Shown: one piece after another, positions 1-64,000 of the stretch
How positions within the stretch are numbered: the stretch's first letter is position 1
Layout: the number at the start of each line of letters is the position of its first letter
Origin: Laetmonice hystrix
Taxonomy: Eukaryota
Direction of reading: 5' to 3'
Assembly (NCBI GenBank): GCA_965235115.1
Contig: OZ249440.1
Coordinates: 18,042,001-18,106,000 of the forward strand
DNA: 64,000 nt
The notes under the pieces: generated by a model
The model's database searches: none
The model's input: the letters and a program-made list of their open reading frames with translations, nothing else
Told to the model about the DNA's origin: nothing
Position numbers and translations under genes: made by a program

Positions 1-1336
1 CTTGTTATTCCTTACTCCAACCTAGCCCTAAGCTTTACCGTAAATCGTAGAGGCGGACTTCAATTTCAAAGGCAGCCAGTTTGAACGTCTCAGACCTACC
101 CACGTCCACCAGAGACCGCCCATTCCACTCCCAACTAACACAGACCGTCCCAGCGACTCCCAGGACGGTAGACATGGTCCCGTAATGACCTCCCCATGGA
201 CCTTCATCACTGATGTATGTAAGTCGGTGGTACGCAAGGCTGACCGTACCACTCATGGTTTTCAATGAGTACGCTCGGTGCCTCGTTCTACCACCATATC
301 GAATCTATCCACTCAAGCCAGCGTTGTTTGTCCACTAATGGGATGGACACCCTTCAGTCGAGTGGCGATCCTTGACCGCAGATATTGCCCGTTCTCACCC
401 CATTGTGTCTGGGCTCCCGACCGGTGGTCATAGCTCACTGTGACATATCCTCTCATTACTCGGCCATTACGGTGGCTGACATTGACCCTATCTCTCCAGT
501 ACTGATCCAAACTGTCCGCCGGGCCGACCAGATTGATGAGTTCCCCAAACACAAGCTGCCTGTGTCCATACCCACTCTGTCTGTCGCCAGTCCTTGTCCT
601 GACTCACACAATACTACCATCTGGACGGTTATCTGTCAGGATCACAAACACGCTTAGCTCGGTGGTAACTGATAAACAGGCCACCTGTGAGAATACTTAA
701 TGAATTCACGCCTCCCTATACCCGCTAACCTTTATCTACCCAGTAACAAATCCACTTGGTCCCAAACGTCCCGTCCCCAGCCTTCCCACTAAGTGTTGTT
801 CATTGTGGGAGAAATTAATGGCTTTTAACTAGAGTCATCATTGAGAGCACCCGTGAAAGGCTGACACCAGGAAATTGGCACTTGAATCTTCTGACAATTA
901 CATAAACCCATCCCAAATCTACGTCTTTCTATTAAAACTCGGGACTGGTGAATTCAATTGAAGGATAGTGAGCAGATATAAAATTGTTATTTCTGCTGCT
1001 ATCAGAAACGTAATTGTTTTGTGGGTGCGGATTTTCTGCCTGTTAGATTAATGCTGAAAGCTGTCCAACTAAAGGGTTAATGTGTTCTGTGGTTGCTTCT
1101 TGTCCATTTATCATTACAGGTCGTGACAGCGTTTCACAACTTTTGAATGTCTCCCAAACATTTAACCACAAAAATGTCCACGATTAGATATCTTTCGCGA
1201 TGTCTCTCCGCAACCGTTGCCTCCTCGTGTGTGTCCTGCCATTATAACGCCTCATTTACCGCCTCATTCTGAAACCAATCCGAGTATGAACAAAGGTGGT
1301 CATGATTTGAGGTTGGGTGTGGTGGAACGGGCAGCG

Positions 1337-1560
1337 GCTGTCAATGGCGTGGGTTTAGACAGGCTGTCAATGGCGTGGGTTTCGACAGGCTGTCAATGGT
1401 GTGAGGTTCGACAGGCTGTCAATGGCGTGGGTTTAGACAGGCTGTCAATGGCGTGGGTTTCGACAGGCTGTCAATGGTGTGAGGTTCGACAGGCTGTCAA
1501 TGGCGTGGGTTTCGACAGGCTGTCAATGGTGTCAGGTTCGACAGGCTGTCAATGGCGTGG
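1337..1560. repeat. 26-bp minisatellite, ~9 copies, higher-order ABC-ABC-BC pattern
   Basis: GCTGTCAATGG recurs every 26 bp from 1337 to 1545. Three variants (..GGGTTTAGACAG, ..GGGTTTCGACAG, ..TGTGAGGTTCGACAG) alternate. Unit junctions form GACAG-G-CTGTC. Confidence 0.95.
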
Positions 1561-4500
1561 CCAGGCAGGGTTGAGAATAATATATCCATTACGCGGTTAT
1601 ACAGAGACCATAACCGTCGTATCTGAGTTCTTTAGGACTGTTCCATGGGCCACAATGTGGTCCAGCCTTTGTCACTCTGCTAGGGCTGCGAAAGAACCCG
1701 TCAATACGATTTGGTACACTTGAGAAAACATAAATGAGTGGCCATCTAGATAAATAATTGCGCGTCCTTAATTAAAACTCTTACTGCTCCATGGGGTAAC
1801 GGGTGATCTGGGAGAGCGATCAATAATTGAGAGAGGTCAGTGAGGGCATCCAACCCCTGTAACCTGTCGTGTACTCAGTGACCTCTGAACCTCAGTTCTC
1901 TACCTTAGGTACTAACGCTGACAGTGACCATCATCACACCTTTGATCTCTGACCTCTGACCCCTGACCTCTGACCTGTCCCCCTGTACGGCGAGGAGTAC
2001 GGGTTGATCCACAACTCACCGTACCGCCATAATTTGTAACCGTTTGTTAGTCTGTCTCTATAAATCACTAACAGCCCACTAACCACCTGTGGGGGAGGCC
2101 AAGCAATAGCACTACTTGGTGGACAATTTGGATCAAAGCTGTGTTTGTTTCTGCATCACTTGATGACAAAATGACAATAATTAATAGGCTAAAGTATTTT
2201 ACTTTGAATAGAGGGATGACCTCGGGAAAACCATCAACTAAACGAGATGACAATGCGGCATCAAACACAAGATTATATATATTGGACTTTTGTCCAATTC
2301 TCTCACTTGCCCTGATGAATCGAACCTTTTGACAGAAACTTCAGACTGAACCAAAATTATCACAGGTCAAAAAGTCAGCAAAGTGCATGTGAAATGCTTC
2401 CAGAGAGACGATGAATGGCTCGCCTGAGTCCAGCCTATCAATCACCCCACTGTGGGTGCGTGCGTGGGTGTGTGCGTGGGTGTGGGTGCGTGTGTCAGAT
2501 AGGGATGGTGCGTGTCTCAGCGCGGACGGTGGCTGTCCATATAGGAATCGTTTAACCCTGCATTTACCAGATGGGACTGATTTACTTCCATCTTTGCCAT
2601 CTCTAATTAAGCTCCAATCAAATCAGTACCTGATAAATCCTCCAATACCAACATATGATAGAAAAGCTTTTGATATACAACTCTAGAAATCTGAAATAAT
2701 ACAGTTTGACCTCCAACTGTGATAGAATATCTGACTTGTTTCTAATCCAGTTTAACTCTCCGTCTCCCCTAGATATCTGCCTCACGTCCCAGGAGCTCGG
2801 ACCATGGGCTCGGTGGCTTCAGTGGCGCCCCCTTGTGAGCCTGACTGACATCATTCTCTCATCGCAACCTTTCTACATGCAGAGTTTACTCCAGTCTTCT
2901 CCGAATAATGGTAAACCTCTGACGGTACTAAATGTTTGACGGAGTGCTGCATGGGATGACAATTGAGGAATGATAAGGAAGTGATCATATTAACCGCCGG
3001 TTGATCAGTTATGTTTTCCCCCCATATTATATTTACCATGATCATAGAACATTGATGTCTACTTGGCCACCTCAACACCTCCAAGGACACCCATGTCATG
3101 CCTATCACTGCAAACACCACAATCATCGCTTCAAATTCACCTCTACAACGTTAAGCAATCTGGTCAGTGTACGATCAACGTTAGCATGCAATCTGGACAC
3201 CTCAATGTCACCTCAATGTCACCTCAATGTCACATCAAACAGAAAGGGGATATCAAGGCAGGGTTTTTGTGCGGAGTGTGTGAAGGGTTGGGGATCAGGG
3301 CATGACCTAACCCCGGGGTCGGCACAGAAAATATCGACTTACCCCAAAGGTAGCCACACTCTGTGAGTTTCCTTCCTGTTGTAAACCAGACACATCCATA
3401 AGTGAGTACTTGTTCCTGCCTAAACAATTCATCATGATCGTTGTTATTTCCTCCCACTCCTAGACACTACAGCCGGCTTCCACTGTGAGTCGTCTACAGG
3501 TTAACACTGGTATAAATCCCGGACACGAGCCTACTGCCCTCCACTATAGACACAATATGTTGTCTGATATTATCACACCTACCGGTATATGTAGTAACGT
3601 TCCCAGCAGAATTCCCGCGCTATTTTAACAGCTAACAACATGTTTATATACAGTACATATATTTCCGTCGCAATGACGAAGCATTTTGTTTCTATCTCAC
3701 GGATGAATTTTGTTAAGTAAAATGGCGTATTGTTCTCCAGTATTTGATCAACTTGATTGAACCTTTTTATCATATCTGTCATCATTTTGTGCGGAATGAT
3801 CGAAAATAATGCTACAACAAAGATTAAATGTCTGTTCCAAATGCGAGCTAGTCTGGATCTATGACAATGTATGAGACTATATCCTGTAATACTTGGATCT
3901 TTTGTTACGTGGCCAATCTTAGATAAACCCGTTAGCGTGGACCCGGCACGGGGGGTGCCAACCCAGCAAACAGTCTGACAATGGGTCGGGGGAGGATCGG
4001 GCGGGGGTCAGGCTGTGGACTTCCGTTGTAAAACGTGATCTCTCGGCCGGTAACCGCCAAGCAAACACCGGGCTTCTCTACCGACACCAGTAATCGCAGG
4101 GTTAGGGGGGATCTTCCCTCTCACACGTATTAACGAGCAAACCTTTTACCCTGCTACAACCCTCCACCCCCACCAACACCCTTCAATCTCTACCATCCTA
4201 TTTGAGCAGTATACATGTATTCAGTCTGCACACACTGTTATACAGATAACACACCTGAAGATAGTCCATAATTTATATAACACGTACTACACTGTTTCTT
4301 TGAGGACAAAGTTTGTTTTTCTCACAATTTCGCGTCTCCAACTGGCTGATAGGAAAGACCTGGCAGGAAATCACCCGGCAGGTAACTTGATAAATGTTAG
4401 TGAACCAATTATCACCTTGGAAATACTTCTAGTCATTATCCAAGTGTGTGATACTACCCGGGTTGTGGTACTACCAACACACCGGTAGCTTCAACACACC

Positions 4501-7500
4501 CGTCATTACTCTCTACGGACAATTAATCACTGCAAATTAATTAACACACCTGTTTCCCAGCCAATCATTATCTCCTGCCCTACACCTACAATTACGGTCC
4601 GTTCTACCCCTGAGTCCCGGTCCGTGGAACCGGCCACTCCCCCCTCCCTGCGGCGACCGAGGGCCACTGACAATGGGAGACCAAATTGAATCTATCCAAC
4701 CATAAAAACGTCAACTCTGTGGTGTGTGTGTGTATCCAACTCATAGCAACAGGTAATTCTATACCGGATAGGATGTCCGAATGTAATCAACGAGGTGAAT
4801 ACGTTCTAGCGACAACGGTCAGCATTTTGTAGGATTGGACCATACTTTACTGTGTGTACTGAGTGATTCTGACGACGGCAGCAGAACGCATCTCAACATT
4901 AACCTTCCGGACACTCTGTACAAATCAGGGTTTCTTATCAAAGATTCTTGGGAAATGTGGAGCTCTTTACTTTCTTCTACTTTATTCCCCTTAAATTCAA
5001 TCTCAGGTTGGGACATATCACTCGTTAAGTCCGTTACCGAGTCCCACCCACGTTTGTCAGTAAGTTACCCAGCTCTCGGTGAATACTGCCAACCATGACA
5101 TGTAATAAACATAGCTGATCGACCTGCCGGTCCATAGGTACACTCGAGTCGGACTGAGTGTCTATGGCGGTCTCTCTGAATGCATTTATAATAACCATCT
5201 GCCCATTTAGTGCTAATTAAACATTACAGTGTAATTGCCCTTCAATCAGAACAACTAGTTGCCAAGTACCATCATGTGGCGTCATTTTTACCTTGATGTA
5301 CAGACAGGTCAAGATCGGATGCCAAGAGTTCAAGGTCACCATGGTTAAACACATTATGTTCCACTTACAGGAAGGTCAGGGTGAATTATTGATCTTATAT
5401 CAATGTTTATGCCGGTTTGCACTTAATGAAAATAATGCGTATATCCGTTCTGATATCATTATCATAGACACGCACGGAAACTTTCCACAACGCTCTGGGT
5501 GGATACACGATGCCAGTATTGCGTTTTCTGCCCATTAAACCGTAAAGTCATCACTTGTTGACCCTTAGGCATCCCTTCTTGACACACAAATCAAGGTTTG
5601 TTAACCTGAAGTGTTTGGAAATCCATAGGAACCATTTACAAGTTATAACATCAAAGCTCAGCTGTATCCGCTAACTCAAGCCTTATCAATTCGTCACTAT
5701 ATGCTAAGAGCCTTGGTACACAATCGACTGGCCGGAACGATTGGTGGCTCTCTTAGGGGTTCCATGTTAATATCTGACCTTCTTTTACCGGGGCATGGGG
5801 GGGGGGGGGGTACCGTTAGACCACACAACGACCACAAAACAGTAAAACACCGTGTTGAGGTACCTTGTGGTTAGTTCTCCTCCCCATCACCAGAGGGCTC
5901 TCAGGGTTGGGCCTCCCCACATATTCGCAGTGACTGTTGTCGGTGTGACCAACTGGTAAAGAACTCGTTGGTGAGGCCAAGTGGGGGCAGCTGGGCCGAC
6001 ATTGTATACAAGGAGTTTTAGGGTAATACTTAATGTGCACCTACTCCAACACACGGCCATTCGTGATGGGTTAAGTGAAGCATGGCCACACCTGGTTCGG
6101 TGCGTATCATGCCAATCCCATCATTTGAAGTACGCCGCCAACCTTGCATTAATTATGTCACTTCTATGTGAATCTGAATGTACTGTAACACTTGGCAGCA
6201 CATGGGCACAAACTAAATGTTACCTGTTGTGATTCAATATGCTTGAAAAAATGAACATATACTTTATGGTCTATTCGTGCAATAATAAATGTTAAACATC
6301 TCTTCAGTCAATATTTTAGCTGTGAACCTACCCACTCGGCGGACCACGATTACCGAGTAGGATTTCCTCGTAATCTCATTATTGCTGGCCCCAGCCCAGA
6401 ACAGCGATCGTTGACGGAAGAGCTGGAAGCAGTAGACCGACCGAGTGCCAAGAAAACCCTTATTATCACCCTTCTAAACCAATCCCTCCATCTCTTCCTC
6501 CTCGACAACTCCATCAAAGATTGACGACCTGTGGGGCGGGGTTGGAGGGGGCCTGGCCAGAGCCGGGCAGGGACCAGTGGTCAGATACAATGACCTGTTG
6601 TTCTAACATGGTCATGGCTGGCTTCCTTATAATCCAGGGGTCCTCTGGGCAGCAGGAACTGTGTCAACAATCGATAAGGCTGAGCGCCAACGTTATATCG
6701 GTCAGTTTGTGCTGCAGTATTAACCTTGATAAAGGATTAAGTCACTCATCAACGACCCCTATCTGACCTATTTAATTAATACACAGATGAGGGGATTATT
6801 ATCTAATGTGTGAAGTCGATCAAGACGTTATCAATGTGAACATGTTCAATGACAGCGCTGATACTGGACAGGATAACGGAGAGGGTAAAACCAGACAACA
6901 TGGTGTCCAGATTATACCAACATGGTGTCCAGATCTATAGGTCATGAATAATGGCATTATTCATGTACAGAAAAAACAAAGGAAAGAACATACACAATCT
7001 GTAAGGTAACATTTGCTACGCTTTGATACTTGATACGTTAGACCAACGATCTCCAGTATAAAATACTCGTTGGTTAGAATCGGTGATGACGGTAGCTGAA
7101 ATCATGTGACCCCTATTTTCAGACCCCTCCAAACAAATATTGCACACAAACAGGTTACCGTGACCATAGTGTGACCGGTACTTAACACAGAAAGGGTTGC
7201 CAATGATTGGTCTCTAATCATACCTCTGACGGTCCATCACACTAATGAAGGGTCCTCCGTACCCATTGAGGACCACCCAGACAGCGCCCCCTGGTATGTA
7301 CTAACACAACTACTGCCCCCTGCTGCCCCAGGCGGCACACATGTTGGCCGAGTTACAGAAACAGCCTGCTACTTTTAAAATAAAATGTACATTAATTCAA
7401 CTCCAGGACACCTTGCTGGGTGAAAGATACTTGATTTAATGTTTCATTAAATGTATTAACTATTTACAGATGACCTTTGACTGCCAAACATTGGCCAACT

Positions 7501-8928
7501 ATCACACTCTCAATCATTATAATAATTTGTTCAGACTTACGCATTCAGAAAGATCAGTCATCAGGACTGGCCAAGGTAAACAACCCACCTGGAAAACAAT
7601 AGACGAACATTAGCATAAATATCGTAAAACCAAAATATGTAACAAGTATGGAAAATGACTCATGACTATTTGCAGTCTAACATATAACCATAATGGTTTC
7701 CATGGCAACCGCTCTATATATCCAAAACAATCCTCAAGAAAAATACAAGTATAGTGAGTTGTACATCATTTAGATCACTGATATTTAAACGTTAGCATAA
7801 ACATAAACGTTTCATGACCCATGTGAACCACCTTATAATGAACTCCGAGTGGCCAGCATCATGTCAACTCCAGCATGCGTATTGTAGCATGTCAATGGTA
7901 GCATGTGAAGCAGGGTGAGTTGAGGTCAGATATCAACTCCTGCCCTTGCTGGCAGTGGTTGGCTGGCCCAGGGCGGGAGGTTGTTACCTGAACAAGGTTA
8001 CCTGCGTGTTATCACACGATCCTTGTCACACCTGAACCTTCCACTAGTTTATCGTGGACTCATGTTATTCACATCAATACCCCTGTACCCCACGTCTGGG
8101 TAAGGGGGTGCACCCCTGGAACCCCTGTCTCAATCTACTCGGGCTGGGGGTGGGGTGGGAGTGGGGACTTGGATCCTAGCATACTCTAGTCCATGTAAAC
8201 TCTCCTCAAACCTGAGTCAGACTTGTGTCTAGCAGATATGACGAAACGACTGTAATGCACACAAACATCTTACAGCGGGTTTACCTTACTTTTATATATT
8301 ACTTTTCCTACAGCACCAACGTGCACAGCAAGCGGCATGAATACACGATTACAAAAACCGTCAACATGTGGTCGTTTGTTGGTAAGTCTGATGACATAAT
8401 TTGGCATCTGGTAACTCCACATGGTTACACCCAAGGGGCATTCTGACTGCAGCCAGCGAGGATGGTGGGGGGGGGGGGAGGTAGAGAATGATCATGATCA
8501 TGAAGTAACTCTGCGAACAGTGAATAATAAACGCACACCCATCTGTTTAATGATACTGATCCAAACCACCATAGTCATTTAAATCACCATTACGTCTTCG
8601 TATATTTCACTAATGACACCTGAACATCCGAGGTGACAATTAAATTACAGCTCCGCCGCCAGAGGGTGTTGGCCGGGTGCTCGCTTAATGGATATAACAT
8701 CAGGGACCGTAATTAGCTACTGTGATTAATTATGAATTTAAGTGAGGTATCATGGCAATGAACCGACAACTGGGGCTGCATTCGGACAAAACTATCAAAA
8801 CTAGTGGAGTCCCTGAATCAGGGAGTCAGTTCTGAGTTCATCATGTTCAAAACACAACAAAACGCCGAGTAATGAGACAATAGGTTTTTCTTGTTATCAA
8901 TATATGAAATCACAATAACAGTACTATA

Positions 8929-9157
8929 CAGTATGTCCCCCAAAAAATGATAGTCTGTGTTCCATTGTCAAAAAAGAGATACTGGTTGTGATCAGCAATG
9001 CGTGACCCTGTCAACACCAAACTTGCTGAGAGTTATCTAGGGGGATCAAACTTTATGTTCAACTTCAACTTCAAAATTCAAAATTCGACAATCCTCCAAA
9101 ATATTTAAGTGTATTGCACACCTAAAGTTAGACTATCATTTTTTGGGGGACATACTG
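8929..9157. mobile_element. Tc1/mariner-type MITE (229 bp, 28-bp perfect TIRs, TA target-site duplication)
   Basis: Left end CAGTATGTCCCCCAAAAAATGATAGTCT (8929-8956) is the exact reverse complement of AGACTATCATTTTTTGGGGGACATACTG (9130-9157). TA flanks both ends, the terminus is CAGT, and there is no internal ORF. Confidence 0.9.
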
Positions 9158-10044
9158 TATACTACAAGGAACCAAGAATGTTACAAGACTGACTTTCACT
9201 TTATGGTCTAACACGTGAATCACTGAATGTGTAGGTGTGCGGGGTTATAAATTAGGGTTTATTTAGCCTGGGGTGACGAGTAACCTTACGTGACATTAAT
9301 TATTCTCCATGGTCTCAGTGCAATGGTACGTCACAGCGGGAGAGAGAACCAAGAAGGTGTTGGGGTGTTGGCAGAGGGTCGTACCCCTAACACCTGCTCC
9401 TTGACCCCCTCCCTCCCCGTTTCACCTGTCTGTACCACCCTAACGCCACCCTGCACCCTGCCAACCCCTCTAACCCACCCCCACCTCACCCAGGGGGTTC
9501 TGCCAGTCCTTGCCATGGTCATCTCACGGTCGTGGTTCAGGCTTGATCGGGGCTACGTAATACAAGCAATTATCACAGCGGCCGGTACCAGGCCGGGCAT
9601 TCAGGGATCCTCCCCGTGTCCACGGGTCCCAGTCTGTCACTACTGCCAACTCTGGTGGCACCCAAATAAAGGACTTACAGGAACTGAAACAGGTAATGAG
9701 CCTGGTCGGTGCCGAGCAATCTCTTACCATGACTCTCCTCAACCTTCCGACCGCTAGGTCTGTGAGTCGCTCTTTAGAGTTTCCTATCGCTTGCTGCGAA
9801 GATACAATATAACATGACTTTTACATATTAATATTTCTTAGTTTGCACAAATCACGACCATACCATGAGACCGAGGGTCCGAGGTCTCAATAAATCATTT
9901 CCCGCCGCCTGCTCGCTGCCAATACCGGCCTGGCTGGCAGCCACCAGGATGAGCAATCCAACAGCTTGCTACCGTTACGTATACAGACCGGTGACAATCA
10001 GACAACCTTTGATGGTAATGTCTTGGAGACGGTATCCAGAATCA

Positions 10045-10086
10045 GCGGGTACATGGCGGGTACATGGCGGGTACATGGCGGGTACA
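10045..10086. repeat. 11-bp tandem repeat (GCGGGTACATG) x ~3.8
   Basis: Read directly from the sequence. Confidence 0.9.
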
Positions 10087-13000
10087 CTGGCCAGATTTAC
10101 CGGCCAGACACTGACAGCATCTGCCTACCCGGCGCCAGGATGGCGGGATAACGCCATACACCGGCCAGACCTCGTCCATCCCATAATAACAAAGTTCAGG
10201 GCAGCACACGGCCGCTGATTCTTCCACTCAGTACAATGAGATACAAGCAGATGGCACTAATGGACTAGATGACCTAACTTTATCAACTTATATACGGGTT
10301 CAGGGACTGATTTTGTACAATACAAAGATGTCCTTTAAATAGAATTATCCTTCACTATGCAGAAAACAGCTTATATAAAATACCGTCAGCTAACAAAAAT
10401 TACAAATATGGCTCCGTCAGTCACGATTCTGTCATCGTTTTTTCCTCCCTGCCTTAAACCATACTGTAATTCCCCCTGGCGTGGATTAGAACTGTTGATA
10501 ATGTATGAGAGCAGTTCTAAGTTGGTATGATTACCAGTGGTTGACATCCCTGATTGGCCGTCGGGCTATAATTAACTCATTACATCATAATTAACTTATT
10601 ACATCATTCCCTGAACAACAAGACGTTCTTCCATAGTGTTAGAAACAGAATATGTTCGGGAAGGAGGGAAACTGAGGTGTTTTTTGTTGCCCTGGATTGA
10701 CTAGACAGTCTACGATGTGATACAGCTGACTGGCAGTGGTCAGTGGGGGGTGGTGTGGAGTGTCAAACTGACCACACCCTGTAACCCCCTGGGGGCATGT
10801 CTGACTATTGTTTCTCATTCTGCCATGAATATTGTATACATGTACCACATGATTCTGGTGGGCGACTTAGGACTGGACCTATCGGATATCGTAACCGATA
10901 CGTCAGCACTTCCTGGTGGCTCGTCAGGAAATACGTCACGTCATGCTGTTACATTATGGAGCTGACCTCCGGCAAACACAGACGGCAATACGCAACACTA
11001 TGGATTACGGAAGGGAAAAAGTACATTACAGAAACAAGGTCGGACGTACAATTCAACAGCGATCTGACGGCTGAGAACGATGAACTAAGTTTACCGTTTA
11101 CTACAACCTGCCGACACAGCCGTCCTGTTGACGACGGACCACTCCCCACCAGGACGTGGCGACCAGCCTGCCGTAAGTGACCAATCACTGACCACTGCTC
11201 ACCTGGGAGGATCGGGGAGACTATCCCATATCCGGTCACCAACTCCCATTGTATCCTCCCACAAACTGCCCGCTGGTCAGCATTCCACCTTTGAAGACGG
11301 CCGTGAGAGACGGCCAATCCTATTATTACAAGTATCCCGTGGTCAGTGAGCCCACTCCGACCCCTGGCGCTAGCCCGGCTAGCCATGGGCACCCAGTGAC
11401 CTTCTCCAGACATGATTAGAACACGTCTCAAAGACACACTCACACAACACTCATTACGTGTTCCTTTCACTTTTATTATACGCACATTCCTACACTATTA
11501 CCCAGTGTATTTCTGTCTTTGAACTGAATTGAATTCAGCGTTATTTAGTGTCTAGCTATACCGATTATGTCATAGGTATTCCATCTCTATTTAACCAATG
11601 AAAGGAGGCTTTAAGCCAAGGCGCTCACAGGTGCACTGACACCAAGACTACCCGACAAAAGGCGACACTCCCAAACCTATTCACAAACACTGCCTACCGT
11701 TAATCAAAGGCTGAGATCTGTCAGACAAATGACCATGTGTTCTCGACGCAAACAGCTCAAGATGTCTGACTTGATATGATCTGGGATACGGACTCTCTCC
11801 GAATAGATGCCATGTTACCTGCTGTAACTTGACAAGACTGGTCAAATTAATGACGGCCTCTTCGAGACTCAGTGTGCCAGTGGGATGCTAGGTCCCGGGA
11901 GAGTCTCAGCAGTACATATTGCTTCTGGATTTGTCTGGGTCCCAACAATGACACTTCTCCGGAGGAGGGAAGGGAGGAAGGGGGGGAGAGGATGAAGACG
12001 GGGAAGATATGATGTCACAGGTAAAATGATGTTTCTGCCTGCCTGCTAAGTGCAACAACGACCCAACAAACAAGCAAACAAATAAACAAACAAATAAACA
12101 AATGATGTAATGTCTTTAGAAAAGTACCACATGTCTACCTGACCACTACACCCAATTACTGAAGAATGTGATGAGTGTTTGGATAGGGCATTTGACAGCT
12201 GGTCACACCAGCAGGTCACACGTGTGACAAGCAGTAACTGTAAAACACTAGCAGGTATAGGAGACCTGACACAGCGACTTCCTTTGACGAGTATCAAGAC
12301 CTCTGCCCTCATACAGCCTTCAGTATTCAGACAGCCTACCACTAACCTATTTACCTGCCCGTCGTAATTCAAAATTCTTAAAAAAAGGAACACTATTAGT
12401 CTTACATTGCATTTACAAAGACGACAGAAGGTGTCCAGAGACGTAGCCCTAATGGGCGAAGGTCAACAGTCAACGTGTCCAGCCAAAGCGGGCCCAGATG
12501 GGCGTTCAGATTTACCTGTGGGGTGATGTTTACACAACTTGTGAGTCGGGTTCTCCTATTGACGGCCAACAATAGGTCTGGCGGCCGTCAAACCCAACCC
12601 CAGCCGGGACCTGCTGCGTGCTGGCCGGGTGTGAGAGGTAATCAGGCTCTGGGCCCTGGCTCGGCGCTGGTCAAACTCACTGGTCGTGATGAATGGACAA
12701 TCTGCCGCATCCCTCGTCAACCAAACTAACCAACGGCTCAATCTGACTCATACTGGCCACAGTCAATATCATGGCAACTCCAAACATCTCACACAGCTGG
12801 CGCTCGACCAACTCGGAGACGTGACAGTCAACTCCAAATAATATAGGAAATCTAGGCAAAACCTCCGGGGAATTAGTATGCCGTGGTTAGGCACAAACTG
12901 ACTGTTGGTCGGAACATGCTAGAACTTTCCTTTAGTACATTCTGCTGGTCACATTAATTTATTGGAGATCATGTCGTATACAGTTCACTCTCTGTGTAAT

Positions 13001-14503
13001 AAAAGAGCCTGTTCTATCTATGTCTGAAGTCTACCAGCCCTGGCTGATAATAACGGTGGTATGTTACATAATCACAGTTAATCCATTATGGTGCTATCAC
13101 TGATTGCCTGGACGACCCCTGCTGTGAGGAAATTGGCTCACACATCGTGTAGGTATCAGTTCTCAAAGGTCAACCCTACCTAATCTTGACCACATTACAA
13201 CAGTTAATCTATGTATTATGACAGCACACCCCTATAATGATATGAAAGGTGATGAATATAATCACACGATAATCCTATGATTATCACTACAGAGCCACTT
13301 GTAACCCTGGGACCATTTCGTTCTGTTTGCACCCATGGCAATGAGAACTAGACCCATTATCTTGGTTTCTCCCCTCCACAGAAGTGTCCCTGAAAAAGGT
13401 ATGAAGACGTTTTGCCAATTTCACCAAGGACTACCTAATGGGGCCTTTTACGATCTCTTTCCTGAAAAACTTGCAGAACACCTTAAGATCAATATGATAC
13501 ACTGCACACCTAGCTGTAAATTGCTTTTGGGTCCTTTGCTTACCCACCTAGTTGTATATTCAATTCAAATTCTTGGTCAATATTGACAGTGAGAAAGACC
13601 AACATTTGCTGGGTTAAATATATTACTTTCTGGGCACACCAATGAGGTGCCAAGTGTTCCAGACTTAGCCATCATGTTACCCTGTTTGACTTCTCCCCCA
13701 CTGGTTTAACGTTACTGCCCTACCCGTCCTGTTATATGGACAGTATTGGCATACTCAGTTTACAGCGGGCAGAGAGCAGGTTCTAACAGCCCGCCCCACG
13801 AGACAATACCTCTCACTCTATTCCATCGTGTGTGCCCAGTTTGATTCAATAAAGAACCAGGAGCCCTGCGGACTGTCTGGTTTCCCACTCAGACTTCCAT
13901 CTAATGTAACTTAGTACAACAATATCCGAGAAGATTGGCCGTGGGCCTCACTATCCCGCCATCCATCAACCAGTAATTGACCATAGACCCTGGTCTATAT
14001 CCTAACCCAGGTCGTTCTCTCAACCTGTCTATGATATTATGATCCCAGCTGACAGCCAGGACACCAGCTGACTGAGGATGATCCTCACCACTCCAGTTTG
14101 GTGTCCTCAAAACTCTCCTTTTAGTATCTCACTGATTAGGCCTACATGACGTCATTATAGCAGCACTGTCATCTAACTTGAATTATAATCTATATGATGC
14201 AGTCAATAACCAAAATAGATAACTGCTACTCACCAAAAATACTGCTAAAGATCAGCCCTGTCGAGGATTCTCCTACCTCAGACAGTATTCTTCACCTCCA
14301 TCTAATATACACCTATATATATGTAAATATCAAGCTGCAGAGAGTTACTAATGATGCAGGTCCTCCCAGTGCCACGACTTGCCCCAAGTTGATGACGGGG
14401 AAACCCCCTGACGGCAGCAGCTCCAGACAACTCGTGCTCAGTCTATGTGGGCCACACCTGGGGACCAGTATGACCACCATTCAGGTGTGCCTACCGTCCG
14501 CTC

Positions 14504-14529
14504 GCTGCTGCTGCTGCTGCTGCTGCTGC
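14504..14529. repeat. (CTG)n microsatellite
   Basis: About 8 consecutive CTG/GCT units. Confidence 0.9.
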
Positions 14530-17500
14530 ACTAAGTCCACCTGTTCACGCCCTCTTCCGTTCAATACAGTTGGTATAAAAAGTCCCTGTCTCTATAAATA
14601 ATCCTCTTGGCAGGCTAAAGTTGAGGTGTTCGTGGCTGGGGAACCCCCTGCGGAGACTGTCAATGGTGATTCCCTGTCAATCAATGGGCAGTCAATGGTC
14701 TCGTGGACCAGGGAGGCTCTATCCTAGCCTGGGGTACTCGGCCTGTCCGAGCTAGCCGGTCACAGGCCCAGGCCGGTCGGTGGGGGAGCCCAGAAACTGT
14801 TGTTTGAATCCACTTCCCTCTCCTCTTCCCAGGGGAGGCACTGAGCTGACTAGGTTTACAATAGCCAATATCACAACCTAACTGGCAGTATATCCATACA
14901 TAGGTAGTTTGCCTATCAATTGGTGGGGTGGGTGGGGGCAATTTTTGTAAGGCAAGATTACCACGATACTCGAGAATGATTCAAGCCACTTTAGGTTTCC
15001 AGAGATTTTCCCTAAGAGTGGTTCATATTACCGTTACAGGCTGAGACTGTGCAGTGAGCCATGCCTGATCAACCCGCCTAGATGGTATAGCCTACCTTTC
15101 TCCACATGATCAGGGTGGTCGACATGTCTGTCCTCCTGCTCTCAGCACCACCACCACCACCAACCACCACCACCACCACCACCAGACTGACACCAAACAC
15201 TGATGATCTTTGCTGACACCGACATGCACCACAAACTACCTTATAATGAGACAATGCAACACTGAATGCAACACGCAGCAAATGACATGATTGTTCCCAA
15301 CATTTCTAACATTTTTTTCTATTGTTTTGCTCCTCCTTTGATTTAGCTATTTATTTTTCTCTCAAAGATCTTTTGTATGACCACCTGACACACGACCCCC
15401 GCCCCCTATGTCCCCCGCCCTATTCCTACCGTCCCCCATGCTCCCCGCCCAATCCTGGAAACACCCCGTTAACCACAATCCTCCCCTACATCCCCAATGT
15501 AAACCCTTCCCCCTCATTTCTTTCACACCAGGGATATATTCAGTCTGATTCAGTCTCCAAGGGTCCTGGCATCGCTTCACACCCCGGCTTACATAACGCC
15601 AGATGTCCTGTAATGCCCCCATCAGTTCTACTGTTATAACGACAACCGCCGCCAGTCACCTATGTTAATTGACGGTGTTTGCCCGCAGGCCACCGGGTTG
15701 ACACTGATCCCATCAGCTTATGGTAAGCATGCAGCATTTTGTCGGATTGAGATAGACAGATACCAAGGGATGAGCCATGTTGAAGCCATCACCTCGCCCA
15801 AGATGTCGGCTCAGTGGGCGGTACGGGAGCCTGCCGGTCATTGACACTATAGCAGACTGTTGGAACAGGTCTCTCTGTCCACCCTCTCATACTGGAGTAA
15901 CTGTCCGGGATCATTCCTCCTGGTTCAACACTGGAGGAATCCCGCCCACCCTCTGGTGTATCCAAGGTGACGCTTTCCGATCTCAGCGCCACCTACCGCA
16001 CACTTCTCACGGTTGATTAAAGAATCACAGAAACAACCTCCGCTCTTGGCAGACGTTTTCAAGATGGGACGTCAACTTCCCCATCACTCGGAACACCCTC
16101 CCTTCATGATAACAGACAAAATTTCCCGAACTCAGAAACCTGTAATTCAAGTGTCTCAGCATCAAATCTAGAACTGTTACTAATTCCACTACATCAGCCC
16201 TTTCTTCAGTCAATTGTAGCCCCCAACTTCAGTATGGAATTCAGACTATCCCGTCCTTCCTGACATATTACTGTAACTATAAACTGATCTGACATTATCA
16301 CCAAGTGCATAATAATATTGATTTAACCAAGCGCTGTCCTTTCTGACAGATGGGGCCCGTCCCACGCCATTATTATATCAGGTGATTTTAGCTCCAATAT
16401 ATTTCCTACAATTTTTGTATTTTTTTCTCATTCTAAGCGCCATCGTAGGCAGCATCTGTTTGATCAGACCCAACTGTACCACACTCGACACTTGGAGATG
16501 TTTAAGTCGGAGAGTTAGCTGTACGTATACTGAGAGTCCACCAATACTCAGGATCATATCACTATACTGGACCCACACTAATGTGATATCACACCAAACC
16601 ACCAATTCTAGGCCACCAACACCACCATCATAGTCCAATCCATACATTTTACACCAAGCCACAAATCCATATCACAACACCAGCTACAGAAAATCCAATA
16701 CCGCGCAACCCAAAGAATAGCCATGGACCAATAGATCGTACCACGGTTCTCATTGCTTCTAAATTGTTGGTAAAAGTAACTCATTCTAAAAACAATTTGA
16801 CATTTCTTCTTTACGTCATAACAAACTGGGATCTAAAGATGCGAGGTACAACAGTTGTCATGACACTGTGAGTCGGTACGTCCAACCAGTTATCTTCACC
16901 CAGGGTTTCAGTATTTAAATAGTTTACCAAGACCCCCCTCGTGTGTAATTCACAAATCTATAGTTTTTATTTTTAGCTATCCCATCGATATTTAAAGTTC
17001 AGCAGCAGCACAGTGCCTTCCAGCTGCTATTGTCGTGTTTCTAAGTGAGCTGTCCTGATTGTTCGATGACCCAAATGTTGACACAATAAGTACGACTTTC
17101 CCCACAATTTCCTTCACACAAAAACGTCACGACATCGGATTTCTTAGCCTCGGTTCAGTCAGCCCTATTTACATGGGAATGACCCAAACAGCAACATGTA
17201 GACAGGATAGGGCTATAATAACAACACCAGTCCATACCAATGTCAATACGGAAATCGGTGGGTAAATCGCTGGAACTGTTCAAAGATTACGGGCTGTCGG
17301 ACGTAATCTTTTACTAGCTTTGATCGTGAAAAACTCCGTTAAAGTACTTCCTGCACACATTCACGCTTCTTATTAAAACTACCAACTTTAGATAACCCCC
17401 TAACATTTCGTATTGGAGGCATAATAAACTACAATTCATCTTGTCGATTTCGTACACTAGGCCCCATAGACCAAGTAAAGTTCATACAACATACAGCTTG

Positions 17501-18002
17501 CATAAGATATTCATGTGTTACCGGCCTAGTTGGCATTTCCTCTGGAAAACACCCCAAATTCCAAGTTATTGATTTCGGTACGAAACTATTGACAAACGGT
17601 AAATGTGACTGTCATAAATTATATCGTTATATCTTTATTTACATGTGAAAGTCTTTTTCACGGAAGTTGCTAAACCGTTAATTGAAGATGGTCAAAAGCT
17701 ACTTGCCGCTTCAATTCCTCCAACGAAGGTTTCGTACCCCTTCCTTTAGAAACCTTTCTAATCTCCAATAGTCCGAGCCGAGTACTAATTATTGATGGTT
17801 ACGTCGTCTGTTGTAATAGGATATTTGTCAACCACTGGGATCAATTGTGTGTGGTTGACTGAGGGTAAACGGGGTCACACCTGGGCCAGGTGTGCCTTGT
17901 TAAAGTAAAGGTATCCTCATATTGTTTAACTCACTCACATATTATACCCAGACCTTGCTGACTGAAGGAAATTAACCTTACTATTGGTCCGGATCACACG
18001 CA

Positions 18003-18229
18003 CAGACCGGTCTATAACTCCATACCAATCTCATACTGAGAACAGACAGAAGACTACCGTCAGACAGTCAATGTCTGACAGACCGGTCTATAACTTCATA
18101 CCATTCTCATACTGAGAACAGACAAAAGACTACCGTCAGACAGTCAATGTCTGACAGACCGGTCTATAACTCCATACCATTCTCATACTGAGAACAGACA
18201 GAAGACTACCGTCAGACAGTCAATGTCTG
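18003..18229. repeat. 76-bp tandem repeat x3
   Basis: CAGACCGGTCTATAAC... starts at 18003, 18079 and 18155. The copies differ at only a few positions. Confidence 0.95.
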
Positions 18230-19273
18230 TATCAGCAGACTCTACATATCATATCTCATTAACGGTCAGATTATTTTGTTATAATACAGCTGGTAATAGA
18301 GGCCCATTAGTTTGTCTGACTGCCGGGTATACTTGCTGATGTCATACCATCATGATGTGATCCGTTATAAATTTAACAAAATGATTGACAGCCACTGGCT
18401 GGGATGTACGAGAATCCCGTTCCCAATAAAAAAGAGAATTCTATGACACCTGTCCATAGACAATGAAGATATTTTGTCATTGTACCGGTAATGTCTTTGT
18501 ACTCGGAGGTGGCAGGTGGACATACCAAGGCTGACATGTTGGGTAGTTGCCACCGCCTTCAATACTTTCATACTATTTTGCTACCGGTAAGTTTATGAAA
18601 CATATTTGATCCCGGTGGCGTCTGTAACTACAAGTGCTTCAAGTACCAGTTTACAAAAGTTCTCAACGAATTCATCCATGTCCATGCGGGACTAAGTATC
18701 GTTGGGTACACAGGTTGAAACCATGCGACTCCCACTCTATTCAAACTTACTTTTGTCCTTTTTTTATTGTTAGTGGGTAATACAATCGGTGCTTGTCGCA
18801 AACTTTGAGCTCATAAAGTTGGACATGAAAGCGGTGTAACCGTTACCTGGCATAATGTCTATGTATTCTAACGACTCCACCCACCCTTCAAACCCTCGGC
18901 CACCCACCACTACATCACCACCACAAACTGTTGTCAAGTTACCGGGGAATTCCCTCGTCATTGACCACGTCAAGGTCAACTTGACCTTGCCTCCTTTCAT
19001 TCACACCTTAATCTCACCGTAATCCTACCCTGTTACCCTGTGGATTATCGTGTCATCCCTGCGCGAACTCCACCGGACACTAGTTGATCGATATAGGCTG
19101 ATCTCTCACCCAGTAATCTACCGTAACTTTGCCAAGTAATCCTCTCATAGCACAATATCAGTAAATTGTGGTCCCCCTCCCGTTATATCATGGACCCTAG
19201 TGAGATCACCACAATAAAACAGATGTCAGGAACCTTTCAGAAAGGTACCCCGGCACAAGACCATCAAATGTAA

Positions 19274-19954
19274 CATTATCAACAAGCCGAAAGACGTGAC
19301 GCCCGCAGCATTGTGGCGTTAGCACGTGCGAAAGGTTTGGGTTGCAAACAAAAGGGCTCTGCAGTATTGTTAGAGGGTGTCCGCTATAATCCACGAGAGT
19401 TTAATTCCCTCCCGCATAACTTGTCACTGGAAGCAGCCAAAATAGTTCAGGTACCAGACGGTTTGGCCTTTCAGGGGCACCATGCATACCTCAGCAATAT
19501 GTATGCCATTCCCGTCCAGTACGCAGGAAACACTTTCCCTAGCGCCGAATCAGCGTATCAAAGCACATGTGCCAGGGTGCATGGGGAGGAAGCATTAGCT
19601 TTGCAAATACAGGCCGAGAGTGATCCATACGTGGTTAAAAGATTGTCCCGGCGTGTTCGAACCAGCGATGAATGGAACCTCAAGAAAGTGACCATAATGA
19701 AGGAAATTGTCGAATCAAAGTTCGACCAGAATGACACCATACGTGAAAAACTTCTGAAAACTAAGGGACAGCTCTTTGAAGCTACTACAGACAGTGTGTT
19801 TGGTTGCGGCTTCACACTCGGTCAACGCAACAGGATAAGCGCAGACAACGTCATCTCTGGAAACCACTTGGGCCTGATCCTTGCCAAATACAGAGACACC
19901 TACAGCATCAACAACGCGGAGCCTACAGCACAAGCACCACCAAAATCGAAGTAG
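19274..19954 (+). CDS. C-terminal part of an ORF1-like protein with a NADAR (YbiA/DUF1768-like) domain; 5'-incomplete
   Basis: The frame is open from 19274 (after TAA at 19271-19273) to TAG at 19952-19954. NADAR motifs appear in order: YLSNMY, FPSAESAYQ, PYVVKRLSR, W..KK..IM...KFDQN, LLKT..QLFEATTDSVFGCG, GNHLGLILAKYRD. They are preceded by ERRDARSIVALARAKG..KQKGSAVLLEGVRY, which resembles the end of a LINE ORF1 RRM/CTD region. The first in-frame ATG (19499) lies inside the domain. Confidence 0.85.
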   Translation, partial: HYQQAERRDARSIVALARAKGLGCKQKGSAVLLEGVRYNPREFNSLPHNLSLEAAKIVQVPDGLAFQGHHAYLSNMYAIPVQYAGNTFPSAESAYQSTCARVHGEEALALQIQAESDPYVVKRLSRRVRTSDEWNLKKVTIMKEIVESKFDQNDTIREKLLKTKGQLFEATTDSVFGCGFTLGQRNRISADNVISGNHLGLILAKYRDTYSINNAEPTAQAPPKSK

Positions 19955-19979
19955 CGTTCCTATTGTTTATGTAGTAATA

Positions 19980-20654
19980 ATGACCACTACAATTAACAGG
20001 TTTATTATCTTAGGCGATTCAAGAACTAAACATTTCGGGAAATTATTGAAGCACCATAACTTCCAACCCAATACAGAAGTAGTGTTAGAGACATACCCGG
20101 GTGCCACAATACTTGATGCGGCACGGCGCTTCCTGCGTAGTAACACCCACGTGTCGCTCACCGGGGTGAACGCGTATATCGTCCTGGCAGCAGGGGTCAA
20201 CAACCTTACAAGGCTCGACCGATCCTATGACGGTTCGAGGCGCATTGTCCGGCCAATCTTTAATGACATACCTGATATGGTTGACTCCTTAACAGACAGA
20301 TACACTGAGGCTAAACAGATGTTGAATGAGGCAGGGTATCGATGTATCATTTGTGAGCTGACAGGTCTGGATGTGAATAGGTACAATAGGGCAACAACAA
20401 ATTATATTAAACTCCAAGAAATTATCGACGAAGGGGTACCAATTCTGAACAGAGCCATATCTGCTCTGAATTACGATGACTGCCTGCCTACCCCGTTTCT
20501 ACAAGACTCAATCCATCACAAAGTAAAGAAGACAGACGTTTGCCGGAAAACGAAATATGCTAAATTAAGTGACGGTCTTCATCCCGATGAGAAAACTGCT
20601 GGACGCTGGTTGGAACAAATACTGAAAGCCATTAACAAGATTACCAAAAAATAG
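19980..20654 (+). CDS. SGNH/GDSL-family hydrolase (esterase), 224 aa, LINE ORF1-type esterase as a separate ORF
   Basis: Block I IILGDSRT, block II YPGA, block III AAGVNN and block V SDGLHP are all present, so the Ser-Asp-His triad motifs are intact. The ATG at 19980 has A at -3, and the frame is open from 19878. Confidence 0.88.
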   Translation: MTTTINRFIILGDSRTKHFGKLLKHHNFQPNTEVVLETYPGATILDAARRFLRSNTHVSLTGVNAYIVLAAGVNNLTRLDRSYDGSRRIVRPIFNDIPDMVDSLTDRYTEAKQMLNEAGYRCIICELTGLDVNRYNRATTNYIKLQEIIDEGVPILNRAISALNYDDCLPTPFLQDSIHHKVKKTDVCRKTKYAKLSDGLHPDEKTAGRWLEQILKAINKITKK

Positions 20655-20656
20655 TG

Positions 20657-21720
20657 GGTCTGGTCCGTATGGACAACCCTCTACCTCTGAATGTACTCCC
20701 CTATGACATGATGGACTTTATAAGTATAAAGTTCGATGTGTGAGTCTAAGGTGGCTGGGCGTGGGTGTGCGTGTGTGTGTGTGCGCACTGCTTGCGGGTC
20801 TGGTCCGTATGGACACCCCCCGCTTGCTTTGTGTGCATGTATCACCTCACACAATCAATATGACTCTAGCCCCGAATTGTTTGAACTCGCATCTGTTTAT
20901 TGAACTAATCCGTGTGTCTGGTCCGTATGGACAACCCTCTACCTCTGAATGTACTCTCCTATGACATGATGGACTTTATAAGTACAAAGTTCGATGTGTG
21001 AGTCTAAGGTGGCTGGGCGTGAGTGTGTGTGTGCGCGCACTGCTTGCGGGTCTGGTCCGTATGGACACCCCCCGCTTGCTTTGTGTGCATGTATCACCTC
21101 ACACAATCAATATGACTCTAGCCCCGAATTGTTTGAACTCGCATCTGTTTATTGAACTAATCCGTGTGTCTGGTCCGTATGGACAACCTTCAAACTCTGA
21201 ATGTACTCTCCTATGACATGATGGACTTTATAAGTATAAAGTTCGATGTGTGGGTCTAAGGTGGCTGGGCGTGGGTGTGGGTGTGTGCGCGCACTGCTTG
21301 CGGGTCTGGTCCGTATGGACACCCCCCGCTTGCTTTGTGTGCATGTATCACCTCACACAATCAATATGACTCTAGCCCCGAAATGTTTGAACTCGCATCT
21401 GTTTATTGAACTAATCCGTGTGTCTGGTCCGTATGGACAACCCTCTACCTCTGAATGTACTCTCCTATGACATGATGGACTTTATAAGTACAAAGTTCGA
21501 TGTGTGAGTCTAAGGTGGCTGGGCGTGGGTGTGTGTGTGCGCGCACTGCTTGCGGGTCTGGTCCGTATGGACAACCCTCTAGCTCGGAATGTATTCCACT
21601 GTGACTTCACAGACCTTATAAGTGTTTACGATAGTTTGTTGTGCGGGTGCAAAGGGTGTGTATGCGCGGCTGCATACTGTTTGTTGGATCTGGTCTGTAC
21701 GGACACCTCCCACCTATTGT
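20657..21720. repeat. ~252-258-bp tandem repeat (3.5 near-identical copies plus one diverged half-copy) inside the retroelement spacer
   Basis: The core GTCCGTATGGAC starts at 20663, 20803, 20921, 21055, 21173, 21309, 21427 and 21561, with a variant GTCTGTACGGAC at 21693. Spacing alternates between ~135 and 118 bp. Confidence 0.95.
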
Positions 21721-22013
21721 TATACATGTATTATTCCCTATCTGCTTGTTTTGTATGAATATATCTATTATGATTATTATCTAATTCTGCTCCTGAAACA
21801 CAAGGTACGAGGAGCCACTTACTATAAGTGTTAAGGTCTAATTATTGACCATGTGTACATGTTTGTACATATTGTCATGGTTTGAGCAAGTTCTACTTGT
21901 CTATAAACCGTTTATACCATCACCCTCATCCAAATTCATCCTCACTCACTATTTAACCCGATTAGCAAATGAAATTCCACGGTGCTATGTACTCACTAGT
22001 TTCTCTACTGTGA

Positions 22014-24882
22014 ATGGCCAACATGGATCATGCAATAAGTAGCTGTAATGATTTAGCCGCTATCAAGGGCCTGAAAATTGCACATCTGAATGTCAGAAGC
22101 CTTCCTGACAAAATTGATCAATTAAGAATTCTACTACTGAATGAACCGGTAGATATTATGTGCATCTCTGAAACCTGGACGAATGATAACTATACACCAG
22201 CCTTATTGGAAATACCAGGTTATGAACTTACTCTGTATAACCGTACTACACGTAATGATCAAGGCAATCCTGAAAGAGGTGGAGGCATAGGTTATTATGT
22301 TAGATGTCAATCTAATTTTTCAGTTACCCCTTTACATGCCTTGAACATTTGTGAGAATTATATGGAAAGTTGCTGGATTAACATTTGCTATAAGTATTCT
22401 AGACCTTTGACACTGGGGATAATATACAGGCGGCCCTCTGGTTCCCTTGAAAACTGCCTAGAGGCACTTCATGAGATGCTTAATTCTATTCCATCGGGTA
22501 ATGATATTATGATGATCGGAGACTTTAACATTGATTTTGCTAAAAATAATAACAATTCTAGGAAACTTAAAGAATTAGCACGCGAGAGATCTCTGAAACA
22601 GTTGATTAAAACACCTACCAGAGGAACACATTATACAAGTACAACTATTGACCTAATATTCGTAAAGGCCGATCACATTGTCCAGAGTGGCACAATTCCC
22701 TGTGGATTAAGTGATCATAATATAATTTTTGTTATCAAAAAGAAAATACAACCTACACATACGAGTGCAACCTTTCAAGGACGAAGCTACAAACACTTGG
22801 ACATTCCTAACTTACAAGCACGTATATCAGCCTTGGACTGGTCACCTTTCTATGAATGCTGTGATCCTACACTTAGTTGGGATATTATGCTAGGTAATAT
22901 AATGTCCGTCACCGATCTGCTATGTCCCCTCAAAGAAATAAAGATAAAAAAGGTTAAACAACCGTGGATTAACAACCTTTTACTTGAACTAATGAATGAT
23001 AGAGATGCTGTTCTGAAGCGACATGAGCAGACAAAAGACCCGGCTGACTGGGACTTGTATAAAAGGCTGAGAAACGAGGCTAAGAGAGGAGTCCGTGAAG
23101 CTAAAGAAGAGTTCATAATTGACAATCTTGTGAAACACGAAGGTGACCACAAAAAGTTCTGGAAACAGATAAATGATCTATTTCCTCGCTCTGGTAAGAA
23201 CAATGCTACTTTCAGACTGATTGAGCCAAATGGCAATACTGAAGTTGATGAAAGTAAGACTGCTGATTATATCAACTCATTTTTTGTGAATATTGGTCCT
23301 AACCTTGCCCAGCACTTCAGAGAACCCTGGGATACGGATATGGTCAGGTCAAACCTAGAACTGCTAACTATGGTTACCACTGAAGAGGAGGTTAAGAAGC
23401 TAGTTAAAGAAATTAACATATACAAATCCTCTGCTATTAAGAACATTTCATCGAAAATTCTCAAACCTGCATTCCTAATCCTAATACCTCAACTCACACA
23501 CTTGTTCAATCTATGCCTTACACATGGATTATTTCCTGATAGCTGGAAGGTTGCTACAGTCATTCCACTACAAAAAGATGGTGATAAGTCGGATGTGGGA
23601 AACCTAAGGCCAATCTCGTTACTTCCTCTGCCAGGGAAGATGTTAGAAAGGGTAATCCATGCAAATTTAATGCCTTTTCTCACAGAAAATAACCTAATAT
23701 CTGAAAAACAAGGTGGTTTTAGGCCTGGTTTTTCAACCACTAGAAAAATAGCGGACTTAACTGATGACATATACGAAGCTATGAATAATCAAGAAATTAC
23801 TGTGGCAGTCTTTATTGATTTTAAAAAAGCTTTTGATACGGTTGATCACGAAATTCTTCTCAGGAAACTAGACTTACTTGGTATTAGGAATATAAACCTT
23901 AACCTAATAACTAACTATCTATCCAACAGGAAACAACAGACCTTGGCAAATAATGTTATGTCAGATACTGCAAACATCACGTTTGGGGTCCCCCAAGGCT
24001 CTGTTCTCGGTCCGCTATTGTTTCTATTGTACGTGAATGATTTACCAGACTGTATTCAAAACGGACGTTCGCAATTATATGCTGATGACACAACTGTCTA
24101 CCAAAAACACAGTAATGTATATTGTGCGGTTCAGAGCCTTCAAGATGACCTTGACCGTTTAATGCATTGGTGCAACCTGAATAAATTAACGATCAATGTT
24201 AAAAAAACTAATAGCTATGATCTTCACTACTAAACAAAGAAAGAAAAGGCTTCCGCCAATCAATCTGACATTAGGCAATGAGCGACTCGCTATAGTAGAC
24301 TCGTATAAGTACCTGGGACTTACTCTAGACAGCACACTTAATTTTGAAAACCATCTTAAAAATATGGTAAAAACCATAAGTCACAAACTATTTATGCTAA
24401 CTAGGCTACGTCGACTGTTAACTCAGGCTGCTGCCGAAAGAGTCTATAAAACAATGATTTTACCATACTTTGACTATGCAGACATCTTCTATGAGGCATG
24501 TTCACAAAACAAACTCGATAAGTTACAAAGGATCCAAAATCGGTCTCTTAGATGCATAGCTGGTGTCAACCAAAAACATCTTTCCACTGATGAATTGCAT
24601 GAAAAGTTAAATCTCTGTAAGCTAATTACTAGAAGAAAACAGCATCTTGCGAACTTTATGTTTAAAAGATCATCGGACCCCCACTATATAGACAATAGAA
24701 ACCTAATAACAAGAGAACATAGGAAAAAGCTCATGGTAGTGACTAAACCTAATTTAGAAAAGTTCAAAGACTCCTTGGTGTATAAAGGCTCTAAACTTTG
24801 GAATAGCCTAAGTATGGAACACCAAGTATGTGCATCATATAAACTTTTTAAATCCAAAACAAAGAACTGTATTGTAGATTGA
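22014..24882 (+). CDS. LINE ORF2: APE endonuclease + reverse transcriptase (~955 aa if one apparent 1-nt insertion near 24212 is removed)
   Basis: APE motifs: HLNVRSL, ISETW, RGGGIG, IYRRPS, GDFNID, TPTR..TIDLIF, SDHN. RT motifs: WK.A.VIPL.K, NLRPISLL...GKMLE, QGGFRPG.ST, FIDFKKAFDTVDH, GVPQGSVLGPLLF, YADDT. The C-terminal frame has YKYLG, YKTMILPYFDYA and GSKLWNSL. Removing T24212 restores INVKKTKAMIF and joins track ORFs 22014..24233 and 24196..24882. Confidence 0.97.
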
Positions 24883-25161
24883 AGGAATGTGTATGTTTGT
24901 CCCCTGTATTTGGCCCTATTAAGTTGACATGTAATTTATGTGTATCATGGCATTTCCCCCCTGTACAGATGCTATAATCACCCACACATCTCATTATCAT
25001 CTCACTCTTCTATCATACCTATGTAATAGATAGTATCGAGGATAAGGTATTAGGGAAACGCGTGACTATTGTAGGAGGTTTACCAGGAAACAGGCTTATA
25101 GCCTTGTGTATATCTTCTTCAATAAAGATCATGTTTAAAAAAAAAAAAAAAAAAAAAAAAA
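24883..25161 (+). terminator. Retrotransposon 3' UTR with hairpin, polyadenylation signal and poly(A) tail
   Basis: AGGCT-TAT-AGCCT hairpin at 25092-25104, AATAAA at 25121-25126, and 25 A residues at 25137-25161. Confidence 0.85.
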
Positions 25162-25920
25162 CTTCCCGACGTCACCCACTATCATTTCTACCCGCTTTCT
25201 GATGGAACTGAAGTTCAAGTTGTACGTCATGACTAATTTCTAGTATCTGGGTCACAATGGCCTGGTACCTAAAACAAAAACAAATCTGGCATTCGTTCAT
25301 AACTGTAATAACTCGGTATAATCAATGAGTGAGTCACTTTGTGTGTTTTAGATCCGACATCAAGGGGACTGGGATAGTGACCATCTGTCAACAATCAATC
25401 CAGCCTGGAACATCCACAGAGCATTCCGCCATCCTCTGGCTGCGATCCTTGCTACAACTATCATGTACTTCTCTATGTCTTTAGAAAATGTCACTCTACA
25501 TGTACCTATCATTTCACACAACTCTGGTTTACACTAGACGGTAGAATACAATGGTAACAGTAGTTCTGTGTGACTGGGTTAGTTTCTAACAATGGGGTCT
25601 TTCTACCGTCTGGACACATTATGGAGGTTAACATTCCTCATGCACACGTTCTACTCGGATCGCTCAGTCTACAAACGTTTACCCATCTCAACCATGAACA
25701 CGACATAACTTTCTCAACACAACAATTCAGTTTATAAATCATCCCACCCATGTCTTACCTCTAGAGTAGAGGACAGATACCGTGAATGTACCTGTCTCCT
25801 TATATCAGCATATTATCGCTTCAGAGCTGAGATAGCAGTATTGTCAAGTACTTGACAACCTGCGTAGACGTTTTCTCAGCTTTCAATCGAGACAAAAGGC
25901 TTCACCCCATCCCACTACCG

Positions 25921-26107
25921 ACTCTGACTCCAACCCGCCCAGAATAAAACGGCTCATTTTTACCTAAATCCTCAAAAAATTTGCGGCTATAGAATTTCCA
26001 GCCTTTCAAAATACTCTGACTCCAACCCACCCAGAAAAAAAACGGCACATAGATTTACATAAATCCTCAAAAAATTGGCGACCATAGAATTTCCAGCCTT
26101 TCAAAAC
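25921..26107. repeat. 92-bp diverged tandem duplication (2 copies)
   Basis: ACTCTGACTCCAACCC.CCCAGAA...ATAGAATTTCCAGCCTTTCAAAA starts at 25921 and 26013. Confidence 0.85.
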
Positions 26108-26914
26108 CCCTGTCGGTTAAAAAACTTTTATACCGCACTATTGTGTGCAGCGTCCTACATCCGACAAAGACTTTAATCATTTATAAAGTTCTCTTCAGAA
26201 AATCAAAGCTATTGGCAGAATGTACAGAAAAATGAATGAGTCAGCTTTCTACACGAAAAAAAGTAAAAGTTTGGAAACATTGTCCCGCAGAGAACACTTT
26301 AATCCTTCACCAAGCGTCAGGTTTTTTCCCAGTTTTGGGGAGTGGTCAAATGAATCAATACCCGAGATTGGACAGCAGTGAGAGGGCCCACCTACCTCCT
26401 CCATCAGGCTTCCAGGACTTCCAGATCGCTAAATTCCATGATCTTTACGGTCCCGAATCTTCAGTTCTCGTTAAGAGACAATTCTTCAGAGTGATCCTTT
26501 CTGTTTTAGACTTTCATGGTTTTGTCCCGTTGTTCATCGCTACATGTTCCTCCTGCACGTCTAAAAGGCTCTGACGCCTTTTGACCCTGAAAGACTGACG
26601 CTTCCGTCTGTGTGGATCCTGAGCGACAGCTCTGTCAGTTGGATCCTGGATGACGAGTGTCAGTACGGCATATGGTTGACACGTCTCGATCCTGGGTGCC
26701 TCTCAACCCTAAGTTCTATCGATTCGTCTGACCCGAGGTCACGAGACAGATGCCTGTGACTATTCTAAATAGCTGTGCTACTGCCAGCATCCCGAGTTTA
26801 CCTTTCACTGCTACGTCAATCTGTCAGCTACGGGTTGTTGTACAAGTGGTGAAGTCCGAGAGGCACCGGTCAGTATACCTTCAAGTCCTACCGCCTGGCC
26901 AATCCTCATTGCCT

Positions 26915-26958
26915 GCTGGTGCTGGTGCTGGTGGTGCTGGTGCTTGTGCTGGTGCTGG

Positions 26959-26996
<38 letters not shown>
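26915..26996. repeat. Compound (GTGCTG)n/(CTG)n microsatellite
   Basis: Read directly. It generates the polyQ/QH, polyA and polyL ORFs in the track. Confidence 0.9.
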
Positions 26997-29900
26997 AGCC
27001 GATACTCGTCCAATGTCATCATCCCGGACCACCAGTACCTCAGCCTTTCACCGACTGGTGAACCCCTATGGTGCTGGGATCAGCCACTTATCGTACGGGT
27101 TTACCCAGTCAGCACCCAGATCTGTCAGCCACGTCCACAGCCTATCCCACATAAAACCACTACCGGTACCAATCATAAGGACAATCAGTGGGTACCTTTG
27201 GTGTGGTGGTTGCAGGTCACCTGGCTTCACGCATGCACAACTTACGGAGGTGATCAAAGAGACCAAGAACGGTCCAGGGGGAGGTCAGGGTGCCGCCATG
27301 TGACTGCCGTACATGGCTGGGGTTGGTATACCGGAGACTGCAGTGGGTGCCTTGTGTCAGGTCACAACCAGACCACCACTACCACTACCACGGCTCGCAA
27401 GGCGGCTCGGTCACGCACGGCAAGGCGTCCTCTTCATACAAAATGATGGTTTCCATGCGACCAGTTTGTCCAGCGTTTAGTCAGTCTGATCACCTTGTTA
27501 ATCTCCATTCTTTGGCTGGCTGATAATCCCTGTCCACTGATCATCCAAACTGTTAACCAGTGAGCTGGTGAACCTGTAAGGAGGTTTCCACCAGGTCAGC
27601 GTGGGGACGCTGTTCGGGGTTGTTAATAAACACCCCTTGAGTTCACCACATCATCACTCAGCATGCCTCGTGCACACCTGAAGGGTGGTACTCCCAGTAC
27701 CCCAGGGATGGAGCGCGGGCGACGCGCAGGCACACGTCGATACGCATGGCGCGTGCTAACAGCACGTGCTCTTACCCACGCCGTGCCACACTGCATGCGT
27801 GTACGTCAAACATGCAAGTACGTGCTGAATGTCATGGAAACGCGCACCTGACAATGGCGCCAAGACGTTTGTAAACGTCCCTTCACAAACTATCACTACT
27901 CTCCCTTTTCCACGTTGTCGGACGTGTCACGTAATATAAGACCACCACTCAGACAACCGTTTCGCCGCCAGGGGGTGCTGATTACTTCTCTCCGTGCGCC
28001 AACCTTTCAACAGTTTACGATCCGAAGATCTACTAACGTTACATCCAAACCGACAGTCCTTTCATCCCTGACATAATTCACAACGTCTAACTACAGGCGC
28101 AAGGTCTGAGTGAGGGCCCATTACTCCCGCTGCTTGCGTCATATTTCTTCTTTCAATCCCCGAAATAAGCAGTAATTGCCCGACAGGTAACTTGGAAAGT
28201 GGCTGGCGAGATGACAGCGAATGTCAGCCGCTACACTATACGATACACAAGCCTCCTGATAAGGTATCGAATGATAGATAGAACGCCACCGTTTTTTCTT
28301 CTTGTAACTAATTACATACAATGTCATTTCAGATATGTGTATTTATTGTTCAACTCTGGTACTAACAATGAACATTCCTTTTCATGATGAAAATGTTCAA
28401 AACATTTACCCCTGAGGAGGCATATGTACTGAATACTTTGTAATTGGTTCAGTTATAATATATTAACGATACAGCAGGGCTTGAGTTTACCCGTCAATAA
28501 AAGACATCATTATCTGCACATCCCATCTCGGCCTACAAGTAAAGTACACGCGCAAGGTTATCTGACTGGTAACCTTTTGGGTGATAAGACCTTAAACCTA
28601 GGCGGTTACCTAGCACGGGCCCTTACCACGGTACCTGACTGGCTCAGCCTCCCCCTCCCCCTATCACCCCGTGATAACTGCCCCCCTAACCGCCCCCTCC
28701 TCCCATCTCACCTGATGATAACACCCAGGCCCTCCCACCATGTGCCGTTATCAATCACTGTTCACTCTCAACAGCTCCTTGAAATCTGTTCACAACTGTA
28801 ACCTAAATGAGAGCTCAGGTTCACAGTCCCTGGCGGCCACGTCCTTCTCTTTGTCTCAATCTTGTTTATAAGGAACAAACTGAGGCCTTCAAGTGGGCCG
28901 AGAGAAAAACGTTTTTTAATGGTTCTCATTTCCAAAATATAGGATGAATTTCTGACATTTTTAGCCGATATTGTGAGCCATACTACCTTTCTCTTATCTT
29001 TTTCGTATACATGTACATGTATACACCTACATGTACAGACTGTTCAGATTCTATCCACAATACATCGTGCTGCCCATCAGACCATACAATACACAACATA
29101 TAGCTTTACAATGCTTGGTTCGGTAGGGCAGGCAGCACGATTCATCCACTGAAAGTCTCAAAAGAAATATTCTCGCGACAATTTGTGAAGAAAAATAAAG
29201 GTTCAGACCAGAAATAAAGGGGTTAAAGTTTTTTTTAACCAAAAGGTTTATAAAGGTTTCACCTGGAGGCCTGAACTGTTGATTATTTCAATAACTACCG
29301 TTTCATCTGGTATCGAACAAGAATTCACCCTGTTGTGATCAGCAGATCAACAGTAAGTTAGTCCTGAACTCACTCTAACTTTCCCTTCAGATGGTAAACT
29401 TTCCACTTTCTATAGGTACTTACGTCACACTGTGTAATCCGGGATTATTCGTCAGTTTTCAAACTCTTTGAAGCAGTGGGTGGGAAACCGACGCCTTATA
29501 TAAACGTCCACGAATTCAAGTTTCCACCTATGATACGAGCCTCTTGTTTCCTTATAATCTTTGGTTCCTTTCTAACGTTACGTTTACATTCCAGACTTAA
29601 CATATATACGAGCTTAGGGCACATGGCCGATTCCTGAGGGGATTTCCCTCTGATATTTAATGCTATAACAACTCACTACTGGACTGCGGTCCAGAGGGGG
29701 CGAGGGTAATTACCATACTAATGTTACCTAAAGAACGGAAATAATCTACCCTTCACAGCTTTCATGTGGTTACCATTAGGTCCTGGTGTTTAAAGGTGTG
29801 GCTTAACCTTCTCCCCCTCTGCTGGTCATCGAGTTTCCAAAAAAAACTTGTTAATGTCACAATGGATTTAAGGCACACCGACATGGGGCAATTCTAATCT

Positions 29901-30054
29901 ATTCAAATCTATTCGTTGTTTAGGCGGGCCACCGTTTTCATTACGATTATCACTGTTATTGTTGTTAGAGCGCACACGAATACCCATTAATGGTTGAAAG
30001 AGAATCGTATAAATTATATAGTGACTCCAACTCCAAAGGTTAAGTTACTATATT

Positions 30055-30123
30055 ATAATCTTCTCTATTGTGATATTTTATTGCACATATTATGTGCAAT
30101 AAAATATAACAATAGAAGATTAT
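30055..30123. repeat. AT-rich ~69-bp near-perfect palindrome
   Basis: A perfect 16-bp core TATTTTATTGCACATA-T-TATGTGCAATAAAATA is extended by ATAATCTTCTCTATTGT/ACAATAGAAGATTAT with one small indel. Confidence 0.85.
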
Positions 30124-33100
30124 TGCTTCATGTTAATGTATACGTTGAGGCGGATATATAATTGTCCTTGACAAACCATTTGTTTTTCAGACATCTGACA
30201 GTTTTTCCTGTAGTGTGATAGCTGTTATTTCAGCAGACCGAGTCTACCAGCATGCTATTTCAACCAAACTGTCAGGCCATGTTTACTCCATAAGTAAGTC
30301 ATTAGGGAGGGTCGGGAATAAAGAGGTGTTCGGTTACTCTGGGAAAGTTTCCTCCATACTGATGGAGGGTCTCCACAACAAACAAACTACAACATGTACC
30401 TCTAACTGCAGATTCATTAACTTGGTTAACACAAAGGGATTAAGAACCGGGTGAGAGGTTGGATTAACATTGCCACAACCTTTGTCGGGATAATTACCTT
30501 TATGTTGCCGTCTTCATGTGTATTTATATAATCAAGGCAAAGATTAACTGGCTCTTTTGTACGGCCCCATTAAATTACACAAGTGTTAGACCCAGACACG
30601 AAACCACCAGCAATAGTGAGTATTTCGGATTTCAGGACCTCTATTCGTTTCATAACCTTCCCAGTTAACAGCAAAATGTAAAATTTAAAACAAATAATTA
30701 TCAAATGCTTCCTTTCCCTTTTTCATCTATGGCATCTGCTGGCGACCGGGGGAAGGTAGGCCTATGGTTTACTTGCACTGGTGATACTAACCGCGCGAGG
30801 CGCCACCTGGTGAATTACTGATGAAGTAAATGAACGTGACTGCTGCCATGTACCGCCAGGTGTCACTACGAGTGAACACTGGTTCAATGGTGCGCGACGA
30901 AGTCGGCCAACCGGCAACTTGACTTCCATGGCAGTTACAAAAAGTCACAAATAGCGATTCTTTTATATCTTCACAATAGAGATACAGAAATATCAACCTA
31001 TGGGCCCATATTAAATGTGGTCACGCAGAAAATAAAATCTAGTGATTTTTCCGGGAAGGTGTAGGCCTATAGGTGCATGTTTGTGACCGGTTTTATTGCT
31101 TTAATACCTGAGAGTGAACCAACATGCACATCGTCAAACTGCGATGTTAGATGTTGGGGGGGGGGGGGGTGAAGTGAGGTTCTAAATTAGACATGGAACA
31201 ACCCATTTCAATACAAACCCATCACCTGTAATTAACAGAAACAATTAGGCCTAGTTCAGATTTTTCGGTCAAGGGAAATTATGAATGTATCCTTTTCGAT
31301 CTTGATGAAAACTGTCGGAAAATAAATATTTATCGGTCTAAAAGTAGACTAATAATGCTTGTCAAGTGCATGGCTAAAAGTCTGTTTGGGACGCCAGTGT
31401 GAAAGGAGATATCATTGAGAAGCCGAGGTATGACAGAACGCCTAGGGTCCGGGCCAGCTGGCAGAGATTGAAGTGTGGGCTCAAGTTCTTGTACACCATC
31501 AACAACAATGTTTCTTTTTATCAACAAATTTGTCACCATTATCAATGTGCTGCTATGGCAACTCCCGGAGTTATGTCTAATAACTCACCGAGATTGTGGA
31601 AATTTGATATGAAAACAAACATTCGAATAGAACCAACACAATGTGCCCTTAGCATGCACACACAAAACTAGATGAACGTCGGAATGTCACACGTCAGTGA
31701 CGCCCTCATATGAACCGAAGTGTCTTATTCCTGGTGGGGGAACCGATTATGATAGGCGCCATAAGCAGGTGGAGCCGCCGTATCAATGACTCGCGTCTGC
31801 ACCTGGCCCACAACAGCAGCGCCACCTTTCATTTCATCTCAGAACTACGAGTGGCCATGGCGGCGCTTTGTTAACTGGTCCTTTGACCGCCAGGTGTCGG
31901 TGGGCGTCGCTCTGACAAGTTGGAGTGGTATTGGAAACGATCACACCATGTTTTCAGCACAGGAATCTACATGAAAATGACTCCCTTCCATGTCTTATGA
32001 CAAGGTTACAATACATTCAATGGGGCCTGTCTCAAGACACGTCAAAAGTCGGGCACAAAAAGTTGATTTTCCTCTGCGATAAATAACCACCAAACCCACC
32101 CTAGTTCTCATGATTTCGTGAGACCACTTACTTTCATCATGTGACCTATCACGGAAAAGGTGGCTATAGAGCTATGCTGGTTAACTTTTCACCTTGGACT
32201 GAATTCTCTGTGGTCAAGGTCATAGCAGGTACCGCATTCTGCCATAATGTCCTGTAACCATGACTACATTTTACTAAATATCAGAACTACAATCGCCTTG
32301 AAAATCGCGATCGTCGATTACATTACTTTGTATCTAAATGTACTGATAGGAAATCTGTCATTCTATCCAACAGTTTAAATGTCCCGTAATGTGCTGAGAT
32401 CACTTCTCTTCTCCTGGAAGTCTGTAAAACGTTGCTGTAAACTACCCCCTGGGAAGGTTTCCGTTGGGATATATCAACCCCCTCCACACAAACCCTGTTA
32501 CTATTTCCTAACCACCCCCAGCTCCCATCAACCTGCCCAGCCTCAGCCCCCGGCTATCCCTAAAACATCCTGGCCCACTTGGGTGGTCAGTGCCACCGAC
32601 TGGTCAAACGGAATGCAATCCATCTACACAGCTCAGTCCGACATCCCCATGGATACAGGCAACGACTAGTTTAGACTGAAGTCCGGAGATCACGGGGCTA
32701 GCTAATACTAGGATCCAGGTCCAGAAAATTATTCTACCAAATTTATAACCCACATTACGACGGATTGGTGATCATGTATCAAAGGGAAATAGCAACTTTT
32801 GAGCAACGTGCGGACAAAATCATATGACAAAACTGTACGATTTGCTCCTAATTATAGACAGCAGTTTTCAGGTTCAGGTCGAATATTCTCCAGAGAGTCA
32901 AGGTAATTTAGTTGAAAACAAAGCCCTCCAAACGGTGTACGTTTGTTGACCATTGAACATGATTTATTGCCGTTTTGGCAAAAAGGCAGGAGCGAACAAC
33001 AGGTGTTGTCCAACTGTTACATGTTCGGGGTAAACTGGATCTTTGATCTAATCATAGGTTTCCGAAATGTGACTGTTGCTACCAAACATATCCGCAAACA

Positions 33101-34323
33101 TACACCCACCATGTTACTGAGTGAAGGTTTCATCCTCCCTCCTTGAGGCACACCCTTTGATGTCAGGTTAACACATTTGTAAATTAGTCCCGACACAGGG
33201 ATCAGCCATGCATGGGCCACACATTATTCATGTTAATACTCCCATTCCAATACAAACTCATCACCAGTAATTAACTTCCATGTCAAATTTCACGGCAACC
33301 ATTATTCCGTTTTATCTCACTTCCCATTAGGCCACATTGGAGTAATTTTTCATTTCGCCTTCCACAACCCGAGTAATTTTCCCACAGTTTTTGGTCTGAG
33401 TCATTCCTGCTCAGTTAACAGGTATTGCACCCTGTTTCCGGCAGAGGGCGCTACCCTGTGAAGAGGAAGTCTCCGCAATGACTTCCCTCCACAATATCGA
33501 TCTTCTTCTGCTTTGAAATACACAGTATTGAGGTAGAGCATTGCCCATCGCATTCATGTTCAACTATTAAGTACCACAGCAGTGACCCATGTTCAGATTT
33601 GTTAGAAAAATAAAGAAGAAAAAAAAGCTGGGGCGGGGCAGGATCAGGGATGAATGGGTTTTACTAAAAGAGCAGTTTGCTGTGCCAATATAAGCCACCT
33701 GTGTGTCGTATGTCCTTGACTGTAGCTGGGCTAACCACAGCTGGTGGCAACAGGCCGGTCCGACCAGCCAAGGGTCAGTCAGCTGTGAATGGTCAGTCCC
33801 AGTTGGTGGTATCAGGGTCGGTCCAGCCTGGTGGTCAGTTCTGATGATGGATGGGCAGACCTCCTCCTGGGCGAACACCATGGGTACAACTCCAGGAACC
33901 CGTGTCCAACCACCAATCAGATTACAATCATCAACTTTCACATTTACTAACGTATCTTCCCAAATCTTTCGATCTGGATACTGGAGGCGTTCGGAGGGAT
34001 CCCTGATCTAACATACCACAGGCCACACTGCTATCTATTCTGGGTTCCAACCTGATTATTGGCAGCACAGGAGTCTGACTCCTGTGTTGGCGGTCACCTC
34101 CTCACACCTCGCTCACATCACACCCCTCACCCCTCGCCCCTCGAGCTGAGGATGAATTTATTAGCTCCTGTCCCACCGCTCGGGTTGACTTCACGCTTGG
34201 CTCTCCTCTGACATCAGTTCCAGATGATTGTAACGATCTGATGATGAGATCAGTCCAGGTCCTCAGGCGTTCCACCCACTGCCGTGAACTGACCCGTCAC
34301 CTTGTCTTCATCAGTTCACCCCG

Positions 34324-34403
34324 CTGACCACTAACTGACCGGCGGGGAGGGTGCGAGGACGACTGACCACTAACTGACCGGCGGGGAGGGTGGGAGGACG
34401 ACT
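34324..34403. repeat. 39-bp tandem duplication
   Basis: CTGACCACTAACTGACCGGCGGGGAGGGTG(C/G)GAGGACGA starts at 34324 and 34363 (one mismatch). Confidence 0.9.
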
Positions 34404-35308
34404 TAAAACTCGGGTAATTGGCCTGTGACAGAAGGGTTGTCAACCCTGGAGCGGACTTGTTCACCGTCCGTTTGGTTCTACATCTCAGTCTTTGTACCGG
34501 TAACACAGGATGAGTGGGCCGGCGATTTTAGCACCTTTGTGACATAATCTGAGATCACCTTCCATTAAAATGGATTGGGAGGGTGGAGGGGTACGAGTGG
34601 GGAACGGGGACGAGGGTAAAAAGTAACCGGGGGAGAGGTTCTAAGGCGGTTAGTTGGTCAAGGGTCGTGGATTTCTTCCAGGATAATATTATACAAGGGG
34701 TTAGTCGTGACCACTGGACACCAGCTCACTTTCCAGAAACTGGACATTATCCCAGACACTACACTGCTACAGCCTGGCGGCGGGCCCGTTAATAGTAAGA
34801 AACCCCCGTATCTGGTGGCTTCGTAAGGTTTTATTTGGACCCCTGTGGGTCAGGCGGGGTTGGTCAGACCGTACTATGTATAATTACAGGTATCCGGCCG
34901 ACCAGTCCGACCGTCTCCTGGGAGAAACATTCCAGTGTGGTCCTCGCCTTCCGCCGCCCTGACCCCCTCTAATCCCACCATTCTCACCTGGTTACCTTTG
35001 ACCACTGAGGCCAGGTAATGGGTCCAAGTGTCTGTCGGGTGAAGGATGTGTGAAACGTGAAACCCGGCCATTCTGACAATAAATGGATTACTGGCACTCA
35101 TCTCACTGTCTGAGCTGGCGGGCTGGGCAGGAAATTAACGTCAATGGGTCAGGCACTGACCATCACTGCTGGTCAAACTAGCCTTGGAGCATTGGATTGC
35201 CATCAAACCAAGGATGCAGATCTCTTTGTTCACACCCACTGAACACTCTGAACAAACGACCTTCGTTTGCAAAGATTGATTGAATGCTTGCTTTAGTCAT
35301 TGGGTATA

Positions 35309-35609
35309 CCGTATTGACGCACTTTTAGGCGCGTGTGCCTATAAGCGGATTTTTGCGTTTTTTGAGGAAATTTCAAAATCAGAAATCGTCAGATATATGC
35401 GCATGCGTCTATATCGCACAACCCCAATATTCACATATGCTCACACCCAATATTGGTGCACCCACGCAGGTGGGTGCGCCTATATATGTGAATATTGGTT
35501 TTCATGATGCAAATTAGAAAGTGCCCCGGATACAGGGGCATGCGCCTGTATCCGGATATAGGCGCATGCTCACTTATAGGCGCATGCGCCTAAAAGTGCG
35601 TCAATACGG
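35309..35609. mobile_element. TA-type (Tc1/mariner/pogo-like, CCGTA terminus) MITE, 301 bp, 37-bp TIRs
   Basis: CCGTATTGACGCACTTTTAGGCGCGTGTGCCTATAAG (35309-35345) matches CTTATAGGCGCATGCGCCTAAAAGTGCGTCAATACGG (35573-35609) with 2 mismatches. The left flank is TA and the right flank is AA. There is an internal 11-bp hairpin CCGGATACAGG/CCTGTATCCGG at 35526-35555. Confidence 0.85.
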
Positions 35610-35969
35610 AACTACGTGTACCAAGATTTATATCGTTCTACCACTGGTCCACATCCTGGCACCTTGACTACCCGGCTTACCGACCAGCACTAACGTTAGG
35701 ACTAGTCCTACGTAGGACTGGGCCAGATATCCACGATGAATGGTGAAGATTATAATTTTCTTTTTAATTTCTAATAGTGTCTTTTAACTAAACGAAGTAA
35801 TGAAAACAGTCCATACCCATTTTTACCCTGAGACATACGGTAAGGGTTTTAATGAAGGCTATAACTGGTCCAAAACTCAATTCGCTTCTAGGACCGTTAG
35901 TGAGTGCAACTCCCCCCAGAATCCTTAAAAGCCATCACTACTAAGAACAGAGAATAAAAAAAGGCTTAC

Positions 35970-36851
35970 CTTATTGAGAAATCCGCTGACTGGGGTGATT
36001 TTAGGAGGCGCCACAGCGTCGAGGTCCTCATAGATGCCGTCGTCGACGTCAAGCTGGTCGTTACTGCGGTAACTCCTCAGTGTGTTAAAGTTTGTGACGT
36101 TACTAAGTGCACGGCTACACGTGGGCGGTGACCACGTCTTACGTCGGGACGCCAGCAGGGCCGTCGTCTTGCCGTTAGCTGAGTGTCCGTTCATGTACGC
36201 CCGGCTCCAGTAGGGTGGAGGTCTGACGGAAGGTCCATTACTGTGTGGGGCCGAGTAAATCTCCTGTTCGTGGATAGTATCACACCTGTCCCACTCACGA
36301 TCCTTGGGATCATCTCGACGACCTCCGTATCTCTCCTGGTGATCTCCCCTTGATGCCCGCTCGTAGTTTGTGACTTTAGTGTCCATGCGAGGGGAGACTT
36401 TATATGGCGGGGGGCCATGTTTGTTGTTGTTATTGGGTTCCATCCTTGGTGAGTTACTGTAGTTGGATCCTCCCGAGAAATCGACGCGAGGTGAACTGCC
36501 TAACTTGGAGACAGCCTGCTTGTCTAACCGAGGTGAGTTCTCATAGCTGCTTGAACGAGGTTTCTCCAGACGTGGGGAGTTCTCATAACTCCCGCGCCTT
36601 GTCTTCTCAACCTTCTGTCTATGATCCAAGTTTGTAATGTCACAATAATTATTGCTATTTGGATTCTGACGAGGTTTGGAATACTGCGGGTCAAAGATGT
36701 ACTTCACCTCCTGTGAGTAGGACGAGTAGGAGGAGTTGGAAGGCGGTGAGTAGTATGAGTCACTGGTCGTGTTGTAAGTGAGTCTATGTTGAGGAGCATC
36801 CTCCGGGAAGAGAATGTCCTGGGATCCATGGAGTGAGTCGACTTGAGCCAT
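35970..36851 (-). CDS. First coding exon (294 codons, phase-0 end) of an unidentified host gene; low-complexity S/Y/P/R-rich, probably disordered signalling or adaptor N-terminus
   Basis: The ATG is in ACCATGG context at 36851, with an in-frame upstream TGA at 36933-36935. Acceptor TTGTCTGCTTTCAG| gives an exon start at 36938, and donor AAG|GTAAGC lies at 35970/35969. A duplicated SYENSPRL(E/D)K block differs almost only at synonymous positions, consistent with coding constraint. Confidence 0.8.
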
Positions 36852-36918
36852 GGTGTCAGTGAGTAGCCGCCTGGCCGCACGGACGACACCTAGCGGGGGA
36901 AATGTCGGTGGCCACTTG

Positions 36919-36936
36919 TCACGTCGCCGTCGTCAT
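36919..36936 (-). other. 5-codon upstream ORF (MTTAT*) in the predicted 5' UTR of the host exon
   Basis: ATG ACG ACG GCG ACG TGA begins 2 nt after the predicted acceptor and is out of frame with the main ATG. Confidence 0.45.
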
Positions 36937-38373
36937 TGCTGAAAGCAGACAAACAGACAACCGTATTACAAGAGGAAGAAATGTGGCTCAACGGACCCGA
37001 ACAGTATCAACTGTCCCACACAAACAACCATCAAAGCGAGCGGAATAACAATGAGCGGTGTGTACCCACCGATTGCCGCCACAGTCACCCTCTGCTTGCT
37101 GTGACGTCCACATAAACACTACCTCAGGACACCATCAATGACAAACAGTTGACAAAAAATACACTAAGATCCAATCCTGAGATCCTCCCTCAACACCAAT
37201 CTTTATTTACTAACCGAAATCCCTCCACCAGCATGTGTTGGTTCATAAACTTCAGTTGTTGGGTGAGCGAGCCTTCATGATTTAGGCTGTTAGATGTCAA
37301 TCTCTCAGATACTAGTGGGTGTATCACAGACTCAAAGTGTTCTACCCACCCAGCCGTGCCAATCTGGGGCCGGCGGTTCGCTCAACCATTCAATGCTATT
37401 CCAGACAAATACAACCGGCAACAAAGGACAAATAGAGTCAAATAGCATCACTGTGTATCACCTGTGCCCTCCTTCTGTCTAACTTATCCCAGCCAATTTC
37501 TTCAGGTTAAATCTAGTCGAGAACTGAGTGACGGTTAGGAGTTATCAGAACACTGCCAGGTCATGTCAGAGGTATGACCCAACCCACTGAGGTGTCATTA
37601 TGTAAGCTTACGTCAGATGTATACAAACTGTAGAAACGGCAACGATTCCAAAAGACATCCGTGGGTCATCTGAACACTTCCTGCTATTGTTGTTTCATCA
37701 AAAGAGCAGGATTTCTTTTTTCTCCCCGAGTGATGACAGGCTCATGTATCATTGCGGGCCCAAGGAACACCAACCGCCATGTCGCCTATGTCCCGAGGGG
37801 ATGTTTGATGCTATGCTATATCATTGAACTGTTAATAGGCATTCACAGAATCTGATATTGCGGTGGCTCACTCGCTGGTTCAATCTCGGCTTTATTGTGC
37901 CAATGGTGGCACGGCTCGTTGTTTTGAATGCAGCCTGTGTGGCGTAAAATAACAATACATGTCAGATTGTCATCACCTTTGAAAAGCTACACTTTTCTTC
38001 GCCATGCAGCCTGTTGTAGCGAGTAAAAAAAATCAGTGTTTTACTTGAGAAAACAGCGGCAAGGTGTGGTAGACATCCACTGTGCGAGCTGTGAGACTAG
38101 TTGGCCTGCAGGCAGTAGATGACAGATCGTCGAGTCCTGTCATCAGAGTGCATCACCTTGGTGTCACCCTGGGGTAACTAACTATGAACGCCGACACACC
38201 CCTGTCTCCCCATTCCGTACCAAAGTCAGTGTCACCCTACCAGGGGATGACCCCAGGATGTGGGGTTTTTGTACGGGGCGGCGGGGTAGTGGGTATCTCT
38301 GCCAGGGTAGGGATGACGCCCACTACTGTGCACCCATGTAGGACACCTGGGGTCCATCCCTGGCAGACAGCGA

Positions 38374-38595
38374 CATCCTGTACGGCGACAACTGTACACA
38401 GAAGGATGTGTTATCCTTCATCCTGTACGGTGACAACTGTACACAGAAGGATGTGTTATCCTTCATCCTGTACGGTGACAACTGTACACAGAAGGATGTG
38501 TTATCCTTCATCCTGTACGGTGACAACTGTACACAGAAGGATGTGTTATCCTTCATCCTGTACGGTGACAACTGTACACAGAAGGAGTTATCCCT
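38374..38595. repeat. 45-bp minisatellite x ~5
   Basis: Unit CATCCTGTACGGTGACAACTGTACACAGAAGGATGTGTTATCCTT, nearly identical copies. Confidence 0.95.
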
Positions 38596-41500
38596 TTTCT
38601 ACGATCTTAATGGCGGTATCCTAATAGAAACCGCTAAAGAAATTCTTATCTAAGGGAAAATACTGCAGGAAAAAACTCACCTTTTCCAGCAATGACTCAA
38701 CCGTATTATCTTAGCAGGGAACTCCTGGAGATTACAACTGAGATCTTCAAGGGTACCAATAGAAACTGTCGTAGATACAATCCTAGTTATGCGGGTGTTT
38801 ATCTATGCTATAATCCAATGGCTCCAGTGCTCACAAATACTTTAACAGTGAATGTCTGGATGACGGACCTGCTCTAACTGCTGTCGAGGCTAGATCTCAT
38901 CTGAACGCATGTCGACAGAACAGAAGATTTTGAAAGACCCGCAGAGCGGCGGGCCGGGGGTATGTGGGCGGCATCATCCAGCCAACCAGCCAACCAGCCC
39001 CGCCATCAGCAGCCAGCACAGCCTCCTGTCACGCCTCATTTGCATATCGCTGCCAGATGTCCCCACCCCTCGCAGACTCCCTGGCTCATCCTGCTCGGAG
39101 GCTCCGGGGTTTCTGTGGCAGCCAGCTGCGAGCCGGCGGCAGGACAATCGATGACAATCAATCTGGCCATGGCACTGCCTCAGCCACTCAGTGAGCGGGT
39201 GGGTGGGCGGCAGAGGAGGGGATGAAAGCCAAGACAATGAACGGTACCTCTCTGAGTGATGCTTGTTCACGGTTACCCGGTCAACCTGGACCCCGCCGTG
39301 TCCCCGCCACATGGCATCATCTGGTTGCCAGGCCCTGTATATATGCGACCTTTTCTACACTTAACGAGCTCAAACTAACTTCTCCTAAACCTTCACAGTC
39401 TAACTCCCACCAGGAAACACTTATCTCCTTAAAAAAAGCCGTTGTAGAAAGCACATAGTCTTTACAGCTTTCAGGACTCTACAGCTTCCTCAGCCTGTCT
39501 CCACCCACATGCGCCCCCTACCTACCCCCATCAGCAGTCCTGTTTGTTCACCAGTACAGCTCCCAGCAGTTCCTCCCCGCATCCATCCATCACTACCCGC
39601 TGCCCATTCAAGAAGCTGTCCCTGTTAATTCTATTACAGCGGGCTGACCATTTGTCCCCGGGTTCAGCACACGCCCTTGACAGCAGCCACGCGGGCCTAC
39701 CCACGGCATCACGCACACACACCACACACACCACACACACCACACACACGCTCGACTAAACCTTCCAGGAAATTGCCAGCCTCGCGCAATAATTGAGCCA
39801 TTTGCTTTATGTACATATCAAATAAACCTCGCAACTAAATTTCCCGTCAGCTGTTTGGTGAAAGGCTTTGCGATAATACCCATACCCTAAACAACTGCTT
39901 CCAAGTCGATGCCGGTGAGACAGTTGGCAACTGTCTTCTTCGATAATCACAGGCTTCAGGTTCTGGAGGACAGCGACCAGGGACATTAGTACCGGGAAAT
40001 TGATAGGTCCCGTTGTCAGCTGCTCAAACTCGGTCTGACCAGAAAATCTGATTGAATCTAGACGAAGAGGAGCTGATCACTTGAGTTCAGGACCTCTAGG
40101 ACTCATCTTCTATTTACTTTTTATACATGGTTTCTCAAATTTACTTGACCTTCTATGCTGTTCGCCCTAGACTTCAAGACTTTCCTGCCTAGAGACCCCC
40201 GATGCTTACTTTCGCACTGCGGAAATTGAGTGTATTGAGTGTATTGCTGTCAGACACTGGAAGCTGTATAAACCAATACACCCCGAGAATACTGACAAAA
40301 CAAAGTCTTCGAGTACTGCCCACAGCTATCACGGTTATCATTGTGCAATGAGTCATTCCATCCACAGTAATACGACCAGACGAGTTCCCCCTTACAGACT
40401 GGGAACAAATAACGGTAGGAACATTTTGGTGTAGTTTACATCAGACTTTGTGATTTACTCGTACCCTAGTAATACATGGAGGCGGTGTCCCCTAATAACG
40501 ACATGTGTGGTTGAGGGGGCCCACCCGCCAGCATAACCTTGGTGATGTGGTGATAATCACCAATTCTAGGTACCCTGAGCGTGCCCCGTTCCTGGCCCCA
40601 TCCCAACCCCCACCCCGGGGGGTACTCGGGGTAGGCCAGACTACCCATGGTAGGGGCTGGCGGCGAGGAGGGTGATTGTGGCACGGTTTGTCCCAGTAAT
40701 GGACCTTTGTGTCTCACTACTGACGGTCTTAGTGACACAGCAGAATCTGACTGGTTTGTCTATCCACTGAGCGGTCCTACTTCCAATGTGTCTGGCGCTG
40801 TCCATGCCAAAAGGTTCCAGTAGGCGCCTTCAGGCAAACGATGCCACATCAAAGTTACTCCCCGGGGGAGAAAATCGCTATAAGTTAGGGACATAAGCCG
40901 GGAAGATGACGCCAATATCAGCAGAATGTGAGCTGGGCAACCTGATGTAACTGACGCTAATCCCCATCCTACCCTCAGATGGACCCGTCGCTTAATCTGA
41001 CAGGGGCGCCAACAGCCCCTCATTACGATATAAGCGTCAGCGCGCCAGTCAATGTTTACTCACCTATTTATTGGGATGCTAATGGAGAAATTGTATTACC
41101 GGTTAGCTGACGAGTTTAAAGTATCATTCGTGCGGAACTAGGCACCCGAATCTTCATCTATTTGCAATGATTCACTTCATGCAAGCTTTGCATGTTTTAA
41201 CTGTTGAAATCTGGGTATGCATGATTAAGAGATTGGCGAGTGTCAGATAGTATCAAGTGTTGTTATCATTGTGGCCAGTGAGAGGACAATCGTGCCTTAT
41301 TGCTACATGTAGGCCAACAGTTTATTGAAGTCGTTCATTCCCTCCTTGTGACTAAAGCGCCAGAGGATTTCAATCTGTTAGAATGTGAAAGCCTCGCCTT
41401 GATCAACGCATACTAGAAGAAAATACCCGACAATGGTGAAGCGAAACTATATTTTATTATTTTATCATGCATCCTGAATGATTTCATGATCTGTTAATAT

Positions 41501-41613
41501 AACGACAGCTCCTGTAATGACAGCATCCTGTACAGTATTGTAGCCCTTATAATCCAGGGTGCAATCAGTGTACAACATTAGCCGGAGACCTGATATTCAT
41601 ACTCCAGGCTATA

Positions 41614-43933
41614 ACCTGTCAGGGTACTATCGTGGAGTCCTGTCAGGGAACGATTGTGAACAACACTTACAGAATCCCCTACATCCACGGCTGACCTGTC
41701 AGGGTACTATCATGGAGTCCTGTCAGGGTACTATCGTGTACAACACTTACAGAATCCCCTACATCCATGGCTGACCTGTCAAGGTACGATCGTCTACAAC
41801 ACTTACAGGATCCCCTACATCCATGGCTGACCTGTCAGGGTACGACCGTCTACAACACTTACAGAATCCCCTACATCCATGGCTGACCTGTCAGGGTACG
41901 ATCGTCTACAACACTTACAGAATCCCCTACATCCATGGCTGACCTGTCAAGGTACGATCGTCTACAACACTTACAGAATCCCCTACATCCATGGCTGACC
42001 TGTCAGGGTACGACCGTCTACAACACTTACTGAATCCCCTACATCCACGGCTGACCTGTCAGAGTACGATCGTCTACAACACTTACAGAATCCCCTACAT
42101 CCATGGCTGACCTGTCAGGGTACGACCGTCTACAACACTTACAGGATCCCCTACATCCATGGCTGACCTGTCAGGGTACGACCGTCTACAACACTTACAG
42201 AATCCCCTACATCCATGGCTGGCCTGTCAAGGTAGGATCGTCTACAACACTTACAGAATCCCCTACATCCATGGCTGACCTGTCAGGGTACGATCGTCTC
42301 CATGGCTGACCTGTCAAGGTACGATCGTCTACAACACTTACAGAATCCCCTACATCCATGGCTGACCTGTCAGGGTAGGATCGTCTACAACACTTACTGA
42401 ATCCCCTACATGATACATCCATGGCTGACCTGTCAGGGTACGATCGTCTCCATAGCTGACCTGTCAAGGTACGATCGTCTACAACACTTACAGAATCCCC
42501 TACATCCATGGCTGACCTGTCAGGGTACGACCGTCTACAACACTTACAGAATCCCATACATCCACGGCTGACCTGTCAGGGTACGACCGTCTACAACACT
42601 TACTGAATCCCCTACACCCATGGCTGACCTGTCAGGGTACGACCGTCTACAACACTTACAGAATCCCCTACATCCATGGCTGACCTGTCAGGGTACTATC
42701 ATGGAGTCCTGTCAGGGTACGATCGTGTACAACACTTACAGAATCCCCTACATCCATGGCTGACCTGTCAGGGTACGATCGTCTACAACACTTACAGAAT
42801 CCCCTACATCCATGGCTGACCTGTCAGGGTACTATCATGGAGTCCTGTCAGGGTACGATCGTGTACAACACTTACTGAATCCCCTACATCCATGGCTGAC
42901 CTGTCAGGGTACGATCGTCTACAACACTTACAGAATCCCCTACATCCATGGCTGACCTGTCAGGGTACGACTGTCTACAACACTTACAGAATCCCCTACA
43001 TCCATGGCTGACCTGTCAGGGTACGATCGTCTACAACACTTACTGAATCCCCTACATCCATGGCTGACCTGTCAGGGTACGACCGTCTACAACACTTACT
43101 GAATCCCCTACATTCATGGTTGACCTGTCAGGGTACGACCGTCTACAACACTTACAGAATCCCCTACATCCATGGCTGACCTGTCAGGGTACGATCGTCT
43201 ACAACACTTACTGAATCCCCTACATGATACATCCATGGCTGACCTGTCAGGGTACGATCGTCTACAACACTTAGAGAATCCCCTACATGATACATCCATG
43301 GCTGACCTGTCAGGGTACGACCGTCTACAACACTTACAGAATCCCATACATCCACGGCTGACCTGTCAGGGTACGACCGTCTACAACACTTACTGAATCC
43401 CCTACACCCATGGCTGACCTGTCAGGGTACGACCGTCTACAACACTTACAGAATCCCCTACATCCATGGCTGACCTGTCAGGGTACGATCGTCTACAACA
43501 CTTAGAGAATCCCCTACATGATACATCCATGACTGACCTGTCAGGGTACGATCGTCTACAACACTTACAGAATCCCCTACATCCATGGCTGACCTATCAG
43601 GGTACGATCGTCTACAACACTTACTGAATCCCCTACATCCATGGCTGACCTGGTACGACCGTCTACAACACTTACAGAATCCCATACATCCATGGCTGAC
43701 CTGTCAGGGTACGATCGTTTACAACACTTACAGAATCCCCTACATCCATGGCTGACCTGTCAGGGTACGACCGTCTACAACACTTACAGAATCCCCTACA
43801 TCCATGGCTGACCTGTCAGGGTACGATCGTCTACAACACTTACAGAATCCCCTACATCCATGGCTGACCTGTCAGGGTACGACCGTCTACAACACTTACA
43901 GAATCCCCTACATCCATGGCTGACCTGTCAGGG
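41614..43933. repeat. 56-bp minisatellite array (~2.3 kb, about 40 units) with 31-, 63- and 80-bp variants
   Basis: Unit CATCCATGGCTGACCTGTCAGGGTACGATCGTCTACAACACTTACAGAATCCCCTA. Period 56 is confirmed at 41762/41818 and an 80-bp variant at 42671/42751. Confidence 0.97.
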
Positions 43934-44243
43934 AGTATGCAGTGCTCAGGAAGTGTGGTACTTACATAAGTGGTTGACGTTTAAGGCCACAATCCCGGCT
44001 ACGATTAGGGCTGTGATCGAGCCATGGCCGAGTGACAAGTGAGAGAGAGTTTGATATACTCCAGTACCAGCGGGAGATGTGTGCAGAGGTGAGCACGGTG
44101 ACCTTCCTACTGTTGTGAATACAGAGTTACTACAAACGTGTGATGCTACAGTTAACGTCCCGTTACGTGAGGAAAAAACTGTCTGTCCTCAACATTCCTC
44201 GCCTTGCTTCGAAGACCTGACCTATGAAAGTATGAATATAAAC

Positions 44244-44445
44244 CACAGCATCCAGCAAGGGGTTCCACAGGCCCATAGCATCCAGCAAGGGACTCCACAG
44301 GCCCATAGCATCCAGCAAGGGGCTCCACAGGCCCATAGCATCCAGCAAGGGGCTCCACAGGCCCATAGCATCCAGCAAGGTGCTCCACAGGCCCATAGCA
44401 TCCAGCAAGGGGCTCCACAGGCCCACAGTATCCAACAAGGGGCTA
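44244..44445. repeat. 30-bp minisatellite x ~6.5
   Basis: Unit TAGCATCCAGCAAGGGGCTCCACAGGCCCA. Confidence 0.95.
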
Positions 44446-47400
44446 CACCAATCAAAGACAAAAGACGGGTAACCTCACGGTCCCCAGTTTATATTTTGGT
44501 ATCTATATTTTTATATTTTGGTATCCTAGAGATTGGTGTAGTTAAAGCGACTGTATAACACTGCGTCTTGCCGGTGGCCGTTACGGTTTGATTTCAGCCT
44601 ATGAATTTGCTATTCATAAAAATTATTTTTCACTACCGTATTTTTTGCATGCGTCATTTTTACACCGGAGTCCCCTATAAAAAGCAGAGTCCCCCAGCTA
44701 AAACCAATTACCTGGTCGGTAATAATGAATGTTGAAATGTTTAGGAAAACATGGAACGGCCCGGCTAACTGTCATAAAATAGCTTTCCGTGATGACATCC
44801 ATGTTTACCTGGACCTCAGGTAGGTTTCAGGTCATTAACCATGGCAGGAATAATCCGTGGGCCCTGGATACCTGTACTCATCACGACATCCTGCCCCAAC
44901 AACTGACACCGAACCACATTAACTGACACTGCCGCATAAACTGACGTCTCATCCCATCCAATCAAACATGTCTCTCGTCAGCCAATGCTTGCAATCAGGT
45001 ATTTATCATGGCACTTAGATACTGATCCGCCACAGCCTCTATAAGAGACCCTTTCACAACTTACAACGACACTAACAGTTGTGAGGTGTATCCGACTCTC
45101 CGTAACCAAGGTTTATATATCGGTGATAACCTCCATCAATCCTGAATGACCAACTAGTTGTATCCAATGACCCGAGCCAGCCTCAGACACCAGACCCATA
45201 CGATCATCACAACATCGTTCTTTGTCTCACCTTAGAGAGTCATGTTTCACTGTCGACGCCGTGCCAAGGCCTTAAAAAGTGTCCAGTAAATACAGGATGG
45301 GATATTTTCGTGTAGTGCATGTTATTTTCAGCGTTGCCCGGAGTGTCCGTCTGACGTCTCTCAAAGCAGTGGTTAACATCTTCAACTGTTGATGGCATGC
45401 AGGACTGCTGGCAGAGAATGCAACCGACGGCAGGCTAGGGTTTTCATTTAAATGATCATAAATGATAAACTGATATTTGCCATCTTATGTGCTGATTTGT
45501 AATCATTTGGTTTGTTTCAATTTTCTGAGGTTGATTTTTTCAATGGGGCGTCAACTTCTACGTTCTACATTCTCCTCACATGTCCCACCTTTTACTGTAT
45601 AACCGGTATATGCTCCACCTAATTACAAAGGAAACGGACAATTACACCACACATGTTGTATGATGGAGCCGATCAGGAAATGTGTGACATGTGGTGAATA
45701 AAAAGTTGGCAACTACATCAACGGTTCGTCACCTTTCTCTACGAATAGGAGTGAAACACGTCAGGCTGTGGCCGAATTCTTTCTAACTAGACATGTTAGT
45801 GAGTCAGAGTTGGGGTTTTCCTAACTAGATCGACCTCATCACAAGTTTCCAATCAAAATTCAAAAACTCTTTACCTATGTTATAAATATGCATGTTTATA
45901 TAGTCTTCAAAAGGTTCCTACTGTTTGGGCCGACGTAATTCAACGACCAGACTTTGATATTCTAAGTGAACGCAGACATGTGAGTTGATGGATATGGAGG
46001 GCATGACATGGTACCACGTATGGAGGACAGGGCGCTATCTCAGCGCGGGTCAAGCCCCCAGTGTTGGCCTGTGGCTGGTAATGTACATGTGTCCTTAGAT
46101 ATTGCTCAACATAAAGACCTCACCCCCTCCCCGTCTCATGCCGGTGGTGTGGGCCGGCTGGTGGACTGAGACGGGTCCATGGTGAACTTTCCAGTAAGGG
46201 TGAGTTGTGAACAGCCAAACAACGTCCAACTCGTCAACCAGTGGCGGCCGTAAAAAGTGGCCAAGGTTGCATGTGTGGGCGGAACGAACAAGGCTGACTC
46301 CAGCGTCATGACAGGGGGCGTCAATAAAGACGGACATGGCACGGTTTATTATCAACCAGAGGGGACAGGTCTGCACCCTCGCCGACCTGGGTATAATATA
46401 CCCCTGGTGCCGCATCAGGTGTTCCAGGGGGACACACTTACCCCAGAAAACACAGGTGGGAGGTGGACAGACCGAACCGGAATAAGTTTATCAATGAGAA
46501 CGTGGTTTTATTCCTTGAAATCTCTCCCCCTATCACGACATGCTTGCACCATTGAAATTCCGTTACTCATCTTGTAAAAACGCTCTGCCATATTTGGGAC
46601 CTGATTCTATGAATTTCAATATAAAAAAATTACGTCAATGTAATCACCCATCATTGAGGTCATGATAGAGGCAGTGGTGGATTGCAGATTGCCATAGTTA
46701 CGGCAGCAATCCTCCACTCTACATTGTTCGCTGACAGTCATCAATACTATAATAGAGTGACTGAAGTCACCTGGTGGGAGGGCGTCGATCATGTCCATCG
46801 ATCCTCTCCCAGTGGGCCAGCTATAATTGGTCTCTCTGCCAACGTAATCGACGCTCAACTTGACAGCACTCACCCACCTTACTGGTGGCTACGTCACAAT
46901 ACCTACACCCATACTGTGGGGCAGCAACAGCTCTGAGGAAACGACTGCTCAACATTACCTTCTGAATAATACTGGCTTAGAACCATCTTACACACTTCTC
47001 ACAAAGATCCTCAGTCAGTGTACAGTGTACTCTAATAGCTGACTACCGTATTTACTGAACAACAACTTCTATTTGTCTTAGGATGTCATTGTACAAACAT
47101 GTAGAGTATGGCAATTACCTGGATCAAATTGGAGTACCTAAACATTACCTCAACCGTTGTCCTTGAACGGACGTTTTGGCTATGATACCAATAAGTACTT
47201 CAAGGATGTGCTACGATCAACGCCTATATCTCGGTCAGTTAATTGCCACTGACTACCAGATGTCGATCTGATTATATAACCCCTGAGTACAATACACATG
47301 ATATATCTGGCCGCCAGCCAGCTCCTGTTTCACCTGTGATCTTATACTTGACGACAACGCCACCTCTCAGGCGGCCGAGGAATTTTATTGTTCAGGCTCC

Positions 47401-48037
47401 TTCGGTATTTCCTTCTGATAATGTAACTCACTACCTCGGTGAGAACATTCCACAGCATTGAAAGGCATGAATGATTTGATGTAATGCCTTGCCTGGAGCA
47501 CACATATATATAAGTACAATATATAAATATGGCATATTAAATCAAAGAGAAATTCTTGGTGCCTGTCAAGTAATTCTCAGTGCCGTGATAAATTAATGAT
47601 TCCGTTTTCATCGTTATTCAGTGTGGCTCATGATCTTCAAGCGTTCAATGCTAATTGGAACGTCTGTGTCATATACATGTATTAAGTTTTCCTTCCGAGA
47701 GTTTTTGTCCGTTTGAAACCTACTGCCTGTGAGACAAATAATTTATTTCTGCTTGAAGCCCATTCCCGCTCTTTATCAGGTCAACATTTCTGGGAATGCA
47801 TGTGTTTCTTCTTCTAAACCTTTTTTCGACATTCCATTTCCAAGAATTTAATAGTAACTGGATTTACAACCCCCTAAGTCATTGGCCTAGAAATGAAAAA
47901 AAATACCATACTTTTTTCCCCACGTTACTTGAAAATCACACACAAGTCCTAAAAATGGTACAAAGCCGAAATGTATCGCCCTGACAGGGCTTGAGGGCAT
48001 GATCAAACATCACTGTGTGACATCTCCGGGGCCAAGT

Positions 48038-48110
48038 CCTTGATCTATTTGATCACTGTGGACTCTATAATTATGTGGCCTTGATCTATTTGATCACTGT
48101 GGACTCTATA
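48038..48110. repeat. 41-bp-period direct duplication (32-bp identical block x2)
   Basis: CCTTGATCTATTTGATCACTGTGGACTCTATA starts at 48038 and 48079. Confidence 0.85.
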
Positions 48111-50167
48111 TGTGTGTATCTTATGGTCAAATATTGCTGTACTTACCGCTCTGACAGCATCCTTTGTTTGAAGTCAGCTCTGTCCTCAAACTAAACCATA
48201 CCATTAGATTACGTAATACGTATCCCGGTAAGTATACTGAACGGTAATCCCATTTCCGTACAGAGAGCGCTAACATCACGGATATCCTAACGTTTTAATC
48301 CGGACATCTCAAGGGTATTAACTCGCCGTTTTTCTCCTATAAACCAGGAGTGGATGGTAAGACCACTCGCCGGCTGTTTCCACGGGTACACACCACTCAG
48401 ACAGATACGGTCCACAGCCCGCCGGCCTGGGTTAAAACCGTACTACCTTAACAAGCAGGTGGTACTAAAATGACATGTAGTAGACCCCTGACACATGCTA
48501 TGCATGTTTCCTGATGGTTCCTGTAGGTATACGACACAGCTGCCACCTGGATATCATGACCAACTCAAGCTTCCCACCAGTGTTTGCTAACTTAGGGCCT
48601 ATATATTATGATCCTTCCGGGATCAATCACCTCATACCTACCACAGCGCCAGGGATCCTTTCAGTTTCAGAACTTAGCTTCCGCCCTTTTAAAACACAAC
48701 TTGCCAACAATCAGTTTACTTTGTCTTGAGTCCCAGGTGTGCCAGTTTTTGCCCCGCTGCACTCTCAAACTCCATTATTGTACTCCACCAAGGACGCTGC
48801 ACATTTCCTATTTATAATGGCCGTTTTTTGTGTTCACCGACCACAGCTCCATCCCCTGGGAGCCTGGGTATCAGGTAACAAATCCTCGGTCACGTAACAA
48901 CCACACATTGGCCGGGATGTCTGGACGACCGTGAGAGGTTGACCAGCACGGCTCGAGTCCCCGCCGTCCACAGCTGCGCCCCTGTTGTCTCCGGTCCCCG
49001 GATGGAGCAGGGGTATGAGCAGGAGACTGGTCTACAGACTCCTGCACAGCACCACACAATCACACACACATACACACCCGAGGTTACACGCTTCGTTTGT
49101 CGGCACGACGTGTACCATAAAGTCGGTTTGTTGAAGTGCACACACATAAACCAAGCTGGGCAGTGTATGCACGGCTGTGTTGTGTACGGATGTTGTGGTC
49201 ATGTGTGTATTGATGTTGGCGTGACCTTGGGACAGAGCCGGACACAAGGCAGCCTCATCTTCCATCATCATCATCACCAGCCGACATCATCAAGGTTCCA
49301 CAGCCCATGCAATGGTGGACATATAGAGTTGGCTTGGCAACGGATTGCTATATATGTATCTGTGACACTGGGCTCGACTGGGACCAGATAATTGGGTCAT
49401 TGGTGTCAGTTACTGCCAGGATACCCACCTGTGTACATGTGCTGACCGTCCACATATCCTGATCTATCTCTGCCTCATGGCACATTGACCCCACAACAAA
49501 CAAGTTTTGAATGTGCATTAACAAATTGTATCGATTTAATAAATCTACAAATCATATATCCGGATCCCACACTAAGAAAATTGTAAGATCTGAAATAGCT
49601 AATCGCAATTATGACGAAGACTTAGAAAAAACAGCAGTATGTAAATTTGGTAAGTTCCATCTTGTCTGCCTACGGGCCTGAATCTCTAGATCCTTGATGA
49701 CAGTCTCCAGAAATATGTCACTGCAAACAACGAGTAACACACGTGTCTGCACGCCACCGGCACACATTGCTGGCATTCCTACAGCCGTCGGCATAATTAA
49801 TCATTATGGACCGATACAAGGCACGTGCCCCATCTACTCAACAAAAGAAGAAGGCAATCGAATAAAATGTATCAGTTTTACCATCTTAATTAGTTTGGTT
49901 TGGAGAACTAGACTAAAGTCGTCACCAGTTGGTTGTCCTGCTGGGTTGCTATCAATCCTATTACAAACGTAAAGTTGAAAGCTCGGGGGGATTAAATCCA
50001 GTCATCATCCCTGTGTCAACTGAACACACATGATCAGAATGTCAACTTTCACGCGACAGCATGAGTCGTGACCAGGCGTTATTTTAATCTATTCTAATGC
50101 CAATATTTGCGCAAGTTGCATGTTTGAGATTATGCACCTTTTCAATCATTATCGACCTTTTATTCAC

Positions 50168-51069
50168 TAATATAACGGGATTATTGCCACACTGGTAGGA
50201 TCTGACATGACAGAGGTTTCGCCATGGTGAGTCTGCTCACTGACATGTCTAATATAACGGGATTATTGCCACATTGGTAGGATCTGACATGACAGAGTTT
50301 TTCGCCATGGTGAGTCTGCTCACTGACATGTCTAATATAACGGGATTATTGCCACACTGGTAGGATCTGACATGACAGAGGTTTCGCCATGGTGAGTCTG
50401 CTCACTGACATGTCTAATATAACGGGATTATTGCCACATTGGTAGGATCTGACATGACAGAGTTTTTCGCCATGGTGAGTCTGCTCACTGACATGTCTAA
50501 TATAACGGGATTATTGCCACATTGGTAGGATCTGACATGACAGAGTTTTTCGCCATGGTGAGTCTGCTCACTGACATGTCTAATATAACGGGATTATTGC
50601 CACATTGGTAGGATCTGACATGACAGAGTTTTTCGCCATGGTGAGTCTGCTCACTGACATGTCTAATATAACGGGATTATTGCCACATTGGTAGGATCTG
50701 ACATGACAGAGGTTTCGCCATGGTGAGTCTGCTCACTGACATGTCTAATATAACGGGATTATTGCCACATTGGTAGGATCTGACATGGCAGAGTTTTTCG
50801 CCATGGTGAGTCTGCTCACTGACATGTCTAATATAACGGGATTATTGCCACATTGGTAGGATCTGACATGGCAGAGTTTCGTCATGGTGAGTCTGCTCAC
50901 TGACATGTCTAATATAACGGGATTATTGTCACACTGGTAGGATCTGACATGACAGAGGTTTCGCCATGGTGAGTCTGCTCACTGACATGTCTAATATAAC
51001 GGGATTATTGTCACACTGGTAGGATCTGACATGACAGAGGTTTCGCCATGGTGAGTCTGCTCACTGACA
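50168..51069. repeat. 82/83-bp minisatellite x ~11
   Basis: Unit TAATATAACGGGATTATTGCCACA(C/T)TGGTAGGATCTGACATGACAGAG(G/TT)TTTCGCCATGGTGAGTCTGCTCACTGACATGTC, starting at 50168, 50250, 50333 and so on. Confidence 0.97.
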
Positions 51070-54000
51070 AGTATACAATGTCATGGAGACTGAGACGTCG
51101 GTTAATGGAGGAGAGCAACCTATACAATTGAGTACTTCTGGTTACATAGGTTCTGGGAGGCCATTAACACTCTGGAGGAGGAAAGAAAATAAAGAAGGAA
51201 AGACATGAAAGAAGGAAAGAAATAACACCGACTACGGAAACCTTTTCGGAATCGAGGTAAATGACGCGACCACGATTGAGAGAATAAAGGAACGCTACTT
51301 ATATCAAAGTGACTTGATGACTCATGTTGTATTGGAACCACAGGGCCAAGGCATTACCTGGTATTACGTAAAGACAAAAGATTCCAGTAAATTCGGCCTA
51401 CTCGTGCATCCAACCTGAAACCCCCTCGCCACCAGGCTCGCGTGACTCATGTATGAAATGGCACAGATAGGTGACTAGTATCACTGAAGTTTGTATTAAG
51501 GTTGGAAGGTCTGGATGTCAGAACAAGTCCTTTGTGACTTGCAATGTTTGCTAGGACATTGTTGGAGATTTCTATGGTTGTCCAGGCTGTAGTCACGGAC
51601 TTGCCTGAGGACATGGACACTCCGTCAAGAACCCTCAATGCCTGGCTGTGGCCGGCCCTGACAAAAGTGGCCGCGAACTTGGCTGACCTCTGGCAGAAGG
51701 CCTGTAGGTATTTCCATGGTATTCGCACCCCCTGCAGGAACCCTTCGGGGTGTTGAGTCCTGCCAGGTACCTCCAAACAATGGGAGCATCCCGCGATGAA
51801 AAGAAACAACCCGTGTAACAAATAGGAAGTGGCAGCGGGTCTGTAGCAACTGGTCACGTTCCTGGTGTTGGGTTGAGATGGCCACTCCCCCGGCTCATAG
51901 AAACACTATCCTCACACCTACAGCATTCACCTCACTTAACCTCCGGGTCACAACCACCTTCTGACCCAAGGCAAGTCAGCATACACAGTCGGACCACGTT
52001 CATGGCAATGTAGCGATCCTCCAGCCGGTCTATATCCTGACCGGTCCCAGTGTACTGATATTGTACCTCAAGTGGCCAACGTTATAATCCAATACATACC
52101 CGCCCAATTCTTAACACTAAACACCTATTCCCTCAGAATACCGTACAATTGAACTTACTTCCAATAAGTGAATCTAACATGACATAATCTGTTTACGCCT
52201 TGATCTTGCTTCAATTACGCAGGATTTCCTATGACTCAGTCTTGAAAAATACGACTTGCAATTGCCTGGAATCTCAAAATCCGGATGGCAACGGTTTCAA
52301 CCCCATAAAAAACCCTTTGGCTTATCTTTGTTTAAGAAAGATAAGATCAAATCTACCTGCATGGTGTTTATCTAAGTACACCTATATCTCTGTCGGAACC
52401 ATCCAAGCCAAGTAGGTCTACCACCTTGAGGTGTCGCTATGGGCCGCGATGTTTGCACATATAGCGCTCCAGCTAAAACCTCAAGTGGTTGGCAAGTACC
52501 TCACCCATTGAAACCACACCAATTGGCCGCGATGCAGCCATTGTAACTGTATTCTGTATTTACCTTCTACCGTTAGTCAGCTGATGGCTGCTCTACACAA
52601 TATTGGTCGTGGACCTGTTCACTTGACACCAAATGTAGAGTAGTCAGGGGAAACAAACTACTCGCTCCTGTCTCTTGAGTTGTACTCATACAGACCACAC
52701 TCTAGAGGGAGAGCTGGGGAAACTTTATGATATTGATATAGCTTGCAGGTACATTAGAACAGCTGTTCTGTTCACCTAGGAAAGAATATTCAGATTATCA
52801 TGTCATTGGCGGATGTGCAATAATGAATATAAACGATTGAATACATGTACATTAACCTTCCTGCCCGCCCAGAGACAGGGATGTGTGACACCTTGACAAC
52901 TTGGTGGCCCCGTCTTGGGCACGTCCTGGGTACAACATGCCTCGTACAATATGTTCAGGGACATCTGGAAACGGGCAAGGAGGACACAGCATCTATCTCT
53001 ATCAATCTCTCAATCTCTCAATCTCTTCATTCACAGCCGCTGTCGTCACATTCCGATCAGGGCGAAACCTTTATTATATGAGGGTCGGCAGACGGACTGA
53101 TCACCGGACACTTTCCTAGTTTTCTGAACAACTCTGTATACCTCCATAGTTTGAGAGTTCCGTGTCGTAAGAAAGTCTGTTTGCACTGATGAAACTACCA
53201 GCGAGATTATCGTACTTTTCACCTAATATTTTCGCCTCTCGGCCTACTATTGGCTATCACATACCTACCAGCTAAATCTATTTCTCTGAGACAGTAAACC
53301 TGGGTTATATCAAGGTGTGACTGAGTATTTGATATGGATGCCTCCCTGCCCCGTTCCCAGCACCACGCCACCTGCCGGCCGGTGGGACCCAGCCACTATC
53401 ACGTGACAGCCGGACCGACCTGCCAGAGTTGGTTTACCTGGTGGATACCCGGAGTGCAGGTGGCGGTCGGGGATTTATGAGGATCCACTTGGCTCTTCCA
53501 AACATGGAAGCAGATTGAGTATCAGTTTGCCAGCTTCATCCCTGAACCTGCTGCTGTACCACAGCAACAAGTCTCACCAGTGGGTGAGGTTAGGTCTGCT
53601 TTCAGTGACATAATTACTGGGTCTGCAGCACAAGTTAACGTGTGACAGCAATAACACTGAGTCTGCAGGAGGTCATGACGCGAGGTCTGGCAGCCAAGAC
53701 CTCAGTTCTGACAAGGTCAGTTTCTGACAGTGGGAGCTGGGATGTTAGTTATGGCAGGGATGGCACAGGGTCCGACAGGCCTGACGTTAGGTCAAACAGG
53801 GATGGCACTGAGTTCGCTGGTAAGGTGTGAGGTCAAATAGGGATGACACTGGGTAAGACAGCCTTCATTATTAGGTCAGACATCCATTATTGGCTGCTCA
53901 ACACCATTCGACCGTCGTCAGAAGCCATTTCGCAGCGGGACCATACAAGTATGCCGTCCAGCTATGACCTTATAGGTCGCACATATATTAAGGACTGACG

Positions 54001-57000
54001 TTAGACCGTCTCTCAACCACGACAGAAGGCATCACACTAGCAATGACAGCTTTTTTAACGTAAACTTTATAAGTTGCTGTAGACCGACGATACCTAAATC
54101 ATCGTCCTAGAGAAAGGAGGCAAAACACGTAGGCCTCTGTTGTATAGTGTCGTCAACAGGGCGTCTGGAAGAAAAAAGTGTCTTTGCACCTAAGCCTAGC
54201 AATCCGGTAAAAGAACGGAATATGGAATTGGACAAAAATGACTGAACTACCATTATTTATTAACGTGATATATAACGTTAAACATGTTTGGAAGAAGACC
54301 TTTCGACATCCCACTTCACCTATTGTCCCCCCTAACCGAGTGGCCACATGGTGGTATTTCCAGTTAGTATCTGACCTCTCTGTCACCCTGCGGTCAAAGG
54401 TGAGATCTCCAGCTAAGCCACTTCCACTATCACACCCAGCCAGCCACCCTCTCATAATGACCAGGCTCCACACCCTCTTACATCATAATACTTTAATGGT
54501 GACCTACTTTTTAATTCCACTTCATTTCTTCAAAACAGTCTGCTTCTCTTTCTGTCCCCCACAACGACATACAACGTACCCTACATGAATAATGTTTTTC
54601 AATAAAAAGAATATTGATAACTACAGCTATAATCTTTACAGTCACATCTGACTGACTATGAAAGAGATAACGGCTCAATTTACACGATGCCGTATACTGA
54701 GGATCTCAAACCCAGCCAACAGTGTCCAGATTACCATCAGTGACAGCTCCCCGTCTCATTTCCGCCCCTGGCCGACAATTGCTCGGTTTCTGCTTCAATT
54801 GCCATCAATTGACCACCCTGATCTCGGTGATTTATCTGCGAGCTCTCAGGCCGCGCACCAATCAGGACCGCCGGGGGATCAGCTTCTGCACTACACCGAT
54901 AGGCTGACAACAATGGCTATTGTTTCATAACACTCTACCACAGATATTTCCTGGGAGCGTTTTGGGGGAAAGATCCCCTTTATGATATAAGACAAAGAGA
55001 AATTGTTAAAAGTGTCTGCCATTGTTTACTACATGGTAACACTATCTAGTATCTGTTACTGTTGCAAAAATTAAACAGCACGTCAGCGTATCAATTTGAA
55101 CTCGCAACCCGGCCTCCACCTGTTCAGAAAATATAGGGTTAACAACCACCCAAGGCAAGATCTCTTTGAACTGGCAAGGCTGCATTGAAATGAATGCAAT
55201 GAAAACAATTAGAATGTGGAATAAATAAGACTAAATGAGAGGGAGTCCGTCCATTAAGGTCAATGATCTCTGCAGGCAAACGGTACCATTTAGTAACATT
55301 GGTGAGAGTCATGGATAAATCTGGTAATAAATCACCCAGTTCTGATTACAGATGTCGGGTGTTACTATCAGAACTGTTGACTTTCACTGGCAGGTAGCGC
55401 CAGCTGGCCCATATCTCGTTGGTCCAGCCCATCTGGCAAGGGGACCCGTATTCTCCTCTACCTCCATTATCGCCCAGCACCCACTAATCATTCCTTAACT
55501 CTCTTGTTTCTAGCTCTTGTTAATTGCATGTTGTTTGATTAGCTCCGTTGTTTTGATATAAGTCTATAAATACAGGTAGCCGCTTCATTGTTTCAGGATC
55601 GAAGCCCTGACAAAAGACAGTTAATCTCAGTCTATACACTTCAGTGGTTTCCTTGGAGAAAGGTAGCCCGCATCACTTCTATTTAGTTTAAAAAGAAAAC
55701 CTTTCCTTTCTTCTTCCATATACTTGGACTAACATTACACAAGTCCTTTCTATAAATAACCTAACAAAACTCTCTCCCCCTAGCATATATTTTTGTACCC
55801 AGTCGCTGTCTTGAATTTTCTTAATCTTGCTGCGGAATTAAAGATTTGAGCCACTATACTGCACATGGAACTACTTCTTTCAGTCTGGTAACTACTTCTT
55901 GTCAAGGCTTGTCAGAAGAAGTACAAAAACTGCCATATACATTATAATTTACGACGAGACTCTTTCAAAAAGTCCCAACAATAATATCGTAAGGAAGCTA
56001 TCATTTACACGAGAGCAATACCTGACCAACTATGACCATAAAATAGAAGGCTATAGCCACGGAAGAAACATATGCCCTTTTCTACTAAGGATGAAATATG
56101 ACCTTCTATAGTTCATGTTTTGAATTTGTGTGCACCAAAAGTACTGATTGAAAACAGGCCCCTGTAAAACGTTGCGGATTATCTCTTGACAACCGAGCCC
56201 AGGCGTTCTTTCTCCTTTCCTTGGTGTTGGTTGCATCTGTAATGGGAGTCTGGGCTCTACACCTGCAGTAGGGTTCCTAATGGCCAGGAACAGCTGGGAG
56301 CAGCTGGTAGAGCTAGAACCAGGCACAACCGACTTCACACAGTCCCTTCACAACGCGGATACAAACAGTTCTGTATACCATTAATACATTCTATCTCTAA
56401 AACAAATACATAGTAGAAATAACCAACAAGGACACATCAAGGGTATAAGGGCCAGCCCCTATAACAATAAAGCCGTAAACCGCCCAGCGGAAAAATAATC
56501 TGATGTATGTGCATTTTAATGTTGAAAATATCACAAAAATATAATCCTATAAAGCTCTAAATGACGTACAAGGTTACTTGGGTATGATGCGTTTTTGTTG
56601 TATAGTTCAAGCTGAAATGATGTCAAATTTCTCATGTAATTACTTCATAAAATTTTAGCCTAGATACTCAGAAACAACGCCCAAAGTGGTAGAAAATCTC
56701 TGCTCTCTAGTTACAGGGTAAAACTTGGGAAAATGAAACACCCAGAACATCTGGCGTGAATCCGTATCATATCTTTTCTAATTTGACTTGGATTAAAGAG
56801 ATGCATTTCATTGTAATTCTGATGAATATGAAGATATGCTGGCTGCAGATCTGTGCAAACCTGAGATTGAATACGGGCCGACCCCCTGAGGGGCGGGGGT
56901 TGGGAATCCAGCCGATCGTTATCCCCGTATCAGATAGCCTGTCATTTCGAGCCAGCATGTAATTGGCCAGGATCGGGGGGCAGACCCCCATTGTGACGGG

Positions 57001-58253
57001 GGCCTGTATCGTATTGCCCCGGGTGAGCTGGAGGTCGGGGTCGGGGGGATAGAATCAGTGCTGCCACCTGCCCTAACAGGCTCGAGCTTGGTATAGGGCC
57101 GAACTGGGCTGCTTTGGGCTGGGCTGGGCCGGGCTTGGTGCACCCCATCCGCGCATCCCACCCACCCCACACCCAAGTAGCAATATATCACTTCTCAATG
57201 CCAGAGCTAAGAAAGGGGCGAATTTTGAAAAAAAAATATATTTTTGATGATGCTTACTACTAAGAAGAGACTGCTAGCTTTAGTCTTTCTTCAAAATTTT
57301 CCATTCCAGTCTGATAGTTTTCTGCATCTCTTCGTGAAGTAAGCAGGGACAGTATGATATCAGTTGCCACAGGGGCTGTAGCTCTTTGTTTCAGATAAAG
57401 TTATTAGGACCTTACCACATGCTGGCGCCACTTGCCTGGTATAATAAAGCCGTTATAAGGCGGGCAGTCCACAGCTAATTCATATAATCATTCCCAATCC
57501 ATTGTTCTAGAGAACAACACAAAATGTAGACTGAACCCTGAACTACCTGATTACTGTTTACCCTGGGGTATGATAGATGACGCAACCCTCGGGTGTATCC
57601 CCAGGTGGGGGTAACAATATCACCCTCCATGGGGTCAAACGACCTTATTAGGATGTCATTTGTATTAATTAAGTTTATTATTATATTTATTAGTCTGCGA
57701 TATTCTTTACATTACTGCTATAATTAGCGGTATGGATTTGGTCTAATTAATACTGGCATATTCTAGCTCACTTATACGGTTATTTTCTTTTTAAATCAAC
57801 GTTTCTATCTCCAGGCAAAATAATGAGGTAAATCTGAAATGTAAACATACTGCGATTTTCTTGTTTGATCAAAACTGCAATAGCTTTGCGATATGAGGTC
57901 TCCGAATCTACTCTCACAGTCTGTACTTGTGAACTGTCTGTCTATGTTGTGTATTGTGTCAGTCGATGTGAGCACCTGTCCCAGCCCGGCCAGCTGTGAT
58001 CGGTGCCGAGCTGTGAGCAGTGATTGCTCCCCTCTCTGTCCGTGTGGTAGGGGAACAGGACAACGTGTTGAAGGGGTCAAACCCCCAGCCTGATGACTGG
58101 ACACTGGACGGTCCCCGGGGTCCTAGTGCTCCATAAACTGTCCGTGTGAGTCAGGGTCACTCATACGGTGATCCTTTGTACTCATCCAGACTTCTCAATC
58201 AGACTTCGGTACGGTATCAACCTGACAAAGCACCTTGGCAATAACTCAACTGA

Positions 58254-58400
58254 TTAGGTCAATCCTTTAAGTCCTATGTTACTCAATGTAATAGGTTAAT
58301 CCTCCAAAGGTCTATGTAACCCAATGCATGAGGTCAATCATCGAAAGTTCTATGTTACTCAATATATTAGCAATTAGGTCAATCCTTCAAGGTTCTATGT
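58254..58400. repeat. Old degenerate ~38-bp tandem repeat x ~4
   Basis: A recurring AGGTCAATC.....A.G.TCTATGT.AC.CAAT skeleton with many substitutions. Confidence 0.65.
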
Positions 58401-58809
58401 CGGTCAGGCCAGGCACACTGCCGATGGCAAAAAGTACTTACGTCTACCACCCAGAAAACTGTTTTAATTAGTCTTATGTCAAAAAATAAAGTAAAATGTT
58501 TCTATGAAACCCTCTCTTGGTGCACTTAAAGAAATGCGAAGTAATTACTCATTAATTTAAGATTGAATGAGACTAAAACCGTCTCTCATTTATCATTGGC
58601 ATTTATCAGCTTAGTGAGATTTTAGGATTGTCATAAACAGTTTGACACGTCCCATTGTCAGAGCCGTCACTGACGACTGCCATCAACTGGCGTTAATCCG
58701 CGCCGTCAGGCTTTCCTGACGGTTTACTACTGGGGTTGGGTCGTCTGCTGTAAGAGTCGATCCCTTCCCGCCACCACACCCGTCATGTGTGAACCAATCA
58801 AGTTATCTG

Positions 58810-58934
58810 TGACGTCATCACGTCACCGTCATGACACGTGACAGGTCAACTCACTCAGAGACAGCCACATCTAGGATCCATCAGCTCGTCTTTGTTAGCT
58901 AAAATTAGCTAGCCTCTCGTACCCGGATGACTCA
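58810..58934. promoter_or_regulatory. Candidate enhancer or promoter: cluster of CRE, E-box and AP-1 motifs
   Basis: TGACGTCA (58810-58817), CACGTG (58835-58840) and TGACTCA (58928-58934) lie in a locally CpG-rich patch. Motif matches only. Confidence 0.35.
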
Positions 58935-61900
58935 TGAGTGGGGTTCACAGCCCGGCCCGTGATGAGCTGCGCTGCCTCGGGAGCTTTTTGCCTGTATCGT
59001 CTTACCAGTAAGGAGCTAATTCAGACCGTTGCTCTGCTTGGCCGGGAGACAGATGCTAATTTTAACGGAGAAAAACAATGTCTTTGTTGTATCATGTTTT
59101 AGACACTACTGCACCCATTCCATATTAGGGTGGCCCAGCCCCAGTTCAAGCAGATGGATATTTTTCCTTATCTATTCCATTTCCTTCGGGCCTGCATTCA
59201 TTTCAACTACAATGGACCAGGAACTTCTACGACATCTGACTAATATACCGGAATATATATGCCATCTGATTCCTAAAAACGGAGACCTGAACGTGACATA
59301 GGTAACCTGTGTACGCTGTCAGACAAATAGAAAAATAACTAATGTAAAAACATACAAAAAATATAACTTGACATTGGTGAGAAGAATGGATGCCAGGGGG
59401 TAGTGTTGGAGAGTACTGTAAATAAGTGAGTTAATTGCGCTGTAGATGAGTACCTCCAGGCATCCTGGGGCTCCCTGTCACTGCACCGGACAAACTCTAC
59501 ACTTGATATCGGTCTGACGCAAAACCTTATAGTCTCCGCAACCTGGCCATTGTTACACTGATCACAATACCTCCGGCATATATCAGTGGCTGCGAACTCA
59601 ATGACAGTCCCACCTCCTATCTCCCTCCCAAACATGTGTACACCGCCACACCTGGACTGACCAAAGACAGCAGAGCATGGCGGACTCGCTGTCCTCCCCA
59701 ACCAACGTTGGCCAATCAATCCAACGTTACGCTATGATGACTTCCCGTTGGTCTCACAAAGGAACCATCCGACGGCGTCTCAACCTCCGTCTCTATCAAC
59801 ATGTGAAAACATTAAAAAAAAGGGGGGGGCTCTAATTGGGGGGTTCCGGCTGGCACGACTGACAAGCAGGGATTCGGTGTCAAGTGCCATGTGCTCTTTC
59901 TATAGAGTTGCCAGAAGGGACACCAACATACACCCCCGAATGGTGGCAGGCAGGGAGGCAGGCGGTTGGCTGTTATACCGCTAGTTTTCATGCCACTCAA
60001 CCATTCACCAAGCGTTCATTACCGTGAAAGGTCGCTCAAACCGTGACGGCACGGCCCATAAGGAAATGGAATATTATAACTTAGGTTTTCATCGGGAATT
60101 CGAGTGACGGCAGCTGGTAACAAGTGTTACCAGCTGCATGTGTTTAAGACCACTTATTTGTTGAAAAGTTAACAGCCTTCTTACGTTCTAACAGCAATGG
60201 TAGACAGGAAATCAGAAACAGTATTGGTGTGTGGATATACCGGGAATTATACAACAGCCTCTCGGTGTATTAAGTAAGACACAAAAATCTACGGACTTTA
60301 GGCTTATTAAGGCTTTAGACAGACCCTAACCAACTTGCAAGAGCAGGCGATCATGCCATCCTCGAGACTTTCTGGTTCTCAGAGCTCAGCGTCACCCGCT
60401 CAATTCTCGAAGATTTGAAGATAACATTTTCCGACAGAGAATTTTTCGGTAGTCACTAGCCGACAGTAATTTAATGAGTGTCACGGGATACTTTGACATT
60501 TGGTCTAATTTAATAAGGCTAGCGACTTCTTACGTAATGCGAAGTTCTACGAGTATGGTTTAACGTTATACAGCAGAGTGATCTCCCTCTACGATCCCAG
60601 TGGACCTTGATGACATCATTACTCCTGTGTTTCCCATCCAATACTCAGGATGGGCCGCACTCACACAAGTTCTGCCGGTTCGTCCACTAATATCGACATT
60701 CAATCCCAACCCATCACGACAAGGGCCTTTGTCCATCAGCGTCTGTCGTGACAATCTGGCACTATTTTCTGGTTAGCCACCCTAAGAACCTATCCCTTTG
60801 CCATTACCACCATCCTGGTCATGCATATCTCAATCTCTCCTTTGTCAGTCTGTGGAAATCACATCCCTGATTAAACTGCAATATGCAATTTGTTCGACAC
60901 TCGCGCAGAATTCATGCACGCTGCCATTAGGGCTCAGCTGTGTGATTAGGACGTTTCCATTACGACAGCCATGTAACCAGCCGAGCATGACGTATTTTAG
61001 CAGTGTTATGACTGATGTCCTGAACCCGCTGCAGCCCCAGCCCCCTGCCACCCCCTTCACTGGCACCCCTTGCCCTCCAGTCTCTTGTACCAGCCTTCAC
61101 TGGGTCCAGATTTGCCAATTGACTGCTCTCAACAAACCCCACCTCTGTTCAGGACAATACCACAAGGATGGTAGCGTTTAAAGAAACACACTAACTACAG
61201 GGAGCGCATGGATTATTACAAAGCCCAATCAACATGGTGCTTTCATGTGTAACACGGGCCTATTGGAAGCCGGATGTAAGGCCTTGCTTCATTGGTTATC
61301 TCGGGCTCCCAGTAACTTCTGCTTGTCCTGATGGACTTGATTATAATTCAACCCTGTACCGTTAGTACTTAAAACTCTCCGTTTCTAAATGTCAGTGACT
61401 CATAGTTTTGACCTCACGTATTGTATTCGCCAACATGTAAGCCCTTTATTGAGCCTGTTGTGTCGTTGTGATGTCATAGAGTGATGTATGTGTGAGCAGC
61501 ATGTCGCTCACAGCCTGGACGGTAGCGTACATGTCCCTCTGTGGGGTCTGCCCCCTGCACCAACTGTCCCATGACACGCCAACACACTCAGCTAATCCGG
61601 CAATGGACGCTGCTCCGGGTCACTGACCTCCGTGAAATGAGCATCATTGAGCCACCCCGAGCTGACCACTAGAAGGCGTTATGTGACCTCTGAGTGCACG
61701 TAATGGGACCGCATAATTTACATGATACCACGGACACCATCTGACAGGCTTCCTTCACAGGGCCACGAAGTCCTGCTGGTGTCGCCCTTGGCCACTACGT
61801 CATGACAAAGAAAAATAAAAAATGGGCCTTAGACACGTCATGTCTGACTGTAGGCCGAGACTGCCGCTTTCCGATTAATCCAACCCATAAACTTTGCTCG

Positions 61901-63102
61901 GCGTTCTCTGTTCAAGAGCGAGGTTCACGAGTACAGCAATGGATAGCGGATGGGAACAAAGTCGATTTATCACATCGGACTGGTAGGGTGAACATTACTG
62001 CTCATAAAAAAACCCTCAGAGAAGCTGATCGGACAGCGTGGCCCGCCATGTAGCAGACTCACAGCGGAACCAGGCCGCGACCCACACAGTTAATGTGAGC
62101 AGGTCGTGGATCCTTGGATCCCCGCCGAGTTCCCAATAACACTCCTTCCTGCCTTCCTCGAAATGCCAGGAAGTCAAGCCCAGCATGACTCGCATTCATG
62201 CCAGTCCCACGGGGTGCAATGTTGATGGATCTACCGTAATGCCAGTTATAAATCAGAGTTCCCTCTGTCCACTTGTCCATGGGTTGCTGACGGAATGCAC
62301 TGCACGTGCTGGGATAGCACCAAGTGGAAACTAAATCTGAACCAGAATAATTATGATCCTCTATCTGAACAACTTCCCCGCTGTGCGGTCAGGCCTCCTG
62401 ACCCGAGAACTACACCAACAGCTATCACTCTCCATCTGTACAAAACAAGAAAATATTTCCTCCTCTAACTGAGACTGCACATTGCAACAAGTTTTAGTTT
62501 TGTCTCCCATATCCTTTTCATGGTTTAATTTCTTTAAATCTAACGCAATTATTAGAAAAGAACAAACATGCACTAGAAATTAATTGGTGCCTGGAAGTGA
62601 GATGATCTTGTTCTTATGTTCATCAAGTAAAACCATCGGCGTCTGTCCTCAGATGACTATATCTCTTTGTGTCTGCCCTGATGAAGCCCACCGGTTTTGT
62701 TTTTTACGTCTTCAAGCCAAACTTTGAGGACAGAAAGCCTCTAATATTGGCATGCACCATCCTTTTGATGTATAGAGTCACATGCTGAAACACAACATGA
62801 GCACGGAGCAAGCACACAGCACACTCGCACGCAACATCTTTTTCTCGTAAGACATAAGATAACCACCTGAACACGACCTATGACCTTTCTACACACGAAG
62901 GAAAGGACCATCTCTGGGAAATTGTCATCTGTAGATGCTGCACTTTGATATAGGATGCGGAGAGCATGATCTCAAAGAGTTAAGTGGAATCAAATGCTGT
63001 GAGAGTCATGTATCACAGGATACATGGGACAACCTTCTCTACCTTACTCACTCAGACACGGTGAGGCTGAGTCATGACTCCAGAAACAATCTCTGCTGAA
63101 AC

Positions 63103-63751
63103 ATCTCAGGTCTCTCAATGTCACACTATCTAGTGGAACCTTTCTATGTGTATGTCCACAGACAGGTCTATCCTGCTGGCCCTGCATGCTGCCATAATAA
63201 CGGCAAGAGTTATAAAGTAGTGTACACGCTGATGTAAGACGCCGAGATCACCTCCTGATATCTCAGGTCTCTCAATGTCCCACTATCTAGTGGAACCTTT
63301 CTATGCCATGGTGTATGTCCACAGACAGGTCTATATCCTGCTGGTCCTGCATGCTGCCATAATAACGGCAAGAGTTATAAAGTAGTGTACACGGTGATGT
63401 AAGACGCCGAGATCGCCTCCTGATATCTCAGGTCTCTCAATGTCACACTATCTAGTGGAACCTTTCTATGTGTATGTCCACAGACAGGTCTATATCCTGC
63501 TGGCCCTGTATGCCGCCATAATAACGGCAAGAGTTATAAAGTAGTGTACACAGTGGTGTAAGACGTTGGGATCGCCTCCTGATATCTCAGGTCTCTCAAT
63601 GTCACCCTATCTAGTGGAACCTTTCTATGCCATGGTATATGTCCACAGACAGGTCTATATCCTGCTGGCCCTGTATGCTGTCATAATAACGGCAAGAGTT
63701 ATAAAGTAGTGTACAGGGTGGTGTAAGACGCCGAGATCGCCTCCTGATATC
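63103..63751. repeat. ~157-165-bp tandem repeat x4 with alternating short/long units
   Basis: ATCTCAGGTCTCTCAATGTC starts at 63103, 63260, 63425 and 63584. Units 2 and 4 carry an extra CCATGGT-containing insert that units 1 and 3 lack. Confidence 0.95.
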
Positions 63752-64000
63752 CGACTTGTTGAAGCTGGTAAAAGGGTAAGTCGATACGAGTTGTTTCTAC
63801 CATAATAACGATATCTGAGAATTGTTTACAAACACTAGCTCTTTTATCCTAGCCCTTCGTCCGGGCATCACCGATGTCCAGCTAATTGGTAGCTTGCATT
63901 ATTTAATCTCAATTTGGGCTGTCTTTATATCTGATGGCGAGATAATCTGGTTCATTAGCACAAACCCTCCAGGAGGTCGATGATTTAATTTATAGACCTG

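Follow-up and report, generated by a model that had tools for sequence, protein, structure and literature searches.

What would an enzyme domain that acts on ADP-ribose do in the ORF1 protein of a retrotransposon? The question is raised by a short open frame in a 64,000-nucleotide stretch of the Laetmonice hystrix genome, hereafter the window, whose first letter is the origin of all positions given here. A preliminary description of the locus had proposed that this frame carries a NADAR domain as part of a retrotransposon ORF1. Indeed, comparison with Pfam placed a NADAR domain of the YbiA family (PF08719, E 4.1e-22) at about 19478..19897 on the + strand, and the 213-aa ORF read from the GTG at 19313 scored 79.6 bits, where 35.1 is the curated threshold, and aligned to positions 9-160 of the 163-position profile. 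A sibling copy of the same element, described below, and three other ORF1s also matched PF08719. In a phmmer search of the Protein Data Bank, the window protein matched the NADAR of Phytophthora nicotianae (8BAU, 2e-06) and E. coli YbiA (2B3W, 7e-06), and the C-terminal part of a profile built from an alignment of 38 full-length ORF1 relatives, 23-61% identical to the sibling protein, matched the same two structures at 2e-29 and 9e-25, as the sole solved NADARs.

We then modeled the window's own 212 residues with AlphaFold, using the 38-sequence alignment, and obtained a mean pLDDT of 91. As a result, a Foldseek search of the PDB at E<0.001 returned only 8BAU (E 3e-9, TM 0.72, rmsd 2.5 Å), a structure with ADP-ribose bound, and 2B3W (E 7e-8, TM 0.71), and the YbiA-like fold, with its helical core and two small flanking sheets, was present in the model. 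The superposition on YbiA that had been suggested along with the original claim thus bears it out, and, at the level of sequence and predicted structure, the window NADAR is confirmed as a genuine YbiA-family domain in a LINE ORF1 protein.

The active site was read from the alignment of the phmmer match to 8BAU, in which ADP-ribose is contacted by E43, K50, R79, W89, R93, E125, D130, and W133 (PMC11543638). The Glu of SAESAYQ (19547..19549, +) corresponds to E43 of 8BAU and to E88 of the E. coli C7 NADAR, the catalytic residue that contacts the distal ribose, and the Glu of LFEATTD (19778..19780, +) corresponds to E125 in the last strand. This last-strand Glu is the signature by which the domain is placed in the YbiA family, since the residue is Asp in the DarT1-associated branch and His in the phage type (PMC11543638, PMC11125620). 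The stretch FEATTDSVFGCG holds the E125-equivalent Glu together with the D130 equivalent and a Phe replacing W133. Altogether, E43, R79, W89, E125, and D130 are kept in the window protein, whereas K50 is changed to Cys, R93 to Lys, and W133 to Phe. The Cys (19568..19570, +) lies seven residues past the catalytic Glu, where the phosphate-binding Lys is found in 8BAU (K50) and in the E. coli C7 NADAR (K95); in the latter enzyme, the change of K95 to Ala abolished efficient guanine de-ADP-ribosylation, whereas the change to Arg kept the in-vitro activity (PMC11543638). The motifs named in the preliminary description were thus identified correctly for the Glu of SAESAYQ, for KFDQN, and for the E..D motif with Phe in place of Trp, but not for the Lys of VVKRLSR, a motif spanning K75 and R79 of 8BAU, since this Lys aligns to K75 and not to K50, the catalytic, phosphate-binding Lys.

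To place the frame in its element, the window was compared with its own genome (627 Mb, 35 contigs) by a DNA search, which detected a second copy on contig C1 (G000:C1:~38586177-38591808) that is 99% identical across 19280-25161 of the window. The homology starts exactly at 19280, so that the residues encoded at 19274-19279 belong to the flank and not to the element, and it ends at the poly(A). In the frame of 19313, the + strand is open between the TAA at 19265-19267, which lies in the flank, and the TAG at 19952-19954. Of the 446 codons of ORF1, the remnant (19280..19954, +) retains the last 224 and the TAG, whereas the first 222, with the start codon, are missing; such 5' truncation is usual for LINE insertions. 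The two copies differ by 31 substitutions, by one repeat unit, and by two 1-bp indels in ORF2 of the C1 copy, and they have in common a frameshift in ORF2 near 24190-24233, which together indicate that both are young and defective. We searched for target-site duplications at both copies and found none convincing, only 6-8-mers of chance size, and among public sequencing runs the sequence occurred only in three DNA-like runs of one study, which probably come from the source sample, and in no RNA run. Judged from its sequence, the whole copy (19280..25161, +) is a young but dead, 5'-truncated non-LTR (LINE) insertion, which cannot make ORF1p because it has no ATG and its ORF2 is frameshifted.

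The sibling on contig C1 supplies what the window copy has lost. Its NADAR frame extends upstream to an ATG to give a full ORF1 of 446 aa (L023:7512-8849), which is followed by a separate SGNH esterase ORF, a 252-bp tandem repeat, an APE-RT ORF2, an AATAAA signal, and a poly(A) tail. In this sibling and in the relatives with full-length proteins, ORF1p consists, in order, of a coiled coil, an L1-type RRM/CTD, and the C-terminal NADAR. The assignment of the first parts was made on the full-length relatives, of which the window retains only the last part: the N-terminal and middle part of the 38-ORF1 profile matched human L1 ORF1p (2YKP/2YKO, E 1.7e-14) and further L1 ORF1p structures (2LDY, 2e-7; 2W7A, 1e-4), collinearly across the coiled coil, the RRM, and the start of the CTD, over about 170 residues. 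Pfam Transposase_22 gave no match with the ORF1 of the sibling or with the other ORF1s, and the L1-type assignment therefore stands on the profile-to-PDB match. In the window, 19280..19420 (+) encodes the final part of the L1-type RRM together with a beta hairpin resembling the CTD, including the ERRDARSIVALARAKG and KGSAVLLEGVRY stretches as located by the profile against 2YKP; the alignment from ERRDARSIVALARAKG onward falls on the RRM-CTD junction of L1 ORF1p, and the model of the window protein has strands at residues 17-24 in this part. The suggestion that the sequence upstream of the NADAR is the C-terminal region of an ORF1 is thereby borne out.

The same evidence bears on whether the NADAR frame might be a captured host exon, a chance frame, or an annotation artefact with no functional link to a retrotransposon. 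The window frame by itself, standing alone without a start codon, could be taken in this way. However, both the sibling and dozens of families show the frame running upstream into a coiled coil and an RRM, hundreds of copies have an esterase and/or an APE-RT downstream, and the E-values are much too low for chance matches. The full-length copies rule out a captured host exon or a chance ORF, and this explanation as a whole is hardly conceivable.

Downstream of ORF1, and starting 25 nt after its stop in another frame, the window encodes an SGNH/GDSL-type esterase ORF of 224 aa (19980..20654, +). A sequence profile of this ORF gave no significant match in the PDB, whereas its model (pLDDT 81) matched 85 SGNH/GDSL hydrolases at E<1e-3 in a fold search, and the SGNH blocks DSR, GA, GxN, and DGLHP are all kept among copies that are 30-57% identical. 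There are 96 genomic matches to the esterase ORF, and a comparison of the coordinates of the two genome searches placed at least about 50 of them directly 3' of, and on the same strand as, a scored NADAR match. The ORF occurs in about half of the nearest families, with remnants in two, and in one family it lies in the same frame as ORF1 with a single TAG between them.

The esterase ORF is separated from ORF2 by a tandem repeat of 252 bp, detected by TRF (20654..21577, +; 3.6 units), which is one unit shorter in the C1 sibling. The first frame of ORF2 (22014..24233, +) encodes an APE endonuclease at ~22086-22727 and a reverse transcriptase at ~23586-24212, as assigned by Pfam (Exo_endo_phos, 2.3e-13; Exo_endo_phos_2, 7e-11; RVT_1, 5e-34), and the C-terminal part continues in another frame (24196..24882, +) after the frameshift between ~24190 and 24233, which is also present in the C1 sibling. 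The element ends with an AATAAA signal at 25121-25126 and an A25 tail at 25137-25161 (25121..25161, +). An ORF2 with APE and RT domains, a poly(A) 3' end, 5' truncation, and multiple dispersed copies identify the element as a LINE. Among solved structures, an ORF2 profile was closest to human L1 ORF2p, at 1e-39 over the endonuclease and RT, against 2.6e-23 for R2, and the type of ORF1, the AATAAA signal, and the poly(A) tail are likewise L1-like. A plain L1 placement is nevertheless made less certain by the size of ORF2, only ~955 aa, and by the match of its endonuclease to Exo_endo_phos_2 as well.

We also investigated how widely the arrangement occurs. A six-frame search of the same genome with the 180-residue NADAR part gave 150 scored matches (31-100% identity) among 618 first-look candidates, so that the genome has at least 150 NADAR-ORF1 matches, and most of the scored matches lie in open frames of 400-680 aa. 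An APE endonuclease frame was found 0.4-1.3 kb 3' of the NADAR ORF1, on the same strand, in 14 of 30 other loci; these figures for the architecture rest on 30 short loci and on the coordinate comparison of NADAR and esterase matches. When 1.84 billion cluster representatives of public data were searched exhaustively by HMMER, with the full ORF1 as the query, 6669 of them matched at E<1e-3 and 195 passed E<1e-30; many of the alignments ran end to end. One foreign contig carries a NADAR-ORF1 followed by a 220-aa ORF and then the endonuclease and RT, while in another the NADAR-ORF1 is followed directly by a 956-aa APE-RT ORF2, and the ESM Atlas clusters with 100% NADAR and ORF1-like length include annelid members.

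As a counterpart of the comparison of dN and dS across element copies proposed at the outset, pN and pS were compared between the families of this genome. The synonymous divergence was saturated (pS 0.74-0.99), whereas pN in the NADAR was 0.21-0.42, and in all pairs but one, where the values were equal (0.289 vs 0.290), the NADAR pN was lower than that of the coiled coil/RRM. The NADAR is thus at least as constrained as the RNA-binding core, and the comparison of relatives shows that it belongs integrally to ORF1p throughout a large and old LINE clade, in which selection has maintained it.

Residue counts over 136 representatives covering the NADAR core were consistent with this constraint at the catalytic positions. 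The E43 equivalent is Glu in 134 of the 136 sequences and the E125 equivalent in 136/136; the Lys of KF..N (KFDQN in the window) is likewise found in 136/136, the W89 equivalent in 125/136, Lys at the K75 equivalent in 114/136, and an aromatic residue at the W133 equivalent in 134/136. The expected conservation of the active site hence holds for the Glu pair but not for the K50 equivalent, which is Lys or Arg in only 100/136 and Cys in 7/136, with Met, His, Ala, and Ile among the others; the R79 and D130 equivalents are also variable across the 136 relatives. Since the catalytic Glu pair is under strong purifying selection in the family, an enzymatic role of the NADAR in the ORF1 RNP is plausible, and a catalytically dead binding module appears unlikely for the family as a whole.

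The loss of the Lys deserves separate consideration, because it affects the very lineage to which the window belongs. In a maximum-likelihood tree of 60 NADAR domains, all Cys-bearing sequences, including that of the window, formed one clade (support 97/86), sister to a Lys clade, indicating that the Lys-to-Cys change happened once and that the domain was conserved afterwards. The domain might thus no longer be catalytic and instead bind ADP-ribose, NAD, or nucleic acid, as a reader or as an additional surface for RNA or ssDNA, most likely in this Cys clade: the loss of the essential Lys is fixed there, Trp133 is replaced by Phe in the window protein, and NADARs of the DarT1 type bind DNA through extensions (PMC11543638). 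However, within the Cys clade neither the two catalytic Glu residues nor the remaining active-site positions vary, and in comparisons between its families (L031, L033, L035, L048, and L054) the NADAR pN stays low, a finding not easily reconciled with a surface that only binds. We regard a purely binding role as improbable, though less so for the Cys clade than for the family as a whole, and suggest that the members of the Cys sub-clade, with Cys in place of the phosphate-binding Lys, probably differ from the characterised NADARs in substrate range or efficiency. The Arg two residues past the Cys in the window protein was considered as a general stand-in for the lost Lys and rejected, since this position is Ala, Ser, or Glu in other families of the Cys clade, and the clade has no consistent basic residue near the lost Lys position.

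What reaction the domain may catalyze is suggested by its characterised relatives. All tested NADARs, including the oomycete and sponge enzymes, remove ADP-ribose from guanosine or cytidine in DNA and RNA (PMC11543638, PMC11833690, PMC12945103). In ssDNA (PMC11543638) and in RNA (PMC11833690), they cleave the N-glycosidic bond that joins ADP-ribose to guanine-N2; cytosine-linked ADP-ribose is also cleaved, including by the sponge enzyme (PMC12945103), and phosphate-end ADP-ribosylation is not acted on (PMC11833690). By analogy, the NADAR, as part of the ORF1p coat, would be positioned on the element RNA and on the ssDNA of target-primed reverse transcription, where it may serve as an N-glycohydrolase that removes ADP-ribose from the nucleobases (guanine-N2 or cytosine) of the RNA, the cDNA, or the nicked target. 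If left in place, base-linked ADP-ribose would obstruct reverse transcription or flag the intermediates, and the NADAR could then be a self-carried eraser or counter-defence enzyme that protects reverse transcription. We assign a probability of roughly 0.45 to the reading that the RNP-tethered NADAR of ORF1p strips base-linked ADP-ribose from the nucleic acids of the element.

Several features of the family do not sit easily with such an eraser. The Lys equivalent to K50/K95 is Cys in the window element and its clade, the R79 and D130 equivalents vary across the family, and the window copy itself is non-functional; furthermore, YbiA acts on small molecules of the riboflavin pathway, and the natural substrate therefore need not be a nucleic acid. 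The interpretation offered in the preliminary description is accordingly retained in part: a real NADAR in an ORF1, with a Glu pair under selection, stands, whereas the copy from which it was drawn is dead and its lineage has exchanged the Lys for Cys.

The enzyme might, on the other hand, be an active N-glycosidase with another substrate, such as small molecules or signals derived from NAD, RNA ends bearing an NAD cap or ADP-ribose-phosphate, or, as for E. coli YbiA, damaged metabolites that resemble nucleotides. The last-strand Glu places the domain in the YbiA family, and YbiA is known to act on small intermediates of the riboflavin pathway (PMC11543638); an entire clade does without the pyrophosphate-binding Lys and the R79 position varies, as would fit a substrate without the ADP pyrophosphate; and NADARs in RNA viruses have been proposed to serve RNA processing (PMC12477816). 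Against this, YbiA-type enzymes do hydrolyse guanosine- and cytidine-ADP-ribose (PMC11125620, PMC12945103), NADARs were inactive on phosphate-end ADP-ribosylated RNA (PMC11833690), and the fusion to an RNA-binding ORF1p points to a substrate linked to nucleic acid. We consider a substrate of this other kind possible, though rather doubtful.

Returning to the removal of base-linked ADP-ribose, the source of the modification would have to be accounted for. Clams have CARP-1 enzymes, DNA ADP-ribosyltransferases that modify guanine-N2 (PMC11209040), and in bacteria the toxin DarT1 ADP-ribosylates phage DNA and is neutralised, as DarTG1, by phage orphan antitoxin-like enzymes (PMC11257639); the natural antitoxin of DarTG1 is a NADAR (PMC11543638). 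Invertebrate hosts might similarly ADP-ribosylate the bases of retroelement RNA or cDNA as a form of immunity, by enzymes of the CARP-1/pierisin type, and LINEs might carry the eraser as a counter-defence, but we hold this scenario to be unlikely. A search of the genome with PF03496 (ADPrib_exo_Tox) gave no match, and control genomes were equally silent.

In research on ADP-ribosylation, it is still an open question what eukaryotic NADARs do physiologically (PMC11125620), and the LINE ORF1 proteins provide a concrete setting in which it can be asked, namely an enzyme tethered to the retrotransposition RNP. In at least one animal genome, these proteins are the dominant NADAR carriers, with hundreds of copies in dozens of families. 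This gives a hint that some retrotransposons of invertebrates bring along a nucleic-acid "eraser" of their own, and it suggests that ADP-ribosylated bases in nucleic acids may be relevant to the control of retroelements in these animals. Molluscs and other invertebrates are listed as having NADARs with unknown physiological roles in the ADP-ribosylation literature (PMC11125620), where transposons are not mentioned (the string 'transpos' is absent from the text), and database 'NADAR' proteins of molluscs and other invertebrates may be transposon products or chimeric gene models. If the counter-defence scenario were true, a good share of the database 'animal NADAR proteins' would be LINE ORF1 proteins and not host enzymes. 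With the NADAR, a second class of accessory enzyme joins the SGNH esterase on LINE ORF1 proteins, and elements with both are documented here.

Finally, the element was compared with known systems. The solved enzymes 8BAU and 2B3W share with the window NADAR the fold, the Glu pair (E43, E125), K75, W89, D130, the KF..N and GxG motifs, and a Glu rather than an Asp in the last strand, but they are free-standing, whereas the NADAR here is the C-terminal module of a 446-aa ORF1, and the identity is 23-24%. The DarT1-NADAR systems (DarTG1) and the phage orphan antitoxin-like enzymes likewise place a NADAR on a mobile element (PMC11543638, PMC11257639), and the de-ADP-ribosylation of guanine in DNA by DarTG1 systems is the functional analogy behind the idea of counter-defence. 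The LINE NADAR differs from them in its YbiA-type Glu, in place of the Asp of the BC4488 branch or the phage His, and in its eukaryotic host; near the window NADAR no DarT-like gene was found, its neighbours being the SGNH esterase ORF and the APE-RT.

Among retroelements, a NADAR in a LINE ORF1 is already in print, though barely described: a 2025 study of Ectocarpus transposable elements noted NADAR in the ORF1 of several Repbase 'Tx1' LINEs of Crassostrea gigas, and, for one Gypsy lineage of Ectocarpus, a Pol with a YbiA-type NADAR (PMC12477816), and a full-text literature search for DUF1768/YbiA with LINE found nothing beyond this paper. The oyster elements, which we liken to ours by description only, share a YbiA-type NADAR on a LINE ORF1 in an invertebrate, and they probably belong to the same or a related LINE clade. 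Their account consists of one sentence and a supplementary alignment, with no architecture, copy numbers, selection, or residue analysis (PMC12477816), and the stand-alone esterase ORF and the Cys clade are absent from it; the present case is of interest for its scale, for the evidence of selection, for the Cys clade, and because it can be tested directly.

The human and mouse LINE-1 ORF1 proteins (2YKP, 2YKO, 2LDY, and 2W7A) share the coiled coil, the RRM, and the start of the CTD, but here the CTD is short and is followed by an appended enzyme domain of 170 residues that is absent from L1 ORF1p. The LINE ORF1 proteins of the esterase type (zebrafish ZfL2-1, 4C1B; CR1, RTEX, and Penelope; PMC3905857) also combine a LINE with an accessory hydrolase, and 4C1B was not among the 50 esterase-model matches listed. 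In those proteins the esterase is fused to the coiled coil, and in Repbase it never occurs with an RRM (PMC3905857), whereas here it is encoded by a separate ORF 3' of an ORF1 with RRM and NADAR, an arrangement that is thus unlike that of the known LINE esterases.

The open reading frame (ORF) downstream of the NADAR-bearing ORF1 encodes a putative stand-alone SGNH/GDSL esterase (window 19980-20654), which starts 25 nt past the ORF1 stop codon and has invariant catalytic blocks, and its SGNH/GDSL fold was confirmed at the level of the structural model. At least about 50 of the 96 genomic matches to this esterase ORF carry NADAR-ORF1 directly upstream. In the family of loci L035-L037, the esterase lies in frame with ORF1, and a single TAG stands between the two. 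We also found a 67%-related family on contigs C11 and C20 of the same genome (locus L024:5913-7232 and G000:C11:28041266-28041391), with an intact NADAR-ORF1, an ORF2 of 958 aa, and an esterase ORF reduced to a 40-residue remnant. Since this remnant is retained, it suggests that the three-ORF layout is ancestral and that the C11/C20 family lost its esterase.

The first base of a tandem repeat falls right at the esterase stop codon (window 20654-21577; 252-bp unit, 3.6 units), and the 99%-identical sibling copy on contig C1 has one unit less. A third locus (G000:C11:21798982-21800829) contains the esterase 3' end and several 252-bp units, and nothing else of the element. A separate 76-bp tandem repeat, with three units that are 96% identical, occupies window 18002-18229, roughly 1 kb 5' of the insertion, and is unrelated to the LINE element.

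Because the window copy and its 99% sibling have the same ORF2 frameshift (window ~24190-24233), they probably derive from an element that either was defective beforehand or relied on mobilisation in trans. Two extra 1-bp indels, aligned to window positions 24003 and 24576, occur in the C1 copy.

Among database proteins, the NADAR fold was matched at residues 676-871 of an 871-aa 'Enolase 4' entry and 162-373 of a 1029-aa 'Neuroligin-4' entry (AlphaFold DB clusters K1R4Q0, K1QS99, A0A8B6CD26 and others), and both are probably gene models into which a LINE ORF1 was absorbed. In a 433-aa 'NADAR domain-containing protein' from the AlphaFold DB clusters, the match covers residues 252-404, which is the place expected of an ORF1-NADAR. 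Finally, among the ORF1 NADAR domains compared (loci L031-L060 and proteins P0010 and P0011), Cys in place of the phosphate-binding Lys (K50 in 8BAU) marks a single clade with good support, which has one later change to Phe within it. Its sister group is a Lys-bearing clade, and the residue found here in other ORF1-NADAR lineages is Arg, His, Met, Ile or Ala.

Follow-up and report, generated by a model that had tools for sequence, protein, structure and literature searches.

Lineage-specific hairpin arrays behind a free-standing esterase gene in LINEs of Laetmonice hystrix, candidate docking sites for the enzyme on element RNA

Membrane targeting is the job proposed for the esterase that some LINE retrotransposons encode as part of a fused protein. 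In the accessible text of the relevant reports, type IV ORF1 proteins of CR1, L2 and RTEX elements, including ZfL2-1, contain an SGNH esterase with its catalytic triad and show exchange of the 5′ part of the element (PMC3905857, PMC4120745), and modular exchange of ORF1 between ORF2 lineages is described there for ORF1s generally (PMC4120745). In ZfL2-1 a coiled coil and an arginine-rich motif are joined to the esterase, which binds acidic lipids but did not bind oligo-(A) RNA; the latter counts against an esterase as a reader of RNA (PMC3905857). The parts available of two further reports place stand-alone GDSL ORFs in rotifer retroelements (PMC5408684) and a NADAR domain fused to ORF1 in Tx1 LINEs of Crassostrea gigas (PMC12477816). 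Esterase LINEs, NADAR ORF1s, repeat-bearing spacers and structured retrotransposon RNA signals are known kinds already. The literature searched gave no lineage-specific hairpin array that is tied to a free-standing esterase and taken up by other LINEs, and no conserved hairpin that has moved between spacers and 3′ UTRs of LINEs unrelated to one another; descriptions of these families may exist in Repbase, subscription journals or supplements.

The window analysed here, a stretch of 64,000 nucleotides taken as a whole, contains a three-gene LINE comprising an L1-type ORF1 with a NADAR domain, a free-standing SGNH esterase and an APE-RT ORF2. The copy spans ~19280 to the poly(A) at 25161 and is 5′-truncated, with the match to a longer, 99% identical copy (L029) beginning at ~19280. 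No target-site duplication was seen around it. Its parts are as follows.

19280..19954, + strand: ORF1, 3′ portion, with the end of RRM-CTD and the NADAR domain (PF08719, E 5e-22)
19980..20654, + strand: free-standing SGNH/GDSL esterase ORF, 224 aa (alignment, predicted model, fold search)
20655..21720, + strand: hairpin array, 3.6 units of 252 bp plus a diverged half-unit
22023..24882, + strand: ORF2, APE endonuclease and RT of CR1-group type, in two frames (22014-24233 and 24190-24882)
25121..25161, + strand: AATAAA and poly(A) tail

APE and RT domains in ORF2, the 3′ tail and the 5′ truncation mark the element as a LINE of the CR1 group, and in the RT grouping these RTs are set apart from the Tx1-like L105 and L113. 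The ORF2 of the window copy is frameshifted. A short stem-loop was seen by eye at 25083-25101, near the 3′ end and before AATAAA; 3′ hairpins occur in CR1/L2 elements, and this one resembles them. Because the window copy is truncated, the class of the ORF1 protein was assessed on L029 (L029:2012-3349), whose 446-aa product has the coiled coil (helix 29-130), RRM and CTD of type II, L1-like ORF1 proteins, followed by NADAR. It matches the L1 ORF1 protein 2yko with E 2e-8 by profile and E 1e-7 by fold, and resembles the NADAR structure 8bau. NADAR on the ORF1 protein is shared with the C. gigas Tx1 LINEs, and L105 and L113 also have Tx1/L1-type RTs; in contrast, most families here have CR1-group RTs, and the accessible text on the C. 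gigas elements mentions neither esterase nor array (PMC12477816).

The esterase retains Ser, Asp and His of the SGNH triad. Across 25 aligned esterases S18 and H205 are invariant and D202 is present in at least 90%. The predicted model has a pLDDT of 94, with GDSL enzymes as its closest folds (Z 17.9), and the ZfL2-1 esterase (4c1b) is matched with E 0.0018. The enzyme has the catalytic residues of a type IV esterase but is not part of ORF1p, where type IV elements place it after a coiled coil and an arginine-rich motif. Compared with ZfL2-1, it is a separate ORF behind a NADAR ORF1, has no such tether, is ~45 residues longer and carries basic β-hairpins, and is followed by the hairpin array, of which the available ZfL2-1 text makes no mention (PMC3905857). 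One basic β-hairpin, at about residues 180-195, lies just before the DGxH motif. It corresponds to profile columns 171-190, the blocks of the esterase most specific to hairpin type (identity 0.8 within and 0.3 between types), although residues 221-250 of ORF1 are equally type-specific. RNA binding by an SGNH fold is known from the OSK domain of Oskar, but OSK lacks catalytic residues, and hairpin specificity is not described in the part of that report available (PMC5785220); no esterase was among the matches listed for the Pfam OSK model. The window esterase AUG lies 25 nt after the ORF1 stop, and this distance is 1–70 nt or more in the families inspected. In L068, L070 and others it is as little as 1 nt, and such tight spacing is as expected for termination-reinitiation.

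The initial annotation described a 1359-nt gap between the esterase and ORF2, with an array beginning 2 nt behind the esterase stop, and this description holds (stop at 20654, ORF2 frame from 22014, first ORF2 AUG at 22023). The ~255-bp units that it counted 3.5 times have a period of 252 bp and 3.6 copies at 95% (Tandem Repeats Finder, 20654-21577), and the two halves of each unit, A of 134–140 nt and B of 118 nt, indeed show no relationship beyond the core, their alignments scoring z −0.4 to 1.0 relative to shuffles. All nine of the cores it listed were recovered: GTCTGGTCCGTATGGAC is present in eight exact copies, starting at 20658, 20798, 20916, 21050, 21168, 21304, 21422 and 21556, and a ninth at 21688 has 3 mismatches; neither strand of the window has another match at up to 3 mismatches. 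The half-unit 3′ of core 8, annotated as a diverged and older half-unit at 21573-21720, is related to half A but has diverged from it (z 7.5–9.7). The spacer is as rich in AUGs as stated, with 46, of which 9 lie 3′ of the last core. Genome-wide, the exact core occurs 27 times, against 0 for the reversed control. Contigs from two runs of one sample span both the esterase-array and the array-ORF2 junctions, so the array is not an assembly artefact. The core of each copy lies within a predicted hairpin, here called type T1.

20647..20690, + strand: hairpin copy 1, directly behind the esterase stop
20787..20830, + strand: hairpin copy 2, full lower stem
20905..20948, + strand: hairpin copy 3, lower stem broken
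21039..21082, + strand: hairpin copy 4, full lower stem
21157..21200, + strand: hairpin copy 5, lower stem partly broken
21293..21336, + strand: hairpin copy 6, full lower stem
21411..21454, + strand: hairpin copy 7, lower stem broken
21545..21588, + strand: hairpin copy 8
21677..21720, + strand: hairpin copy 9, diverged, no fold predicted in context

Folding in context agreed in part with the claim that several copies form a hairpin as RNA. The upper stem GUCC-GUAU-GGAC has a pairing probability of 0.94–0.99 in five of the nine copies, but only 0.56–0.81 in three that lack the lower stem, and the fold is broken or missing in 4/9. The diverged ninth copy, which had been said to keep the stem, has a probability of 0.06. 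A T1 covariance model recovers the nine window copies, by construction since it was built from them, and nothing else notable in the window. Rfam models, those of ribozymes and the IRE included, gave no match in the array and, outside it, one chance snoRNA match (E 2.3). The core is similar to hammerhead stem II; a hammerhead or other ribozyme was ruled out, there being no catalytic core and no Rfam match.

Searching the genome for the esterase yielded 96 matches, and the 60 retrieved, together with four loci found by the core and the window, represent 35 families. Most of the esterase-bearing families have a spacer array, each with its own predicted hairpin, and the array is a clade-wide trait. 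In uninterrupted copies the spacers are 0.6–2.1 kb long, most hold repeats of 43–400 nt, and the last hairpin lies a median of 394 nt before ORF2. Different families have 196 segments in common, against 14–27 in shuffles; part of these are an inserted repeat in three loci and two close families, and the remainder are short cores. Sorted by eye, the cores fall into 18 hairpin types. Between sister families the hairpin is the only sequence in common, and T1 occurs in families whose esterases are 57% identical and whose repeat units are unrelated. All 293 motif matches (65 sequences) lie on the sense strand inside the spacer. Genome-wide pattern matches number 67 for T1 (5 in the control), 90 for T2 and 74 for T3 (0 in each control), 34 for T5 and 29 for T6. 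The array of the window family is present in other copies, and comparison across copies and families shows the core to be far better conserved than the surrounding units; the initial annotation had named the opposite outcome, absence elsewhere or a core no better kept than its flanks, as the one that would tell against it. Its reading of the core as a near-perfect palindrome altered at a CpG found no support, since the loop is GTAT or GTTT at each of the 67 genomic sites matched by a T1 pattern that leaves the loop free. The GTTT loop also rules out a perfect-palindrome or kissing-loop reading. Long, repeat-bearing non-coding DNA before ORF2 is shared with vertebrate L1 inter-ORF regions (PMC5381506) and the 5′ repeats of CR1-group elements (PMC13343379), yet the L1 spacers have no common RNA structure in the text available (PMC5381506), whereas in the present elements short cores are kept from one family to the next and co-vary.

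Copy number varies among near-identical copies, from 7 to 9 for T1 and from 6 to 16 for T3; L252 holds 17 T2 hairpins spaced 93 nt apart. The esterases of L071 and L087 are close, yet their hairpins differ. In L125, T1 hairpins lie 720 nt behind a T2-clade esterase, probably the result of two insertions. Relatives in other assemblies comprise 24 free-standing esterases and 8 ORF1s, known as proteins without DNA context. The T1 pattern was matched at 11 viral and 19 metagenome loci in other organisms, none with ORF1, esterase, APE or RT, and these we take as chance because they are single matches without LINE ORFs.

Support for base pairing is strong in the sister type T2 and modest in T1. In T2, both sides have changed in 7 of 12 pairs, which 0 of 500 shuffles reach, in a set of 22 of the 26 instances with four degenerate ones left out; related sequences can exceed shuffles. 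L092 and L121 have the entire lower stem replaced with pairing kept. The covariation check that had been suggested for T1 found nothing in the register first tried and, in a 4x4-loop register selected later, two pairs that change together. T1 folds weakly, the antisense slightly better than the sense strand (z −1.7 and −1.0), and in its 23-nt conserved block variation between families falls only at predicted unpaired sites. When lower stems were swapped, an instance's own halves paired better in 19/26 T1 and 20/26 T2 instances, but not in T4 or T6. Of 17 types, 13 have the more stable fold on the sense strand (p 0.057 on z-scores). Comparing G-U with A-C did not clearly separate the strands, with 16 and 9 cells for T2. 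In predicted folds of all types but T14, unpaired bases of the first internal loop are more numerous on its 5′ than on its 3′ side in 14/17 and the reverse in 0/17, against 215:227 in background windows; the types share ancestry, so these are not 14 independent events.

Bulged stem-loops present more than once per transcript, in retrotransposon RNA among others, are also a feature of the Egl-BicD signals (K10 TLS, I factor ILS and GLS; PMC13186709). In the accessible text those signals have 3′-strand bulges, spaced U-A pairs with G-C disfavoured at two contact sites, and little common sequence, unlike the hairpins here with their 5′-side excess, G-C-rich stems and invariant lineage cores (PMC13186709). 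The bend from 3′-strand bulges expected of an Egl signal is accordingly missing from the predicted folds (14/17 types 5′-sided, none 3′-sided); T1 and T2 stems are mostly G-C.

The hairpin type follows the upstream part of the element. The nearest neighbour carries the same type in 21/21 cases by esterase, 16/16 by NADAR and 14/14 by RRM-CTD, compared with 11/15 by APE and 10/13 by RT. T1 families form a clade on RRM-CTD, NADAR and esterase, and a single T1 clade is rejected on RT (p-AU 5e-64) and APE (7e-48). T5 is present in L105 and L113, with Tx1/L1-type RTs, and in a third family with a CR1-type RT, the RTs being as little as 22% alike; T5 families as a group on RT were not rejected (p 0.096, unrooted test). 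Since the hairpin follows the upstream domains and not ORF2, ORF1, esterase and array form a module that has been joined to several ORF2s. Co-inheritance of hairpin type with the element's own protein is what a cognate pair would display, and linkage could also yield it: the array is directly behind the esterase, so that one deletion can remove both, and linkage alone could explain much. Parsimony counts on the trees were uninformative because most hairpin types are single families.

NADAR matches in the genome number at least 150, most of them on LINE ORF1s without an esterase, and we sampled these elements irrespective of esterase, taking 40 loci by ORF2 (40 of at least 150) and 70 by NADAR (70 of at least 150). 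Foldable repeat arrays were detected in the spacers of 28/34 esterase-bearing, 7/50 esterase-less NADAR-ORF1 and 5/5 esterase-deleted representatives, or in 27/33 esterase-bearing against 6/24 esterase-less when only spacers of at least 600 nt are counted, although these figures mostly measure repeats, as 177 of 300 random 150-nt spacer pieces pass the hairpin test if duplicated. In the ORF1 tree all esterase families fall in one clade (support 98), with eight esterase-less lineages that have no spacer array nested inside. L143, whose ORF1 is 69% identical to that of a T3 family, has no T3 in its spacer and no exact T3 match nearby. Independent esterase/array pairs, of which 4 to 5 of 7 are informative, all point in the same direction (p 0.125). 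In the other ORF1 clade, the 40 families mostly do without an array (36 by one count; the tree labels are 6 with and 34 without a called array).

Derivatives with the esterase deleted keep the array: seven copies at 99–100% identity share one deletion, and two copies share another. These derivatives retain arrays and are mobile, so the esterase is not needed in cis. The seven near-identical copies are of a T2 derivative (L158, G000:C19:13252800-13258700), and similar deletions were observed with T1 (L123), T3 (L139, L141), T6 (L166), a T9-like type (L145) and T14 (L144). Splicing was rejected as their origin, the junctions, read by eye, having no GT-AG ends.

Hairpins have also been captured by families that have no esterase. 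The T1 variant with a GTTT loop, which removes the AUG and breaks the palindrome, has 21 occurrences at 12 loci. Eleven of the 12 (11/11 of those retrieved match) belong to one family that has no esterase, whose ORF1 is unrelated and whose ORFs are open, and which includes L239 and L243. Here three T1 hairpins lie in the 3′ UTR, 116–620 nt behind the ORF2 stop, and the only sequence shared with the spacers of esterase families is the 28–30 nt hairpin itself, 96% identical to L030/L032. L237, the twelfth locus, belongs to the other ORF1 clade and carries related T1 units in its spacer. The ORF1s of the T1-capturing families are only 31–36% like those of T1 families. Another esterase-less family has a single T6 hairpin with ~90 nt of flanks (two loci examined, six by pattern). 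L146 combines a T6-like hairpin in the spacer with T1 in the 3′ UTR, and the spacers of L146, L169, L202, L153, L168 and L164 have hairpins, single or repeated, that match no sampled esterase family.

Together, these results show the array to be conserved and probably a signal recognised at the RNA level. The lineage-matched motifs and their pickup by unrelated, esterase-less elements suggest a docking tag for the esterase on RNA, and we tentatively favour a model in which the arrays serve as docking sites for the element's own free-standing esterase, in lineage-matched pairs. Through the hairpins several esterase molecules would be recruited to the RNP, with the basic β-hairpin before the catalytic DGxH loop as the predicted RNA-reading surface. 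A free esterase lacking the coiled coil and arginine-rich tether needs another way onto the RNP, and a tag in multiple copies would give one. Since such a protein could also work in trans, the model would account for both the retention of arrays in derivatives and the capture by outsiders: deletion derivatives and hairpin-capturing families would borrow the enzyme of others. Small bulged hairpins read by an element's own protein in lineage-specific pairs are familiar from the MS2 and PP7 coat protein-operator complexes and Tat-TAR, which are alike in working only; those systems are viral, their readers are coat or arginine-rich proteins, and no hydrolase is involved. With still more reserve, the whole could be a portable module, a diffusible SGNH enzyme with at least 18 orthogonal hairpin pairs in one genome, in which theft of a hairpin hijacks another family's enzyme much as satellites use a helper's packaging signal.

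The role of the LINE esterase and the way in which LINE proteins choose their RNA are open questions, and a free esterase with a lineage-specific RNA partner would bring both within direct reach of experiment, using a protein of 224 residues and an RNA of 30 nt. If the docking model is right, a catalytic SGNH fold recognises RNA sequence-specifically, helper proteins act in trans and signals are stolen among LINE families, and the genome supplies naturally occurring protein-hairpin pairs, orthogonal to one another in the manner of MS2/PP7. Even with ORF1p or a host protein as the reader, the movement of a conserved hairpin between unrelated LINEs would be new to the literature searched.

Of the three functions guessed at initially, multivalent protein-binding sites on RNA fit best, while the reader then named, ORF1p, fares less well. 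As nucleation sites for ORF1p (coiled coil-RRM-CTD-NADAR) on its own RNA, akin to a packaging signal, the hairpins would track the ORF1 tree, which they do as closely as the esterase tree; ORF1p contains an RNA-binding fold with type-specific residues at 221-250, and ORF1 and array are kept together in the esterase-deleted derivatives. Families of the other ORF1 clade mostly have no array, however, L143 retained a T3-type ORF1 and not T3, and T1 is present in families with distant ORF1s. We consider ORF1p quite unlikely as the reader, and between the two proteins the distribution points more to the esterase, a reader that the initial annotation had not considered. A host RNA-binding protein acting in transport, export, stability or germ-line targeting, from which any carrier element would gain, is also unlikely, if less so. 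It would account for capture by unrelated families at two positions, for retention in mobile derivatives without the esterase and for a shape common to the hairpin types, and the I factor ILS is, in the text available, a retrotransposon localisation signal read by a host protein (PMC13186709). Such a reader sits poorly with 18 different sequences, each near-invariant within its lineage and tracking the element's own proteins, with the lack of a spacer array in most esterase-less families, and with the absence of Egl-type 3′-strand bulges and the mostly G-C stems of T1 and T2.

That the arrays are neutral products of template slipping, their cores persisting by linkage and gene conversion and the hairpins marking sites where the RT pauses or jumps, is very unlikely. 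Free variation in copy number among near-identical copies, amplification of degenerate copies in the window and mobility of derivatives without the esterase are all as neutrality would have it, but it does not readily explain a 23-nt block kept between families that differ in their units and have esterases only 57% identical, and again in a foreign 3′ UTR without flanking similarity, nor the compensatory changes in T2. The internal promoter and the internal-initiation element, the remaining two initial guesses, are poorly supported, and a monomer promoter or ribosome entry element for ORF2 is the most improbable reading of those considered. An L1-type monomer promoter, as in mouse, lies at the transcript 5′ end upstream of the ORF it drives, whereas the array in the window is internal and the hairpins of L239 and L243 are behind ORF2. 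In its favour, 46 AUGs precede ORF2, four truncated copies begin within or at the array (L126, L250, L251 and perhaps L125), and the accessible texts describe repeat subunits near the 5′ UTR of ORF1-less CR1-group elements (PMC13343379) and IRES predictions for long L1 spacers (PMC5381506). Against this, the motif does not travel with ORF2, the last hairpin is well separated from it with nine AUGs between in the window, and none of the few copies of the window family starts between array and ORF2. T1 placed behind ORF2, with a loop lacking both AUG and palindrome, makes a promoter or entry site for ORF2 unlikely and favours a portable RNA tag. Finally, hairpins could inhibit the cognate esterase as an RNA antidote, shielding the carrier RNA or RNP, with captured hairpins as mimics. 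A repeat array beside an enzyme gene, cognate pairs, and capture and expansion by outsiders are also seen in ToxIN and phage pseudo-ToxI (PMC5086642, PMC3475682), and the type-specific β-hairpin adjoins the catalytic loop. There is no sign, however, of esterase toxicity, and most LINE families do without a hairpin. ToxIN differs in being bacterial, with an RNase toxin and pseudoknots upstream of the gene that are cut into monomers, as far as the available text goes (PMC5086642, PMC3475682). Type III toxin-antitoxin loci have repeats upstream of an endoribonuclease gene and a terminator between, while the repeats here are downstream of the esterase gene. We regard an antidote as highly improbable.

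Some repeats and reading frames encountered in the survey are of separate note. In L118 and L099, arrays of 61-nt and 52-nt units extend for more than 2.6 kb behind the esterase, with no ORF2 in the stretch examined, and are perhaps spacer arrays grown into satellites. L124 (G000:C10:28925000-28934900) has three T1 cores 2.2–2.8 kb apart in a long non-LINE repeat, with no lower stem. Open frames of 1660 and 1649 aa contain NADAR in L236 (G000:C1:23019250-23024100) and at G000:C8:28856722, respectively, which may point to an ORF1-ORF2 fusion in this family. The window has further, unrelated tandem arrays at 18002-18229 (period 76), 41719-43933 (56), 50167-51069 (83) and 63103-63751 (165).
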